A stretch of 64,000 nt of DNA. Source: Mobula hypostoma. Lineage: Eukaryota. How positions within the stretch are numbered: the stretch's first letter is position 1; every line of letters starts with the position of its first letter. Shown piece after piece: positions 1 to 64,000 of this stretch. Location: positions 16,368,001 through 16,432,000 of the forward strand of contig NC_086097.1 of NCBI RefSeq assembly GCF_963921235.1, in the 5' to 3' direction. A program made the translations under genes and the position numbers. The notes beneath the pieces are model-generated. The model worked only from the letters and a program-made list of their open reading frames with translations. It was not told where the DNA came from and ran no database searches.

Positions 1-211
1 TAGTGTTTACAGAGCTTGCTGATTTTTTTTTAATATATAATTTGGGTTTCCAACATCTGCTTGGTGATACTGGGTGCATACGGCCTTGCTGGCCGGGTAC
101 TTGCCGGCCGGGTACTTGCCTATATTAACTCTCATCTGAATGAGAGTTGCTGAATCAGAAGTCACTGTCATTATCAATCGAATATTACAGTTTGCGAAAT
201 AACTATGAAGC

Positions 212-408
212 AGCAACACACACAAAAAAATGCTGGTGAACGCAGCAGGCCAGGCAGCATCTATAGGAAGAGGTACAGTTGACGCTTCGGGCTGAGATGA
301 AGGGTTGACTGTACCTCTTCCAATAGATGCTGCCTGACCTGCTGCGTTCACCAGCACTTTTTGTGTGTGTTGCTTGAATTTCCAGCATTTGCAGATTTCC
401 TTGTGTTC
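212..408. repeat. Fold-back mini-element built from two inverted PLE terminal-repeat arms
   Basis: Arms ~212-283 and ~305-374 are reverse complements. Direct repeat atgaagcagca at 205-215 and 414-424. Confidence 0.85.
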
Positions 409-1681
409 ATGTGATGAAGCAGCAGGCTGTTTTATTCAGAATCAAAACCTTTTCAAATTTACTAAAACAGGGTAAGGTTGTACAATATGTCTTACTTCAC
501 CCTAGAGGGCCAGTGACCCAGGTTCATTTCCTGCTGCTGTCTGTAAGGAGTTTGTGCATCCTCCCTGTGGCTGAGTGAGTTTCCTCTGAGTGCTCCAGTT
601 TCCTCCCACATTGCAAAGGCATATGAGTTAGTAAGTTAATTGGTCACACTGGTGTAATTGGGCAGTGCAGGCGCATTGGGCTTGTTACCATTGTCAAGGA
701 TGGTCACTTCTTGGCCAACAGGCAACTTTCCCTTTCATGGTTGTTTGCTAATCTTGCTTTCTAAACACAGCAGCTGCCACTTGTAAGATCACAAACGGAT
801 GGAAGTAGACTTCCAACTAACAGTTGTTTGGCTTCTGGTTGTAAAAGGGAGTCAGTCTTCAGTTCTTGAAATGTAAATGGAAAGCACTAATCACCTTGAG
901 GTTAAAACAAGTATTGTCTGAAGACCAGCTTTGTAAACAAGCTTTGTGGATAGTAGGCCTTCTGTCCGAAGTAAGGTTCTGCTCACTACACCTGCTTTAT
1001 TACTGCTTAAGATGCAGTATAAGACAATGGGTTGTTCACTTCAGGTTGTTTCAAATAGACAAGCTGACTCCTAAGTTCTTTGTTTCAAGGAAGCTTGCAG
1101 AATTGAGGAATAATATTATTTAACACATCAATAACTGTGATGTGTTTACAGTTGGAAGATTTTATGTGCTCAAGAAAGTTATCTTCACAGCTCTACAATA
1201 TTAATGGTAGGTAGCTGAAGAACTGTCTCCAAAATGCTTTTAGACTGTTTGTGGTGAAAGGACATCTGAGGAAATACCATACGCATGTGAAGACACCCAA
1301 GTGGTAAAAGAAGGGTATAATTGTAGAGAGCAGATCAGGCTTATTAGGAGGGGTTGAAGAACATCAAGAAGAATGATAGTAAGACCAGATGAATAGAATC
1401 CATTCCTCGTCCACATCATGGTATGTCTTTTTACTTTATAAGAACCTTACCTGTGTTGTGGAAATCCTTTGAAATGCTTTGTGTTTTAAAAATGATTTGT
1501 AATTGGGAAGTAAGTGTTTAAGATGGAAATCATCTGAGTTTTAAACGTGTTTTAAGAACATGTGGATTCAAACGTGTATCACTGTAAATAAATGAACTGT
1601 GTTTTAAGCTACTTTGTTAGCTGGAAATGTCTTCTGTTTGGTAAGGAAGAGGGACCCTCCACTCAAGTAGTGGGTGTTGGC

Positions 1682-2001
1682 ATAGAAACATAGAAATCTA
1701 CAGCACATTACACACCCTTTGACCCACAATGTTGTGCCAACCATATAACCTACTCGAGAAACTGCCTAAAATTTCCCTACCCAATTTTTCTAAGCTCCGT
1801 GTACTTCAAATATGTTATTGTATCTGCCTCCACCACTGTCGCTGGCAGTGCGTTCCACACACCCACCACTCTCTGTGTGAAAAACTTACCTCCGACATCT
1901 CCCTTGTACCTACTTCCAAATGCCTTAAAACTATGCCCTCTCGTGTTAGCCATTTCAGCCCTGGGGAAAAGCCTCTGCCTATCCACATGATCAATGCATC
2001 A
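1682..2001 (-). mobile_element. CR1 3' fragment
   Basis: ORF 1777-1986(-) includes FFTQRVVGVWNALP. Tail is catagaaacatagaa. Confidence 0.8.
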
Positions 2002-2374
2002 AATGGCAGCTAAAACTTGCAGCGGAAAATAGCAGGGAAGTAAACTAGTCTTTGAAGTTTGGGTAGTTACAATATAATCTCCCTTTAGTGAGAGTACTCA
2101 TGGCTATTTATATCCAATAGGGCTTAAGACCGTTGTATGAATTTAGAACCTTTGCAGTCAGCAAACCCAATACTATCATGCCACGATATATGTCTAAATA
2201 AATAATAAATGAATCTGTGGTGCTTTCAATCCGATTACCCCATCCCCCAATTAATTTTTCTGTGAACAAATCCCTTCAAGTGTCCATCAAAGCCAATGTA
2301 AAAGGTAAACTTATTATCAAGCTACATATAGAATGTGTGGAACCATATTCTGCACTGAGGTTCATTTTCTCGCA

Positions 2375-2528
2375 AACACGAGGAAATCTGCAAATGCTGG
2401 AAATTCAAGCAGCACACACAAAATGCTGGTGGAATGCAACAGGCCAGGCAGCATCGATGGGAAGAAGTACTTCATCCTATAGATACTGCCTGGTCTGTTG
2501 CGTCCCACCAGCGTCTTGTGTGCCTTGC
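2375..2528. repeat. Fold-back PLE-derived mini-element
   Basis: Inverted arms centred on gaagtacttc. Perfect 14-bp TSD ttcattttctcgca (2361-2374, 2529-2542). Confidence 0.85.
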
Positions 2529-3947
2529 TTCATTTTCTCGCAGGTTCTTTCTCACTTCACCCCTGATTCTTTGGCATCCACCTACTCAAGGGTCAATTTT
2601 CAGTGGCCAATCAGTAGTCATGCATGACTCCAGGATGTCAGAGAAAATACGTGATCACCCATGTGTGCAGATGGTAGTGGGTTCAAGCCCAGGCACTGGA
2701 GCTGTGCAGTACTAGCACCAACTGCAGGTGCAACCAAGCTGCCATATTGATCTGGGAATGCCCAGTTAATAATGATCCAGTTTACTGTTCTGGAGGGTAA
2801 ACCGTAAAAACTGATTTCTCGATCTGGTAGCATCGGTGTAGGCAAAAGGTGTAAGAGGTGAATGTGTGGAGTTTGTTGCCACAGGCAGCTGCGGAGGAAA
2901 AGTCAGTGGGTACATTTAAGGCAAAGATTAATAGATTTTGATTAGTCAGGGCATGAAGGGATACGGGGGGGGGAAGGCAGGAGATTGGGGCTGAGAGTGA
3001 AAATAGATCAGTCATGGTGAAATGGCAGAGCAGATTCGATGGGCCAAATGGTCTCATTCTGCTCCTATATCTTCTGGTCTTACCTTAAGTCACTGCTGCG
3101 GTTCAAGACTCTGCATCAGGATTGAGAAAGAAGAGAATTTATTTCCGGAATATTAGAGGTATGTAAAGGGTGGGATTGGGGCTGGTGGGTGATGTCGAAA
3201 TGGGGTGGGGATGATGGGCAGATGGAAGTGGGAGGGAGAGCAGAGTACAGGAGGTGATTGAACATAAAATGTCACGGCACAGGGACAGGCCCCAATGTCT
3301 GCGCCAAACATGATAACAAATTAAACTGAACCTTTCCTGCCTGCACATGATTCATATCCCTCCATTTCCTGCTCGTACATGAGGCAATCTAAAAGCTTAT
3401 TAAATGCCATTATTGTAGCTGTTGTAATGCTGGAGGAGCTCAGCAGGTCAGGCAGCATCTATGGAGAGGAATGAACAGAAGACGTTTTGAGCCGAAACCC
3501 TTCATCGGGACCGTATCTGCTTCAACCATCACCCTTGGCAGCTCGTTCCAGCAGGCATCCACCACTCCCCGATGTAAAAAAACACTACCCTGCACATCTC
3601 CATTGAATGTTCCCCCTCTCATCTTAAATGCATGTCCTCTCGTATTTGACATTTCTACCCTGGCCTGGAAGGTGACAGGTAGACATAACTTCAGAGTGCT
3701 AGTGTTACTGGACCACCATTTAGATCTCTAGATCTGGAGATCACCACCACAACGGTAACACCAAATAATTAAAATAAAACAGACTTAATGTCATAAAATC
3801 CCATTTGGTTCACTAAGACCTTTCAAGAAAGGAAATCTGCAATATTTTTCCAAGTTTGTCTTATGATTTAACTACGCTCTGAAATTTCCAAGCAAGCTGC
3901 TCAGCAGGCAGCAAATACAAGCGTCAGTAAATGCTTATTTCTTAAAA

Positions 3948-4680
3948 CTATAAGACAGGAACAGAATTAGGCCTTTCAGCCCATCGAGTCTGCTCTGCCA
4001 TTTGATCATGGCCGATTTATTCCACCCCCCAACAACCCCATTCTCTGCCTTCTCCCTGTAACCTTTCTATTCAAGAACCTATCGACCTCCACTTTAAATA
4101 TAACCAATGACTTGGCTTTCACAGTCGTCTGTGGCAGTGAATTCCTCAGATTCACCACCATCTGGCTAAAGAAATTCCTCCTCATCTCTGTTCTAAAAGG
4201 ACATTTTTCTATCTTGAGGCCGTGTCCTTCAATATTCAGTAGGTTTCAAAGTCTCCCCACCATTCTTCTAAACTCCAGCAAGTGCAGGCCCAAACTTATC
4301 AAAAGCTCCTCATACGTTAACCCTTTCATTCCCAAGATCAGTCTTGTTGTGCATTTAATATTTCAATAATATTTGAGTAATTTTGTTTGATTTAGCATTC
4401 TCATTCATTTAAATAATTATGGTTATATGTAAAAATATGTTAATTGCATATGTTATCACATTACCACGTGATGCGTGTGCGCCTTGCTTAAAGTAACCTT
4501 GAAGTTTGACCCAATTTTGGACTCCCGTGACTTCCTTTGAATTAGTTTATTGTTCTGAAGTCACAAAACATAACTATTCTCATAAACCTCCTCTGAACCC
4601 TCTCCAACGCCAGCGCGTCCTGTATGGGGACCAGAAATGCTCACAATACTGCTCCAGTCTGACCAACGCCTTACAAAGTC
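3948..4680 (-). mobile_element. CR1 3' fragment split by a solo LTR
   Basis: LVRLEQYCEHFWSPY motif and a typical CR1 3' UTR. Confidence 0.75.
4345..4575 (+). mobile_element. Short solo LTR inserted in a CR1 fragment
   Basis: Starts TGTTGTG, with 5-bp flanks agtct and attct. Homologous to the inverted, interrupted copy at 6606-10947. Confidence 0.65.
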
Positions 4681-6774
4681 TTGTGAATGAATAGTTAACC
4701 CAAAGCTCAGCAGATTCAGGCCTGGTTAACATATGGGTGGGAAACCATTCAGTAATGCCCTGTGCAGTACGATTTATTTGCAAGGATCAAAAAACAAACT
4801 GGTGGAGAAACTCAAAGGGTCAGGCAGCAACAGCTGTCATCAGTTGCAGTGTCTAAGTTGTGCTGACTCAGAAAACAATAGGGACAAACGATCTTGTTCA
4901 GGGTTTTCAGAAAGATTATGCACGTGTGGAGATAAATAAACTGCAGAATAAAGCAAATGGAATAAGCACCCAAAGAATGATGCACTCTCAAGTGACCATT
5001 TGTAGATAAGGAAATAAGGAAATGTTTTTTAAAGAAGGCCTAACAGTAAGAGATTACTGAGAGTTGTGTAATGGATTTATCTAAAGGAATTGTGTCACTG
5101 CTAACTATCTTGATAAGGAAAGCCATTCCTGGTTTGCAGGGATGTACAGGACAGCAGATAGATTTATCTGAAGTGTGAAATGCTCAAGTTGTAATGAAAA
5201 ATGCAAGAAAATTCCAGCTACGGTCTGAAGAGAAAATGGTTAAGTGCAACAGATGCTGGAGGAAGTCAGCGGGCCAGGCAGCATCTGTAGTGAGGAATGG
5301 AGTCAACATTTTGGGTTAACACCCTGCATCAGGATCCAGCGTCGGCAGAATCTCGTGTTTATGATCAAAAGCAGAAAAGGCTTTCAATGTGGTATTTTTT
5401 GTTAGAATGACCATCATACTGAGTTATATAACATCCATCATGAATTTTAGCACCGTCTTGACTGAATGTAGGGTAGGCTGGCTAACTGTATACACATATG
5501 CTCTATTTCTATGCAAATACAAAGGTTAATTTTTCAACGTTTTCAGGAACCTCCCCCTTGGATACAAACAAGCTATTAATTTGGATTTACTACACATGAT
5601 TTTCAAAGCACCACAAAACAATCTGCAGTGCAATGCAGCTGCCAACTTAATGAAATGACAAGTTGCAAATGGGACTTCCAAGCAGAGAATATTACTAGGA
5701 ATTCAAGTTCCTTACTGATGAAGGGTTTTGGCCCAAAATGGCAACCGTTCATTCCCCTCCATCACCTGATCTGCTGAATTCCTGCAGCATGTTCTCCAGC
5801 AAGATTCTCAGCATCTGCAAAATCTTTTTTTACTAATGCTGTTAGTTCCACATGGAAACATTAAAAACAGACAATATTTTTGACATCCTATTGTTTAGCA
5901 AATACAGAAAATTAAAAGTCAAAAGAAATAACTGCAGATGCTGGAAATCTGAAATAGAACAAAACAGAAATTGAAGATTTTAGAAATTTTTTATCTTCCC
6001 TGGACAGACAATCTTCGGTCAAGGAATAATATAACCCTGAGACCCTGTTATTGAATGCAATAAACACAGAAAGCCATTCATTCCTGTTTGTTCCAGGACT
6101 GGCCAGCTCTGATAACATTAACTCAGTGCTTTTTCTCTCTCACAGATGCTGCTTGATCTGCTGATTATTTCCAAACTTCTCATTTATTTTAGATTTCTAG
6201 TAGTTGCTGTGTTCTGCATCTCTGCTTCCAGCATTGTATTTTACCATTGTATTTTTCTCTTTATTGCTGTCAATCGTATTTGTACTATTTATACTCTTCC
6301 AGACAGATTAACAAGAATTCATCACCTTCTCAAAGTTGGCAGCAACATCTTTTGTTTCAATTAAACCATCCTGGTCTCCACCATATCACAAATATGTTTC
6401 ACTCCAGGCCTCTTTCTCTCTGCAATTTAAAATTTCCTTTCAGAACATAAAACATGAAATGATACAGCACATTACAGGCCCTTTGGCCCATGGTGTTGCA
6501 CTGACCTTTAAACCTACCCTAAGATCAATCCAACCCTTCCCTTCCACATAGCCCTCCATTTTTCTATCATCCGTGTGCCCATCTAAGAGTTTCTCAAATG
6601 TCCCTTGCTATGTTTAGTAATTCCAAATCATTCATTTAACTAATCAAAGGGAAAAGACAGGAGTCCGAAATGAGAGTCTAACTTGCCTTTCTTTCAGGCG
6701 AGGTGCACATATCGTATGATGGTGTCATGACGTGCAATTCATGCATTTTTACATATAACCTCTAATTAATTATT

Positions 6775-7089
6775 ATATGTGTGGGGACGTGGCCAAGTGG
6801 TTAAGGCATTCGACTAGCGATCTGAAGGTTGTGAGTTTGAGCCCCAGCTGAGGCAGTGTGTTGTATCTTTGAGCAAGGCACTTAATCACACATTGCTCTG
6901 CGACGACACCGGTGCCAAGCTGTATGGGCCCTAATGCCCTTCCCTTGGACAACATCAGTGTCGTGGAGAGGGGAGACTTGCAGCATGGGCAACTGCTGGT
7001 CTTCCATACAACCTTGCCCAGGCCTGCGACCTGGAGAGTGAAGACTTTCCAGGCACAGATCCATGGTCTCGCAAGACTAATGGATGCCT
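6775..7089 (+). mobile_element. tRNA-derived SINE with a CORE-like middle and an RTE-like 3' tail
   Basis: A box tggccaagtgg, B-box-like gtttgagccc, and the motif gagcaaggcacttaa. TSD ttaattatt (6766-6774, 7090-7098). A second copy lies at 31860-32164. Confidence 0.85.
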
Positions 7090-7152
7090 TTAATTATTTA
7101 AATGAACAAAATGCTTAAGCAAACAATATATTTACAATATTACTCAAATACT

Positions 7153-10100
7153 CTCCATCAGCATCCGTATGTCTCAAGAGACCATGGTGTGACATTTTTT
7201 CTGATGGTTCTTGGGGTTGTAGACTTGGGGCTATTTGCACTTTCTGGAGTGGCTGTCCAGCCCCACTCCAGAGTGACAGTCTCTCTCACAGCGGCTGCAG
7301 GTGACGGAGGAAGGGGCTCTGGGTGATGCAGCTCTGGCTTTTCTTCTGGCTCTCATCTTGATGAGCACGTTGGCCCTTACTATCTCAGCACATTGTACAC
7401 CACTTTTGACTGTGACTCTCCTGTTGTCTGGCCTCCAGCTGTTTCCTCCCATGTGTTGAGGTCAACGCTGCCAGCTTCATGTCACGCTTGCGGACTTCCC
7501 TGTAGCGGAGGCATGGTCTTTCTCGTGGGCAGTGACCCTCACTCCGCTCACCATGCAGCACATCCTTGAGAATGCGTTCTTGGTCCATCTGTTTGACGTG
7601 GCCCAACCATCCGAGGCTTCCGTGGTTGAGTAGTGTGTGTGTCAGCCCACTGCACAGCCTCTGTGCTGGTGATTCTGTCCTGCCAGGAGGTGTGCAAGAT
7701 GCATCTGAGGCAGTGTAGGTGGAAGGAGTTTAGTCTCTTCTCTTGGCTTAGAGGAGTGTGCGGAGCACGCATGCCTGGTACACACGTCTAGTCTTCTTTG
7801 TCAGCTGTCTGTTATTCCACACTCTCTTGTTCAGTCTGGCCACGACAGCCGCAGCTTTGGCAATCCTGCTGTTCACCTCTGCTTTGAGGGACAGGGAGCT
7901 GCGGCCGCTCTACCCAAGGTGATGACTACATCAAGAGAGCAACCATCAATGGTGATGTTTGGTGGAGATTCTACACCCTGGGCCATGAAGTTTGTCTTCT
8001 TCAAGCTGATGGTTAACCCAAGCTCCTTGCAGGCAGTTGTTGGAGGCCGCCTTCAGTGTGTGACGTCAATGCCGCGTCATCTCGCGGATGAGGGCTGTCC
8101 TAACTTTGGTCTTAGGTTGCAAGCGAGCGATGTTGAATGGCTTGCCATCAGCTCTTGTGCAAAGGGTCGATGCCTTCAGCGCAGTCTGCTAAAGCACAGT
8201 GAAGGAGCACAGAGAAGAAGGTTCCAGAGAAGCTCAGAGACAAGACACAGCCTTGCTTCACTCCGCTGCTCACTGGAAAGGCATCGGAGGTTGCTCCATT
8301 GAAGCAGATGGTGCTGTGTGTGTCCTTATGGAAAGATGATATGATGCTGCGCAGTCTTAGGGTGGGAGGGGGTGACAGCCAACCTCTAGCAGGTGTTTGA
8401 AGAGTCTGCTTTCGCTGACGAGGTCGAACGCCTTGTCCGATCAATAAAGGCTGCGTACAGAGGCTTCTGCTGCTCTCAACGTTTCTCCTGCAGCTGGCGC
8501 AGTGAGAAGATCATGTCCATTGTAGAGTTGCCTGCTCTGAACACACGCTGGGACTCTGGGTAGACTTTGGATGTAAGGCTCTGAAGTTGTGCCAAGATGA
8601 CGCTGGCAGACACTTACCCCAAAATACCAAGGAGAGAGATGCCATGGTAGTTGTTATAATGACCACGGTCGCCCTTATTTTTCTGCAGTGTGACAATGTT
8701 GGCGTCTCGCATGTCTTGGGGGATGTTGCCTTCCTCCCAGCAAAGTCACAGAAACTCGTGTAGATGATGCAGCAAGGCAGGTTTCCCGCTCTTTGAGACT
8801 TCATGGGTAATTCCATCTTTCCCTGGGGCTTTCCCACTGGCGACACAGTGGATGGCTTTGCTGAGCTCCTCTATAGATGGCAATGCATAAAGCTCTTCCA
8901 TGACCAGCAAGTCGGTCAGTGCCTCCAGCGCAGCATCGGTCACCACGGTCCAGGTTGCAAACAGCTCCAAGTAGTGTCCTACCCAATGGTCAAGCTGCTC
9001 GCTCTGGTCCCTGATCACTACCCCATTTTTTTGACTTCACTGTCTTGGTGGCTGAAGGGCCTGTTGCTTATCCGATGCTGTCAAACATCCCTCTTGCATT
9101 CCCGCTGGCGGCAGCTGATTGGATTTTGCTGCACAAATTCAGCCAGCAGTTGCTTGCACACCATTGGGCAGTTTGCTGCACCTTGTTTCCAGCAGCTCTG
9201 AGGGCATCGCGTGTGCTGGTGTAGGTGATTTGCTTGTAGGCCAACAGGGCTTTTGTCTTGGCCTCAGTCATCTGTTCCATTGCTCCCCAGTGCGCTTCAT
9301 ACCCACCTGTGTTCTTGTGCCCCTTTTATCCAAATGCTGTCATGGCTGAGCTGTAAACGGCGTCATGGAATTGAGACTACTTAGAGTCAATAAAAGTAGA
9401 GTCACCAGAATTGTTCTTCATTGCAGCTTCAAAGGCATCTGCGAACTGCTGTGCTCTGCCAGAGTTTGCTGCACAGCAGACGTTGATGCAAGATCAGCCC
9501 TTCGTCTTGGTATGGTGGGGTCTCCTTGGCATTAGCACCAAAACAAGGGAGTGGTCTGTGTCGCGGTCTGCATTGTGGTAACTGCGAGTGCCAAGGACAC
9601 TGCTCAGGTACCTGCGCCTGGTGATGATGAGGTTGAGCAGATGCCAGTGGTGGGACCATGGATGTCTCCAGGAGACCTTGTGCCACTGAAGTTATGTGTG
9701 GTGATGCACAGTCCATGATGGCAGCACAGCTCGAACACTCTCTGCCTATTCTCGTTCATCTTGCTGATGCCGTGACAGCCCAGGCAAGAAGCTCATGCCT
9801 TGTGGTCAGCTCCAAATCTAGCATTGACGTCTCCCAGCAGGTACAATCCTTCAGTGTTGGGATTCTGGATATTGTGTCACCCGGAGCCTCGTAGAACTGG
9901 TCTTTGGTCTGTGGTGAAGAACAACGTTAAGGCATCGATGCTCGGAAGTTTACGGGGCTGGAAGGCGGTAAAAAGCAGAGAGCAAGGGTATTTTCTGTTC
10001 TACCTGTTGGTGTTCTATTTTTTAGATTTTTAGATTAGATTAGATTATGAGGACACTCAGTTCTCGTTTATTGTCATTTAGAAATGCATGCATGCATTCT

Positions 10101-10913
10101 ATGGTGGCGATGATGGAGTTCTTCACTGCAATACCTACACCATACTGCCTTGGGTCTTCATGAGGTTGACTCTGCCAAAAGGTGGTGTAATTGGATGCTC
10201 TGATGGAACTGCTCTCAGACAAGCAGCTCTCCTGGAGGCAGGCAATGCTGATGTTCAGTCCAGTGAGCTCCCTGTCAATGACTGCTGTTTTGTGGGCATT
10301 GTTGATCTGTTGGAGGTCGTCAGTTAGTTTGGGACACATGGTCCGGATGTTCCAACTTGAGAGGCGACGAGCTGGCATCTTCTTGGTTTTAATCCTTCCG
10401 CCTGGTGCGGACGCACAGCTTGCTCGTCGAGGTGAACTCTGAGGCCCATGCTCCCAGTGAGGCAGGCAAGCAGTGGCGGGACAGCACCTTACTGGCTGGG
10501 GGCTGCCCAACTTGGGGCGGGCGGTAGATGTCCAGTGACATGCCATGATCTCTCCCACTGTCAGAATTGGCCCCGGCGCTCATTTCCTATGCCAAATCGG
10601 GTGAGCTTATAACTGGTAGCTGCCACTTCCCGTGTTGTGCCAATATCTTACGACATCGATGGAGTGACCTCTCCGTAGCGCCACGGGCCTGCATGAGGGG
10701 ATATGGAGGTCGTGGCCTGCTCTGATGTCAAAACCACCCTCTCTGCTTTGCTGGCAGAGTCCAACGGATAGGAAGAACTAGTGCAGTTGGTGCCAGCCCA
10801 GCGGCAGAAATTGCCAGAAGGTGACGTAGTAAGCCATCCATCCGCTTAGGACTCCACTCCAGATTTTCTGTAGGAGCTTACTCCCTTTTCCAAGGCACAC
10901 ACAAGGCAGTGCA
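7153..10913 (-). mobile_element. Near full-length degenerate RTE-clade LINE
   Basis: APE endonuclease start (SWNIRTMC...KTAVIDRELTGLNISIACLQE), RT fragments (GKAPGKDGI; SSGVKQGCVL) and an RTE C-terminus (MGHVKQMDQERILKDVLHGE). 11-bp TSD actcaaatact (7142-7152, 10914-10924). Confidence 0.9.
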
Positions 10914-11372
10914 ACTCAAATACTACTGAAATATTAAATACACAACATCCCTAATGTATCTTCTTCTACCACCACACAGAATGGCCGTTCCATGCACTCA
11001 CCACTCTCAGTGTAAAAAAAACCAAACCCCTGACATACCCCCGTATCCTTTATTCCAATTGCCTTAAAATTATGCCCTCTCTTATCAGGCCATTTCCACC
11101 CTGGAAAAGAGCCTCTGGCTATCCACTCAGTTTCCTCTTAGTTTTCCTGTTCTGATGAAAGGTCATTGACCTGAAATGTTATCTCTTTCCGCTAATTTCT
11201 AGGATTTTCTGTTAGATGTCAGATGTAATTGTAGCAGGTCTTTGAAAGGCCATTTGTCGAGATGGCTCTATTTCAGAAAATCTTGCCCTGAGGATTGATA
11301 AAAGACTTGGGACAGCAGTTTACTGCAGGAAAATATGACTCATTCAAGTGTGGAGCTGGATGTAGTTGTGGC

Positions 11373-12127
11373 TAATGTTCCCTCTCAGGTGTGCGCATAT
11401 GCGTGCACACACTTCTTTTGCTACTAGCACATAAAGGAATTTAAATTGTGCACAAAAGTTGGTCACCCTTTCTCTTGTTGGCATGTTAAGTATATTTCAT
11501 GATTGTACACAATTACATTTCCTTTTCTGGTTTCTGATGCAGACGGTGTTGACAATGTGGAGTTTGTGATAATGTGTCTGCAGATTTTAGAACTGGCTTA
11601 TTTATACTATTTTTATTGAAGAAATTATTGATCCACTATGTTGAATTCCAAAGAAGCAAAGGGCATGAAGCGCAAAAGAACTGCTAGTTCATTTAAAGCG
11701 GAATGCCTTAACAAAACAGCAGAAGCTGCTACACAGAAAGTTCATGAGGTCAGGAACGTCCAGCTACGAGAAATATTTATGTGCATTACAGAAACTGGTG
11801 TTACCTGCATGTATTGTCGTGATGCAAAAGTTGCTGGAGAATTTGCATGTGGGAAGAGTGGAGTTATACTTGGAAACTTGACTTTTAAGGTGTCATTCAG
11901 CAAGCAAATCTTATTTGGACGGTGTGCAATAAGACTCACTGATGTGTATTGTGTTTTTTTTTAAATGGGCGACAAACTGGACTTGGTAGTTTATTATCTT
12001 TAGAATAGCTTCAGGTTTACTTCCACTTAAAAAATTCAGTGCACACATGTTGCTGTAACTGGGCAAAAAATAGCATAGCACAAGATTTTTTGCACATACC
12101 AGTCATTATAAATTAGAGGGAACATTG
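11373..12127 (+). mobile_element. Internally deleted hAT DNA transposon
   Basis: TIRs aatgttccctct and agagggaacatt, with 8-bp flanks gttgtggc and gccgtggc. Residual ORF 11638-11964 has a CxxC (VTCMYCRDAK) resembling a transposase N-terminal zinc finger. Confidence 0.75.
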
Positions 12128-12904
12128 GCCGTGGCAAGTTTTCAATGCCATTGTCATCTTCTCTCCTTAGGTGGGGTTGACGATGACTTGTTTCCATTCC
12201 CACTGTGGATTTCCTGAGACAGACTTTGTGATTCTTGGGGGCAGATGTTTGGTAGAGTAGGTCAGGAGGTAGTATGCATCTTCTACTATTTACACTGTTT
12301 TTTTGTAATGGACTCTGAGATCTCAGTGCCAACCCATTCCAAAACCTCAGAGTCATACAGCACTACAGTAGAGAAACAGGCCCTTCTGGCCCTCTGGCCT
12401 GTGCTAGTCTATCATTCTGCCTAGTCCCAGTGACATGCACCTGATACACGTACATGCATATAGAGCAGTTTTCCACTTTGTCCAGTCACGGGCCATTGAT
12501 TCCCAGGAATCAGTGAGGACTTGAGAGCATTATTGAACCTTTTTCTCTGCTCAGCTGTTGATGTGAAGACTTGACAGAGCCTGGAGTAGATTGTCAGTTG
12601 AGGGACTCTAGTATTGATCGTGCTACTGTCACGGCTTGTTCACCGGGCATGACTCAGCTTCAACATTGGAGACGTAGGCCTGGGCGAGGTTTAACGTTGG
12701 ATTGCTTTTTCTCCTAGTAGATTTGGAAGATTTCGTGGAGACAGAATTTGAGGTGTCTGCAGCAGGTGGTCCATACCTCAGGAGATCAGGGGCCAGCAGT
12801 AGACCAGGCTCTGAGCTTTTAACCGTCAAACAATTCTTCAGTTGACTAAAGGCTGTGATCATGCATTGAAGGCAATGGTTAATTTTATCGTCAGAGTTGC
12901 ACAG

Positions 12905-13536
12905 TGGCTGCCAAGATATGGGAAATTGCTTCACATTTTCCGTGGATCATTGCGGATCTTTACTATTTTCTAAATGGGAAAGAAGTTCAGAAATTTGAGA
13001 TGCAAAAGGACTCTGGAGTCCTAGTTCAGGATTCTCTCAAGGTTAACTTACAGGTTGCATCAGCAATAAGGAAGGCAATTGCAATTAGTATTCATTTCAA
13101 AAGGACTAGAATATAAATGGGGGAATGTAATGCTGAGGCATTATAAGGTCAGGTCACATTTGGAGTACTGTGAGCAGTTTTGGGCCCCTTATCTAAGAAA
13201 GATTAGAGAGGATCTAGAGGAGGTTAATGAGAATTATCCTGGGAATGAAAGGGTTAACGTGTGATGAGTGTTAGATGCCTCTGGGCTTGTACACACCAGA
13301 GTTTAGAAGAATGAGAGGTATCTCATTGCAACATAGTGAATATTGAAATGCCTAGATAAAATGGACATAGAGAGGATGTTTTCAACAGTGGGGGAGTCTA
13401 GGACCACTGGGCATCAAAGATTAAGGAGCGGAAGCAGGAGGATGGGGTTGTGATGTAAAATTAGATGCCATGATCAAATGCTGAAGCAGACTCGATGGGC
13501 TGAATGAGCTGGTCAGCTCCTGTGCCTTATGGTCTT
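12905..13536 (+). mobile_element. CR1 3' fragment
   Basis: HLEYCEQFWAPYLRK motif and a ttatggtctt tail. Confidence 0.8.
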
Positions 13537-15469
13537 TACTGTTGGAATCGGTGCTGTGTAATGGGGCAGGTTGGAGGAAGACCTATCCTTCGCTAATGCT
13601 TCGTGCAAGGCCAATTCTCTGGCTACAACTAGTGAACAAGACAATGTTGACTTAGAGATTGAACTCAAAGTAGGTTTTCACCAGTATCATCTGTGTACTG
13701 GAGGAAACTTGGTGATGTACAAGCGTTTGTAAATTGCACAGTTATCATTTGTCTTAGACACTACTTGCGCTCTGGAGGGAAGATTACTGGAGATAAAATT
13801 TAGCAGTGGAAAAAAATGTTGGGACTCTGACTGAGTTTGACTTTATACCAGACTCTGCTGAAAGTGGCCCTGTTACCAATGAGGATAGAGATGTTCTGGG
13901 AACCTCATTTTCAAGTAAACTGCTTAATTGTCCACTGCCACTGACAACTGGAGCTTAGATCTGGTCAATTTGCTATGAGATCACTTAGCGCCAACTATTG
14001 CATGCTGCTTTTGTGGAGTAAGCCTGCTATTTCTGAGCATAATTGTGATTAATATTTGAAGTGTAGTTTTTAGCTTGCATGCTGAGAGATACCTGCCCCT
14101 TTGAAAAGAACTGAAGAGTGCAAGTATTATATTCAGGAAGTTGTAGACTGTGAGACTATCACCCATAAATAAACTATTTTCAATTTGTGCATTCTTTTGG
14201 CTTGTCTAAAATGACATTCAGGGTAGGTTTAATTGGCACCACATCACAATAAAGCTGAGGAATTCACTGAGGATTTTTGTATATTGAACAGTACGCATTC
14301 GATAAACAGGGTATGTTAGCTGAGAATCAGATGAGCCTCAAGCATATATATTGAAATTAGTGGAAAATGCATTTTAAACAGCTGCGCATTTGGATGAGTT
14401 TTGAACGTGTGGGGTGTGGGTGGATAGGTTTGTAATCTTTTGTCTATCAAAGCAAAAGAAATGTAATTTCACATTCAAGGAAAACAACAAGGATTTCCTG
14501 TACCTAGCACACTTTACGTACAGTACATATAATCAGTCTATGTATATCAACTAATCTTATGTATTTATATTTATCATGTTTTTATGGTGTTCTTTATGCT
14601 TATTGTGTGTTTGATACCGCATCAGATCTGGAGTAGTAAGCGTTTTGTTCTCCTTTGCACTCGTGTACTGAAGAATGACAATAAACAATTTGACTCACTT
14701 ATGACGCTGGGTTGATGAGTGTCACTAAGTCAAACACAAGCGTCTTGTCCCTTCCCATTTTAATGGCATCAGGATCAATTTGGTAGAAGGTCGCACTTGG
14801 CAAACAAGACATTGACATTGAAGAGGAGTTAGAAAAGCTGTTGTAAAGTGGGTTGAAAATGAAATCTGCACGAGCGTGGCAATTCGAGGGGAATTAAACT
14901 CCTTTTTGTTTGTACTGTTGACCATAGCAAAGAATTCTGGGGCATAGCATTGTTTGTTTCCATTGCATTACATCATAAGCAGGTCCTGCAGAAAGTGCTG
15001 AGTGGAGCTTCCTCGACAAAAAGTGTGATTAGAGGGGCTCCCATCCATTGGCCAAGTATTACTCTCTTTCTGAGATAGAAGAATTCCGGAGTTCATCAGT
15101 TGAACACACACAGCCAGGGATTACATGGTCAAAAGGGAAACTGATTCTCTGCTGAACCAAGGACCACATGCTGATTAATCCTCTCCTGTCCTGTTTCCAA
15201 GCCTGCTTTCTTCTTTTACTATAGTTGTAACACTCTATCATGTGGCATGGCACCTAGAATTACAAAATTCTTATACTCTTATTTAAGACCATACGACATA
15301 GGAGCAGAATTAGGCCATTCACCCTTCGAGTTTGTTCCACCTTTCCATCATGGTAGATTTACTATTCCTCTCAACCCCACTTTCCTACCTTCTCCCTATA
15401 ACCGTTGTCAGCCTGTCTAATGAAGAACCTATCAACCTCCGCTTTATGTATACCCAGTGATACCCCTGG

Positions 15470-16160
15470 ACACCCCTGGCTGCATCACCATCTGGTACCT
15501 GGTTTGCAGAGGGGCGGGTGGGAACTACTGCACAGAGTCAGAGTGAGCTGCGGAGAGTTGTAAAATTAGTCAGCTCCATCATGGGCATTAACCTCCATAG
15601 TATCCAGGACATTTTCAAGGAGTGGTCCCTCAGAAAAGTGGTGTCCACCTTTAAGGACCCCCACCACCCAGAACATGCCCTCTTCTCATTGCTGCCGTCA
15701 GGAAGGAGATACAGAAGCCTGAAGGCACACACTCAACGATTCAGGAACATCTTCTATCCCTCTGCCATCAGATTTCTGAATAGACATTGAACCCATGAAC
15801 TTTACCTCACAAACAAGAGAAAATCTGCAGTTGCTGGAAATCCAAAGCAACACACACAAAATGCTGGAGGAACTCAGCAGGCCAGGCAGCATCTATGGAA
15901 AAGAGTACAAAAGTCAACTGTACTCTTTTCCTAGATGCTGCCTGGCCTGCTGAGTTCCTCCAGCATTTTGTGTGTAACACTACCTCACTACTTTTTTATT
16001 TCCTTTTTTTTTGCACTACTTACTTAATTTAACACTTACATACATATAAAAGTATATACAGTATACACACTGTATTTTTTTCTATATTATTATTTACTGC
16101 TGCTGCAAAGTTAACAAATTTCACAACGTATGCTGGTGACATTAAACCTGATTCTGACTT
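15470..16160 (+). mobile_element. Rex1/Babar-like LINE 3' fragment (related pieces near 16460-16780, 21205-21480, 27060-27655, 41810-42230, 47190-47580)
   Basis: KDPHHPEHALFSLLPSGRRYRSLKAHTQRFRNIFYPSAIRFLN and an attaaacctgattctga tail. Confidence 0.75.
15811..15975. repeat. Fold-back PLE-derived mini-element
   Basis: Near-perfect inverted arms centred on gtcaac. Flanks are aactttacctcac and aacactacctcac. Inserted in a Rex1/Babar-like tail. Confidence 0.85.
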
Positions 16161-17307
16161 GGCCTGTGTATTTATAATTGGCTTCGCCTGTGTAAACACA
16201 AGACCTCTTTTGCAAAATTTACCACCAAGTTCTAGAGCTAGAAGTCAGAGAAATTGAATTTCACCAGCAGAATTATTATACAGTTGTTCATTGTAAACAA
16301 CTGAGATGACAATTTCTATCAGCTGATTTTCATCTTGTGTAATGAATATAATGCTGTCTGTACAGGTACAGAATAATTCACAAGGAGCACACGGAACGGG
16401 AAAGCCACAACAGGAAGAAAGGTTGCAGATTGATGTAGGATTAGTGTATAAAATTCGAAGGAATTTTATTATTAAAGTATGTGTGTGTCACCAGAAACTA
16501 CCCTGAGACTCATTTTCTTGCAGGCATTCACAGTAGAATGAAGAAATGTAATGAGAAACAAATAATAATAAATAAATGATAGATAAATAAGTAAACGAAT
16601 AAATATTAAATACTGAGTTGTAGAATCCTTGAAAGTGAGTCCATAAGTTGTGGAATCAATTCAGTGTCGAGGTGAGTGAAGTTATCTACGCTGGTTCAGG
16701 AGCCTGATGGTTGAAGGGTAATAACTGTTCCTGACCCTGGTGATGTGGGACCTAAGGCTCCTGTACACCCTGCCTGTATTAGTGAAAACAGGTCCTTGAA
16801 GGTGTCCATGGACCCTGTGACTTGTAGGGCCAGTTTCTGTGCTGTATCTCTCCATGCCTCTGACTCTTAAGAAAAGTGAGGACTGAAGTGATGACCTGGT
16901 AGAATTCTTTAAGATTGGATATAGGCATGTTTCCATTGCAAGAGTGTTCAAAATCTTCATGTTGGCAATGACCACCAACATTCCAGTAAGAAATCCAGGA
17001 AGAAGAATGGGTATGACCTCAGTACAGACTTGTTAGCTTGAATGGTCTTGATATTTGTAGTTGCTGTAAATGCAAAATACATTCTCTAAGAAAATAACTT
17101 TCTTTTCAAACTATTCAGGTCTCCTGGTCTTCCTCTTCCTGACTTTGAAAGGATGTATCCGTAGTGCTTGAATCTGTGGCAATGCAGGAATACCTCAGTT
17201 CATCTCTCCTGTCCTTGAAGCCTGTACAAAGAAGCTTCAACTTGCAAGTCAGAACTCCCTTTAATCATTGTGTCCCTAGGCAAGGTGGAGAACCCTCAGC
17301 TTATGCA

Positions 17308-18924
17308 ATGAACCTCAACGTACCTGAACAGAATGCAAGCAATTCCAACAACGGCTACGTGGAGGGAAGTCAGACAAATCTGCTTCATGCGCACCTGAAA
17401 AGGAACACCTTTGAAGATCCAGTGTCATCCTACTCCAGCAGGGATATTATTTCGCAGTTTCTGGAGAAATCCTCCAAGAAGAAGAACTCAGCCGATCATG
17501 AGCTAATCTTCTCCGCAAAGAACCTGTCCCGCTCCACTGCTGACTCATTCCAAGAGGAGAGCAACAGTAACTTCTCCAAAGACGGCGGGCAGGACCCTGG
17601 CTTGTCTTTCGCTCAGCATCCCTCAACAAACCCAGGTGAAGGGGATCGATTGTTTAACGAACATTTGCAAGCAAAGAGGGCGAGAGTGGAGAACATCATC
17701 CGCGGAATGAACAGTTCTCCGACTGACAGCCTTCACCACAGTGAGCTCGAGAGGGAGGGGGGTCAAAGGCGAGGAAGCCTGAACCTGTGCAAGGAGAACA
17801 AGCGGAAGCAGAGGCTCCCACAGCAGCAACAGCAGGAGCAGAATCCCGGGAAGAGCCCTGGTCTAGTTTCGTCCCTCAAGCAGCTTAGGAGAGAGGAGTG
17901 CCATAGGCTGAAGCAGCAGCTTCAGGAAATGCAGGGCAGGCTTCATGAACTTCAGGAAAAGTTTTTCCAGGTATACGATACAAGTGAATCCGAGCACGAG
18001 GACCAAGAGGACGCATCTGACTCCTGTTTCCATTTGGCTAGTACTGAGTACGGAGAAAATACCATGGAAAAGTATCACAGTGACCTTCCAGACATGGACC
18101 AGAGTCCCTGTATTGACCACATTCAGACAATTGGCCATGAGAAAGAAATGACACCCGGAAAGGAAGCAAGTAAGCATCATGATGCGGGCAAAAAATTCAA
18201 CCGTTGTAATAGTTATGGTTTCTCTTCAGTGGAGAGTGGATATCTCGCAGAATCTCTGAAATATGAGCTGACCAATGCAGTGGCTCACATCGTAGACTCG
18301 GCCGTACAGTTGTTCTCTGTAACACCTTCCCCCACTTCTTCTCAGTCATTTCAAAGTTTGCCGGCCTCCAGGTCCAAGAGCACCCCACAAAATGGTAATA
18401 CAACCCTGAGGATGCCGAGTCATGACTTCCAGTGTTCCTCAGACCCAGTGACGATGCATCAGTACTTTGACAACTGTCAAAACCCTTGTACAATCCAAGC
18501 TCATGATCAGACGGAAGCAATACCACTGGTGGTGAGAAAGTCACCCCAAAACCAGTCTAATCTTGTTGGTCCAATTATTAAACAGGGCTGTCAAATGCCG
18601 CATAACAAACCACCATTAACATTGGTTCTGGACTCCCAGATGTCTCTGACTGAATTGCCTGACCCCATTTTGAGATACAACATGCAGAATTACATAGGAC
18701 ATACCTTCGCTGTAACTACAAAAGACAATGTTGCTTCTAAGCCAACGTGCCTTTCATGGGACACTGTCAAACTGAGGTCAAAGGTTACCTCGCACCACAC
18801 AGCCCACCAGTTGTATCCAGGTTTCCGGCAAAAACCACCACAGAATCTCAATCTTTCTCACATCAAGTCCGAATGTGGGGAGCCGCGATCCATGGTGGAC
18901 ATCACTCCATACTCATCGGCAAAC
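17308..18924 (+). CDS. PROX2: Prospero homeobox protein (PROX2-like), first large coding exon
   Basis: Part of the 595-aa ORF 17164-18951. Carries PROX-family motifs EHLQAKRARVENIIRGM, KENKRKQRLPQQQQ, a coiled coil LKQQLQEMQGRLHELQEKFFQVYD, LAESLKYEL, QTEAIPLVVRK and HIKSECG. It lacks the PROX1 N-terminus (MPDHDS...), hence PROX2-like. Start taken as ATG 17308 (MNLN...); an in-frame ATG also lies at 17182. Ends in phase 0 at AAC|GTATCCTTT. Candidate upstream acceptor ttttcaaactattcag ends at 17118. Family call is secure; paralog identity is less so. Confidence 0.88.
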
Positions 18925-19034
18925 GTATCCTTTCCAAATGTCGTCTTGTGAAGTTACAGAACGTTAGAAAAATCTTGCATGTGTTAGAACATGGTTGGAA
19001 TTTCACTCCATGCATGCAAACTTCACCACCATCA

Positions 19035-19685
19035 CAGGTAGATAGGGACGTAAAGAGAGTTTGATACATTAGCCTGCATGAATCAGGGCGCTGAGTACAG
19101 GAGTTAGGATGTTATGCTTATGTTGTACAAGACATTAGTGAGGCTGAATTTAGATTATTGTGTGCTATTCAGTCACTTACTCACAGCAAAGTTATCAGTA
19201 AGCTTGAAAGGGTGCAGAGAACATACACAGGGATGTTTTCAGAACTTGAGGACTTGAGTTACAGGGAAAGGTTGAATAAATTTGCATTTTAATCCCTGGA
19301 ATGCAGGAGGACACAGGGAGATCTTATAGAAATATACAAAATGATGTGGGGTACAAATAGGGTAAATATAAGCAAGCATTTTTCCTCTCAAGCTGGGTGA
19401 GACTAGAACTAGAGGTCAGAGGTTTACGGTGAGAGATGAAATATTTGAGGGGAATCTGAGGGGAAATCTTCACTCAGAGAATTGTGCAAGTGTGAAACAA
19501 GCCTCCAGCAGATGTGGTAGAAATGTGTTCAGTTGTAACACTTAAGAGGGGTTTGGACAGGTACGAGGATGGGTGGGGTTTGGAGCGATATGGAGATATG
19601 GTCCAGGTGCAGTAAAATGAGACTAGGCATAAATATGGGTCAGCATGGAGTAGATGGGCTGAAGTGCTGTAGTACTCTATGACTC
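19035..19685 (+). mobile_element. CR1 3' fragment just inside the U12 intron
   Basis: Decayed ORF2 C-terminus and a tactctatgactc tail, similar to other CR1 copies here. Confidence 0.75.
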
Positions 19686-20149
19686 CCTCGTGATTACTTC
19701 TTACGGTGTCAAGGAATCCCATTTCCTTTTCCTCTGGCTTCCCATCTTCTCAGAATGATTTTGATACTTCAGCAATACTGAAGCAATACTGTTGCCTCAC
19801 AAACTCCAACCAAGTGCATTAGTTTTGCTGAAATTAATTTCAATTACATTATTTATAACTGTGGTAATCAGTACACCAACCTAATAAATTCATTCTTGGG
19901 TATTAGACCTAGATGACGTGACTGGGCCAATGGTGCAGAACCCAGGTCAAACTACACGACTAATAAAATAAAAATAAGAGCAGCTATTTTTACGCAGCAT
20001 CTTGCACTGAAGCTTCAGATAATGCTTTGGCCACAAAATGAATCATACCACTGCAAGCATTTATAAATTCTGAGGAGCTCTAACCGATAACACTTATATG
20101 ATGTCAGATAAGCAGATATTGGGGTAAAGGGACTGAGGCACTGTGGTTA

Positions 20150-20787
20150 TCTTATAACCATATAGCAATTACAGCACGGAAACAGGCCATCTCGGCCCTT
20201 CTAGTTCATGCTGAACTCTTACTCTCACCTAGTCCCACCGACCTGCACTCAGCCCATAACCCTCCATTCCTTTCCTGTCCATATATCTATCCAATTTAGC
20301 TTTAAATGACAACATCGAACCTGTCTCAACCACTTCTGCTGGAAGCTTGTTCCACACAGCTACTACTGTCTGAGTAAAGAAGTTCCCCCTCATGTTACCC
20401 GTAAACTTTTGCCCTTTAACTCTCAACTCATGTCCTCTTGTTTGAATCTCCCCCATTCTCAATGGAAAAAGCCTATCCACATCAACTCTATCTATCCCCC
20501 TCATAATTTTAAATATCTCTATTAAGTCCCCCCTCAACCTTCTACGCTCCAAAGAATAAAGACCTAACTTGTTCAACCTTTCTCTGTAACTTAGGAGATG
20601 AAACCCAGGCAACATTTTAGTAAACCTCCTCTGTACTCTCTCAATTTTATTGACATCCTTCCTATAATTCGGTGACCAGAACTGTACACAATACTCCAAA
20701 TTTGGCCTTACCAATACCTTATACAATTTCAACATTACATCCCAAATCCTATACTCAATGCTCTGATTTATAAAGGTCAGCATACCA
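20150..20787 (-). mobile_element. CR1 3' fragment with an uninterrupted 184-aa ORF2 C-terminus
   Basis: ORF 20229-20783(-) includes LVRPNLEYCVQFWSPNYRKD. Confidence 0.9.
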
Positions 20788-22269
20788 TCTTACCTTGTGA
20801 ATAAGCCAGATGGCTAGACACTTGCTTCTAATGACTGAGTTTAAAAAGAATATTTTGATAAATGTTACAACTGAATATTTTATATAGGAAAGAAGCCACG
20901 GCCTTTTATAGATTGGGATAGGCCTGACACAAAATGACTATTTGATTAAGACAGTACTACTCGAGCAAAATGCTGTCCCAGCTTCAATTTGAATGACCAC
21001 AGGTAGCAATTGTCCCAGTGACCTTAAACCTCATCAGAAACTTTCCGCTAGCCCTCCCTTGCCTGTCCTGCCTCCTAACCGTGGCTCCTTCTGAACTTGA
21101 GCTCTTAACAAGCTTCGAAGTTGATATCTCCATCTTACATGTCTGACCCCCTTCTCCCAACCGCTTTTGCAGAATCAATCAGCCACACTTAACTAGCGAT
21201 GGTCAAACTTCAAAGTATCTATATCTTACCATATACAAGATTCACTTTCTTGCAGTCATTCGCAGTAGAACCAAGAAATACAACAGAATCAATGAAAAAC
21301 TACACAGAGGTAAAGACTGACAAACAAAAGAAGACAAGTTATGAAATTATGAAAAGGAACAAATAGTAATAAATAAATAATGCTAGGAACATGAGTTACA
21401 TGGTCCATGAAAGTGAGTCCATAGTTTGTACATGATGTCAGAGTTGAGGTGAATGAAGTTGTCCACACTGGTTCAGGCTAATTCTGATCTGAAATAAGAT
21501 GGTGGTTGCTTGGTCAGTCAGTGGTGAGAATATTGAAAAAAGGCAGCACAAGAAGATGGGTGGAATAGAGGCACAGTCAGAAAGGACAAAAGCAGCGGCA
21601 ACAGGAGTGGATGGGACTTGCTACCCACCTTGCCTCAGTCCAAGGTCGCTTATCTTTGAGTGAGTGCTACGTCTGTTCCAGTGTGAGTTCGATTACTTGG
21701 CAGAACCAGTGCTGGTAGCCGTCATCTACCTCAGGAATGTAGCCAGGATGCACTGCGTGGACTTGCTCCTACTTGTCACTGCTTGGCATTATTGCCAGTA
21801 GAGCTCAAGGAACTTAAAAATAAAATTTCCCTAAAATAAGGTGGTACTTACGACAGCTAACAATCTGGAACTGATTCAGTCCCAGCCCGCAATACTCTCA
21901 GTGCTGAGGGCTTGTCTATAGTGAAATCATCATTTGGGTTGGACCAGAACACGTTCCACACACACCGGAGAGTTATGCCATACTCCTCAGTTATTTTATA
22001 TGGTACATGACTGACATTTTCCAGTTTGAGAAGGAGCTCACCTCTAAAGAAATGGAGATGTGAAGGGTCTCAGTAGCCACCACTGAAATGACTCTTGAAT
22101 ATTCAATGATAACTGTCCATCTATCCCTTTGCACGGCGGGGTGGGGGGGGGTGCTGGAATATTCCTGGGACTACCCTCTGCATTATGTTGCTACAATCAG
22201 CAACCTAGTGTAAGAAGGTGGTTGATGTGCACCAAGTGAGAACACAAGAAACAGACATTAAGTTAGACC

Positions 22270-22445
22270 ATTTCGCCCCAATGAGCAACACCTCATATTC
22301 CGTCTGGCTCGACTCCAACCTAATGGCATGAACATAGATTTCTCTATCTTCTGGTAATTTCTCTCCTCTACTTCTCTCTTTTCCCATTTCCCATTCTAGC
22401 TCCCTTCTTACCTTTCTCTTCTCCTCTCCTGCCTCTCACCTCCCT
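22270..22445 (+). mobile_element. Penelope-like short fragment
   Basis: gagcaacacctcatattccgtctgg...ctccaacctaatggcatgaacatagatttc matches the end of the PLE ORF. Confidence 0.6.
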
Positions 22446-23494
22446 CGAGGTAGAGATTTATACACTTTAGGATATTAAGGGATTCAAGGGTAGTGCAGGA
22501 GAGTGTCATTGAGGTATAGCTTCAATGGCAATCTGATGGAACGATGAGCTGGCATTGAGGACTAACTGGTCTAATTCTGCTTATGTTTCTTGCATTCTCC
22601 CTGGGGGAGTGGCGTGTATGAAGACTTACCCTTTTCAGCATTCCTGGAAAATAGGAAGCTGTTTATTTCAGTCCATAAAGCCATAAGGTATAGGAGCAGA
22701 ATTAGGCCATTTGGCCCATCGAGTCTGCTCTGCTATTTCATTATGGCCGATCCATTTTCCCTCTCAGTTTCAATCTCCTGTCTTCTCCCCGTATCCTTTC
22801 ATGCCTCAACCAACCAAGAATCTATCAAACTCTGCCTTAAATATACCCAATGACTTGGCTTTCACAGTGACTTGTGCTTCTATTATTAAAATGATCATAA
22901 ATGGGAGGAGGTATGGAACATGGCTACTATGTGAAAGTTAGTGCTGTCTGATCTCTAACTCTTTTCCTTGCCTTTTGTATCGACAAAAGAGGCATTTTTC
23001 CTAAATTGGCATCCTTTAAGAATGCTTTGGAGGGTAAATCTTTCAGTTACTTGTTTACAAATGCCAATTTAATGAGGCAAATTCCATTGCAGATGCCTGG
23101 CCACATTTCTGGATCCAGTGTTCATGTCAAAAAATACGAGGCACTATTTATTTGGTGTCACAGGTACATCAGGTGAAAAGGGGCAGGAGAGGCGGAAATG
23201 AAGAAACCCCCTGCAGGGATGGGTGGAGCACAGCGGGCAGTTACATTTTAGTCTAGTGCTTAGGTGAAATTTAGTACTTTATACTTTATTGTTGCCAAAC
23301 AATTGATACTAGAACGTACAATCATCATAGCGATATTTGATTCTTCCTGCTCCCTGGATTACAAATTGATAGAAAATATTAAAAATTTAAATTATAAATC
23401 ATAAATAGAAAATAGCAAAATGGAAAGTAAGGTAGTGCAAAAAAAAACCCGAGATGCAGGTCTGGATATTCCACAAGCTTATTCCACTGGGAAA

Positions 23495-24500
23495 TAGTCA
23501 TAGTCATAGTCATAGTCATACTTTATTGATCCCGGGGGAAATTGGTTTTCGTTACAGTTGCACCATAAATAATGAAATAGTAATAAAACCATAAATAGTT
23601 AAATAGTAATATGTAGATTATGCCAGGAAATAAGTCCAGGACCAGCCTATTGGATCAGGGTGTCTGACCCTCCAAGGGAGGAGTTGTAAAGTTTGATGGC
23701 CACAGGCAGGAATGACTTCCTATGATGCTCTGTGTTGCATCTCGGTGGAATGAGTCTCTGGCTGAATGTACTCCTATGCCCACCCAGTACATTATGTAGT
23801 GGATGGGAGACATTGTCCAAGATGGCATGCAACTTGGACAACATCTTCTTTTCAGACACCACCATCAGAGAGTCCAGTTCCATCCCCACAACAACACTGG
23901 CCTTACGAATGAGATTGTCGATCCTGTTGGTGTCTGCTACTCTCAGCCTGCTGCCCCAGCACACAACAGCAAACATGATAGCACTGGCCACCACAGACTC
24001 GTAGAACATCCTCAGCATTGTCCGACAGATAGACAATAGACAATATACAACAGACAATAGGTGCAGAAGTAGACCATTCGGCCCTTTGAGCCTGCACCGC
24101 CATTCTGAGATCATGGCTGATCATCTACTATCAATACCTGGTTCCTGCCTTGTCCCCATGACCCTGGATTCCCCTATCCATAAGATACCTATCTAGCTCC
24201 TTCTTGAAAGTATCCAGAGAATTGGCCTCCACTGCCTTCTGAGGCAGCGCGTTTCACACCTCCACAACTCTCTGGGAGAAGAAGTTCCTCCTCAACTCTG
24301 TCCTAAATGACCTACCCCTTATTCTTAAACCATGCCCTCTGGTACTGGACTCTCTCAGCATCTGGAACATATTTCCTGCCTCTATCTTGTCCAATCCCTT
24401 AATAATCTTGAAGGACCTCAGTCTCCTCAGGAAATAGAGACGGCTCTGACCCTTCTTGTAGACAGCCTCAGTGTTCTTTGACCAGTCCAGTTGTCCAGAC
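23495..24500 (-). mobile_element. Rex1/Babar-like LINE 3' fragment with a CR1 piece inside (~24030-24410)
   Basis: MLRMFYESVVASAIMFAVVCWG...RKSFLPVAIKLYN and a (catagt)n tail at 23495-23521. Confidence 0.8.
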
Positions 24501-25559
24501 CAGACAAGGTTTCATCTGGAAACATTGATAATTCATTTCCATCCACAGAGGCTGCTCGACCTTCAGAGTTTCTCCAGCGCCTCAGAGGCAGCTTGCTGAT
24601 TATGGGAACAGGTTCAGACTTTTCAGATAGTCAGTAATTTCCTGTCCGGAGACCTCAGCTAATTGAAAACATCACAGCAGATTCAGCCAATTCAATGACA
24701 TCCTCTACTGCCTGGACAACAGTTCTGCATGCAAGAAACATGCCCTTTGGATATACTTTCCATCCACCTTGATACTCCTGCGCCCTGGTATGTACCCATC
24801 CCAAGTCCTTGGAGAAGAAAACAAAAGCAATAATATATTTGAGAGGAAAAGAACAGCAACTTTAAACAGAAATCCATTAAGTGAATTGTATTCTGAAACT
24901 GAATTGCAAAGTCTTTTGTTTTCTTGTTTGCTTAATATGTAAATAGACATCATTTCATTAAAGTGGATTAGGCATCTGTAAATGAATGGAGTGTATTGCT
25001 ATATAAAAGAAGGTTCTCTGGTACTCACAAGGAGATGTGAGTGGCTGTGAGCCTTTCATTGCTACTTGGTACTCCAGGCCCACTATTGTTCCAGCCAGTT
25101 TCTGATGCTAATGCAGGCAACATCCGCTCCTTCCCAGCTGCCAATATCCCCTTACATGCTCAATCACAGAGGAGCAATGAAAAATATACAAGGTTATATT
25201 TTTCTTCATTTAACAGGCAAACACACCTCTCAAATTATAATTTCAATCAAGGTTTACAGCATCACAGAAAGGGTCAAAAATCTTAAGTGGGTTACACAAA
25301 CAAAATGCTGGAGGAACTCAGCAAGTCAGGCTGCATCTGCAGAGGGTCCAGTCCTGTAGAAGGGCCTTGGCCCAAAACGTCGAAGTTCAAAGCAAATTTA
25401 TTAGCGAAGTATGTATATGTCACCATGTACTCCCCTGAGATTCGTTTTCTTGCAGCCATTTATAGGAAAACTAAGAAACACAATACCAGGGGTGATTGAT
25501 AAGTTTGTGGCCTAAGGTAGAAGGAGTCAATTTTAGAAAACCTAGCACATTTATTTTTC

Positions 25560-26499
25560 AAGCAACACACATAAAAGTTGCTGGTGAATGCAGCAGGCCA
25601 GGCAGCATCTCTAGGAAGAGGTGCAGTCGACGTTTCAGGCCGAGACCCTTCGTCAGGACTAACTGAAGGAAGAGTGAGTAAGGGATTCGAAAGTTGGAGG
25701 GGGAGGGGGAGATCCAAAATGATAGGAGAAGACAGGAGGGGGAGGGATGGAGCCAAGAGCTGGACAGGTGATAGGCAAAAGGGATACGAAAGGATCATGG
25801 GACAGGAGGTCCGGGAAGAAAGACAAGGGGGGGGGGACCCAGAGGATGGGCATGGGGTATATTCAGAGGGACAGAGGGAGAAAAAGGAGAGTGAGAGAAA
25901 GAATGTGTGTATAAAAATAAGTAACAGATGGGGTACGAGGGGGAGGTGGGGCATTAGCGGAAGCTGGAGAAGTCGATGTCCATGCCATCAGGTTGGAGGC
26001 TACCCAGACGGAATATAAGGTGTTGTTCCTCCAACCTGAGTGTGGCTTCATCTTTACAGTAGAGGAGGCTGTGGATAGACATGTCAGAATGGGAATGGGA
26101 CACGGAATTAAAATGTGTGGCCACTGGGAGATCCTGCTTTCTCTGGCGGACAGAGCATAGATGTTCAGCAAAGCGGTCTCCCAGTCTGCGTCGGGTCTCG
26201 CCAATATATAAAAGGCCACATCGGGAGCACCGGACGCAGTATATCACCCCAGCCAACTCACAGGTGAAGTGTTGCCTCACCTGGAAGGACTGTTTGGGGC
26301 CCTGAATGGTGGTAAGGGAGGAAGTGTAAGGGCATGTGTAGCACTTGTTCCGCTTACACGGATAAGTGCCAGGAGGGAGATCAGTGGGGAGGGATGGGGG
26401 GGACGAATGGACAAGGGAGTTGCGTAGGGAGCGATCTCTGTGGAATGCAGAGAGGGGGGGGGAGGGAAAGATGTGATAGGGAGCGATCCCTGCGGAATG
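25560..26499 (-). mobile_element. Penelope-like retroelement, 3' part: GIY-YIG endonuclease plus terminal repeat
   Basis: ORF 25954-26523(-) contains CKRNKCYTCP...FTCELAGVIYCVRCSRCGLLYIGETRRRLGDRFAEHL, a PLE-type GIY-YIG domain. It is followed by a pyrimidine-rich UTR and the terminal repeat seen many times in this window. Flanked by duplicated tttatttttc (25550-25559, 26500-26509). Confidence 0.88.
25624..25661 (-). ncRNA. Minimal type I hammerhead ribozyme in the PLE terminal repeat
   Basis: Minus strand reads UAGUC-CUGACGA-AGG GUCUCGG CCU-GAAA-CG-UC^GACUG. This gives stem I (AGUC/GACU), the CUGANGA box, stem II, GAAA, a palindromic ACGU mini stem III and a GUC cleavage triplet. Same strand as the PLE ORF. 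Confidence 0.8.
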
Positions 26500-29400
26500 T
26501 TTATTTTTCCTACATTTACACACTTAGTCCAGTGGTCGTGGAGCATACGTATCTCTTCTTTGTAGAAGTCGGCGTCTTGGACCTCCAGAAAATGGTCCAC
26601 AGCAGGGGTGATTAATAAGTTCGTGGCCTAAGGTAGGAGATGAGTTGCTAACTCAAACTTTCTGCATTTTCACTCAAGGAGTTGAACTGCATGTGCATAT
26701 AATGAGAGCTGTATAACTCATCTCCTTCTACCTTAGGCCACAAACTTATCAATCACCCCTGCTGTGGACCACCTGGAGGTCCTAAGTGCTCTCGTTACAT
26801 GCACGTGCAGTTCAACTTTTTGAGTGATAATGCAGAAGGTTTGAAGTTAATAACTCGTCTCCTTCTCCTTTAGGCCACAAACTTATCAATCACCCTTGCT
26901 GTGGACCACTTCTACAAAGAAGGGATCTGTATGCTTCACAACCACTGGACTAAGCGTGTACATGTAGGAGGGGACTATGTTGAAAAATAAATGTGCTAGG
27001 TTTTCTAAAATTGACTCCTTCTACCATAGGCCACGTACTTATCAATCACCCCTCATAGAACCAATAAGAAGTTATACATAAACGAAGACTGACAAACATC
27101 CAATGTGCAAAGGAAGACAAATTGTGCAACTATAAAACATAAATAGTAAACATGTAACACTGAGAACCTGAGTTGTAGAGTCCTTGAAGTCCACAGGTTG
27201 TGGAGTCAGTTCAGAGTTCAGGAGAGTGAGGTTGTCCACATTGGTTCAGCAGCCTGATGAATGAAGGGTAATAACTGTTCCTCAGACTGGTGGTGTGGGA
27301 CCTCAGGCTCCTCTTACCCTCTGGTAAGAGAGCATGGCCTGGATGATGAGGGCCCCCGATGATGGATGTGCTTTCTTGTGGCAGGGCTCCTTATAAATGC
27401 GTTCAATGGTCGGAGGGCTTTGCCTGGGATGAACTGGGTTGTATCCATCACTTCCTATAGCCTTTTCCATTCTTGGGCATTGGGGTTTCCATTACAAGCC
27501 TTGATCCAACCAGTCAAGATGCTCTCCACTGTGCATCTATAGAAGTTTGTTAAAGTTTTAGATGACACACCGAACCTATGCAAACTTCTAAGAAACCAGA
27601 GGCGCCGTTGTGTCTTCTTTGTGATGGCACTTATGTGCTGCTTTTTCTCCGCCACAGGGTGCTGTCAGACCTGTTGAGCTCCTCCAGCATTTTGTGTGTG
27701 TTGCTCAAGTTTTAAAGCATCTGCAGAAACTCTCGTTTTTAAGTGGGTGACAGTCTGAGTTCATATATGGATTCTTCAAAAGTGTTTTGGATCCCGCATG
27801 ATCCTATAATGATTACCTCAAAAATCTCTAATGAGTTAATTAAATTTTAATGTGTAGCCAGGATAATGGTCACCAGTGTGAAGATGATGGATTGTGTGAG
27901 AGGTGCTGAGTAACGGATACAGAGAGTTGGGCGGCATTTACATTAAAAAAGACTCTGAAAGAGGAATGGAGGATTCCATTTATAAATGGAGGCAACACCC
28001 CCTTCAAGATATTTCAAAATGCTTTAAGGTCAATTAAATAGCTTTAAGTGTTGTAATGTTGGTAACACTGTCAATTTGTACACAAAAGCTGTGATAAACA
28101 ACATTGTGACAATTACTAAAAATGTACTGTATTGCGCAGTCAGTTGAAGGATAATTATCAGCAGGACCCTGGAGATAAACTTCTCCAGCCTCCTTCAGCA
28201 TAAGGCCATGAAACCTGTTCTGTTCACCAGGTCACCAGAGGGGGAAGATGGATTTTGGGTTGAATATTTCATTTGAAAGACAGTGCAGCATTTCTTCAGT
28301 GATGACTTGTGGTAAGAATGCACAAAGCTTATGAGCAGCAGCTGAGGTTTAACTCGACAGAAAAAAATGAATGCACCAGGTGTGTGTGTGTGAAACTACA
28401 CAAACTGAGCTGAGAGCAATTTCACTTTCTGTGTGTCTGTATTCTGTAATGCAGGAATATTCTAAAACTAGTGATTAAATTCCTTTCCTAGAGTTCTGTT
28501 TGAACTGTTTCATCATTCCCAATGGATTATCAAGTCAGGTGCAGTAAACCCCAATGTAGCCTCTTCTGGTGAGATGACCCATTCCACTTGTGCTGTCCTT
28601 GCAGTAAATATGGTCCAACTGTGTAATGTACTTCACAGATCATTCATTGACAACAATGCATTAGCCAACAGGTTGGAGGAGGGGTGGGATGAGTGACTCA
28701 CTGGAAACAGTACAAAGAACTACAGGAAATAAAACTTACTCAAAGAGCAAACTTTGAAGTACAGTATGAGTAGAAATTTACAGTAATTCTGTCAACAAAA
28801 GCAGAGTAACTTTTGACAAAAACCACAGTGGGTAGACGGTGACTGCATTCAAGTTATGTGCTCAAAATTAATCTCTGTCAGTAATGGCAGCCTGGTCACC
28901 GAGCTGGTCTGACAGGGGAACTACTCAATCATCTCTACTTTTTTTATGTTTGCCACAATGGCTAAGTTCAGTGTAATAACATCTTTATATTTATTTATTT
29001 ATTGAGATTCCGCGTGGAATAGGCCCTCCCGGCCTTTCGAGCCACGCCGCCCAGCAATCCACAATTTAACCCTAGCCTAATCATGGGACAATATACAATG
29101 ACCAATTAACCTACGAACGGGTACATCTTTGGAATGTGGGAGGAAACCAGAGCACCAGGAGGAGACCCATGTGGTAACGGGGAGAACATACAAACTCAAC
29201 ACAGGCAGTGGTGGGAATTGAACCTTGGTCTCTGGTACACTACTGTACCGCTCCAAATAAAAAGAACACTAATAATTTAGTAATTAGACTAAGTAAGAGG
29301 CTATTTTTAGTTGGCGTGCCTCCCATCTTCTGGAGGGTAACGATAACAAGATAATTACAACAAAGGTTCCCATCGTGAACTAAAATCTACCCTTACATTA

Positions 29401-29579
29401 GTTCTAAGCTCTTCTCAACAGAATCATCTCACAGAAAATGACAGGGTCTGTTATTTTCTAACCTGTCATTATAAAGTACACTTGAGAGTGTGCCTGAAAT
29501 ATACTCGACTCACTTTCAGAGGAGATTAAGTCTCGTGCTTTAAGTCCACATTCATAAAACCCATCTCCATCCATACATA

Positions 29580-30953
29580 CACTCAGTAGCTACTTTATTA
29601 GGTATACCTGCTTGTTAATGCAAATATCTAATCAGCCAATCATATGGTGGCAACTCGATACATGAAAGCATGCAGACATGGTCAAGAGATTCAGTTGTTC
29701 TTCAGAGCAAACATCAGAAAAAGAGGAGGAGCTTAGGAGGATTAATGGCTCCTAATGGCAACTCCTTTGCTTGTGTCTTTGGAAACAGCTCTACTTCCAT
29801 CTTTAATATCTCTATTTTTCCCTTTCACGGTTCTTTTGAAGATCCTGACCTGGAGTTACACACTGATTACGGTTCTTTGCGGGAATGAGACCCGCTCTCG
29901 GGGTTTCACGCCTGGCCGTTATTCAGCACGCCAAGTGCTCAGCTCGTCTTCGGAGGGCTGAGATTTCGTGGCTCTGGAGACGGGGGGGGGGTGGTGCGGT
30001 GGGAATCAAAGGTTGGTGTCACGGCAGGAGATTGGTGTGTTGTGGGAGATGGAAGATCTAAGGCTGCATGCCCGGAGACCTGAGATCTTTGGGCACAGAG
30101 CTCGGAAAAAGCGACGCAACGGACTTTTAACATTGTAAACCAGAGAAAAGTTTGTTATGTCTCCCCTCTTGCTGTAAAACAGAGACACCCTTTTCTCCCT
30201 TATTAGGGAGAGAGAGAGAGCTTGTGGTATGTCGAATGCCGGGTGAACAAGTAGTCTTTGGAGTACTGCAAGTCTGTGTCTTTGCTGTTGCTTTGCTCAC
30301 GCTTGAGTGCTCGGTGGCGGGTGCCGATGCTTTTATTTTTTCCGGTGGGGGGAGGAAGGATTGTTGCTTGCTGCCGCTTATGCGTGGGAGGGAGGGGAGC
30401 TGGGGGGGGGGACTTCGGGGTTCTAACATTTAACTGTCATTCATTCTTTGGGGGCACTCCTCCGTTTTCGTGTGAAGAAAAAGCATTTCAGCATGTATAT
30501 TGTATACATTTCCCTAACATTAAATGTGCCTTTGAAACCTTTTAATGGGGAAGAAATGTGACTTTGACTGTGGAATGATTGTTGGTGCCAGATGGGGTGT
30601 TTTGAATATCTCAAAAACTTCTGATCTCCTGGGATTTTCACATACAACAATCTCCAGATATTACAGAGAATGGTGTGAAAAATGAAGAAAAAATTCCAGT
30701 TAGCAGTAGTTCTGGGGGTGAAAATGTCTTGTTAATGAGAGAGGTCAGAGGAGAATGGCCAGACTGGTTCAAACTGACAAGAGGGTGACATTAACTCAAA
30801 TAACCACAACAGTGGTGTGTAGCAGAGCATCTCCGAATGCACAATGCGTCAAACCTTGAAATGGATGGGCTACACCAGCAGAAAACCATGAAAGTACACT
30901 CAGTGACCACTTTATTAGGTACAGGAGGTATCTAATGAAGTGGCTACTGAGTG
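29580..30953. mobile_element. Tc1-like non-autonomous element with an ~0.8 kb nested insertion (~29720-30545)
   Basis: TA-flanked TIRs cactcagtagctactttattaggta and tatctaatgaagtggctactgagtg. An extra left-TIR copy sits at 30897-30922. Confidence 0.75.
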
Positions 30954-31389
30954 TATATTCTAGAATATTCTATATAAAGATTCTGAATGAATAGTATCTC
31001 CAGACCACAGCAAGATTCTGCTGCAGACTCTCAGTCTGGACACTCCAATTCTGTAAGTCTAAAAGATGGCTTTTGCTGGTGCATTAGAACTGGAATATTC
31101 TGGCCTTTTTTAATTACACCTATCAAGTGTGTTGAGGATATCAATCGTTTCAGGCAAGAAGGGAGCATAGATGGAAATTCAGGTGACAACAGGAGGGAAT
31201 TGCAAGCAATTCAGGTTTTTTTTTTAAAAATATAGATGCGTCTTCTAGTTTTTAGTCAGTCTTAGTAAGAGACTTAAATTCACATTATAAAGCTGCACAT
31301 AAAAAACTCAAGTTGATGTTTCAATCAAAATGCATATGTCAAGTTATTTATACTTTATTTATTTATTTATTTTTATTTATTGAAATGTG

Positions 31390-31640
31390 GTGCAGAACAG
31401 GTCCTTCCAGCTCTTTGAGGCACGCCACCCAGCAACCCCCCGATTTAACCGTAGCCTAATCACGGGACAGTTTACAATGACTAATTAACCTACAAACTGG
31501 TACGCCTTTGGACTTCGGGAAGAAACTGGAACACCCGAAGGAAACACACATGGTCACGCGGAGAACGTACAAACTCCTTACAGAGAGTGGTGGGAATTGA
31601 ACCAAGGTCGCCTGTACTGTAAAGCTTTGTGCTAACCACA
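31390..31640 (-). mobile_element. HE1-like V-SINE (other copies ~510-690, 29010-29240, 43670-43810, 48470-48720)
   Basis: On the minus strand, gtaaggagtttgtacgttctccgcgtgaccatgtgtgtttcc...gtaggttaattagtcattgtaaa, which recurs across the window. Confidence 0.7.
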
Positions 31641-31859
31641 ACAAATATGGCAAGAACAGCGCATCAAACATTTCACAGCGATCACACCCAAATGAGACAA
31701 AACAAATGAAAAACATAATTTCCAACAGAACCAAGTTTCTTGGGCTAGACTAATAAAGTTCCAGGATTGCATTTGAATGTGAGAAAGATGCATACAACCA
31801 GTAATGATGCATTATTGAGATATTGGGTGTTACATAAAATCTTCTAACACCCTTAGTAA

Positions 31860-32164
31860 TGGCATCTGTTAGTCTTGCGAGACCATGGATCTGCGGCTGG
31901 AAAGTCTTCACTCTTCAGGGCGTGGGCCTGGGCAAGGTTGTATGGAAGACCGGCAGTTGCCCATGCTGCAAGTCTCCCCTATCCACGACACTGGTGTTGT
32001 CCAAGGGAAGGGCAAGGGCCGATACAGCTTGGCACCAGTGTCGTCGCAGAACAATGTGTGGTTAAGTGCCTTGCTCAAGGACACAACATGTTACTTTGGC
32101 TGGGGCTCGAACTCACGACCTTCAGGTCACTAGTCAAATGCCTTAACCACTTGTCCATGTGCCC
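31860..32164 (-). mobile_element. Second copy of the tRNA/RTE-tail SINE
   Basis: Reverse-complement match to 6775-7089. TSD acaccctta(g/a)taa (31847-31859, 32165-32177). Confidence 0.85.
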
Positions 32165-32464
32165 ACACCCTTAATAAGCCCAAGCATTATAAAGAGTTGA
32201 TTACTGTGCTGTGCCAATGGCTTTTAGGACTGCCTGGTAAAGGAAGCCATTGAAATAAATCTAGAGGAAAAGAATTTTAACAAAGACGAAGGTCTCGCTC
32301 TTTGTAAGAACTGGAATTTGATGTTACACAAGGTGGGAGAGCAGAAACCTGCTTAGATGGGGACTAACAAATCAGGAGGGATAGACTACGGGGGTAGAAT
32401 ATAAATGGTAAGACTTTTCCAGTGTGGAAGATCTGAGAGATCTTGGGGTTCGTGTCGGGCTTGA

Positions 32465-32590
32465 CATGCCAAGGCATCATCCCTGACGAAGATGGCAGAG
32501 TTTGTCATAAAAACTTTGGTTATAATCAATACTTGTACCTGGCTGGAAGCCTGAGAAGAATTTATTTGCCATATACGCTGGGAAAGCACT
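32465..32590 (+). mobile_element. Second-family PLE terminal repeat with a decayed hammerhead
   Basis: CTGACGA (32483), a long stem II (gatggcaga/tttgtcat) and a decayed GAAA box, followed by acctggctggaagcctgagaagaattt. Confidence 0.45.
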
Positions 32591-32594
32591 AGAT

Positions 32595-32790
32595 CCTTTT
32601 CTGATTGCTGCCTGTTACACTGCTGGCATTTAGGCAGCAGTGAGGGTCCTCCATCTCTGTCTGTCCTTGGCCATCTTCTCCATTGTGCCCCACATGTGGT
32701 TCAAGGTCCTCATTTCTGCCTCTATGGTATGGCACCAAGTTGTATTTGGTCTCCTGCGTTTCCTCCGCCCTTCGGGCATTACAGGACACT
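32595..32790 (-). mobile_element. RTE/RTE-X-like LINE 3' tip
   Basis: The minus strand encodes a basic C-terminal segment (...TTWCHTIEAEMRTLNHMWGTMEKMAKDRQRWRTLTAA) typical of RTE-type ORF ends. Confidence 0.5.
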
Positions 32791-33140
32791 CAAGAACATG
32801 ATATGTTGATTTACCTGAAATGTTGTCTTCTGGTTTGACTCTTGAATTCTAGTAACATGAAGCAGAGTTATATGTGTCCCGAGTTTTGAAATAATACCTT
32901 CTAGACTGGGGGGGCGGGGCTGCAACTTGAGGTCCACAGACTCCTTGGTTAATGGTAGGGGTCCACGACAGAAAGAAGTTTGGCAACCCTGTTCTGGACT
33001 CTTTTACTTTTGGATGTGGGTGGGATGAAATCTTTGAAACAGGTATAAAAAAATTATAAATCATTGTCAGTAGATAGAAGGGTCATTTAATGCTCTCTTG
33101 TCAAATTGATTATGATCGAATAACCTTAACCAGTCTTCTG

Positions 33141-33248
33141 ATTCAGGAGGGATTAACACCTAATCACTTGAAAAAAGCCAAGCTGATGTTCTTCTATACT
33201 CGATACCCCAACTCTACCACACTGAAAACGTACTTCTCCGATGTTAAG
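33141..33248 (+). CDS. PROX2: PROX2-like coding exon 2 (start of homeodomain)
   Basis: Encodes [36 protein letters not shown], closely matching the PROX homeodomain. Donor is AAG|GTAAGG at 33249. The 5' boundary is 33141 (after TG) or 33147 (after AG); both are in frame. Confidence 0.93.
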
Positions 33249-33812
33249 GTAAGGAAAAATCTTCATGGCACTATCCAGTTAAGAACAATTGAGAAGAATG
33301 TAGCACATTTGAAAGAGACTTGTGTTTTAGAGATTTACATGATAAAGGACAGTGGGTTGGAGACAATGCGTTTTGGAGGAACATGTCTGTCTGTGTCATA
33401 TGTTGTGCTATGCATGAATCTCCAATATTTAGGTGTGTGGCAGCCTTTAGTTTGAAAGCCAAACATCTTTAAAGCTGGGATGACTTTGCTGGAAATATAC
33501 TGAGCCTCATTTGTTTCCAGTCTCAGTGAGTGACTGAACCACTCAAAGTTCCGATGAACCCTTAGTTTACTGGTGGCATCAGCTAATCCCTTTTCCTTCT
33601 GTGTGACTTGTCACCTTTTTGAAAGATGGTCACTTCATCTACAGCAGGACAAGTGGCAAGATCTCTGCTGGAGCACTCACATTGCTGGGCAAAACACACA
33701 ACGGGGATGGGCACGATGAGACAAATTCTCAGGTGCAGAAGGGTGATATCCCTAGCAAAGGGACAGAAGGGTAAGGGATGCAAGTGCTTGCAATACTGTG
33801 AATCATTTAGAA

Positions 33813-33874
33813 CAGGGATTCCCACCATTTTATGCCATGGACCCCTAACGAAGACCCCAGGTTGGGAACCCTTG
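33813..33874. mobile_element. Tiny hAT-type MITE (other copies ~32910-32991, 36675-36762, 45787-45866)
   Basis: TIRs of the caggg(g/a)ttcccaac / gttgggaacccctg type. The 8-bp TSD is atttagaa, with acttagaa reconstructed on the other side. Confidence 0.7.
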
Positions 33875-33879
33875 ACTTG

Positions 33880-35588
<1,709 letters not shown>

Positions 35589-36939
35589 TAGAACAATAAA
35601 GTTCTACACTAAATATTAGAAATGCTTGAAAAAAAAATCACATTATCGTTTTATTGTGGTCTCTTCCTTTTGACCTCCAGGCTGTTAGTGCGATCTCTGT
35701 TTTCCTGCATCACTGATTCTGGAGGTCAATGCCAGGCCATGTGTTAAACTCACTTCCCTTCCTCATCCCTGCTATTCAGTGTGAGAGAATCTTTGAGCAC
35801 AATGGGAGACTAATCTCGGGTGTCTGACTCAATTCCGTCATGGCTAATTAACATTACTGTTTCTTTGTGTAAAAAAAGAAGACTTTCATGGCTTTATTTT
35901 CAAAATGAATAGCTCACCTTGCATTCTCAAGTAATGAATTTTTAATAATTCATGCCTGGATAGTTGCAGGTAATTTCCCACTCTGGACAGCAGATGGTGC
36001 TGTTCTAGGATTTCTAGGTTGAAAATTCATGGTTTGCCATGCGGGCAAGCAGGGATCCATTACAACCCCTCCCAACATCTGCTTGCGTTCTGGGCCATTT
36101 AAATATTGTGGTAAAAGTACAATGGCACACCAACAGTGGGGCAGCTGCACTGTGCAAATATTAATTCTTTTATCTACACTGCTTTAGCACAATGGATCAG
36201 ACCTTTCATATTGCAGTAAGACTAGGTCATTCAACATTGTGTCACCTGTTGCTCTTCGTCTGTGCACCGCTAATTCACATTGGCTTCATATCCCAGAGAA
36301 GTTCTAGGACTTTGCCAAACAGGAGATGCTTTTTTCAACCGACCAACCGGCTCACATTTATGATTCTCTTGTGCTTTCCCATTAGACCATAGACATAGGA
36401 ACAAAATTATACCATTCGGTTCTTCGAATCTGTTCTGCCATTCCATCAGGGCTGAGTTATTATGGCCTACTCCCCCTAATCTTTGACGCCCTGACTAATA
36501 AAGGATCTATCAACCTCCACTTTAAATATATCCAATGACTTGGCCTCCATAGCTGTCTGTGATAATGAATTCCACAGATTCACTACTCTCTGGCTAATGA
36601 AATTGCTCCTCATCACTGTTCTCTGGCTAAAGAAATTCCTCATCATCTGTGTTCTAAATGGTCGTCTCCCTAAACAGGAGTTCCCAACATGGAGTCCAGG
36701 GACTTCCTCAGTTAATGGTCTTACCATTGGCCCATTAACCCAAAAATAGTTGGGAACCCCAGCTGTAAAGGATGGCCATTTTCCCGCTAATCCTATCAGC
36801 ATAATTTTTTGTCAAGCGTAATATACAAACTTGTAATCATCTAGCTCCACTCACATCTTCTTCATTAACACAAATTAAGCCAATTTGAAATATTGACATT
36901 GCTAGTGGTGTTGCGGCAAATATGTGAATAGAAACACGG

Positions 36940-39900
36940 CATGACTGCGCAAGCGCATGGACATCAACTAGTTAGATCGGCGGGAAGAGTTTAAAAAGAA
37001 GACAGCTTTATAGAGCGGGCGTCAAAGTAGGAGGGCTTTGGCTCAACGGGGCTTTGACGATAATGAGTCGAGGTGAGGTAGGTTACTTGTGAAGAATAGG
37101 AATAGGAAGTATGTCTGTGAGGCCGGTGTTCTGTACTGGGTATCAGATGTGGGATGTTCAGGAGATTCCCAGCCTCCCGGACGGCCACATCTGTGCCAGG
37201 TGTGTCAAGCTGCAGCTCCTTAGGGACCGGGTTAGGGAACTGGAGATGCAGCTCAATGATCTTCATCTGGTCAGGGAGAGTGAGGAGGTGATAGAGAGGA
37301 GCTATAGGCAAGTAGTCACACCGGGGCCTTGGGAGACAGATAAATGGGTAACAGTCAGGAGGGGGAAGGTGAAGGGTCAGATACTAGAGAGTACCCCTGT
37401 GGCTGTCCCCCCTTAACAACAAGCACTCCTGTTTGAGTACTGTTGGGAGGGAATGACCTACTTGGGGGAAGCAACAATGGCCGTGCCTCTGGCACAGAGT
37501 CTGGCCCTGTGGCTCAGAAGGGCAGGGAAAGGAAGAAGGCAGCAGTGATAGGGGGCTCTATAGTTAGGGGTCAGACAGGTGATTCTGTGGACGCAGGAAA
37601 GAAACGTGGATGGTAGTTTGCCTCCCAGGTGCCAGGGTCCAGGATGTTCTGATTACATCCATGATATTCTGAAGTGGGCAGGTGAACAGCCAGAGGTCGT
37701 GGTACATGTTGGTACCAATTACATAGGTAGGAAAAGGGAGGAGGTCCTGCAAACAGGGAATTAGGAAGGAAATTGAGAAGCAGGACTTCAAAGGTAGTAA
37801 TCTTGGGATTACTGCCTGTGCCACACGGCAGTGAGTATAGGAATAGAGTGAGGTAGAGGATAAATGTGTGACTGAGGGATTGGAGCAGGGAACAGGGATT
37901 CAATGGGACCTCTTCTGGGGCAGGCGTGACCGGGACAAAAAGGACGGGTTGCATTTGAATCTGAGGGGGACCAATATCCTGGCAGGGAGGTTTGCTAAGG
38001 CTTGGGGAGAGTTTAGATTAGAATTGCTGGGGGTTGGGAGCCAAACTGAACAGACGGAGGAAGAGGCAGTTGGCTCACAAATAGAGAAAGCTTGGAGACA
38101 GTGCGAGAGGGAGGATAGGCAGGTGATAGAGAAGGGATGTACTCAGACCGATGGTTTGAGATGTGTCTATTTTAATGCAAAGAGTATCATGAACAAAACA
38201 GATGAGTTTAGAGCGTGGATCAATACTTGGAACTATAATGTTGTGGCCATTACAGAGACTTGGATGGCTCAGGGACAGGAATGGTTACTTCAAGTGTCAG
38301 GCTTTAGATGTTTCAGAAGGGACACGGAGGGAGGTAAAAGAGGTGGGGATGTGGCACTACTGATCAGAGATAGTGTCACAACTGCAGAGAAGGAGGAAGT
38401 CATGGAGTGATTGTCTACGGAGTCCCTGTGTGTGGAAGTTAGGAATAGGAAGGGATCAATAACTCTACCGGGGTTTTTTTTATAGATCACCCAATAGTAA
38501 CAGGGACATCGAGGAACAGATGGTGAGTCAGATTCTGGAAAGGTGTAATAATAACAGGGTTATCGTGGTGGGAGATTTTAATTTCCCAAATATCATAGAA
38601 ACATAGAAAACCCACAGCACAATATAGGCTCTTCGGCCCACAAAGCTGTGCTGAACATGTCCTTACCTTAGAACTACCTAGGCTTACCCATAGCCCTCTA
38701 TTTTTCTAAGCTCCATGTACCTATCCAGGAGTCTCTTAAAAGACCCTATCGTTTCCACCTCCACCACCGCCGCCGGCAGCCCATTCCATGCACTCACCAC
38801 TCTCTGCGTAAAAAAACTTACCCCTGGCATCTCCTCTGTACCTACTTCGAAGCACCTTAAAACTATACCCTCTCGTGCTAGCCATTCCAGCCCCGGGAAA
38901 AAGCCTCTGACTATCCACATGATCAATGCCTCTCATTATCTTGTACACCTCTATCAGGTCACCTCTCATCCTCCATCGCTCCAAGGAGAAAAGGCCAAGT
39001 TCACTCAACCTGTTTTCATAATACATGCTCCTCAGTCCAGGCAACATCCTTGTGAATCTCCTCTGCACCCTTTCTAAGGTTTCCACATCCTTCCTGTAGT
39101 AAGACGACCAGAATTGAGCACAGTACTCCAAGTGGGTTCTGACCAGGATCCTATATAGCTGCAACATTACCTCTTGGCTCTTAAATTCAAACCCACGGTT
39201 GATAAAAGCCAATGCACCATATGCCTTCTTAAGTACAGGGTCAACCCGCGAAGCAGCTATGAGTGTTGATTGGCATTTCCCTAGAACAAGGGGTTTAGAT
39301 GGGTTGGAGTTTTTTAGGTGTGTTCAGGAGGGTTTCTTGACACAATATGTAAAAAAGCCTACAAGAGGAGAGGCTGTACTTGATCTAGTATTGGGAAATG
39401 AACCTGGTCAAGTGTCAGATCTTTCAGTGGGGGAGCATTTTGGAGATAGTGATCACAATTCTATTTCCTTTACCATAGCATCAGAAAGGGATAGGAACAG
39501 ACAAGTTAGGAAAGCGTTTAATTGGAGTAAGGGGAAATCTGAAGCTATCAGGCAGGAACTTGGAAGCATAAATTGGGAACAGATGTTCTCAGGGAATTGT
39601 ATGGCAGAAATGTGGCAAATGTTCAGGGGATATTTGCGTGGTGTTCTGCAAAGGTACATTCCAATGAGACAGTGGAAGGATAGTAGGATACAGGAACCGT
39701 GGTGTACAAAGCCTGTTGAAAATCTAGTCAAGAAGAAAAGAAAAACTTGCGAAAGCTTCAAAAAACTACGTGATGATAGAGATCTATAAGGCTAGCAGGA
39801 AGGAGCTTAAGAATGAAATTAGGAGAGCCAGAAGGAGCCATGAGAAGGCCTTGGCAAGCAGGATTAAAGAAAATCCCAAGGCATTCTACAAGTATGTGAA

Positions 39901-41675
39901 GAGCAAGAGGATAAGATGTGAGAGAATAAGACCAATCAAGTGTGACAGTGGAAAAGCGTGTATGGAACTGGAGGAGATAGCAGAGATACTTAATGAATAC
40001 TTTGCTTCAGTATTCACTATGGAAAAGGATCTAGGCAATTGTAGGGTTGACTTGCAGTGGACTGAAAAGCTTCAGTATATAGTCATTAAGAAAGAGGATG
40101 TGCTGGAGCTTTTGGAAAGCATCAAGTTGGATAGGTCACTGGGACTGGACGAGATGTACCCCAGGCTACTGTGAGAGGCAAGGGAGGAGATTGCTGAGCC
40201 TCTGGCAGTGATCTTTGCATCATCAATGTGGACGGGAGAGGTTCTAGAGGATTGGAGGTTTGCAGATGTTCCCTTATTCAAGAAAGGGAGTAGGGATAGC
40301 CCAGGAAATTATAGACCAGTATGTCTTACTTCAGTGGTTGGTAAGTTGATGGAAAAGATCCTGAGAGGCGGGATTTATGAACATTTGGAGAGGCATAATA
40401 TGATTAGGAATAATCAGCATGGCTTTGTGAAATGCAGGTCATGCTTTACGAGCCTGATTGAATTTTTTGAGGATGTGACTAAACACATAGATGAAGGTAG
40501 CATAGTAGATGTAGTGTATATAGATTTCAGCAAGGCATTTGATAAATTACCCCATGCAAGGCTTAGTGTAGGTATTCTCAATCCAAGGGGACCTTGCTTT
40601 GTGGATCCAGAATTGGCTTGCCCACATAAGGCAAAGAGTGGTTGTAGACGGGTCACATTCTGCATGGAGATTGGTGACCAGTGGTGTGCCTCAGGGATCT
40701 GTTCTGGGACCCCCTACTCTTCGTGATTTTTATAAATGACCTGGATGAGGAAATGGAGGGATAGGTTAGTAAATTTGCTGATGACACAAAGGTTGGGGGT
40801 GTTGTGGATAGTGTGGAGGGCTGTAGGAGTTTGCAGTGGGATATTGATAGGATGCAAAACTGGGCTGAGAAGTGGCAGATGGAGTTCAACCCAGATAAGT
40901 ATGAGGTCATTCATTTTGGTAAGTCAAATATGATGGCAGAATATAGTATTAATGGTAAGACTCTTGGCAGGGTGGAGGAGCAGAGGGATCTTGGACTCCA
41001 TAGGACACTCAAAGCTGCTGTGCAGGTTGACTCTGTGGTTAAGAAGGCATACAGTGCATTGGCCTTCATCAATCGTGGGACTGAGTTTAAGAGCCGAGAG
41101 GTAATGTTGCAGCTATATAGGACCCTGGTCAGACCCCACTTGGAGTACTGTGCTCAGTTCTGGTCGCCTCACTACAGGAAGGATGTGGAAACTATAGAAA
41201 GGGTGCAGAGGAGATTTACCAGGATGTTTCCTGGATTGGGGAGCATGCCTTATGAGGATAAGTTGAGCAAACTCGGCCTTTTCTCCTTGGAGCGATGGAG
41301 GATGAGAGGTGACCTGATAGAAGTGTATAAGATGATGAGAGGTATTGATCATGTGGATGGCCAGAGGCTTTTTTCCCAGGGTTGAAATAGCTAACACGAG
41401 AGGGCACAGATTTAAGGTGCTTGGAAGTTGGTAAGAGGAGATGTCAGGGGTAGGTTTTTTACACAGAAAGTGGTGAGTGCATGGAATGGGCTGCTGGCAA
41501 TAGTGGTGGAAACGGTTAAGATAGGGTCTTTTAAGAGACTCTTGGACAGGTACATGGGGCTCCAAAAAATAGAGAGCTATGGGTAACCTTAAGTAACTTC
41601 TAAAGTAAGTACGTGTTCCGCACAGCATTGTGGGCCAAAGGGCCTGTCTTGTGCTGTAGGCTTTCTATGTTTCTA
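36940..41675 (+). mobile_element. Near full-length degenerate CR1 LINE
   Basis: ORF1 remnants: zinc finger FCTGYQMW...ICARC and SGNH esterase PEVVVHVGTN. ORF2 remnants: APE (YFNAKSI, VVAITETW, LDLVLGN...DSDHN) and RT (NYRPVCLTS, DFSKAFD, FADD region, RPHLEYCAQFWSP). Ends in a ttctatgtttcta tail. Many stops and frameshifts. Confidence 0.92.
38596..39255 (-). mobile_element. 5'-truncated CR1 inserted antisense into the larger CR1
   Basis: ORF 38736-39212(-) is a CR1 ORF2 C-terminus. The atagaaacatagaa tail starts at 38596. Confidence 0.88.
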
Positions 41676-42779
41676 GAAAGTTCTCAAAATGGGTAACATG
41701 CAATAAGTGTATAATTTACTTCAGTAATATTGGCTAAGAGATCAGTGTTGACCACGACGGGGGGAGGGGGGGCGGTGAGGGGGTTATAATTGCCCCCACT
41801 GAGCACATTTACAGGGTGCACTGCCATACCATCCTGGCCATGCTCTCTTCTTGCTGCTGCCACCGGCAAGTAGGTACAGGAGTCTTTGGTCCCAACAACC
41901 AGGTTCAGGAACAGTTATTATCCTTCAACCATCAGGCTCCTGAACCATCATGGGTAACTCCACTCACCTCAATGCTGAACTGATTCCACAACTTATAGAT
42001 TCACTTTCAAAGTCGGCAACTTATGTTCTCAGTATTATTTATATATTTATTGTTATTTTCTTTCTTTTCGTATTTGCAGTTTGTCTTTTGCACATTGCTC
42101 ATTTTATTAGTCTTTGTGTAGTTTTTCAATGTTTCCATTGTACTTTTTTTGTTCTACTGTGAATGCCCGCAAGAAAATGTATCTTAAGGTAGTATTTGGG
42201 TGACATAAACTTTGATAATAAATTTACTTCACATTACTTTTCCTGTCCTTGAAATGGTGTCATTGAATCTGTGGCCTTAGTTTAACATCTCATTCATATG
42301 CTGGCTCCTCAGCGCAGCATTGGAGTGTCAGACTAGGTCTCTAGAATGGAGTTTGAACCTAAAACATTGTGTCTGAGATTCAGGAGTACTATTCACTAAG
42401 TTTCAGTTGAAGTTTACCTTCGGGAACAGCACGGTAGAATGGACTTTGGTCAAGTTTTAAAAAGTATCGTCCTCACACGAGAGGAGCTGACAGCTGAGTG
42501 TGGAGTCAAATCAAAGGGTGGCTAGGGAGTCGAGCTCTAATTTATCCCTTAATCTCCTCGGAGGATCTCCCAGGATAGAAAGTCACTTTGCTCACTCACC
42601 CACAAAGGCAATGGTTTCTTTGAAGTGCAAGGTTGTATTTGGACTCCTCAGCCACTGTTTAATCCCATGTGAGAGATGATCCAGCTCAACTGCAGACAGG
42701 GTGACAACGCTTCTGAAAATGGCGGGGCTGCAGCAGATCACAGTGTGCTGTTCCTCCCTTTACTCCTCTGCTCCTGTAC

Positions 42780-43325
42780 ATCGGTGAGACCTAAAGTAGA
42801 TTGAAGGATCGTTTTGCCAAGTACCGTCGCTCCAGCTTTCCCCATGGCCACTCATTTTAATTCTACTCCTATTCCATTCCGACACGACATGCCATGGTTT
42901 CCTCTCCTGCCACTCCCAGGGTGGAGAAGCAACACTTCAGATTCTGTCTGGGTAGCCTCCAACCAGATGGCATGAACATCGATTTCTCTAACTTCCGGTA
43001 ATATCCCACTCCCCCTTATCTCTTTTTCCATTCCCCTACTCTGGCTCCCCCCAAACCCTTCTCCTCTCTTCATATTCCTTCTCCTCTCCTAACTGTCATC
43101 TCCTTTTGTTGCCCTTTCTCCTTCTCTTTCTCCCATTGTCCATTCTCTTCTCCTATCAGATTCCCTCTTTTTTAAGCCTTCTACCTCTTCCAATCATTAT
43201 CTCTTAGTTTTTCACTTTATGACCCCCTTCCCCATTCCCAACCTTTTCCCCTCACCTGGTTTCACCAGCATGTACTCCTTCCCCCACCCCCACTTCTACC
43301 CACTTTCCAGTCCTGATTAAGGGTA
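42780..43325 (+). mobile_element. Penelope-like 3' fragment
   Basis: Similar to the reverse complement of 25660-26200 (gggtagcctccaaccagatggcatgaacatcgatttc). Pyrimidine-rich UTR ends at a truncated hammerhead start, cagtcctgattaagggt. Confidence 0.7.
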
Positions 43326-43440
43326 TTGGGGTTACTCTAGGGCCAAGGGCAAGACACAGTACCACGCAGCACAACGTACATACAGTATTTACTGAAGGTT
43401 TACACAAGGCTTACTGAATGTTTAGTGTCTGTCTTGTCCT

Positions 43441-43531
43441 GTGAGTAAATAGTTAACTTGTCTTCTGTCAAGTAAGTAAATAGTTAACTTGCCTTCTGTC
43501 AAGTAAGTATAGTTAACTTGTCTTCTGTAAC
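43441..43531 (+). repeat. Three tandem ~31-bp units
   Basis: gt(g/a)agtaaatagttaacttg(t/c)cttctgtcaa repeated three times. Confidence 0.85.
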
Positions 43532-43807
43532 TTGTCCCACTCATCAAGACATTGGTGTTTGTAGGAGCTTATAGTGAGCACATTGTCTGCAGTGTTACAG
43601 CAGAGACACTTCAAAAAGGTGCTACACAATTGCAGGGGTGTCTTATTTATTTTACTTAGACATTTAGAGATACAGCACGAAAACAGCCCTTTCTGGACCA
43701 ATGAGCACGCACCACATGTGATCAATTACCCTAACAATCCATACATCTTTAAGTAAGGGAGGAAATCGTAGTATCTGGAGGAAACCTGCAAGGTCATGGG
43801 GAGAATG

Positions 43808-44445
43808 TCATAGGGTCATAGAAAAATACAGCACAGAAACAGGCTCTTCAGCCCATCTAATCCAGGCCAAACCATTTAAACTGCCTATTCCCATCGACCT
43901 GCATGGGGACCATAGCTCTCCATATCTCTACTATCTGTATACCTATCCAAACTTCTCTTAGATGTTGAAATCAAGCTTGCATGCACACTTATGCTGGCAG
44001 CTCATTCCACACTCTCACAACCCTCTGAGTAACGAAGTTTGCCCCCATGTTCCTCTGAAACTTTTCATTTAACCCATGACCTCTAGTTATAGTCCCATCC
44101 AACCTCAGTGGAAAAAGCCTGCTTGCATTCACCCTGTCTACACCCCCCATAACTGTGTACATCTCTATCAAATATCCCCTCAATCTTTTACGTTCCAAGG
44201 AATAAAGTCCTAACCTATCCAATTTTCCCTTATAACTCAGGTCCTCCAGTACCAGCAACATCCTTGTAAAATTTCTCTCTACTCTTTCATCCATATTTAC
44301 ATCTTTCCTGTATGTAGGTGGCCAAAACTGCACACAGTACTCCAAGTCAGCCCTCATCAACATCTTATACAATTTCAGCATAAAACCCATCTCCTAGACT
44401 CAATACTTTGATTTATGAAGGCCAAAGTGACAAAAACTTTCTTGT
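43808..44445 (-). mobile_element. CR1 3' fragment
   Basis: ORF 43989-44390(-) includes DLEYCVQFWPPTYRKD. Confidence 0.85.
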
Positions 44446-44924
44446 ACAAACTCCTTACAGACAGTAGCAGAATTGATCTCGAGATAACCACTACACTATC
44501 ATGCCACTCTGAAACAAATGACGTTTCCGCTCAGCAGTTTCACATCCAGAAACCAATTCTACGATAATATCCCATTTATATGAACCTGTTGTTTTACCCT
44601 CACCATAAGTATTATTAACCGTGAGTTGCTTCTGCTGGTGACTTGAGCTGATGGTGAGACGTGACCCTGTGTTGTGCTTATGAAGGCTTTGGTATGTCAG
44701 GGTGAAATTCACTGGTTAGCACCTCATGAAAGGGACATCTGCTTATGAGGAGGAAATTGGCAAATTGGTATATTATTGTTACATGTACTGAGGTACTGTG
44801 GTGAACTTTGTTTTGCCTGCCATCCATATAGAATATTTCATTATGACGGTGCCCTGAGGCAATACAAGGGAAAGCAACAGCAGAATGCAGAATAAAGTAT
44901 TACAGTGCAGTGAGACAATAAGAT

Positions 44925-45486
44925 TTGAGGAACATTTGGAGATATTGCCTACTGTTCTGGTCGCCCCACTAAAGGAAGGATTTTGAGGCTTTGGAGAGGA
45001 TGCAGAAGAGATTTACCAGGATACTGGCTGGTTTAGAGGGCATGTGCTATCACAAGGGACTGGACAAATTTGGGTTGCTTTCTCTGGAGCATCGGAGGCT
45101 GAGGGGGGAACAGATAGAAGTTTACAAGATTATGAGAGGCATAGATAGAGTGTCTGCTTCCCAGGGTTGAAGTGTCTAATGCCAGAGGGCATGCATTGAA
45201 TGTGAGACGGGGTAGGTTTAAGTGGGATGTGAGTGGTAAACTTTTTACTCAGAGAGTGGTGGTTGCTTGGAATGCACAGCCAGGTATGGTGCGAGAGGCA
45301 AATACATTACAGACTTCTAAGAGACGGTTAGATAGGCACATGGATGCAAGGAAGATGGAGGGATATTGTCATGGTGTAGGTAGAAGGGATTAATGTTTGG
45401 GGATTTTGATTTTCCTTATAGCTGGTTTGGCACAACGTTATGGGCCAAGTGCCCTGTTCCTGTGCTGTACTGTTCTATGTTTTATG
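44925..45486 (+). mobile_element. CR1 3' fragment
   Basis: LFTQRVVVAWNA motif and a ttctatgttttatgt tail. Confidence 0.8.
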
Positions 45487-46037
45487 TTAAGAGTCCATCT
45501 TCACTTGAATTTAGGAGTGCATGTTTACAAAGTTCAGACGGTTTATCACAGTTGTGCAGTTAGTTGTGCACAAATCTCTCGTGCGGAGATTTTGCATTCC
45601 TCCAGCTGCTCCAGTCTCATCCCACATCCCAAACGTGTGTGGGTTGGTGGATTAAAGGTCCAATTTAAATTGCCCCCCGCCCCCCCCCCCCGTTTGTAGG
45701 TGAGTGAGTAGAATCTGGTGGGGAGGGTGGAGCTGATGAGGCTGTGGAACAAATAAGCAAGGCAATTAATATAAGATTAGTGTAGTCAAGGGTTCCCAAC
45801 CTGGGGTCGATGGACCTCTTGGTTAATGGTATTGGTCGAAGGCATAAAAAAGGTTGGGAACCCAAGGAGTAAGTGATGGTTGATGGTCGTTTCAGACTCA
45901 GTGGACTGAAGCACCTGACTCTGTGCTGTATCTCTCCATGACTCTGTGACAAATTCCTTTTTAATTGGGGTGAAACAGCATGGCAGCAATCGATGTACTA
46001 CTGTTGTGCCATTATTTCCAGACTAAAGATCTCCTTT

Positions 46038-46250
46038 GCCGGCTGCTGGCGTAGTGGCATCAGTGCTGGACTTCGGAGCGAAGGCTCCCGAGTTCGAATC
46101 CAGCCAGCTCCCTTGCACGCTTTCCATCCGTGCTGGGTTGAGCGTCCAGCTAGCAACTCTGCTGCGTAAAAATATGAAAGCCTGCTAAAAAAAAATGCGG
46201 TCATGACGGTGTCCCAATGACTCCACTCAGAGCTAAGGGCTTTCTTCTTC
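46038..46250 (+). mobile_element. tRNA-derived SINE (distinct family)
   Basis: A box TGGCGTAGTGG, B box GTTCGAATCC and a (ttc)n tail. Perfect 13-bp TSD aaagatctccttt (46025-46037, 46251-46263). Confidence 0.85.
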
Positions 46251-48964
46251 AAAGATCTCCTTTTTAGTTTTCTATCCAACCCTCAGATACATCACTCCAT
46301 TGTTGCAAGGTAAAGCTATCTTTATGATCCATCAGCTAAATTAGTGGCATGGCAACTAAGATCAATAACTCAGGTGGATGATAAGGAATAAGCCCTCCTC
46401 GGATTTTTGTTTATCCGGATGCTGGGTTTTGACCAGTCCTTTCCTCTCACAAATGCTGCTTCAACCGTTGAGTTCCTCCAGCAGATCGTTTGTTACTAAA
46501 GAAGAGTAGCCTTTTCCCCGAACATGAAGAGAGATATCAATCATCTTCATTGGTAACAGTGGATAGAAAGTAACTTCTTCCCGTTTGCCTTTGAGTTAAA
46601 CGCATGTGAAGCCCTCAATGCGCTTCATGGTTTCCTTCCACAATCCAAAGTCATACAAGATAGGGTTAGTAAGCTGTGGGCATGCTATGTTGATGCCGGA
46701 AATGTGTCAACATTTGCAGGCTTCCCTGATGCATTTCACTGGATGTTCAAAGTTCAAAGTAAATTTATTACCAAAGTGCACATATGTTACCATAAACAAT
46801 CCTGAGATTCATTTTCCTGTGAGCATACTTAGTAAATGTGAAGAAACAAAAAGAAAGTGAAGTAATATTAATAAATAAATAAGCAATATTTTGAAGAACA
46901 GGAGGGAGTTATCCTTGGGTTTTCACTGCATAGATGCTGCCTGCCCCGTTGAGTGTTTTCTGTTTTAATTCTGGACTTAAGAACTTTTACAGCTTCTCAA
47001 TTTTCATTTACCTCTATTGTCCCATCCAATGCCTATCCCTTTTCCAGTATAGTACGGCCGTGTCCGCACTGAAGTTTTTGGGAGCTTGTTGTACACACCT
47101 GGTTACTGCATTACAACAAAAGATACAGCTTCACATAAAAAACGCATCTGAACACTTTCACTTGATTTCATCCATTTCACTAATACTTTGAAGGTTTAGT
47201 ATGGCAACTACTTTGCCCATGACTACAAGAAACTGTAGAAAGTTGTGGACACAGCTCAGCACATCATGGAAGCCAGCCACCCCTACACTGACTCTGCATT
47301 TCTCACTGCCTTGGTAAAGCAGACAACATAATCGAAGACCCCATCCATCCTGGACATCCTCTCTTCTCCCTTCTCCCATCGAGCCAAAGATACAAAAGCC
47401 TGAAAGCACACTCCACCAGGCTCAAAGGCAACTTCCATCCTGCAGTAATGAGACTATTGAACGATTCCCTTGTATAATAAGTCAGGCTCTGTACCTCGTT
47501 GTTACTTTACACCTTACTGTCTCACTGCCCTGCACTTTCTCTATAACTGTCACACTTTACTCTGCATTATTTATTTATTTATCTATCTATGTATAAGCTT
47601 CTCCCCAGGCTTGTATACAAACTCAGCTCATTAGCCAACTCTGCTAACAGCCACGTGACTCAGCGGTGAGCAGACCACCTTTCATAAACAATACATGTCT
47701 AGGGTTGGTATGATTTGGGGTTCAACCAAACAGGAAAGTTATGATGTTCCAAACAAAGAGCATAGGTCATAGCAAATGTGTGTAAATACTGCCCATATGC
47801 AGTTATTGATACCCCAGAAACGACAGATCGTACACTAGTATAAAATTAGAAAGGAAGTATAATTACCAAATTTTCAACTTTAATGAACAGTTACAGAAAA
47901 ATAAAAGAAAAAATAAAAGGGCCCATTACAGTTAAAGCAGTCCAATGTGCACATGAACGTTGGAGCTCATTTCTGGATTAGTTGGGGGCATATCACTTTA
48001 CTCACGTGCTGGACCCACGGTCTGTGTAAAAGGATCCACCACATTCTGAATATCCCTCAAGGACCATCTCAAACACACAGGCTAGCTCACGAGTATTGGC
48101 CCTCCCACCTTGGAGCTGTTCATCTGCACAAAGCACTTCTTGCAAGGGGGAGTCTCATTCCAACAGCATTCTGCAGCACCTTCTCTTGTACCCCGCTCTG
48201 CGGCTCCAGCCAAAAGAGCCCAAAACCAGACTACTGACCTTCAGAAAGCTGATCCCGTACAGCTCTGCTGAATCATCCACTGGGCTGAAAGTTACAACTG
48301 GCTGACACAACATTCTGAAGTTGGACAACATGGCTCCTTATCTTTAGCCAAAGCCAAAACACTCTTTCCAGCAGGATACACTGCTTTTACAGAAAACTGT
48401 TAAAATACCTCACAGCATAGCAGTAGAAATCTTAACCAGGGCATGACATATTTATTGATTGATTCATTGATACAGCGCGGAGTAGGCCCTTCGAGCAACG
48501 GTGCTCCAGCACCCCTGACAAACCTGATTAACCATAACATCATCATGAAGAATTTACAATGACCAATTAACCTACCTGGTACATCTTTGGACTTTGGTTG
48601 GAGACTAGTGTACTCAGGAAAACCAAATGCTTTCCATGGGGAGGACGTACCCCCTCTCACTGAACTCCAAACTCCAAAACGCTCTCAGATGTAAAAATTT
48701 CACACTCACCACTACACTAGTGTAGCACCCTTTTTGTTCTATCTTGTACTATGTTAATGAATTGATGTATATGGATGGCATCCAAGACAAGTTTTTCACT
48801 GTATCTTAGTATATGTGACAATAATAAACCAATTTACCAATTTAACTTTCCCAGTCTGATAAAAAGCCCCTCATCTGAAATATTAAGCATTTCACTTCCA
48901 ATGAATACAGCCTGACTTGCTGAGAGGTTCCAGTATTTTCCATTTTCTGCTTCTTTTTCGACAT

Positions 48965-50998
48965 GTCAATGAACCAGAATTGGTTAGCGAGCTTAAGGTA
49001 AAAGAACCCTGAGGGGAGTGTGATCATAATATGATCGAATTCACCCTGAAATCTGAGAAGGAGAAGCTAAAGTCAGATGTGTTAGTATTACAGTGGAGTA
49101 AAGGGAATTACGAGGCTTGAGAAAGGAGTTGGCCAGAATACATTGGAAAAGAACACTGGCAGGGATGATGGCAGTGCAGCAGTGGCTGGAATTTCTGGAA
49201 TCAATTCGGAAGGTACTGGATATATACATCCCAACGAGGAAGAAGTATTTGAAAGGAAAGGTGACACAATCGTGGTTAGCAAGAGAAGTTGAAGCCAACA
49301 TAAAGTCAAAGAAGGGCATATTGCAGTGCAAAAATTAGCGGGAAGTCAGAGGATTGGGAAGCTTTTAAAAACCAACAGAAGGCAACTAAAAAGTCATTAA
49401 GAATGAAAAGATGGAATATGAAAGTAAGCTAGCCAATAATATTAATGAGGATACCAAAAGTTTCTTCAGAAACATAAAGTGTAAAAGAGAGGTGAGAGTG
49501 GATAATGGACGACTGGACCACTGGAAAATGATGCTGGAGAGGTATTAATGGGAAACAACGAACTAGAGAGAAGTTCTTGGGAAACTGAAAAGTCTAAAGG
49601 TAGATAAGTCACCTGGACACGATTGTGTACAGATCAGAGTTCGAAAAGAGGTGGCTGAAGAGATCGTGGAGGCATTAGTAATGATCTTTCAAGATTCAGA
49701 GTTCTTGGAGGCACATGATAAAATAGGTCGTAGCCACCATGGTTTCCTCAAGGGAAAGTCTTGCTTGACAAATCTGTTGGAATTCTTTGAAGAAATAACA
49801 CACAGGATACACAAAGGAGAATTGGCTGATGTTGTATACTTGGATTTTTAAAGTCCTTTGACAAGGTTTCACACATGAGGCTGTGAGCATATGGTATTAC
49901 AGGAAAGATTCTAGCATGGATAAAGCAGTGGCTGATAGGCAGGAGGCAAAGAGTGAGAATAAAGGGAGCCTTTTCTGGCTGGCTGTTGGTGACTAGTAGT
50001 CTTCTGCAGGGGTCTGTGTTGGGACTGATTCTTTTTACATTATATGTCAATGGTTTGGATGATGGAATTGATGGCTTTGTTGCAAAGTTTGCAGGCTATA
50101 TGAAGATAGGTAGAGGGAATGTAGTTTTTGAGGAAGTAGAAAGGCTACAGAAGGAGTTAGACAGATTAGGAGAATGGGCAAAGAAATGGCAGATGGAATA
50201 CAGTGTTGGGAGGTGTATGGTAATGCACTTTGGTAGAAGAAATGAAACGGTTAACTATTTTCTAAATTGAGAGAAAATACAAAAAAAAAACTGAGGTGCA
50301 AAAGAACTAGGGAATTCTTGTGCAGGATTCCCTAAAAGTTAACTTGCAGATTGAGTCTGTGGTGAGGAAGGCAAATGCAATGTTAGCATTCATTTCAAGA
50401 GGACTAGAATATAAAAGCAAGGATGTAATATGGAGACTTTATAAAGCACTGATGAGGCCTCACTTGAAGTATTGTGAGCAGTTTTGGGCCCCTTATCTTA
50501 GAAAGGATGTGCTGAAACTTGAGAGGGTTCAAAAGAGGTTCATGAAAACGATTCCAAGATTGAATGGCTTGTCAAATGAAGAGCGTTTGATGGCTGTGGG
50601 CCTGTATTCACTGGAATTCAGAAGAATGAGGGGTGACTTTATTGAAACCTATCAAATGGTGAGAGGCCTTGATAGAGTGGATTTGGAGAGGATGTTTTCT
50701 ATGGTGGGAGAGTCTAAGACCAGTGGACATAACCCAGAACAAGAGGGTGTCCTTTTAGAATGGAGATAAGGAGGGAATTGTTTTGCCAGAGAGTGGTCAA
50801 TCTGTGGAATCTGTGATGCAGCTGTGGAGGGCAAGTCTTTATATATATTTAAGGCAGAGGCTGTCAGGGCATGAAAGGATACATGGAGAAGGCAGGAAAT
50901 TAGGGCTGAGAGGAAAAGTGGATCAGCCATGATGGAGTGGTGGAGAAGATGTGGTGGGTCAAATGCCCTAATTCTGCTGCAATATCTCATGGTCTTAT
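48965..50998 (+). mobile_element. 5'-truncated CR1 LINE with internal deletions
   Basis: ORF2 fragments HHGFLKGKSCLTNLLEFFEE, QGSVLGLILF and RPHLKYCEQFWAPY. Ends in an atggtctt tail. Confidence 0.88.
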
Positions 50999-53359
50999 GT
51001 CAGTTCAGTTTTTCTTTCTTTATCCTGCAAGTTTCACCTTCCTGCTTGCCAGGTCCCACCATTACACAGACCGGAGGCTTAATGTGCTAATAACCACTGT
51101 CATTAAGCTATTTTGACTCATCCTATCACACTAATTCTACATACTCCACTCCCACCTCCTCTCTACTGTAACTAAATTGCACCTCTCTTTTACCCCAGTT
51201 CTGATGAAAGGTTGTAGATCTGAAATGTTGACTGTTTTCCTTTCCCACAGATGCTGCTTGATATGTTAAGTTTTTTCAGCATGCTTTTTTTTTACTTCAA
51301 AACATATTTTCTTCGATTTAAGCATCTGGGGGTGTTCTGAAGTAGCCAAAGCTGTAGTAGAAGTCTTTTTCTGCTCTATTAGCATCCCAACTGAAGTCTT
51401 GTTAGAATAAAAAGGCTTTCATACCTACAGTGTCTTTTGGAACTTTGCTTCGTCCCAAAGCACTTATCAAATACTGATGTACTTTAGAACTGTTGTAAAG
51501 ATGGAAAACACTGTGGCCAAATGCTACAGCACCACATGATTATTTTAAGGCGGAGGACATGTCACTGAGTATATTTAAAGCAGGCGTTGAAAGGTTCTTG
51601 ATTAATCAGGGTGTCAAAGGTCAAAGGGGGAGAAGGCAGGAGAATGGGGTTCAGAGGGATAATAAGTCAGCCATGACAGAATAATGGAGCAGACACGATA
51701 GGCCGAGTGGGTAATTCTACTCTTACGTCTTATGGTTATTTTAGTTGTTAGTGTTGAAATCATCTCGTAAACACTAAAAGATGAGCTTTTGATCTCCCCG
51801 TCTACCTCAATGTGGGCCTTGCACCATGCTTTCTCAGTAACTGTTGCATGTTGTTTTTCCTTTTTATTACCTTGATGTACATACATATGGAATGCTCTGT
51901 CTGAATGGCACATAAGCAAAAAGCTTTTTACTGTATCTCGGTATATGTGAAAATAAGAAACCAATATTCATGCTTCACCTGTGCCTCCTCTCACTATACT
52001 AGTTCGCCTTCTCTATGTGTCCTTCTATTTCCTCACCGTGCATTCACCTACGTAAAAGCATGGTCATCACTTCTAAACGACAGCATCTCCAACTCTGCGG
52101 CGTCCCTCAGTGCTGGAGCATCAGGCCAGGTTTTTGTGGCTGACTGCTCAGAGGAGGATCCAAACCTAGAACCCTGTGAGGTAACCCAGAAAAGCATGAC
52201 TGCAAGCCGTTAGAGTGTTTCTGTGATGGGCCTGGTGGGGCGAAGGAGCTCAGTGTTCCAAGCAACTAATGGTTTCTCTCAAGTAAGACTGTCAGTGATG
52301 CCTACCATCAGTTGGAAACATGTTCACTCTCCGAGCCTTTGACCCCATGGTCATTTTTACAAGGCACCTTGCATATGTCTGAATCCCTGGGGAAAAGAGG
52401 CAAGCGTTCTATTGTTTAAACACTTTCTCTTTTGAAAACGACTCAAGATCAATTTACACTGAAGGGTAAATGCCGAAAAGCGAAGAGTGCTCTGGAGTCC
52501 ATCCCGACTGCGGAGCTAACGGAACAAGACGGTTTTGTGCTGTTTGATTCTGAAGCCCTCAGACAGTCGCAGTGCACCAACTATTTATTTCACATGAGCA
52601 TGTGTCCGTGACAACCACAGACCACAACACTCACTCATCCTGTGCTGTGTAGCCACCGCATGCCGTTGTCCAGTACTGGTAAGTGGCTGTAATACCCACA
52701 TCTAATAAGAAGCAGTATAGGGCAGTGGGTCACTTTGTACACTCTGGTGTGATGTGTATATTTTTAAAATGTGAAAGAATTTATTTTTGTAGCAGTAATA
52801 TTGATACAGACTGTGGTACTGTATTCTGAGGCAAACTTAGTTTACGATAAAATTAAACCACAAAGCAGACTTAGCTTATGAGGTTGCCAATTAGACCTGG
52901 ACAAAGGAACTAGAATCATGCAATCATTCACGTTTCACATCGCATTGAAACAATGAGGCAGATCTTCTGTTGACCTGAGCTTGTCAGACGCTTGACCTTG
53001 GACTCTGCTAACGTAGCCCTGGCCTTGGCTGCTGAGGTGGCTGTAAGTAATCGAACAGCCCAGTGCAGCAAGGCACACTTTGACTTGCAGCTTTGTTATA
53101 AGTTAAAGTTTGATGGAGGGTTTCAGAATGGATTCCTTCTTCTCTTCATCCCTGAGATACTGGCATAAGACAAGTCAACTTGGGTTTTTCATCATGTACA
53201 TAACTACAGTGAGCTGCAGGTAAAGTGAAAACCTTCAGGACAACACACACGATATAACATATACAATGGACTCACACTGGAATATTCACAAAACTTCATA
53301 AAGACCCAATAAACTCATAAATAAAAGTATGATTTACAAAGCACTAAAAACTTCCAGAG

Positions 53360-53585
53360 TAACACATCAAAAATGCTGGAGGAACTCAGCAGGCCAGGCA
53401 GCATCTATGGAAAGGAATAAAGAGTTGGCATTTTGGGCCAAGACTCTTCATCAGGGCTCGAGTCTCAGCCTGAAATGTTTACACTTACATTCCCATCCAT
53501 AGATGCTGCCTGTCCTGCCATGTTCCTCCAGTATTTTGCATGTGTTGCTGTAGATTTGCAGCATCTGCAGAATCTCTCTTGTGTT
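53360..53585. repeat. Fold-back PLE-derived mini-element (older)
   Basis: aaatgctggaggaactcagcaggccaggcagcatctatgga ... tccatagatgctgcctgtcctgccatgttcctccagtatttt, with hammerhead remnants of both orientations in the centre. No clear TSD. Confidence 0.75.
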
Positions 53586-54069
53586 CCTAAAATCATTCAC
53601 TGAAGTAAAAAAAACTTACTGCCTTGATTCAAATTAAAATATCTTCTAGTCCTTCTGCTCGCAGCTGTTTGTTTCAATGGCACCACTGTAACCGCTCTAA
53701 GATTAATGGCTTAGTGGGCCTGAGAACTGGGAAACTTGCACAAGTCTGTGTTGCACAATAGATTCACATATAACAGGACAAGTCTCTGGCACCAGATTTA
53801 ACCCATGCTGTAATTCTGAGCTGCAGCCAGGGTAAGTGTTTAAAAATATGCAGGTTGTCAAGCATCTTTTTGCTACATCTTACAGCAAACAACAATTAAC
53901 TCAGAGTGGATCAATCATAAGCGTGTTTATTTTACTTGCAGCAAGGGAAGATTAGCACCGCACAAGAGCCAGTAATAGTTTAAAAACAACAGCATAGTCA
54001 CTCCTTTATACACAAGTGTTAGTTACTGTACCTCAGTTCAAGGGCAGGGTGCATTCAGTACATCTACTT

Positions 54070-54292
54070 AATCAGGTGGACCTTATGAAAATGTACTTGT
54101 AGTAACAAGATGACATTTTGTTACTTCCAGTAATGCATCTGCTCGTTTGCAGTTTGTTAAGGACTCAGGTTCTGTTGGCATAATGTTGCATAAACACTTT
54201 TAGCAAAGCATTCTGGTACAATGTAGGTTCCATTTTGTTACAGACAAAAAATATCATTTTGTTAAAGTACATTTCATAAGGTCCACCTGATT
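54070..54292. mobile_element. Unclassified MITE-like element
   Basis: ~28-bp inverted repeats aatcaggtggaccttatgaaaatgtactt (54070-54098) and aagtacatttcataaggtccacctgatt (54265-54292). Confidence 0.65.
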
Positions 54293-56046
54293 CAAAGCAA
54301 ATTGAGCTCTAAAGACAATGACATCCTTGAGATACTCTTTTAAAATTCACAGGAATGGTTTCATCCTTATGACCCTGTTGGGACAGGGTGGTGAGAAGTA
54401 ATGGATGATCATCAGGGCAACAACATCTTGGAGAAAGCTAGCAATCTGATTGTCAACAAAACTGCCCAATCTCAGTGGAGAGTCACACCTATGGCTTCCT
54501 TTCCAGAGAAGAGAAAACAATTAATGTGTGGCCCATCCATAGAACCTAAACCGGCCAATTACTTGTCATCAGAGTTGGGGTTGTTTTAGAGCAACGCAGG
54601 AACAAGGCTAGATATTATGCAAATGTATCTATTGATGATGTTAGCTCAATGAAGTTTAAACCACCCCAATAAAAGTACTTACCTGGCTTAGCTCAGACTC
54701 AGGCTAAGATCCTTATCAAAAAATTCATTTATTCCCAGAAACTTGGACGAGGGTAATACACTGACTACATGTAATATTTCCAAGAATGTTGCATACGAAA
54801 AAGTATCAAAATACCCATATCTAAGAGATAAATCACATGTAACTTGCATCAGGGCGTTATCCACAAGTGCTACAGAAAGCCCTGATACAACCAACAATAA
54901 AGAGATCAGATATCTATCCACAAAAGAAGCAGGAGCAGTGACTCTTTCAACCATCAGGCAGGAGGTAGCATAGCATTAGTAAAAAGATTGTTAGGATGGG
55001 AAACAGCTTCTTCCCCAAGGCCATGAGACTATCGAATTCCCTTCCATCATGTATGAAGCGACAATAATGATATGCTGTTTACTTTTTAACTTGTGTCGTA
55101 AATACACCTTATTATTTGTTATAGTTGTGGCTCCCCATTGATCAGGCTCAACTGTGGATGGTGAGTCCCAGTTGTCTATGTGATAAGCAAGCCTGGGCCG
55201 TATGATATGGAGAGCAAGCTGTTGCCCATGTATCAAGCTCCACCTCTGCACGCAGCTGATGAACACAAAGGAACAGTAGAGACCAATGCAGTTTGGAACC
55301 AGCACGTCACAGGAATTGCTGGTCAGCATTGAACTTCATGTAGGACTGCTTTAGGGACTCTAGCTCAGGATATTGCCTCGAGGTTTAATCCCAAAGCCTT
55401 GCCTGTGAATGCGTATAGCTGCAAGGCAGCGGAGGTTTCAAATCGAAGTTTCTCTTCTCCTAGATGAGCTGACAACTATGTCTGACTAGCTCCATATTCC
55501 CAAAGCAACTGGTTTTAAGGGGACAGTAACCTGCCTTTGCCCTTCTCCCATCAAGCTGGGCTTGTTGACAGACTATTTAAGACGCTCGCTATTGAGAGCA
55601 TTTAATAGGTAGTGGGAGTGTAACCGCACTACACTGCCCCCACCCCATCGGGCTATGACAACCTTAATGAATGTTAAGTTATTTGTGATAATATTGCTTT
55701 CTGTGTTCTGTGTGAATTATACTTATTGTTTTGTGCACCTTGATACGGAGGAATGTTGTTTCGTTTGGCTGTATACATGTACATGGTTGATGACAATAAA
55801 CTTGAACTTGAAACTCAAAACCCTTGAGCCTGCTTTGCTGTTCAAGAAGATTAGTGCTGAACTGTTTCCTCAATACTTCCCTGCCCTTCAATATAAGACC
55901 ATAAGATATGGGAGCAGAATTAGGCCATTTGGCCCACTGAGTCTGCTCTGCCATTTCTTCAGGGCTGATCCATTTCCCTGTCAGGCTCAACCTCCTGCCT
56001 TCTCCCTGTATCCTTTCATCTCCTGACCAATCAAGATAAGAAATAG

Positions 56047-56236
56047 CAAACAAGAGAAAATCTGTAGATGCTGGAAATCCAAGCAACACACACAAAATGC
56101 TGGAGGAACTCAGCAGGCCTGGCAGCATCTATGGAAAAAAGTACAGTCGATGTTTCAGACTGAGACGTCAACTGTACCTTTTTTCATAGATGCTGCCTGG
56201 CCTGCTGAGTTCCTCCAGCATTTTGTGTGTGTTGCT
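56047..56236. repeat. Fold-back PLE-derived mini-element
   Basis: Inverted arms around gtcgatgtttcagactgagacgtcaac. Flanks are aagataagaaata and aagaaagaaata. Confidence 0.85.
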
Positions 56237-56276
56237 AAGAAAGAAATAATCAAGATTATTGGAAAGTTTACTAGAT

Positions 56277-56953
56277 TAGATTAGATTATGAGGACACTCA
56301 GTCCTCGTTTATTGTCATTTAGAAATGCATGCATGCACTAAGAAATGATACAATGTTCCTCCAGAGTGATATCACAAAAAGAACAGGACAAACCAAAGAC
56401 TAACACTGACAAAACGGCATAATTATAACATATAGTTACAGCAGTGCAAAGCAATACCATAATCTGATAAAGAGCAAACGATGAGCACGATAAAAAAAGT
56501 CTCAAAGTTCCGATCGACTCCTGATAGTCCCCGATAGCAGGCGGCAGAAAGGAGAAACTCTCTCTGCCATAAACCTCTAGGCATCGACAACCGTTGATGC
56601 GTTAGAAGCACCCGACCACAGCCGACTCTGAGTCCATCTGATAATTTCGAGCCTCCAACCAGCTCTCCGACACCGAGTACCGAGCACCATCTCTGCCGAG
56701 CGCTTTGACCCCGTCCCAGCCGCTGAGCAACAAGCAAAGCCGAGGACTCGGGGCCTTCCCCTCCGGAGATTCTGGATCACACAGTAGCAGCGGCAGCGAA
56801 AAAGGCATTTCAGAAGTTTCTCCAGATATTCCTCCATTCTCTCACGTCTGTCTCCATCAAATCAGTATTGTGCACGGCACCCTACTTGACAGATTACAGA
56901 TATCATTCACCGGAGTGGCCGCGCAAGCTGCGTCGCGCCGCCATCTTCTCCTC
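56277..56953 (-). mobile_element. Non-coding retroposon starting gaggagaagatggcg with a (tctaa)n tail
   Basis: Flanked by ctagat (56271-56276, 56954-56959). Its tail end recurs almost identically at ~10031-10096. Confidence 0.7.
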
Positions 56954-57086
56954 CTAGATATATAATATTCACGATATAGCTTTGTTAACTCCAATACTAC
57001 ACATTTAATAAAAAAGAATGTTTTCCACTGCACAGCCGACCCAAATTTAATAACCAACAGTTTTTGTATCTTTTTTCCACTACCAG

Positions 57087-57281
57087 TTTAACAGATGCAT
57101 CACTTCTCAACTTATCAAATGGTTCAGCAACTTCCGTGAATTTTACTACATCCAGATGGAGAAGTTTGCTCGGCAGGCTGTAAACGACGGCTTGACCGAT
57201 GCCAATGACCTAAAGGTGACGAGGGACTCTGACCTTTACCGAGCTCTCAATGGACATTACAACAAGGCCAATGACTTTCAG
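57087..57281 (+). CDS. PROX2: PROX2-like coding exon 3 (homeodomain recognition helix and start of Prospero domain)
   Basis: Not in the ORF track. A pyrimidine tract and taccag acceptor precede 195 nt encoding [65 protein letters not shown]. Donor is CAG|GTCAGT at 57282. Phase 0 at both ends. Confidence 0.95.
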
Positions 57282-58659
57282 GTCAGTCTTTTACTTTCAG
57301 CATTTTTGTCTTGATTTGAACTGTCTGGAAAATTATAACCCATAAGTAGAAATCATGTCTGATGAGGAAAGGTTGAGTGAGCCAGGGGCTTTCTCTTTGG
57401 AGTGAAGGAGGATGAGGGGTGTTTGAGATTGAGAGGCCAATCCTCAGGGCGCAGAGGACATCTGTTGAAGGTGAGTGGAAGAGATCTGAGGGGAAATGTC
57501 AGAGGCAGGTTTCTATACAGAGGTCGATTGTTACCTGGAATGCACTGCTGAGGATGCTGGCACAGACTGATATCATAGCTAAATCTACAAGACCCTCAGT
57601 TAGGCAGATGGACGGAAGAACAATGGAGGCTTACGGGCTGTGCAGGAAAGAAGGGTTAGGATATTTGTAGAGTTGGTTTAGATAGCTCGGCACAACATTG
57701 TGGGCTGAAGGGCCTGTACTGTGCTGTTCTATATTCTACCTGCTTCCCCATCACCCCATTCCACTGCCTAGTTATTCCATTACACCGTTCATTTCCTCAG
57801 TGAAGCACCCTGGAAACAGCAGTCAATGGATGAAAGATGGTAAGCAGGAAAGAACAATATCTCACATTACATTAACGTGCAAAGCACAGAGATGGGTCAC
57901 TGATCCATGCAGTGTTGGCGTTCCACATAAGCCCACCGCCCTTCATCTCAGCCCATCAACATCCAAGCCCATCTCAGGTTGTGAATGACTGACACCCATA
58001 GATGCAAATGATAAATTCAAAATAGCAAAACTAGTTCCCTTCTCTTGCCACTTTAGTAATTGCTCTTTCTATAACAGTCTTTTTTTTTAAAAAAATCATT
58101 ACAATACTGTGGAAGTTTGGTTACTGCTTCGAGCGATACTTTTGTGTATATTTTCTGACTTAAGGATGTCTGTAAATATGGAACTGCTTGATGGCCTGTA
58201 ATCTTCACGTGTTTGTCAACCTTCTCTTTGGATGCATGTATGCTGTTGGCTTCACACAAGAAAGTAGCAGGAGTTGGTCAGCTGCTCCCTAAAGCCTGTC
58301 CTGCCATACTTCCTGATCCATACTCATCCATGTCAGAACTCGTCTCCCCTGCCTTCAATCCATTGATCTTTCAACAAAGTATCTGCCTCTAATGCATCCA
58401 ACAATCTATCCTCTGGGGTCAGAATGTTCCAGAAATGCACTGCCCTCTGCAAGAAGACATTCTACATACCTTGCTATAAAAATGACCAGTCTCTTATTTT
58501 TAAGCTCCGTCAACTCGTTCAAAGTTCTCCCACGACTGAAAGCATCTCAACATCTAATCTGTCATGCTCTCTTAGAATTTTATATGCTTCAATAAGATCA
58601 CCGTTCATTCTTCTAAACTCCAAAAAATATAGACCTGACCTGTGTTTTAGACTCTCTTG

Positions 58660-59458
58660 CACACACAGAATGCTGGAGGAACTGAGCAGGTCAGGCAGCA
58701 ATTATGGAGAGGAATGAGAGTTGATGTTTTAGGCCCAGGCACTTCTTCAGGACTCGAAAGGAAGGGGAATACGCCAGAATAAAAAGGTTGGGGAAGGGGA
58801 AGGAGGGCTAGCTAAAAGGTGACAGGTGAAGCCAGGTGGATGGAAAAGATAAAGAGCTGGAGAAGAAGGAATCTGGTAGGAGAGGAGAGTGGACCAAAGG
58901 AGAAAGGGAAGAAGGAGGGGCACCAGGGGTTAGTGATGAACAGATGAGGAGAAGAGGTAAGAGGCCAGAGGGAGGAACAGAAGAAGAGAGAGGGGGAGGA
59001 AACAAAAAAATCATGGGAAGGAAAAATCGATGTTTATGCCATCAGGTGAAAAGCTACCTAGACGAAATATGAGGTGCTGCACCTCGCCCCTGAGAATGGT
59101 TTCATCATGATAGAAGAGGAGGCCATGGACAGACGTGTCGGAATGGGAATGGGAATCGGAATTAAAATGTTTGACCATTGGGAAGTTCTGCTTTTGGTGG
59201 ATGGAGTGGAAGTGCTCGACAAAGTGGTCCCTCAATTTACGTCACCAATGTCAAGGAGGCCGCATCAGGAGCACCAGATACAATAGATGACCCCAACAGA
59301 TCCGCAGGTGAAATGTTGCCTCTCCTGGAAGGACTGGCTGGGGTCCTGGATGGAGGTAAAAGAGGAAGTGAGTGGGCAGGTGTAGCATTTCTGTTGCTTG
59401 TAGGGATATGTGGCAGGAAGGAGATAAGTGGGGAGGGACAAATGGACAAGGGAATGAC
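58660..59458 (-). mobile_element. Degenerate Penelope-like element (continues at 63808-64000 after a CR1 insertion)
   Basis: Frameshifted GIY-YIG remnants (KCYTCP...FTCGSVGVIYCIWCS; DHFVEH...HLIFRLGS) and the same terminal repeat. The sequence resumes after 63808. Confidence 0.8.
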
Positions 59459-60872
59459 TAGAGTTTTGACTAACGACCAATTGGCATCTGGGATTGATTA
59501 GTAAGAGCAAATTAAAGGAAGGTGGGGTAAGCACAGTGGCCATTGACTGAGTGGACATAGTCAGAGTGGTGATCTTGAGGCTTTAGCTCTTCGAGGCTTC
59601 CACAAAGAGAGGCTTCACTCAGAGGAGGCAATGGAAAGGAAAGCTCAAGTTTTTTTGTTCTCTTTATATCTGCTCAGCTAGGAACAGTAGGGATGTCAGT
59701 CAGGGTAGTGAAATGCTTCTCTTGCAGGATGTGGGAAGGCAGGGAGACCTCCCGTGTCCCTGATGACTACAACTGGGAGAAGAGCATCCAGCTACAGCTT
59801 CTAACAAACCACATCAAGGAGTTGAAGCTGAAACTGGATGAGCACCAGATCATTCAGGAGGCTGAGGGGGTGATAGATAGGACATATAGAGAGATAGTTA
59901 CACCCAAGATGTAGGACACAGGAAACTAGGTGACAGTCAGGAAAGAGAAAGGGATTAAGGAGCCAGTGCAGAGTACCTCTGTGGCCATCCCTCTCAACAA
60001 TAGATTTATCACTTTGGATACTGTTGAGCATGGGGACAACCTAACAGAGGACGGTCACAGTGGTCAGGTGTCTGGCTCTGAGTCTGCCTCTGTGACTCAG
60101 AAGGGAAGAGAGAAGAAGAGGCATGGTGTGGTGTTAGGAGATTCATTAGTTAAGTGAATAGACAGGAGGTTCTTCGGGCGAGAACGAGCTCCCCAGATTG
60201 AGACGCCAGGATGCCAGGGTCCAGGATATCTCGGATCAAGTCCTCAGCATTCTTAAGCAGGAGGGTGAACAGCCAGAAGTGGTGGTCCATGTAGGTACCC
60301 AATGACATGTAGGATGAGTGACGAGGTTCTGCATTGGGAATTTGGGGAGATAGGTGCTGTTAAAGGGCAGGACCTCCAGGGTTGTGATCTTAGGATTGCT
60401 ACCTGTGCCATGTGCCAGTGAAGGTAGAACTAATAAGATTATACAGTTCAATGCATGGCTAAGGAGTTGCTGTAGGAGGGAGGGCATAAGATTTTTGGAT
60501 CATTGGGACCTGTACAGAAAGGACGGTCTGCTCCTGAAATGAAGGGGGACTAATATCCTAGCTTGTTTGTCAATGCTGTATGGTGGTGTTTGAACTATAG
60601 TTGCAGGGAATGGGAACCAGAGTGCCAGGACACTTAGTGGAGAGGATGTGGAGGCAGATATTGGTAAGACCTCAAACAAATTTAGGAATCAAAAGGTTCA
60701 GCATGGTGTGACTAGTGTCCTGAGCTGCCTAAATTTCAATACAGGAAGTATTGTAGGAAAGGCGGATAATAGTGCAGAAGATGAGGTAGGTGGTTTACAA
60801 ATAGGGGCAATGTGTAGTGAGGAGAGGCTGCTGATAGGGCAAAATTGCAGTCAACAGGATACATTATAATGT

Positions 60873-61439
60873 GTTGTTGTTGTTCGTCCATCGTATGTCG
60901 ATGAGGACTTCGACACCATAATGATGGTGTCGAGACTAGCGCGTGATTTGGATTTAAGTGAGGGAGAGTTGCGCAGCGTCAGCCTCACGCTCTCTTCCCA
61001 ATTCCCATCTGGATCCAGTGGCAAGACAGAGTCGAGACGGCTGGAGATGGGACTAGGCGCAGTGGATGACCAGGACATCTTCTGTGTCTTGTCCTGCTCT
61101 ACACGTTCCACAAGGTTTGCAGAGACCGCCTTCTTGACCGTTGGACCTTCCATTGGTCTCGTCCACTCAATCCGCCGGAGTCTGTCTTCACATGCTGGGA
61201 TAGACAACTCCCTATCTCACTGAGGGTTTGAGACTCGTCGGCTACCCTCACTTGGTTTAGCCGGCTTGTCGAAGCCGTTGCCCGGGGTGTGGCCGCTGTC
61301 GCATGCAAACAACTACGGGGAGCCACAGGTGAGAGCTGAGTGCCAGGTGGGGACCAAAGGTGGACTAACCGCCTTGAAAAAGATGCGACATGTTACCCCA
61401 CCAGAGGTGCTACCCCTCCCTGACACCCCATACACCCCA
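60873..61439 (-). mobile_element. Non-autonomous retroposon (probably RTE-mobilised) with a (caa)n tail
   Basis: Perfect 12-bp TSD acattataatgt (60861-60872, 61440-61451). CpG-rich, with no recognisable protein. Confidence 0.7.
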
Positions 61440-62400
61440 ACATTATAATGTAAAAGGCAGTCAAAATCAAAAAGGCTGAATACAGGACTGAAGGTGTTGT
61501 ATCTGAATGCACTAAGTATATGGAATAAGGTAGATGCACTTGCAGCACAGTTGCAGATTGGCAGGTATGATGTTGTAGGCATCACTGAATCATGGCTGAA
61601 AGATTATAGCTGGCAGCTTAATGTCTGAGGATACACTTTGTATCGAAAGAATAAGCAGGAAGGTAGAGCAGTGGCAGTGCTCTGTTGGTAAAAAATGAAA
61701 TCAAATCATTCGAAAGAGGTGACATAGGGTCAGAAGGCGTTGAATCATTGTGGATAGAGCTAAGGAACTGCAAGGGTGAAAAGACCTTGATGGGAGATGT
61801 ACACAGACCCCCTAACAGTAGTAAGGATGTGGCCTACAAATTACAGTGGGAGATAGAAAATGCACGCCAAAAGGGTAATGTTATAATAGTCATCGGGGAC
61901 TTCAATGTGCAGGTAGATTGGAAAAATCAGGTTGGTGCTAGATTACAGGAGGGGGAAATTTCCAGAGTGCCTATGAGATGGCTTTTTGGAGCAGCTCGTG
62001 GTTGAACCCACCAGAGGATCAGCTCTTCTGGATTGGGTGTTGTGTAATGAATAGGAATTAATTAGAGAGCTTAAGGTAAAAGAACACTTAGGGAAAGTGA
62101 TCATAAAATGATCAAATTTTACCTGAAATTTGAGAAGGAGAAGCTAAAGTCAGATGTATCAGTATTACAGTGGAGTAAAGGGAATTACGGAGGCATGAGA
62201 GAGGAGTTGGCCAGAATTGATCGGAAAGGAAGACTGGCAGGGATGATGGCAGAGCAGCAGTGGCCAGAATTTCTGGGAGCAATTCAGAAGGCACAGGATA
62301 TGTATATCCCAAAGAGGAAGAAGTTTTCTACAGGAAAGATGACACAACTGTGGTTAGCAAGAGAAATCAAAGCCAATGTAAAAGCAAAAGAGAGGGCATA

Positions 62401-62641
62401 GTTTTAAGGTGCTTGGAAGTAGGTACAGAGGAGATGTCAGGGGTAAGTTTTTACACAGAGAGTGGTGAGTGTGTGAAACGGGTTGCTGGCAATGCTAGTG
62501 GAAGTGGATACGATACGTACATGGAGCTTAGAAAAACAGACAGCTATGGGTAACCCTAGGTAATTTCTAAAGTAAGTACATGTTTGGCACAGCTTTGTGG
62601 GCCAAAGGGCCTGTATTGTGCTGTAGGTTTTCTATGTTTCT
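62401..62641 (+). mobile_element. Short CR1 3' end inserted in another CR1
   Basis: 15-bp TSD aaaagagagggcata (62386-62400, 62642-62656). Similar to 41400-41675. Confidence 0.85.
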
Positions 62642-64000
62642 AAAAGAGAGGGCATATAATTGGGCAAAAATTAGTGATAAGTTAGAGAATTGGGAAGCTT
62701 TTAAAAACCAACAGAAGACAACTAAAACAGTCATCAAGAAGGTAAAGATGGCAGACAAAAGTCAGTTAATCAATTATATTAAAGAGAGTATCAAAAGTTT
62801 CTTTAGAAAAGTAAAGTGTAAAAGAGAGGCAAGAGTAGAATTTGAACCGCTGGAAAATGATGCTGGAGAGGTAGTAATGGGGGACAACAAAATGGCGGAT
62901 GAACTGAATAAGTATTTTGCATCAGTCTTCACCACGTAAGACACAAGCAGTATGTTGAAAGTGACAGGTGTCGGGGGCATGAAGTGTGTGAAGTTACCAT
63001 TACTGGAGAGAAGGTTCTTGGGAAACTGAAAGGTCTGAAGGTAGATAAGTCATCTGGACCAGATGGTATACACCTTTGAGTTCTGAAAGAGGTGGCTGAA
63101 GAGATTGTTGAGGCATTAGTAATGATCTTTCAAGAATCACTAGATTCTGGAATGGCTCAGGAAGAATAGAAAATTGCAAACATCACTTCACTTAAGAAAG
63201 GAGAGAGGCAGAAGAAAGGAAACTGTAGGCCAGTTAGTCTGACCTCAGTGGTTGGGAAGATGTTGGAGTTGATTATTAAGGATGAGGTCTCAGGGTACCT
63301 GGAAGCACATAAAATAGGCCATAGTCAGCATGGGTTCCTCAAGGGAAAATCTTGCCTGACAAATCTGTTGGAAATTTTTGAAGAAATAACAAGCAGGGTA
63401 GACAAAGGAGATTTGGTTGATGTTGTGTGCTTGGATTTTCAGAAGGCCTTTGACAAGGTGCCACACATGAGGCTGCTTAACAGGCTACGAGCCCATGGTA
63501 TTACAGGAAAGATTCTAGCATGGATGAAGTAGCAGCTGATTGGCAGTAGGAAAAGAGTGGGAATGAAGGGAGCCTTTTCCTGCTCTCTGCTGGTGACTAT
63601 TGCTGTTCCACAGGGGTCTGTGTTGGTTCTGATTCTTTTTACGTTATATGTCAATGATTTGGATAACAGAATTGATGGCTGTTTGCAAAGTTTACAGATG
63701 ATATGAAGATAGATTGAGGAACAAGTAGCTTTGGATCAGCCATGATGAAATGGCAAAGCAGACTCGATGGGCCAAATGGCCTAATTTTGCTCCTAGTGTA
63801 TGGTCTTGGGGAATCATGGGAGGAGTGATCCCTGCAGAACACGGAAAATGGGAGGAGGGTAAAGATGTGCTTGGTGGTAGGATCCTGTTGAAGATGGTGA
63901 GGCTGTAGAGAATGATGTGCTGGATATGGAGGCTCATGGGTGGTAGGTAAGGGCAAGAGGAACACCATCACTTTTAAGGTGGCGGGAAGATGATGTGAGT

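Follow-up and report, generated by a model that had tools for sequence, protein, structure and literature searches.

Hairpin insertions of a Neptune-type Penelope-like element in Mobula hypostoma: a limiting case of a known structure, likely formed by priming from both target ends

How does a retroelement leave behind nothing but two copies of its own 3' end, facing away from each other? The question is raised by a short hairpin in a 64,000-nucleotide stretch of Mobula hypostoma DNA (contig NC_086097.1, positions 16,368,001 to 16,432,000 of the forward strand; hereafter the window), which is made of two inverted 3' ends of a Penelope-like element (PLE). An earlier note on this stretch had explained this hairpin and four like it as the products of ribozyme-cut RNA that was reverse transcribed and then snapped back on itself, and had proposed a new non-coding class on that basis. 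Our analysis favors another origin, to which we give a probability of roughly 70%: the hairpins are the shortest form of the inverted Neptune-type PLE insertion, likely made by priming from both ends of a staggered target cut at two fixed start sites followed by microhomology joining, with no need for ribozyme cleavage. The sample behind this reading is small, hand-read and confined to the window.

Judged from its sequence, the parent is an EN+ Penelope-like element of Neptune type. The long one-armed copy (Table 1) encodes the C-terminal part of a GIY-YIG endonuclease whose translation is 93% identical to a Mobula hypostoma protein, the nearest proteins being from Mobula hypostoma and Hypanus sabinus (14 matches among 399 candidates). 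Two cysteines (CxxC) are in place between GIY and YIG, and the frame is followed by a stop and then by the PLE repeat; a C-terminal GIY-YIG domain with two cysteines between GIY and YIG is how the available text of PMC8557442 defines EN+ PLEs. Upstream of GIY-YIG the frame 25954-26523 contains a CX4CxxC linker, and the same source describes CX2-5CxxC at this place as diagnostic for Neptune and Nematis and missing in Poseidon (PMC8557442); the choice of Neptune over Nematis is based on the linker motif and the host group. The PLE copies in the window are 5'-truncated before the reverse transcriptase (RT). Their terminal repeat (pLTR) was confirmed to carry an optional tail of ~35 nt, with ends at +62 to +72 and at +100 to +103 in the numbering given below, and the tail appears as a loose end in all four of the public contig runs that we read. 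The family is very abundant, with 108,250 and 58,448 contigs matching 321 nt in the two DNA runs.

Two of the one-armed copies lie inside other repeats. The long copy splits a repeat at 25487-27053 whose ends are in inverted orientation (96% over 74 nt) and whose interior holds further copies of the end sequence; we take this repeat to resemble a mariner-type non-autonomous element. The young copy at 34255-34378, which has a target duplication of at most 4 bp, is surrounded by an element with inverted arms 1.3-1.5 kb apart (33903-35564); a frame within the latter (34380-34832) is presumably Tc1-like. Pattern scans for further copies gave 1 and 0 loci in viral contigs, 114 in metagenome contigs and 0 in prokaryote genomes. 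The 115 viral and metagenome loci were rejected as chance matches, each being at most 33 nt long.

Positions within the PLE are counted on its sense strand, which is the minus strand of 25557-26500, from the predicted hammerhead cut, GTC^GAC. The long copy contains a complete minimal type I hammerhead (as defined in PMC4209133) in which the 5' strand of helix I begins at -32 (25660) and the predicted cut falls between 25629 and 25628. The motif extends from -32 to +4, and its core is complete in only 1 of 13 arms examined, that of the long copy. A search of the window with Rfam at the gathering score returned 0 matches. Among 10 decayed copies, helix II is 85% paired and helix I 58%, both well above the 23-49% of slid controls, but covariation in the two helices was not above shuffles (202/500). 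The motif resembles the hammerheads of metazoan PLEs in its core, in the extra base before helix II, in a palindromic junction that lacks helix III and in its location in the pLTR (PMC4209133). That report of 2014 describes pairs of minimal hammerheads, one on each strand, at distances of 100-700 bp, and traces many single motifs to truncated PLEs (PMC4209133). In contrast to those, the arms studied here mostly break inside the motif, and no element keeps a working ribozyme.

Table 1. Coordinates of the hairpin elements, their target duplications and the parent-family copies in the window. Arm starts are given relative to the predicted cut.
Feature	Coordinates	Strand	Remarks
E3, focal two-armed element	15811-15975	.	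two inverted PLE 3' ends
E3 left arm, PLE 3' end with tail	15811-15915	antisense on +	
E3 right arm, tailless PLE 3' end	15913-15975	sense on +	
E3 centre	15910-15918	+	three extra A and GTCAAC, a decayed 6-bp palindrome across the predicted cut
E3 target duplication, left copy	15798-15810	+	13 bp, 2 mismatches vs right copy
E3 target duplication, right copy	15976-15988	+	
E1	212-408	.	tailless arm from -17, tailed arm from -26
E1 target duplication	205-215/414-424		11 bp, perfect
E2	2372-2530	.	both arms begin at +5; palindrome GTAC (2467-2470) common to both
E2 target duplication	2361-2374/2529-2542		14 bp, perfect
E4	53360-53585	.	older; arm starts -32 (tailless) and -20 (tailed); joint overlap 0
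E4 target duplication, probable	53344-53359/53587-53605		decayed, 16-19 bp; score 10.5, 0.5% of pseudo-elements
E5	56046-56236	.	arm starts -18 (tailed) and -5 (tailless); joint overlap 2 nt
E5 target duplication	56033-56045/56237-56248		13 bp, one indel
E6	25294-25387	.	old pair, head to head; arm starts about +1 and -33
E7	5247-5360	.	tailless arm -30 to about +58, head-to-head with tail-only arm +74 to +103
Long one-armed parent-family copy	25557-26500	-	about 940 nt, inside another repeat
Long-copy target duplication	25550-25559/26500-26509		10 bp
GIY-YIG endonuclease, C-terminal part	25954-26487	-	Pfam PF01541, 24.6 bits (cut-off 22.6)
Complete minimal type I hammerhead in long copy	25625-25660	-	CUGAcGA, helix II, GAAAC-GUC
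Young one-armed copy with tail	34255-34378	+	-21 to +103

All five inverted pairs reported by the earlier note (E1 to E5) were found where it had placed them. Its list was real as far as it went but missed E6 and E7, the latter with an arm start at +74, well away from the hammerhead. In every element the 3' ends point outward and the truncated 5' ends meet centrally. The described asymmetry of the outer ends was also borne out, with one arm reaching +100 to +103 and the other stopping at +62 to +69 in 5/5 named elements. The tail accordingly sits on exactly one arm in all five, and in 6/6 when E7 is added (coin-flip probabilities of 0.03 and 0.016, respectively). The focal hairpin (15810-15975) folds at -120.5 kcal/mol (z = -19.3, 0/200 shuffles as stable), and its centre does match the predicted cut as had been proposed, reading GTCAAC at 15913-15918 with the three extra A just 5' of it. 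The tailed arm of E1 has a 15-nt deletion across helix II, and its joint has a 2-nt overlap (3 before CpG decay). The arms of E6 overlap by 5 nt of helix I, and its right arm is cut short. Those of E7 share no overlap, and neither can be copied from the other; its tail score was matched by 8 of 3044 tiles, all 8 at real PLE tails. Of the six arms of the named elements that reach into the hammerhead, none has a complete core.

Three other features of the window are recorded here as separate observations. The stretch 5915-6225 is a possible old two-armed element with both arms from near -34; an insertion in the left arm and the loss of helix II in the right one leave it too decayed to count. A LINE-like piece at 38675-41595 has inverted arms at 38885-39266 and 41005-41386 (87%), which probably reflect a 5' inversion or nested inverted copies. 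Finally, the focal hairpin lies about 1.2 kb upstream of a 600-codon open frame on the plus strand (17149-18951), which resembles the large exon of a Prospero-family (Prox) gene; Pfam gave no match above cut-off for this frame.

The flanking direct repeats of 11-14 bp claimed for four elements are present, perfect in E1 and E2 and slightly degraded in E3 and E5. Scores as high were obtained for 0.4% (E1), 0.07% (E2), 1.3% (E3) and 0.4% (E5) of 3000 random pseudo-elements. A PLE origin and a single insertion event for each element are supported, and so is their repeated, independent origin, as the centres all differ. Could the elements still belong to a non-autonomous family, MITE-like or retrozyme-like, that spreads as a unit? 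The hairpin shape, the terminal inverted repeats and the target duplication would suit such a family. However, the seven joints (E1 to E7) are all different and the ends are asymmetric, and the duplications, at 11-14 bp or longer, vary in length and match that of the one-armed 940-nt copy (10 bp). There is also no tandem array, nor a complete hammerhead in any arm of the five elements. We consider this explanation almost certainly wrong, in agreement with the earlier note, which had set these elements apart from ordinary MITEs.

The hand-read arm starts, which include -3 for both arms of E3, lie in or beside the hammerhead for 10/10 arms of the five named elements (-32 to +5). The claim that the centre lies near the cut and varies from copy to copy therefore holds for the position of the starts, but each element has two breakpoints, not one centre. 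Because elements of 150-220 bp had been selected, their centres were partly forced to fall near the hammerhead, and the same selection speaks for a further alternative, namely that the centres are secondary: longer inverted insertions, being unstable palindromes, would have lost their middles later, so that only short hairpins survive or assemble. The 15-nt deletion in E1 and the three extra central bases in E3 are what such a history could leave. Yet one-armed copies, which are free of any hairpin, start in the same zone (3428 at -31, 34255 at -21, 5715 at -28 and 24509 at -34; copy 3428 directly abuts an older LINE piece), and the loose ends in public contigs described below also fall there. 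Hence we regard secondary loss of the middles as very improbable. Over the whole window we read 25 5' ends by hand, a count that leaves out the pair at 5915-6225, copy 51215 (which runs upstream and has an indistinct end) and the internal fragments 22283 and 42839. Twenty-one of these ends fall in -38 to +10 and none in -87 to -39; of the remaining four, two continue for about 800 nt and the other two are shorter. A wider tally of ends gave 23/28 against 1/5 (p = 0.013). The clustering of 5' ends at the hammerhead region is real. The proposed concentration of breakpoints at the motif is thus confirmed, but the cut itself is not favored, as only 3 of the 21 in-zone ends lie within 3 nt of it (p = 0.50). 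The -35 to -29 bin holds 5 of the 21, which is not a significant enrichment in the window (p = 0.18).

Public contigs from two species gave a larger sample of 5' loose ends, which we read in two DNA runs (X1 and X5) and two runs guessed to be RNA (X15 and X16). All of the loose-end and joint counts are lower bounds, with 1119 further rows beyond those considered. Among the rows listed, the top loose ends are at -32 and -31, with at least 607 and 207 contigs in X1 and 558 and 244 in X5; -32 also leads in X15 (91) and X16 (64). These ends have median loose lengths of 81-250 nt and low agreement, as expected for unique flanks. The cut (place 25628) is not among the best six loose-end rows of X1 or X5, the smallest of which have 185 and 154 contigs. 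Part of the -32 signal is a homology edge: the majority letters of the loose ends at 25660 resemble the upstream sequence of another subfamily (agreement 0.37-0.46). Strand-change joints numbered two among 15 of 41 joint rows (+22/-15 in X5 and +12/-31 in X16), too few to draw a distribution from.

The contigs yielded other observations. The +12/-31 strand-change joint (25617/25659) comes from a contig with a depth of 1673 in X16, an RNA-guessed run, and has a geometry like that of E6. Among the joints listed, 25660-25626 and 25660-25624 occur in a few contigs of X1, X5 and X15 and correspond to a 35-nt hammerhead unit repeated head to tail (-32 to +3), with similar rows in X1 and X5 that have three letters between the units (to +5); a direct tandem of this 35-nt unit would give a natural hammerhead dimer. 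T>C differences on the plus strand (A>G on the PLE sense strand) were seen at 25679, 25686, 25687, 25720 and 25761 at 5-14% in the RNA-guessed runs and at 0.06-0.54% at the same five places in the two DNA runs. Places with T>C numbered 22 and 22 in the former and 9 and 6 in the latter. The pattern resembles A-to-I editing, upstream of the hammerhead, of transcripts that contain the PLE, as read here from contigs of unmatched individuals in runs whose RNA status is guessed.

These data bear directly on the proposal that the hammerhead cuts the RNA, that RT runs off the template at +1 and that the cDNA then snaps back at the palindromes. Several features speak for it: the two arms of E3 mirror each other at the cut, the whole of E2 is located downstream of that site, an arm of E6 possibly begins at +1 and the motif is intact in the long copy. 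In addition, a joint at 25628-25557, present in one contig each of X1, X15 and X16 among the joints listed, represents a copy that begins exactly at +1, head to tail behind the 3' end of another copy. However, 6 of the 10 arms, including both arms in 3 of the 5 elements, hold 5-32 nt from upstream of the cut. RNA cut at this site would begin at +1, and templating by cut RNA is therefore not supported for these arms. Neither the window nor the contigs favor the cut as an end point, the latter pointing to -32 and -31 instead. Furthermore, the cut site is the centre of the longest palindrome in the region, so that annealing of cDNA made from uncut RNA would give the same E3 product. According to the available text of PMC11167929, hammerhead mutants of the anole PLE insert normally in vitro, uncut RNA is the predominant substrate, and the hammerhead cut coincides with neither the beginning nor the end of any RNA-seq read in anole. 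Templating by cut RNA is therefore refuted as a general rule, and we judge the whole scheme, as the source of these hairpins, to have only a slim chance of being right. A minority of elements, such as E3, may nonetheless have arisen in this way; cleaved templates are possible for E3, perhaps for E6, and for the joint at +1. RT may also have jumped across a nick held together by helix I.

Snap-back could also have taken place on uncut RNA, with the cDNA folding at a short inverted match near the hammerhead, copying itself and having its second arm resolved at +68. E1 (-26/-17) and E5 (-18/-5) have the tailed arm further 5' and a closing match of 2-3 bp, as this route would predict, and they fit the snap-back of a single cDNA as well as they fit two primings. 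The arms are always of one subfamily, and self-annealing with 2-bp microhomology has been proposed for L1 inverted duplications (10.1101/2024.12.14.628481, in the part available). However, snap-back cannot yield E7, whose arms do not overlap, or E4, in which the tailless arm is longer than the tailed one, and as a general route it fails on these two elements. E2 and E3 turn on loopless palindromes, the cDNA of -33 to +5 folds weakly (-2.8 kcal/mol), and the end of the second arm at the end site of one-armed copies is left without a reason. Overall, we find this route improbable. The similarity of the arms does not help to separate the models. For 6 of 10 arms the closest sequence, alone or in a tie, is the partner arm, which ranks 2, 3, 5 and 9 of 16 for the other four; the arms share a subfamily but are not closer to each other than to other copies of that subfamily. 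To the extent that sequence similarity can tell, arms of a shared subfamily fit one source per event.

We therefore return to priming from both target ends, in which the GIY-YIG endonuclease would nick both strands about 13 nt apart and each target 3' end would prime at one RT start site, probably on one RNA (twin priming) or alternatively on two RNAs from one source. Synthesis of cDNA would tend to stop within the hammerhead region, with the upstream edge as the commonest end point, either because the RNA begins there or because RNA structure stalls RT. The cDNA ends would then anneal at palindromes or helix strands, with flaps trimmed and gaps filled, and the hammerhead region would act through its position and base-pairing. 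Evidence for two start sites comes from the one-armed copies, which use both outer ends (+72 at 25557 and +103 at 34378); both are therefore likely to be priming sites. The RNA-labelled runs also have heterogeneous loose ends at +68 and +66 (places 25561 and 25563). Evidence for joining by microhomology comes from the overlaps at the joints of E1 to E5, which are 2, 4, 6, 0 and 2 nt, whereas a uniform null gives a mean sum of 3.6 (p = 0.0009, or 0.01 if E3 is counted as 3), although the three asymmetric joints alone have no significant excess (p = 0.21). The symmetric joints of E2 and E3 fall on loopless palindromes of 4 and 6 bp, on which, we infer, two strands can anneal but one strand cannot fold. 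The target primer overlaps the RNA end by 4 nt in E1 and, at each end of E2, by 2-3 nt, but by at most 1 nt in E3 and at neither end in E5. Biochemical support comes from anole, where the Poseidon protein, a predicted dimer, nicks and extends both target strands and RT starts at two sites bounding the tail (PMC11167929, available text); this is an element of the Poseidon clade, whereas the present one is of Neptune type.

The structure itself has been described before. In rotifer PLEs an inverted, 5'-truncated pLTR adjoins a direct one, with a 30-40 bp tail on one of them, a single target duplication of 8-10 bp, palindromes and microhomology at the 5' joints and arms of variable size (PMC3846280), and this arrangement is typical of the class (PMC8557442). 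The present elements share the inverted arm, the one-sided tail, the one duplication and the joint microhomology with such EN+ PLE insertions (PMC3846280, PMC8557442 and PMC2377424, all as available to us); inverted arms and a one-sided tail are found in 5/5, and a target duplication is clear in two and degraded in three. They differ in having nothing between the pLTR pieces, both of which are <135 nt, and in duplications of 11-14 bp. They also differ in that the arm starts cluster on the hammerhead, a feature on which we found no statement in the available text of the same three papers. The anole Poseidon element is similar in that its hammerhead lies about 70-100 nt upstream of the two RT starts that bound the tail; nicking and extension of both strands, observed there in vitro, is proposed here from sequence. 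The two differ in clade, the present element having the CX4CxxC linker, and the text available to us leaves inverted arms and 5' ends unexplained (PMC11167929). Twin or dual priming of L1 likewise involves priming at both nicks, inverted pieces within one duplication and microhomology or end joining at the inner joint, and E7 has the classic L1-like form of an inversion with deletion (PMC2837659). However, the internal site of the second L1 priming varies and L1 arms are free of overlap (PMC2837659), whereas here both priming sites are fixed, 35 nt apart, and the arms usually overlap. Non-LTR retrozymes are also non-coding, PLE-related sequences with a type I hammerhead, but they form head-to-tail arrays of whole ribozymes (10.64898/2026.07.22.740005, available part), and the copies here are head to head and broken. 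Our literature search, which covered papers and main texts free of subscription, turned up no publication that deals with PLE inserts made of a hairpin alone or with 5' ends located at the edge of the hammerhead. The hairpins are a limiting case of a known structure (PMC3846280, PMC8557442, PMC4209133), and the claim of a new, ribozyme-driven class fails.

Why synthesis should end so often at -32 has several possible answers besides the homology edge. RT may be stalled or released by the first stable RNA structure that it encounters; in agreement with stalling, the folding energies of 38-nt windows lie between -6 and -10.5 kcal/mol from -54 to +30 but mostly above -3 from -174 to -60, although the hammerhead motif alone (z = -1.24) is no more stable than its shuffles. 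We also considered a 3' splice site at -31 (polypyrimidine tract and AG) but did not adopt it, since a shallow search found no intron-type ends among the skips listed and copy 3428 joins target DNA directly. Alternatively, the RNA may start there. In 5 of 9 copies examined, the base at -32 corresponds to the A of a word similar to an initiator, the initiator consensus being YYANWYY. It is conceivable, though we think it unlikely, that transcription of the element starts at -32, where helix I begins, that a dimeric enzyme primes both sites on one RNA and that the mini-insertions arise by run-off. A start precisely at helix I would depart from the case of D. virilis, in which transcription starts 46 nt before a 75-nt intron (PMC2377424, available text) whose end maps to helix I (PMC4209133). 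If transcription did start at -32, the RT start sites would be only 100 and 135 nt from the 5' end of the RNA, and the hammerhead would remove a capped leader of 32 nt, which would make it an off-switch rather than a source of templates. The numerous inserts would then be a genomic read-out of how PLEs form inverted arms and tails.

What do these small insertions mean for the family and its host? The hairpins are dead from the moment of insertion and do not form a mobile family of their own; they also introduce short hairpins into host transcripts. The route by which PLEs acquire inverted arms and a one-sided tail is called undefined in the available text of PMC8557442, and a genome with many short two-armed copies would let twin priming, dual priming and snap-back be separated by counting. 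The pile-up of 5' ends at the edge of the hammerhead may hint that the motif has a role other than cleavage.

Follow-up and report, generated by a model that had tools for sequence, protein, structure and literature searches.

Intron 2 of the vertebrate Prox genes and of Drosophila prospero is a U12-type (minor) intron of the AT-AC subtype, which occupies the same place in both, where the homeobox begins, and is in phase 0 (PMC2956630, PMC2831892). AT-AC borders have been described for the fly gene and for human PROX1 (PMC2831892), and AT/AC has been stated for all vertebrate Prox genes at this intron (PMC2956630). In prospero, this intron is a twintron, with a U2 intron lying within the U12 one. 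A regulated splice choice there reshapes the N-terminal border of the homeodomain and concerns 29 amino acids, five of them in the homeodomain (PMC6865273). A human/cow sliding candidate in PROX2, with non-canonical sites, is also listed (PMC7730772).

An orthologous minor intron may bear altered terminal dinucleotides, a process known as subtype switching (Burge et al., cited in PMC2831892, PMC1557818 and PMC3584512). It is described as rare (PMC2831892), and no case was found in the insects treated in PMC3291851. This rarity has been ascribed to the poor splicing of the intermediates, the GT-AC and AT-AG pairings being disfavoured in minor introns (PMC3584512). Non-canonical minor introns, such as GT-TG, GT-GG, GT-AT and AT-AG, amount to about 4–5% (PMC1557818, Tables 2-3; PMC10639083). 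In one set of 770 minor introns, 555 are GT-AG and a single one is GT-TG (PMC13602164, Table 1). GT-TG acceptors are better known from U2 introns (PMC4176328).

The PROX2 Gene of Mobula hypostoma and Its Second Intron

The window analysed here, i.e., the whole stretch of 64,000 nucleotides, carries on its + strand a large coding exon (exon 2, 17149–18924) that matches the PROX2 protein of Mobula hypostoma (XP_062899037.1, P0122) at 539 of 539 residues. Among the 120 protein matches listed, the top 16 come from rays, sharks and chimaera and are named PROX2 or "PROX1-like" (48–92% identity), and PROX1 proteins rank next (32–36%). By sequence similarity, this gene is PROX2 (Prospero family, PF05044), set apart from PROX1a by best-hit ranking. 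The open frame of exon 2, taken from stop to stop, has 592 codons, with the RefSeq start methionine at 17308, and ends in ...SSAN, in phase 0, its final codon AAC ending at 18924. Exon 3 (EGLTP...SDVK, 33147–33248, + strand) holds the start of the homeodomain and is followed by a GT donor at 33249; exon 4 (FNRC...NDFQ, 57087–57281, + strand) has ordinary AG/GT borders. No last PROX2 exon was found within the 64,000-nt window. Intron 2 (18925–33146, + strand) is 14,222 nt long if it ends at the AG discussed below, and 14,216 nt long if it ends at TG. It also contains, at 25487–27065, clustered short direct and inverted repeats of up to 74 nt and 96% complementarity, which adjoin a retroelement-like frame.

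The donor GTATCCTTT (18925–18933, + strand, context AAC/GTATCCTTT) is a U12-type 5' splice site of the GT subtype and agrees with the consensus RTATCCTT (PMC3291851). Near the other end, the branch site ACCTTAAC (33123–33130, + strand) matches the consensus TCCTTAAC at seven of eight letters; it includes CCTTAAC (33124–33130), and its branch A is probably 33129. Taken alone, such 7-mers recur on the + strand of the window, with four donor-like and five branch-like matches. The pair is nevertheless not a chance occurrence because both elements flank coding exons at the known position of the Prox U12 intron (PMC2956630), which is shared in an alignment of 46 Prox proteins. Donor, branch site and position thus agree with the assignment made in the first-pass annotation, and on these sequence features the second intron of PROX2 in this ray belongs to the U12 type, with a predicted dependence on the minor spliceosome. 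Further perfect U12-like GTATCCTTT donors are found on the + strand at 22791 (inside intron 2), 11043 and 56008; their surroundings resemble one another (CCC(C/T)GTATCCTTT) and look repeat-borne.

Several dinucleotides on the + strand could close this intron. The first AG past the branch point (33132–33133) is only 4 nt away from the branch A and out of frame, as had been noted. A TG follows at 33139–33140, 11 nt from the branch A, then the six letters ATT CAG (33141–33146), which are former Ile-Gln codons and now probably the final six intron bases; they end in an AG (33145–33146), 17 nt from the branch A. The branch site, TG and AG were read in the window exactly as first annotated, and translation confirmed that a junction after TG gives SSAN-IQEGL and one after AG gives SSAN-EGL, both in frame. 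A third in-frame AG, absent from that annotation, ends at 33149 and would give SSAN-GL. The first-pass annotation favoured TG as the acceptor, as part of a working GT-TG intron, or else alternative acceptors giving two isoforms.

Which Acceptor Is Used in Relatives

Contigs of four of the 12 listed sequencing runs (X1, X2, X3 and X6) were compared over 33001–33300. Runs X1 (depth 13.5) and X2 (depth 2.4) have one contig each, and both contigs start at 33147, whereas neither starts at 33141. Their loose 5' letters correspond to the final part of exon 2 and encode the stingray-type peptide VDVTPYSSAN, which the Hypanus and Hemitrygon proteins share. They differ at 4–5 of 30 letters from exon 2 of the window. 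The junction is SSAN-EGL in both cases: the AG is used and Ile-Gln is skipped, in two organisms from two studies. It was read from the loose contig ends over the 300 bases around the acceptor rather than from a joint table. That these runs are RNA is a guess, but exons that lie 14 kb apart are joined in their contigs. Both contigs give spliced sequence rather than the genomic acceptor of these organisms, which may or may not carry a TG. Since contigs drop rare variants and each run has a single one, minor isoforms would be hidden. Run X6 covers a paralogue only and not the PROX2 acceptor. None of the listed runs containing PROX2 is on record as RNA; six further runs labelled as RNA have almost no matching words, which speaks neither for nor against expression.

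The preference for TG expressed in the first-pass annotation is thus not borne out in either relative, where exon 2 is joined to 33147 in two of two spliced contigs and to 33141 in none. This is the very outcome that had been named as refuting it, and it was observed in relatives of Mobula hypostoma rather than in the species itself. The evidence gives no support to a working GT-TG intron, and the main PROX2 product of Mobula hypostoma is predicted to read SSAN-EGL.

The TG itself is genuine. Record 4 of run X3, a DNA-like contig of another, related organism, covers 33066–33300 with seven other letters in 235. Five of these differences are listed (33117, 33215, 33221, 33252 and 33270) and none falls within 33118–33214; the two remaining ones are unlisted, as happens near contig ends. 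The branch site, TG and ATTCAG are unchanged in this contig. A sequencing or assembly error, with TG standing for AG or AC, had been considered at the outset and is now practically negligible, since this record lists no difference at 33139–33140.

Probable Traces of an Ancestral AT-AC Intron

The motif (I/M)QEGL, given for vertebrate PROX proteins in the first-pass annotation, is indeed widespread: of 120 listed homologues, 109 have the homeodomain motif intact (the 11 others were left out), and 94 of these show it. As a control, all 25 PROX1 models examined from cartilaginous fishes retain IQEGL. The two residues are missing in the RefSeq PROX2 models of six of nine batoid species (Hemitrygon, Hypanus, Amblyraja, Leucoraja, Rhinoraja and Narcine). 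The other three keep two residues, which counts against the use of AG: VQ and MQ in the two Mobula species, and IQ in Pristis (SLAT-IQ). RefSeq models favour GT-AG by design, and AT-AC sharks are mis-spliced to the same CAG (ISFLS-EGL), so that the six missing cases lend weak support. The Pristis pectinata model (P0002, SLAT-IQEGL), unlike those of other batoids, could reflect either a kept ancestral AT-AC intron or cryptic sites. Many public Prox models are mis-spliced at this junction (ISFLS, IYIQ, FYMQ, SGKGL), including P0006, P0007, P0009, P0015, P0056, P0058, P0064 and P0095, which is a recurrent annotation fault at AT-AC borders.

More direct clues come from models that read through the splice sites. 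The donor read-through VSF, which implies GT, is found in three ORFs of a skate cluster and in Rhincodon, and is the same as in the window. PROX1 instead gives ISF, which implies AT, as do the PROX2 models of Heterodontus, Heptranchias and Pristiophorus. GT is read directly from the DNA of the window and agrees with the skate-cluster read-throughs, while AT is deduced from the three shark PROX2 models. On the acceptor side, the chimaera PROX2 read-through SLTTLY-IQEGL runs in the same register as the window (TLTSLL-IQ), which places the TG at the conserved junction, as initially proposed. Since the branch site and spacing are also aligned, the CTG of the window stands in place of the chimaera Tyr codon. 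We infer that this codon was TAC, with an AC acceptor, that TG sits exactly at the ancestral AC position, and that the PROX2 donor changed from AT to GT in rays; the ancestral AT and AC are deduced here from the amino acids of read-through models and not from DNA. Two protein searches (65 and 57 matches), screened by residues or pattern counts, contained no read-through or spliced fragments from rays.

The PROX1a-type paralogue has apparently kept its original borders: contigs of runs X3 and X6 read TCCTTGAC...AC/ATA CAG, and the intron ends 15 nt past the branch A. Unspliced, fish-like prox1a-type ORFs (e.g., P0153, P0156, P0165, P0080, P0081, P0087 and P0092) have Gln right before IQEGL in 16 of 18 cases, and fish prox1a donor read-throughs give ISF. 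If this Gln codon is CAG, these protein models would point to a widespread AT-AG minor intron in prox1a, contrary to the AT/AC statement for all vertebrates.

A Probable Switch of Subtype and a Move of the Acceptor

The most coherent explanation, which we hold to be probable, is that intron 2 of ray PROX2 switched from AT-AC to GT-AG and that its acceptor moved six bases downstream. The ancestral intron would have read AT...AC/ATx CAG. An A-to-G change at its first base would have created the disfavoured GT-AC pair, and the minor spliceosome may then have taken the nearest in-frame AG within reach, i.e., the end of the Gln codon. The unused AC could subsequently have drifted to TG. TG is then most likely a worn-out old acceptor rather than an unusual working one. 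An equally possible order starts with a switch in place to GT-AG, giving a CAG ATT CAG tandem whose first AG would have been lost later. Both orders, capture then decay or switch in place, give the same end state. The change to GT-AG may also speed splicing; in a reporter, GT-AG minor sites outcompete AT-AC ones (PMC8280824).

The price would be Ile-Gln, lost from a flexible region that lies five residues ahead of homeodomain helix 1. The structure predicted for the Hypanus protein places the junction (N580/E581) at the close of a low-confidence stretch (495–580) and has helix 1 running from 585; this model is poor (mean pLDDT 44) and was used only for the start of helix 1. The 1MIJ chain starts two residues ahead of the G in EGL. 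As far as such models can tell, the structural cost of losing Ile-Gln is small.

One objection comes from spacing. The optimal distance between branch point and acceptor is 11–13 nt for U12 introns (PMC3584512), which the AG exceeds at 17 nt and within which the TG falls at 11 nt. The 15 nt that work in the PROX1a-type paralogue show that spacing beyond this optimum is tolerated, which makes the argument in favour of TG a weak one.

Other Readings of the Junction

The TG could still be a working site. It might take a minor but real share beside a main AG at 33146, giving isoforms with and without Ile-Gln. This dual use is unlikely, even if it has several points in its favour: besides its optimal spacing (PMC3584512), TG ends in G, the base required at the end of a GT intron, and both TG and ATT CAG are kept in the organism of run X3. 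Natural GT-TG minor introns are also on record (one in mouse, PMC1557818, Table 2; one in PMC13602164, Table 1), and U12 introns with more than one 3' site have been described, perhaps as errors (PMC3584512). However, no contig starting at 33141 was found in X1 or X2, U12 introns are described as strongly conserving the A at position -2 (PMC2831892), and at 97% identity the X3 sequence is too close to the window for its conservation to indicate constraint. For TG to be the main acceptor in Mobula hypostoma, with a protein keeping IQEGL like most of its homologues, would be very unlikely. The exact ancestral position of TG and its spacing fit such a GT-TG intron, as does the fact that the RefSeq model of the species avoided the plain GT-AG junction. 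However, the spliced contigs of both relatives skip IQ, a reversal in devil rays would be required, and the prior for minor introns that start with GT is 1 in 566 (PMC13602164, Table 1). In addition, the RefSeq protein has V at this place, where a GT-TG junction gives I and a chance micro-exon can give V.

Two micro-exon-like pieces are indeed present inside the intron on the + strand, a 9-mer coding VQE (30919–30927) and a 6-mer coding MQ (23454–23459). Both are flanked by AG and GT and reproduce the RefSeq residues of Mobula: the former can account for "VQ" in M. hypostoma, and a counterpart of the latter could account for "MQ" in M. birostris. The use of these pieces by XP_062899037.1 and XP_072107538.1 is presumed from the residues that they reproduce. 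That either one is a real exon restoring the lost residues is highly improbable. Against the two pieces observed, 200 resampled introns have a mean of 1.14 and at least one in 75% of cases; the models of the two Mobula species need different pieces; in such a splice the U12 donor would be matched to an acceptor devoid of a U12 branch site; and the contigs of the relatives have no insert. "VQ" and "MQ" are therefore probably annotation artefacts, to judge from sequence, which would make these two RefSeq proteins wrong at the junction. RNA editing and a shifted AT-AT border were also envisaged for the RefSeq "VQ" and dropped, a canonical micro-exon being simpler. The switch to GT-AG with a shifted acceptor is thus retained as the preferred reading.

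A Possible Second Switch in Carpet Sharks

Carpet sharks display partly similar signs, all of which rest on protein models of different species (P0012, P0011, P0132, P0014 and P0133). A GT donor read-through is found in Rhincodon, and the two residues are missing in the models of two Chiloscyllium species and of Stegostoma; the Hemiscyllium acceptor read-through LH-VQDGL fits a kept AC. From these models, the chances that carpet sharks and rays switched from AT-AC to GT-AG independently appear evenly balanced. A bolder scenario, which is decidedly unlikely, would see the Gln-codon AG as a ready escape permitting a switch by a single donor mutation, used twice (in rays and carpet sharks), with TG still in use in devil rays, so that PROX2 would have two forms distinct at the border of the homeodomain, in the manner of the prospero twintron of the fly.

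Comparison with Known Systems

The crossing from AT-AC to GT-AG is puzzling because both single-change intermediates splice poorly. If the preferred reading holds, this locus offers a datable natural case of another route, in which a downstream AG is captured and two residues are paid. The intron concerned ranks among the most conserved minor introns of animals, and the paralogue PROX1 and those sharks that have not switched serve as controls. There is also a practical side, since annotation pipelines invent micro-exons or read-throughs at the PROX2 junction. The finding is of moderate interest to minor-intron specialists.

In the literature searched, mostly main texts of open papers, no report of a PROX2 switch in rays was found, and the accessible parts of PMC11347168, PMC7367187 and PMC6865273 contain nothing on rays. 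Intron databases and Table S1 of both PMC10639083 and PMC7730772 may list it.

Ray PROX2 shares the donor core and the branch site of the vertebrate Prox and prospero intron (PMC2956630, PMC2831892), but differs from it in starting with GT instead of AT and probably in ending six bases later, at AG. If used, its TG would belong to the class of natural non-canonical minor introns; no such use was seen in the contigs of the two relatives. The twintron of prospero acts at the same intron, through a regulated choice between nested introns (PMC6865273), whereas for ray PROX2 the contigs display no alternative form and the change amounts to two residues. Subtype switching comes closest: the altered terminal dinucleotides of an orthologous minor intron are found here as in the described cases, which alter the letters in place (PMC2831892, PMC1557818, PMC3584512), whereas ray PROX2 would have moved its acceptor to another AG and lost two residues. 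The process is thus a known one, and what remains as new is a lineage-specific switch with a six-base acceptor shift.
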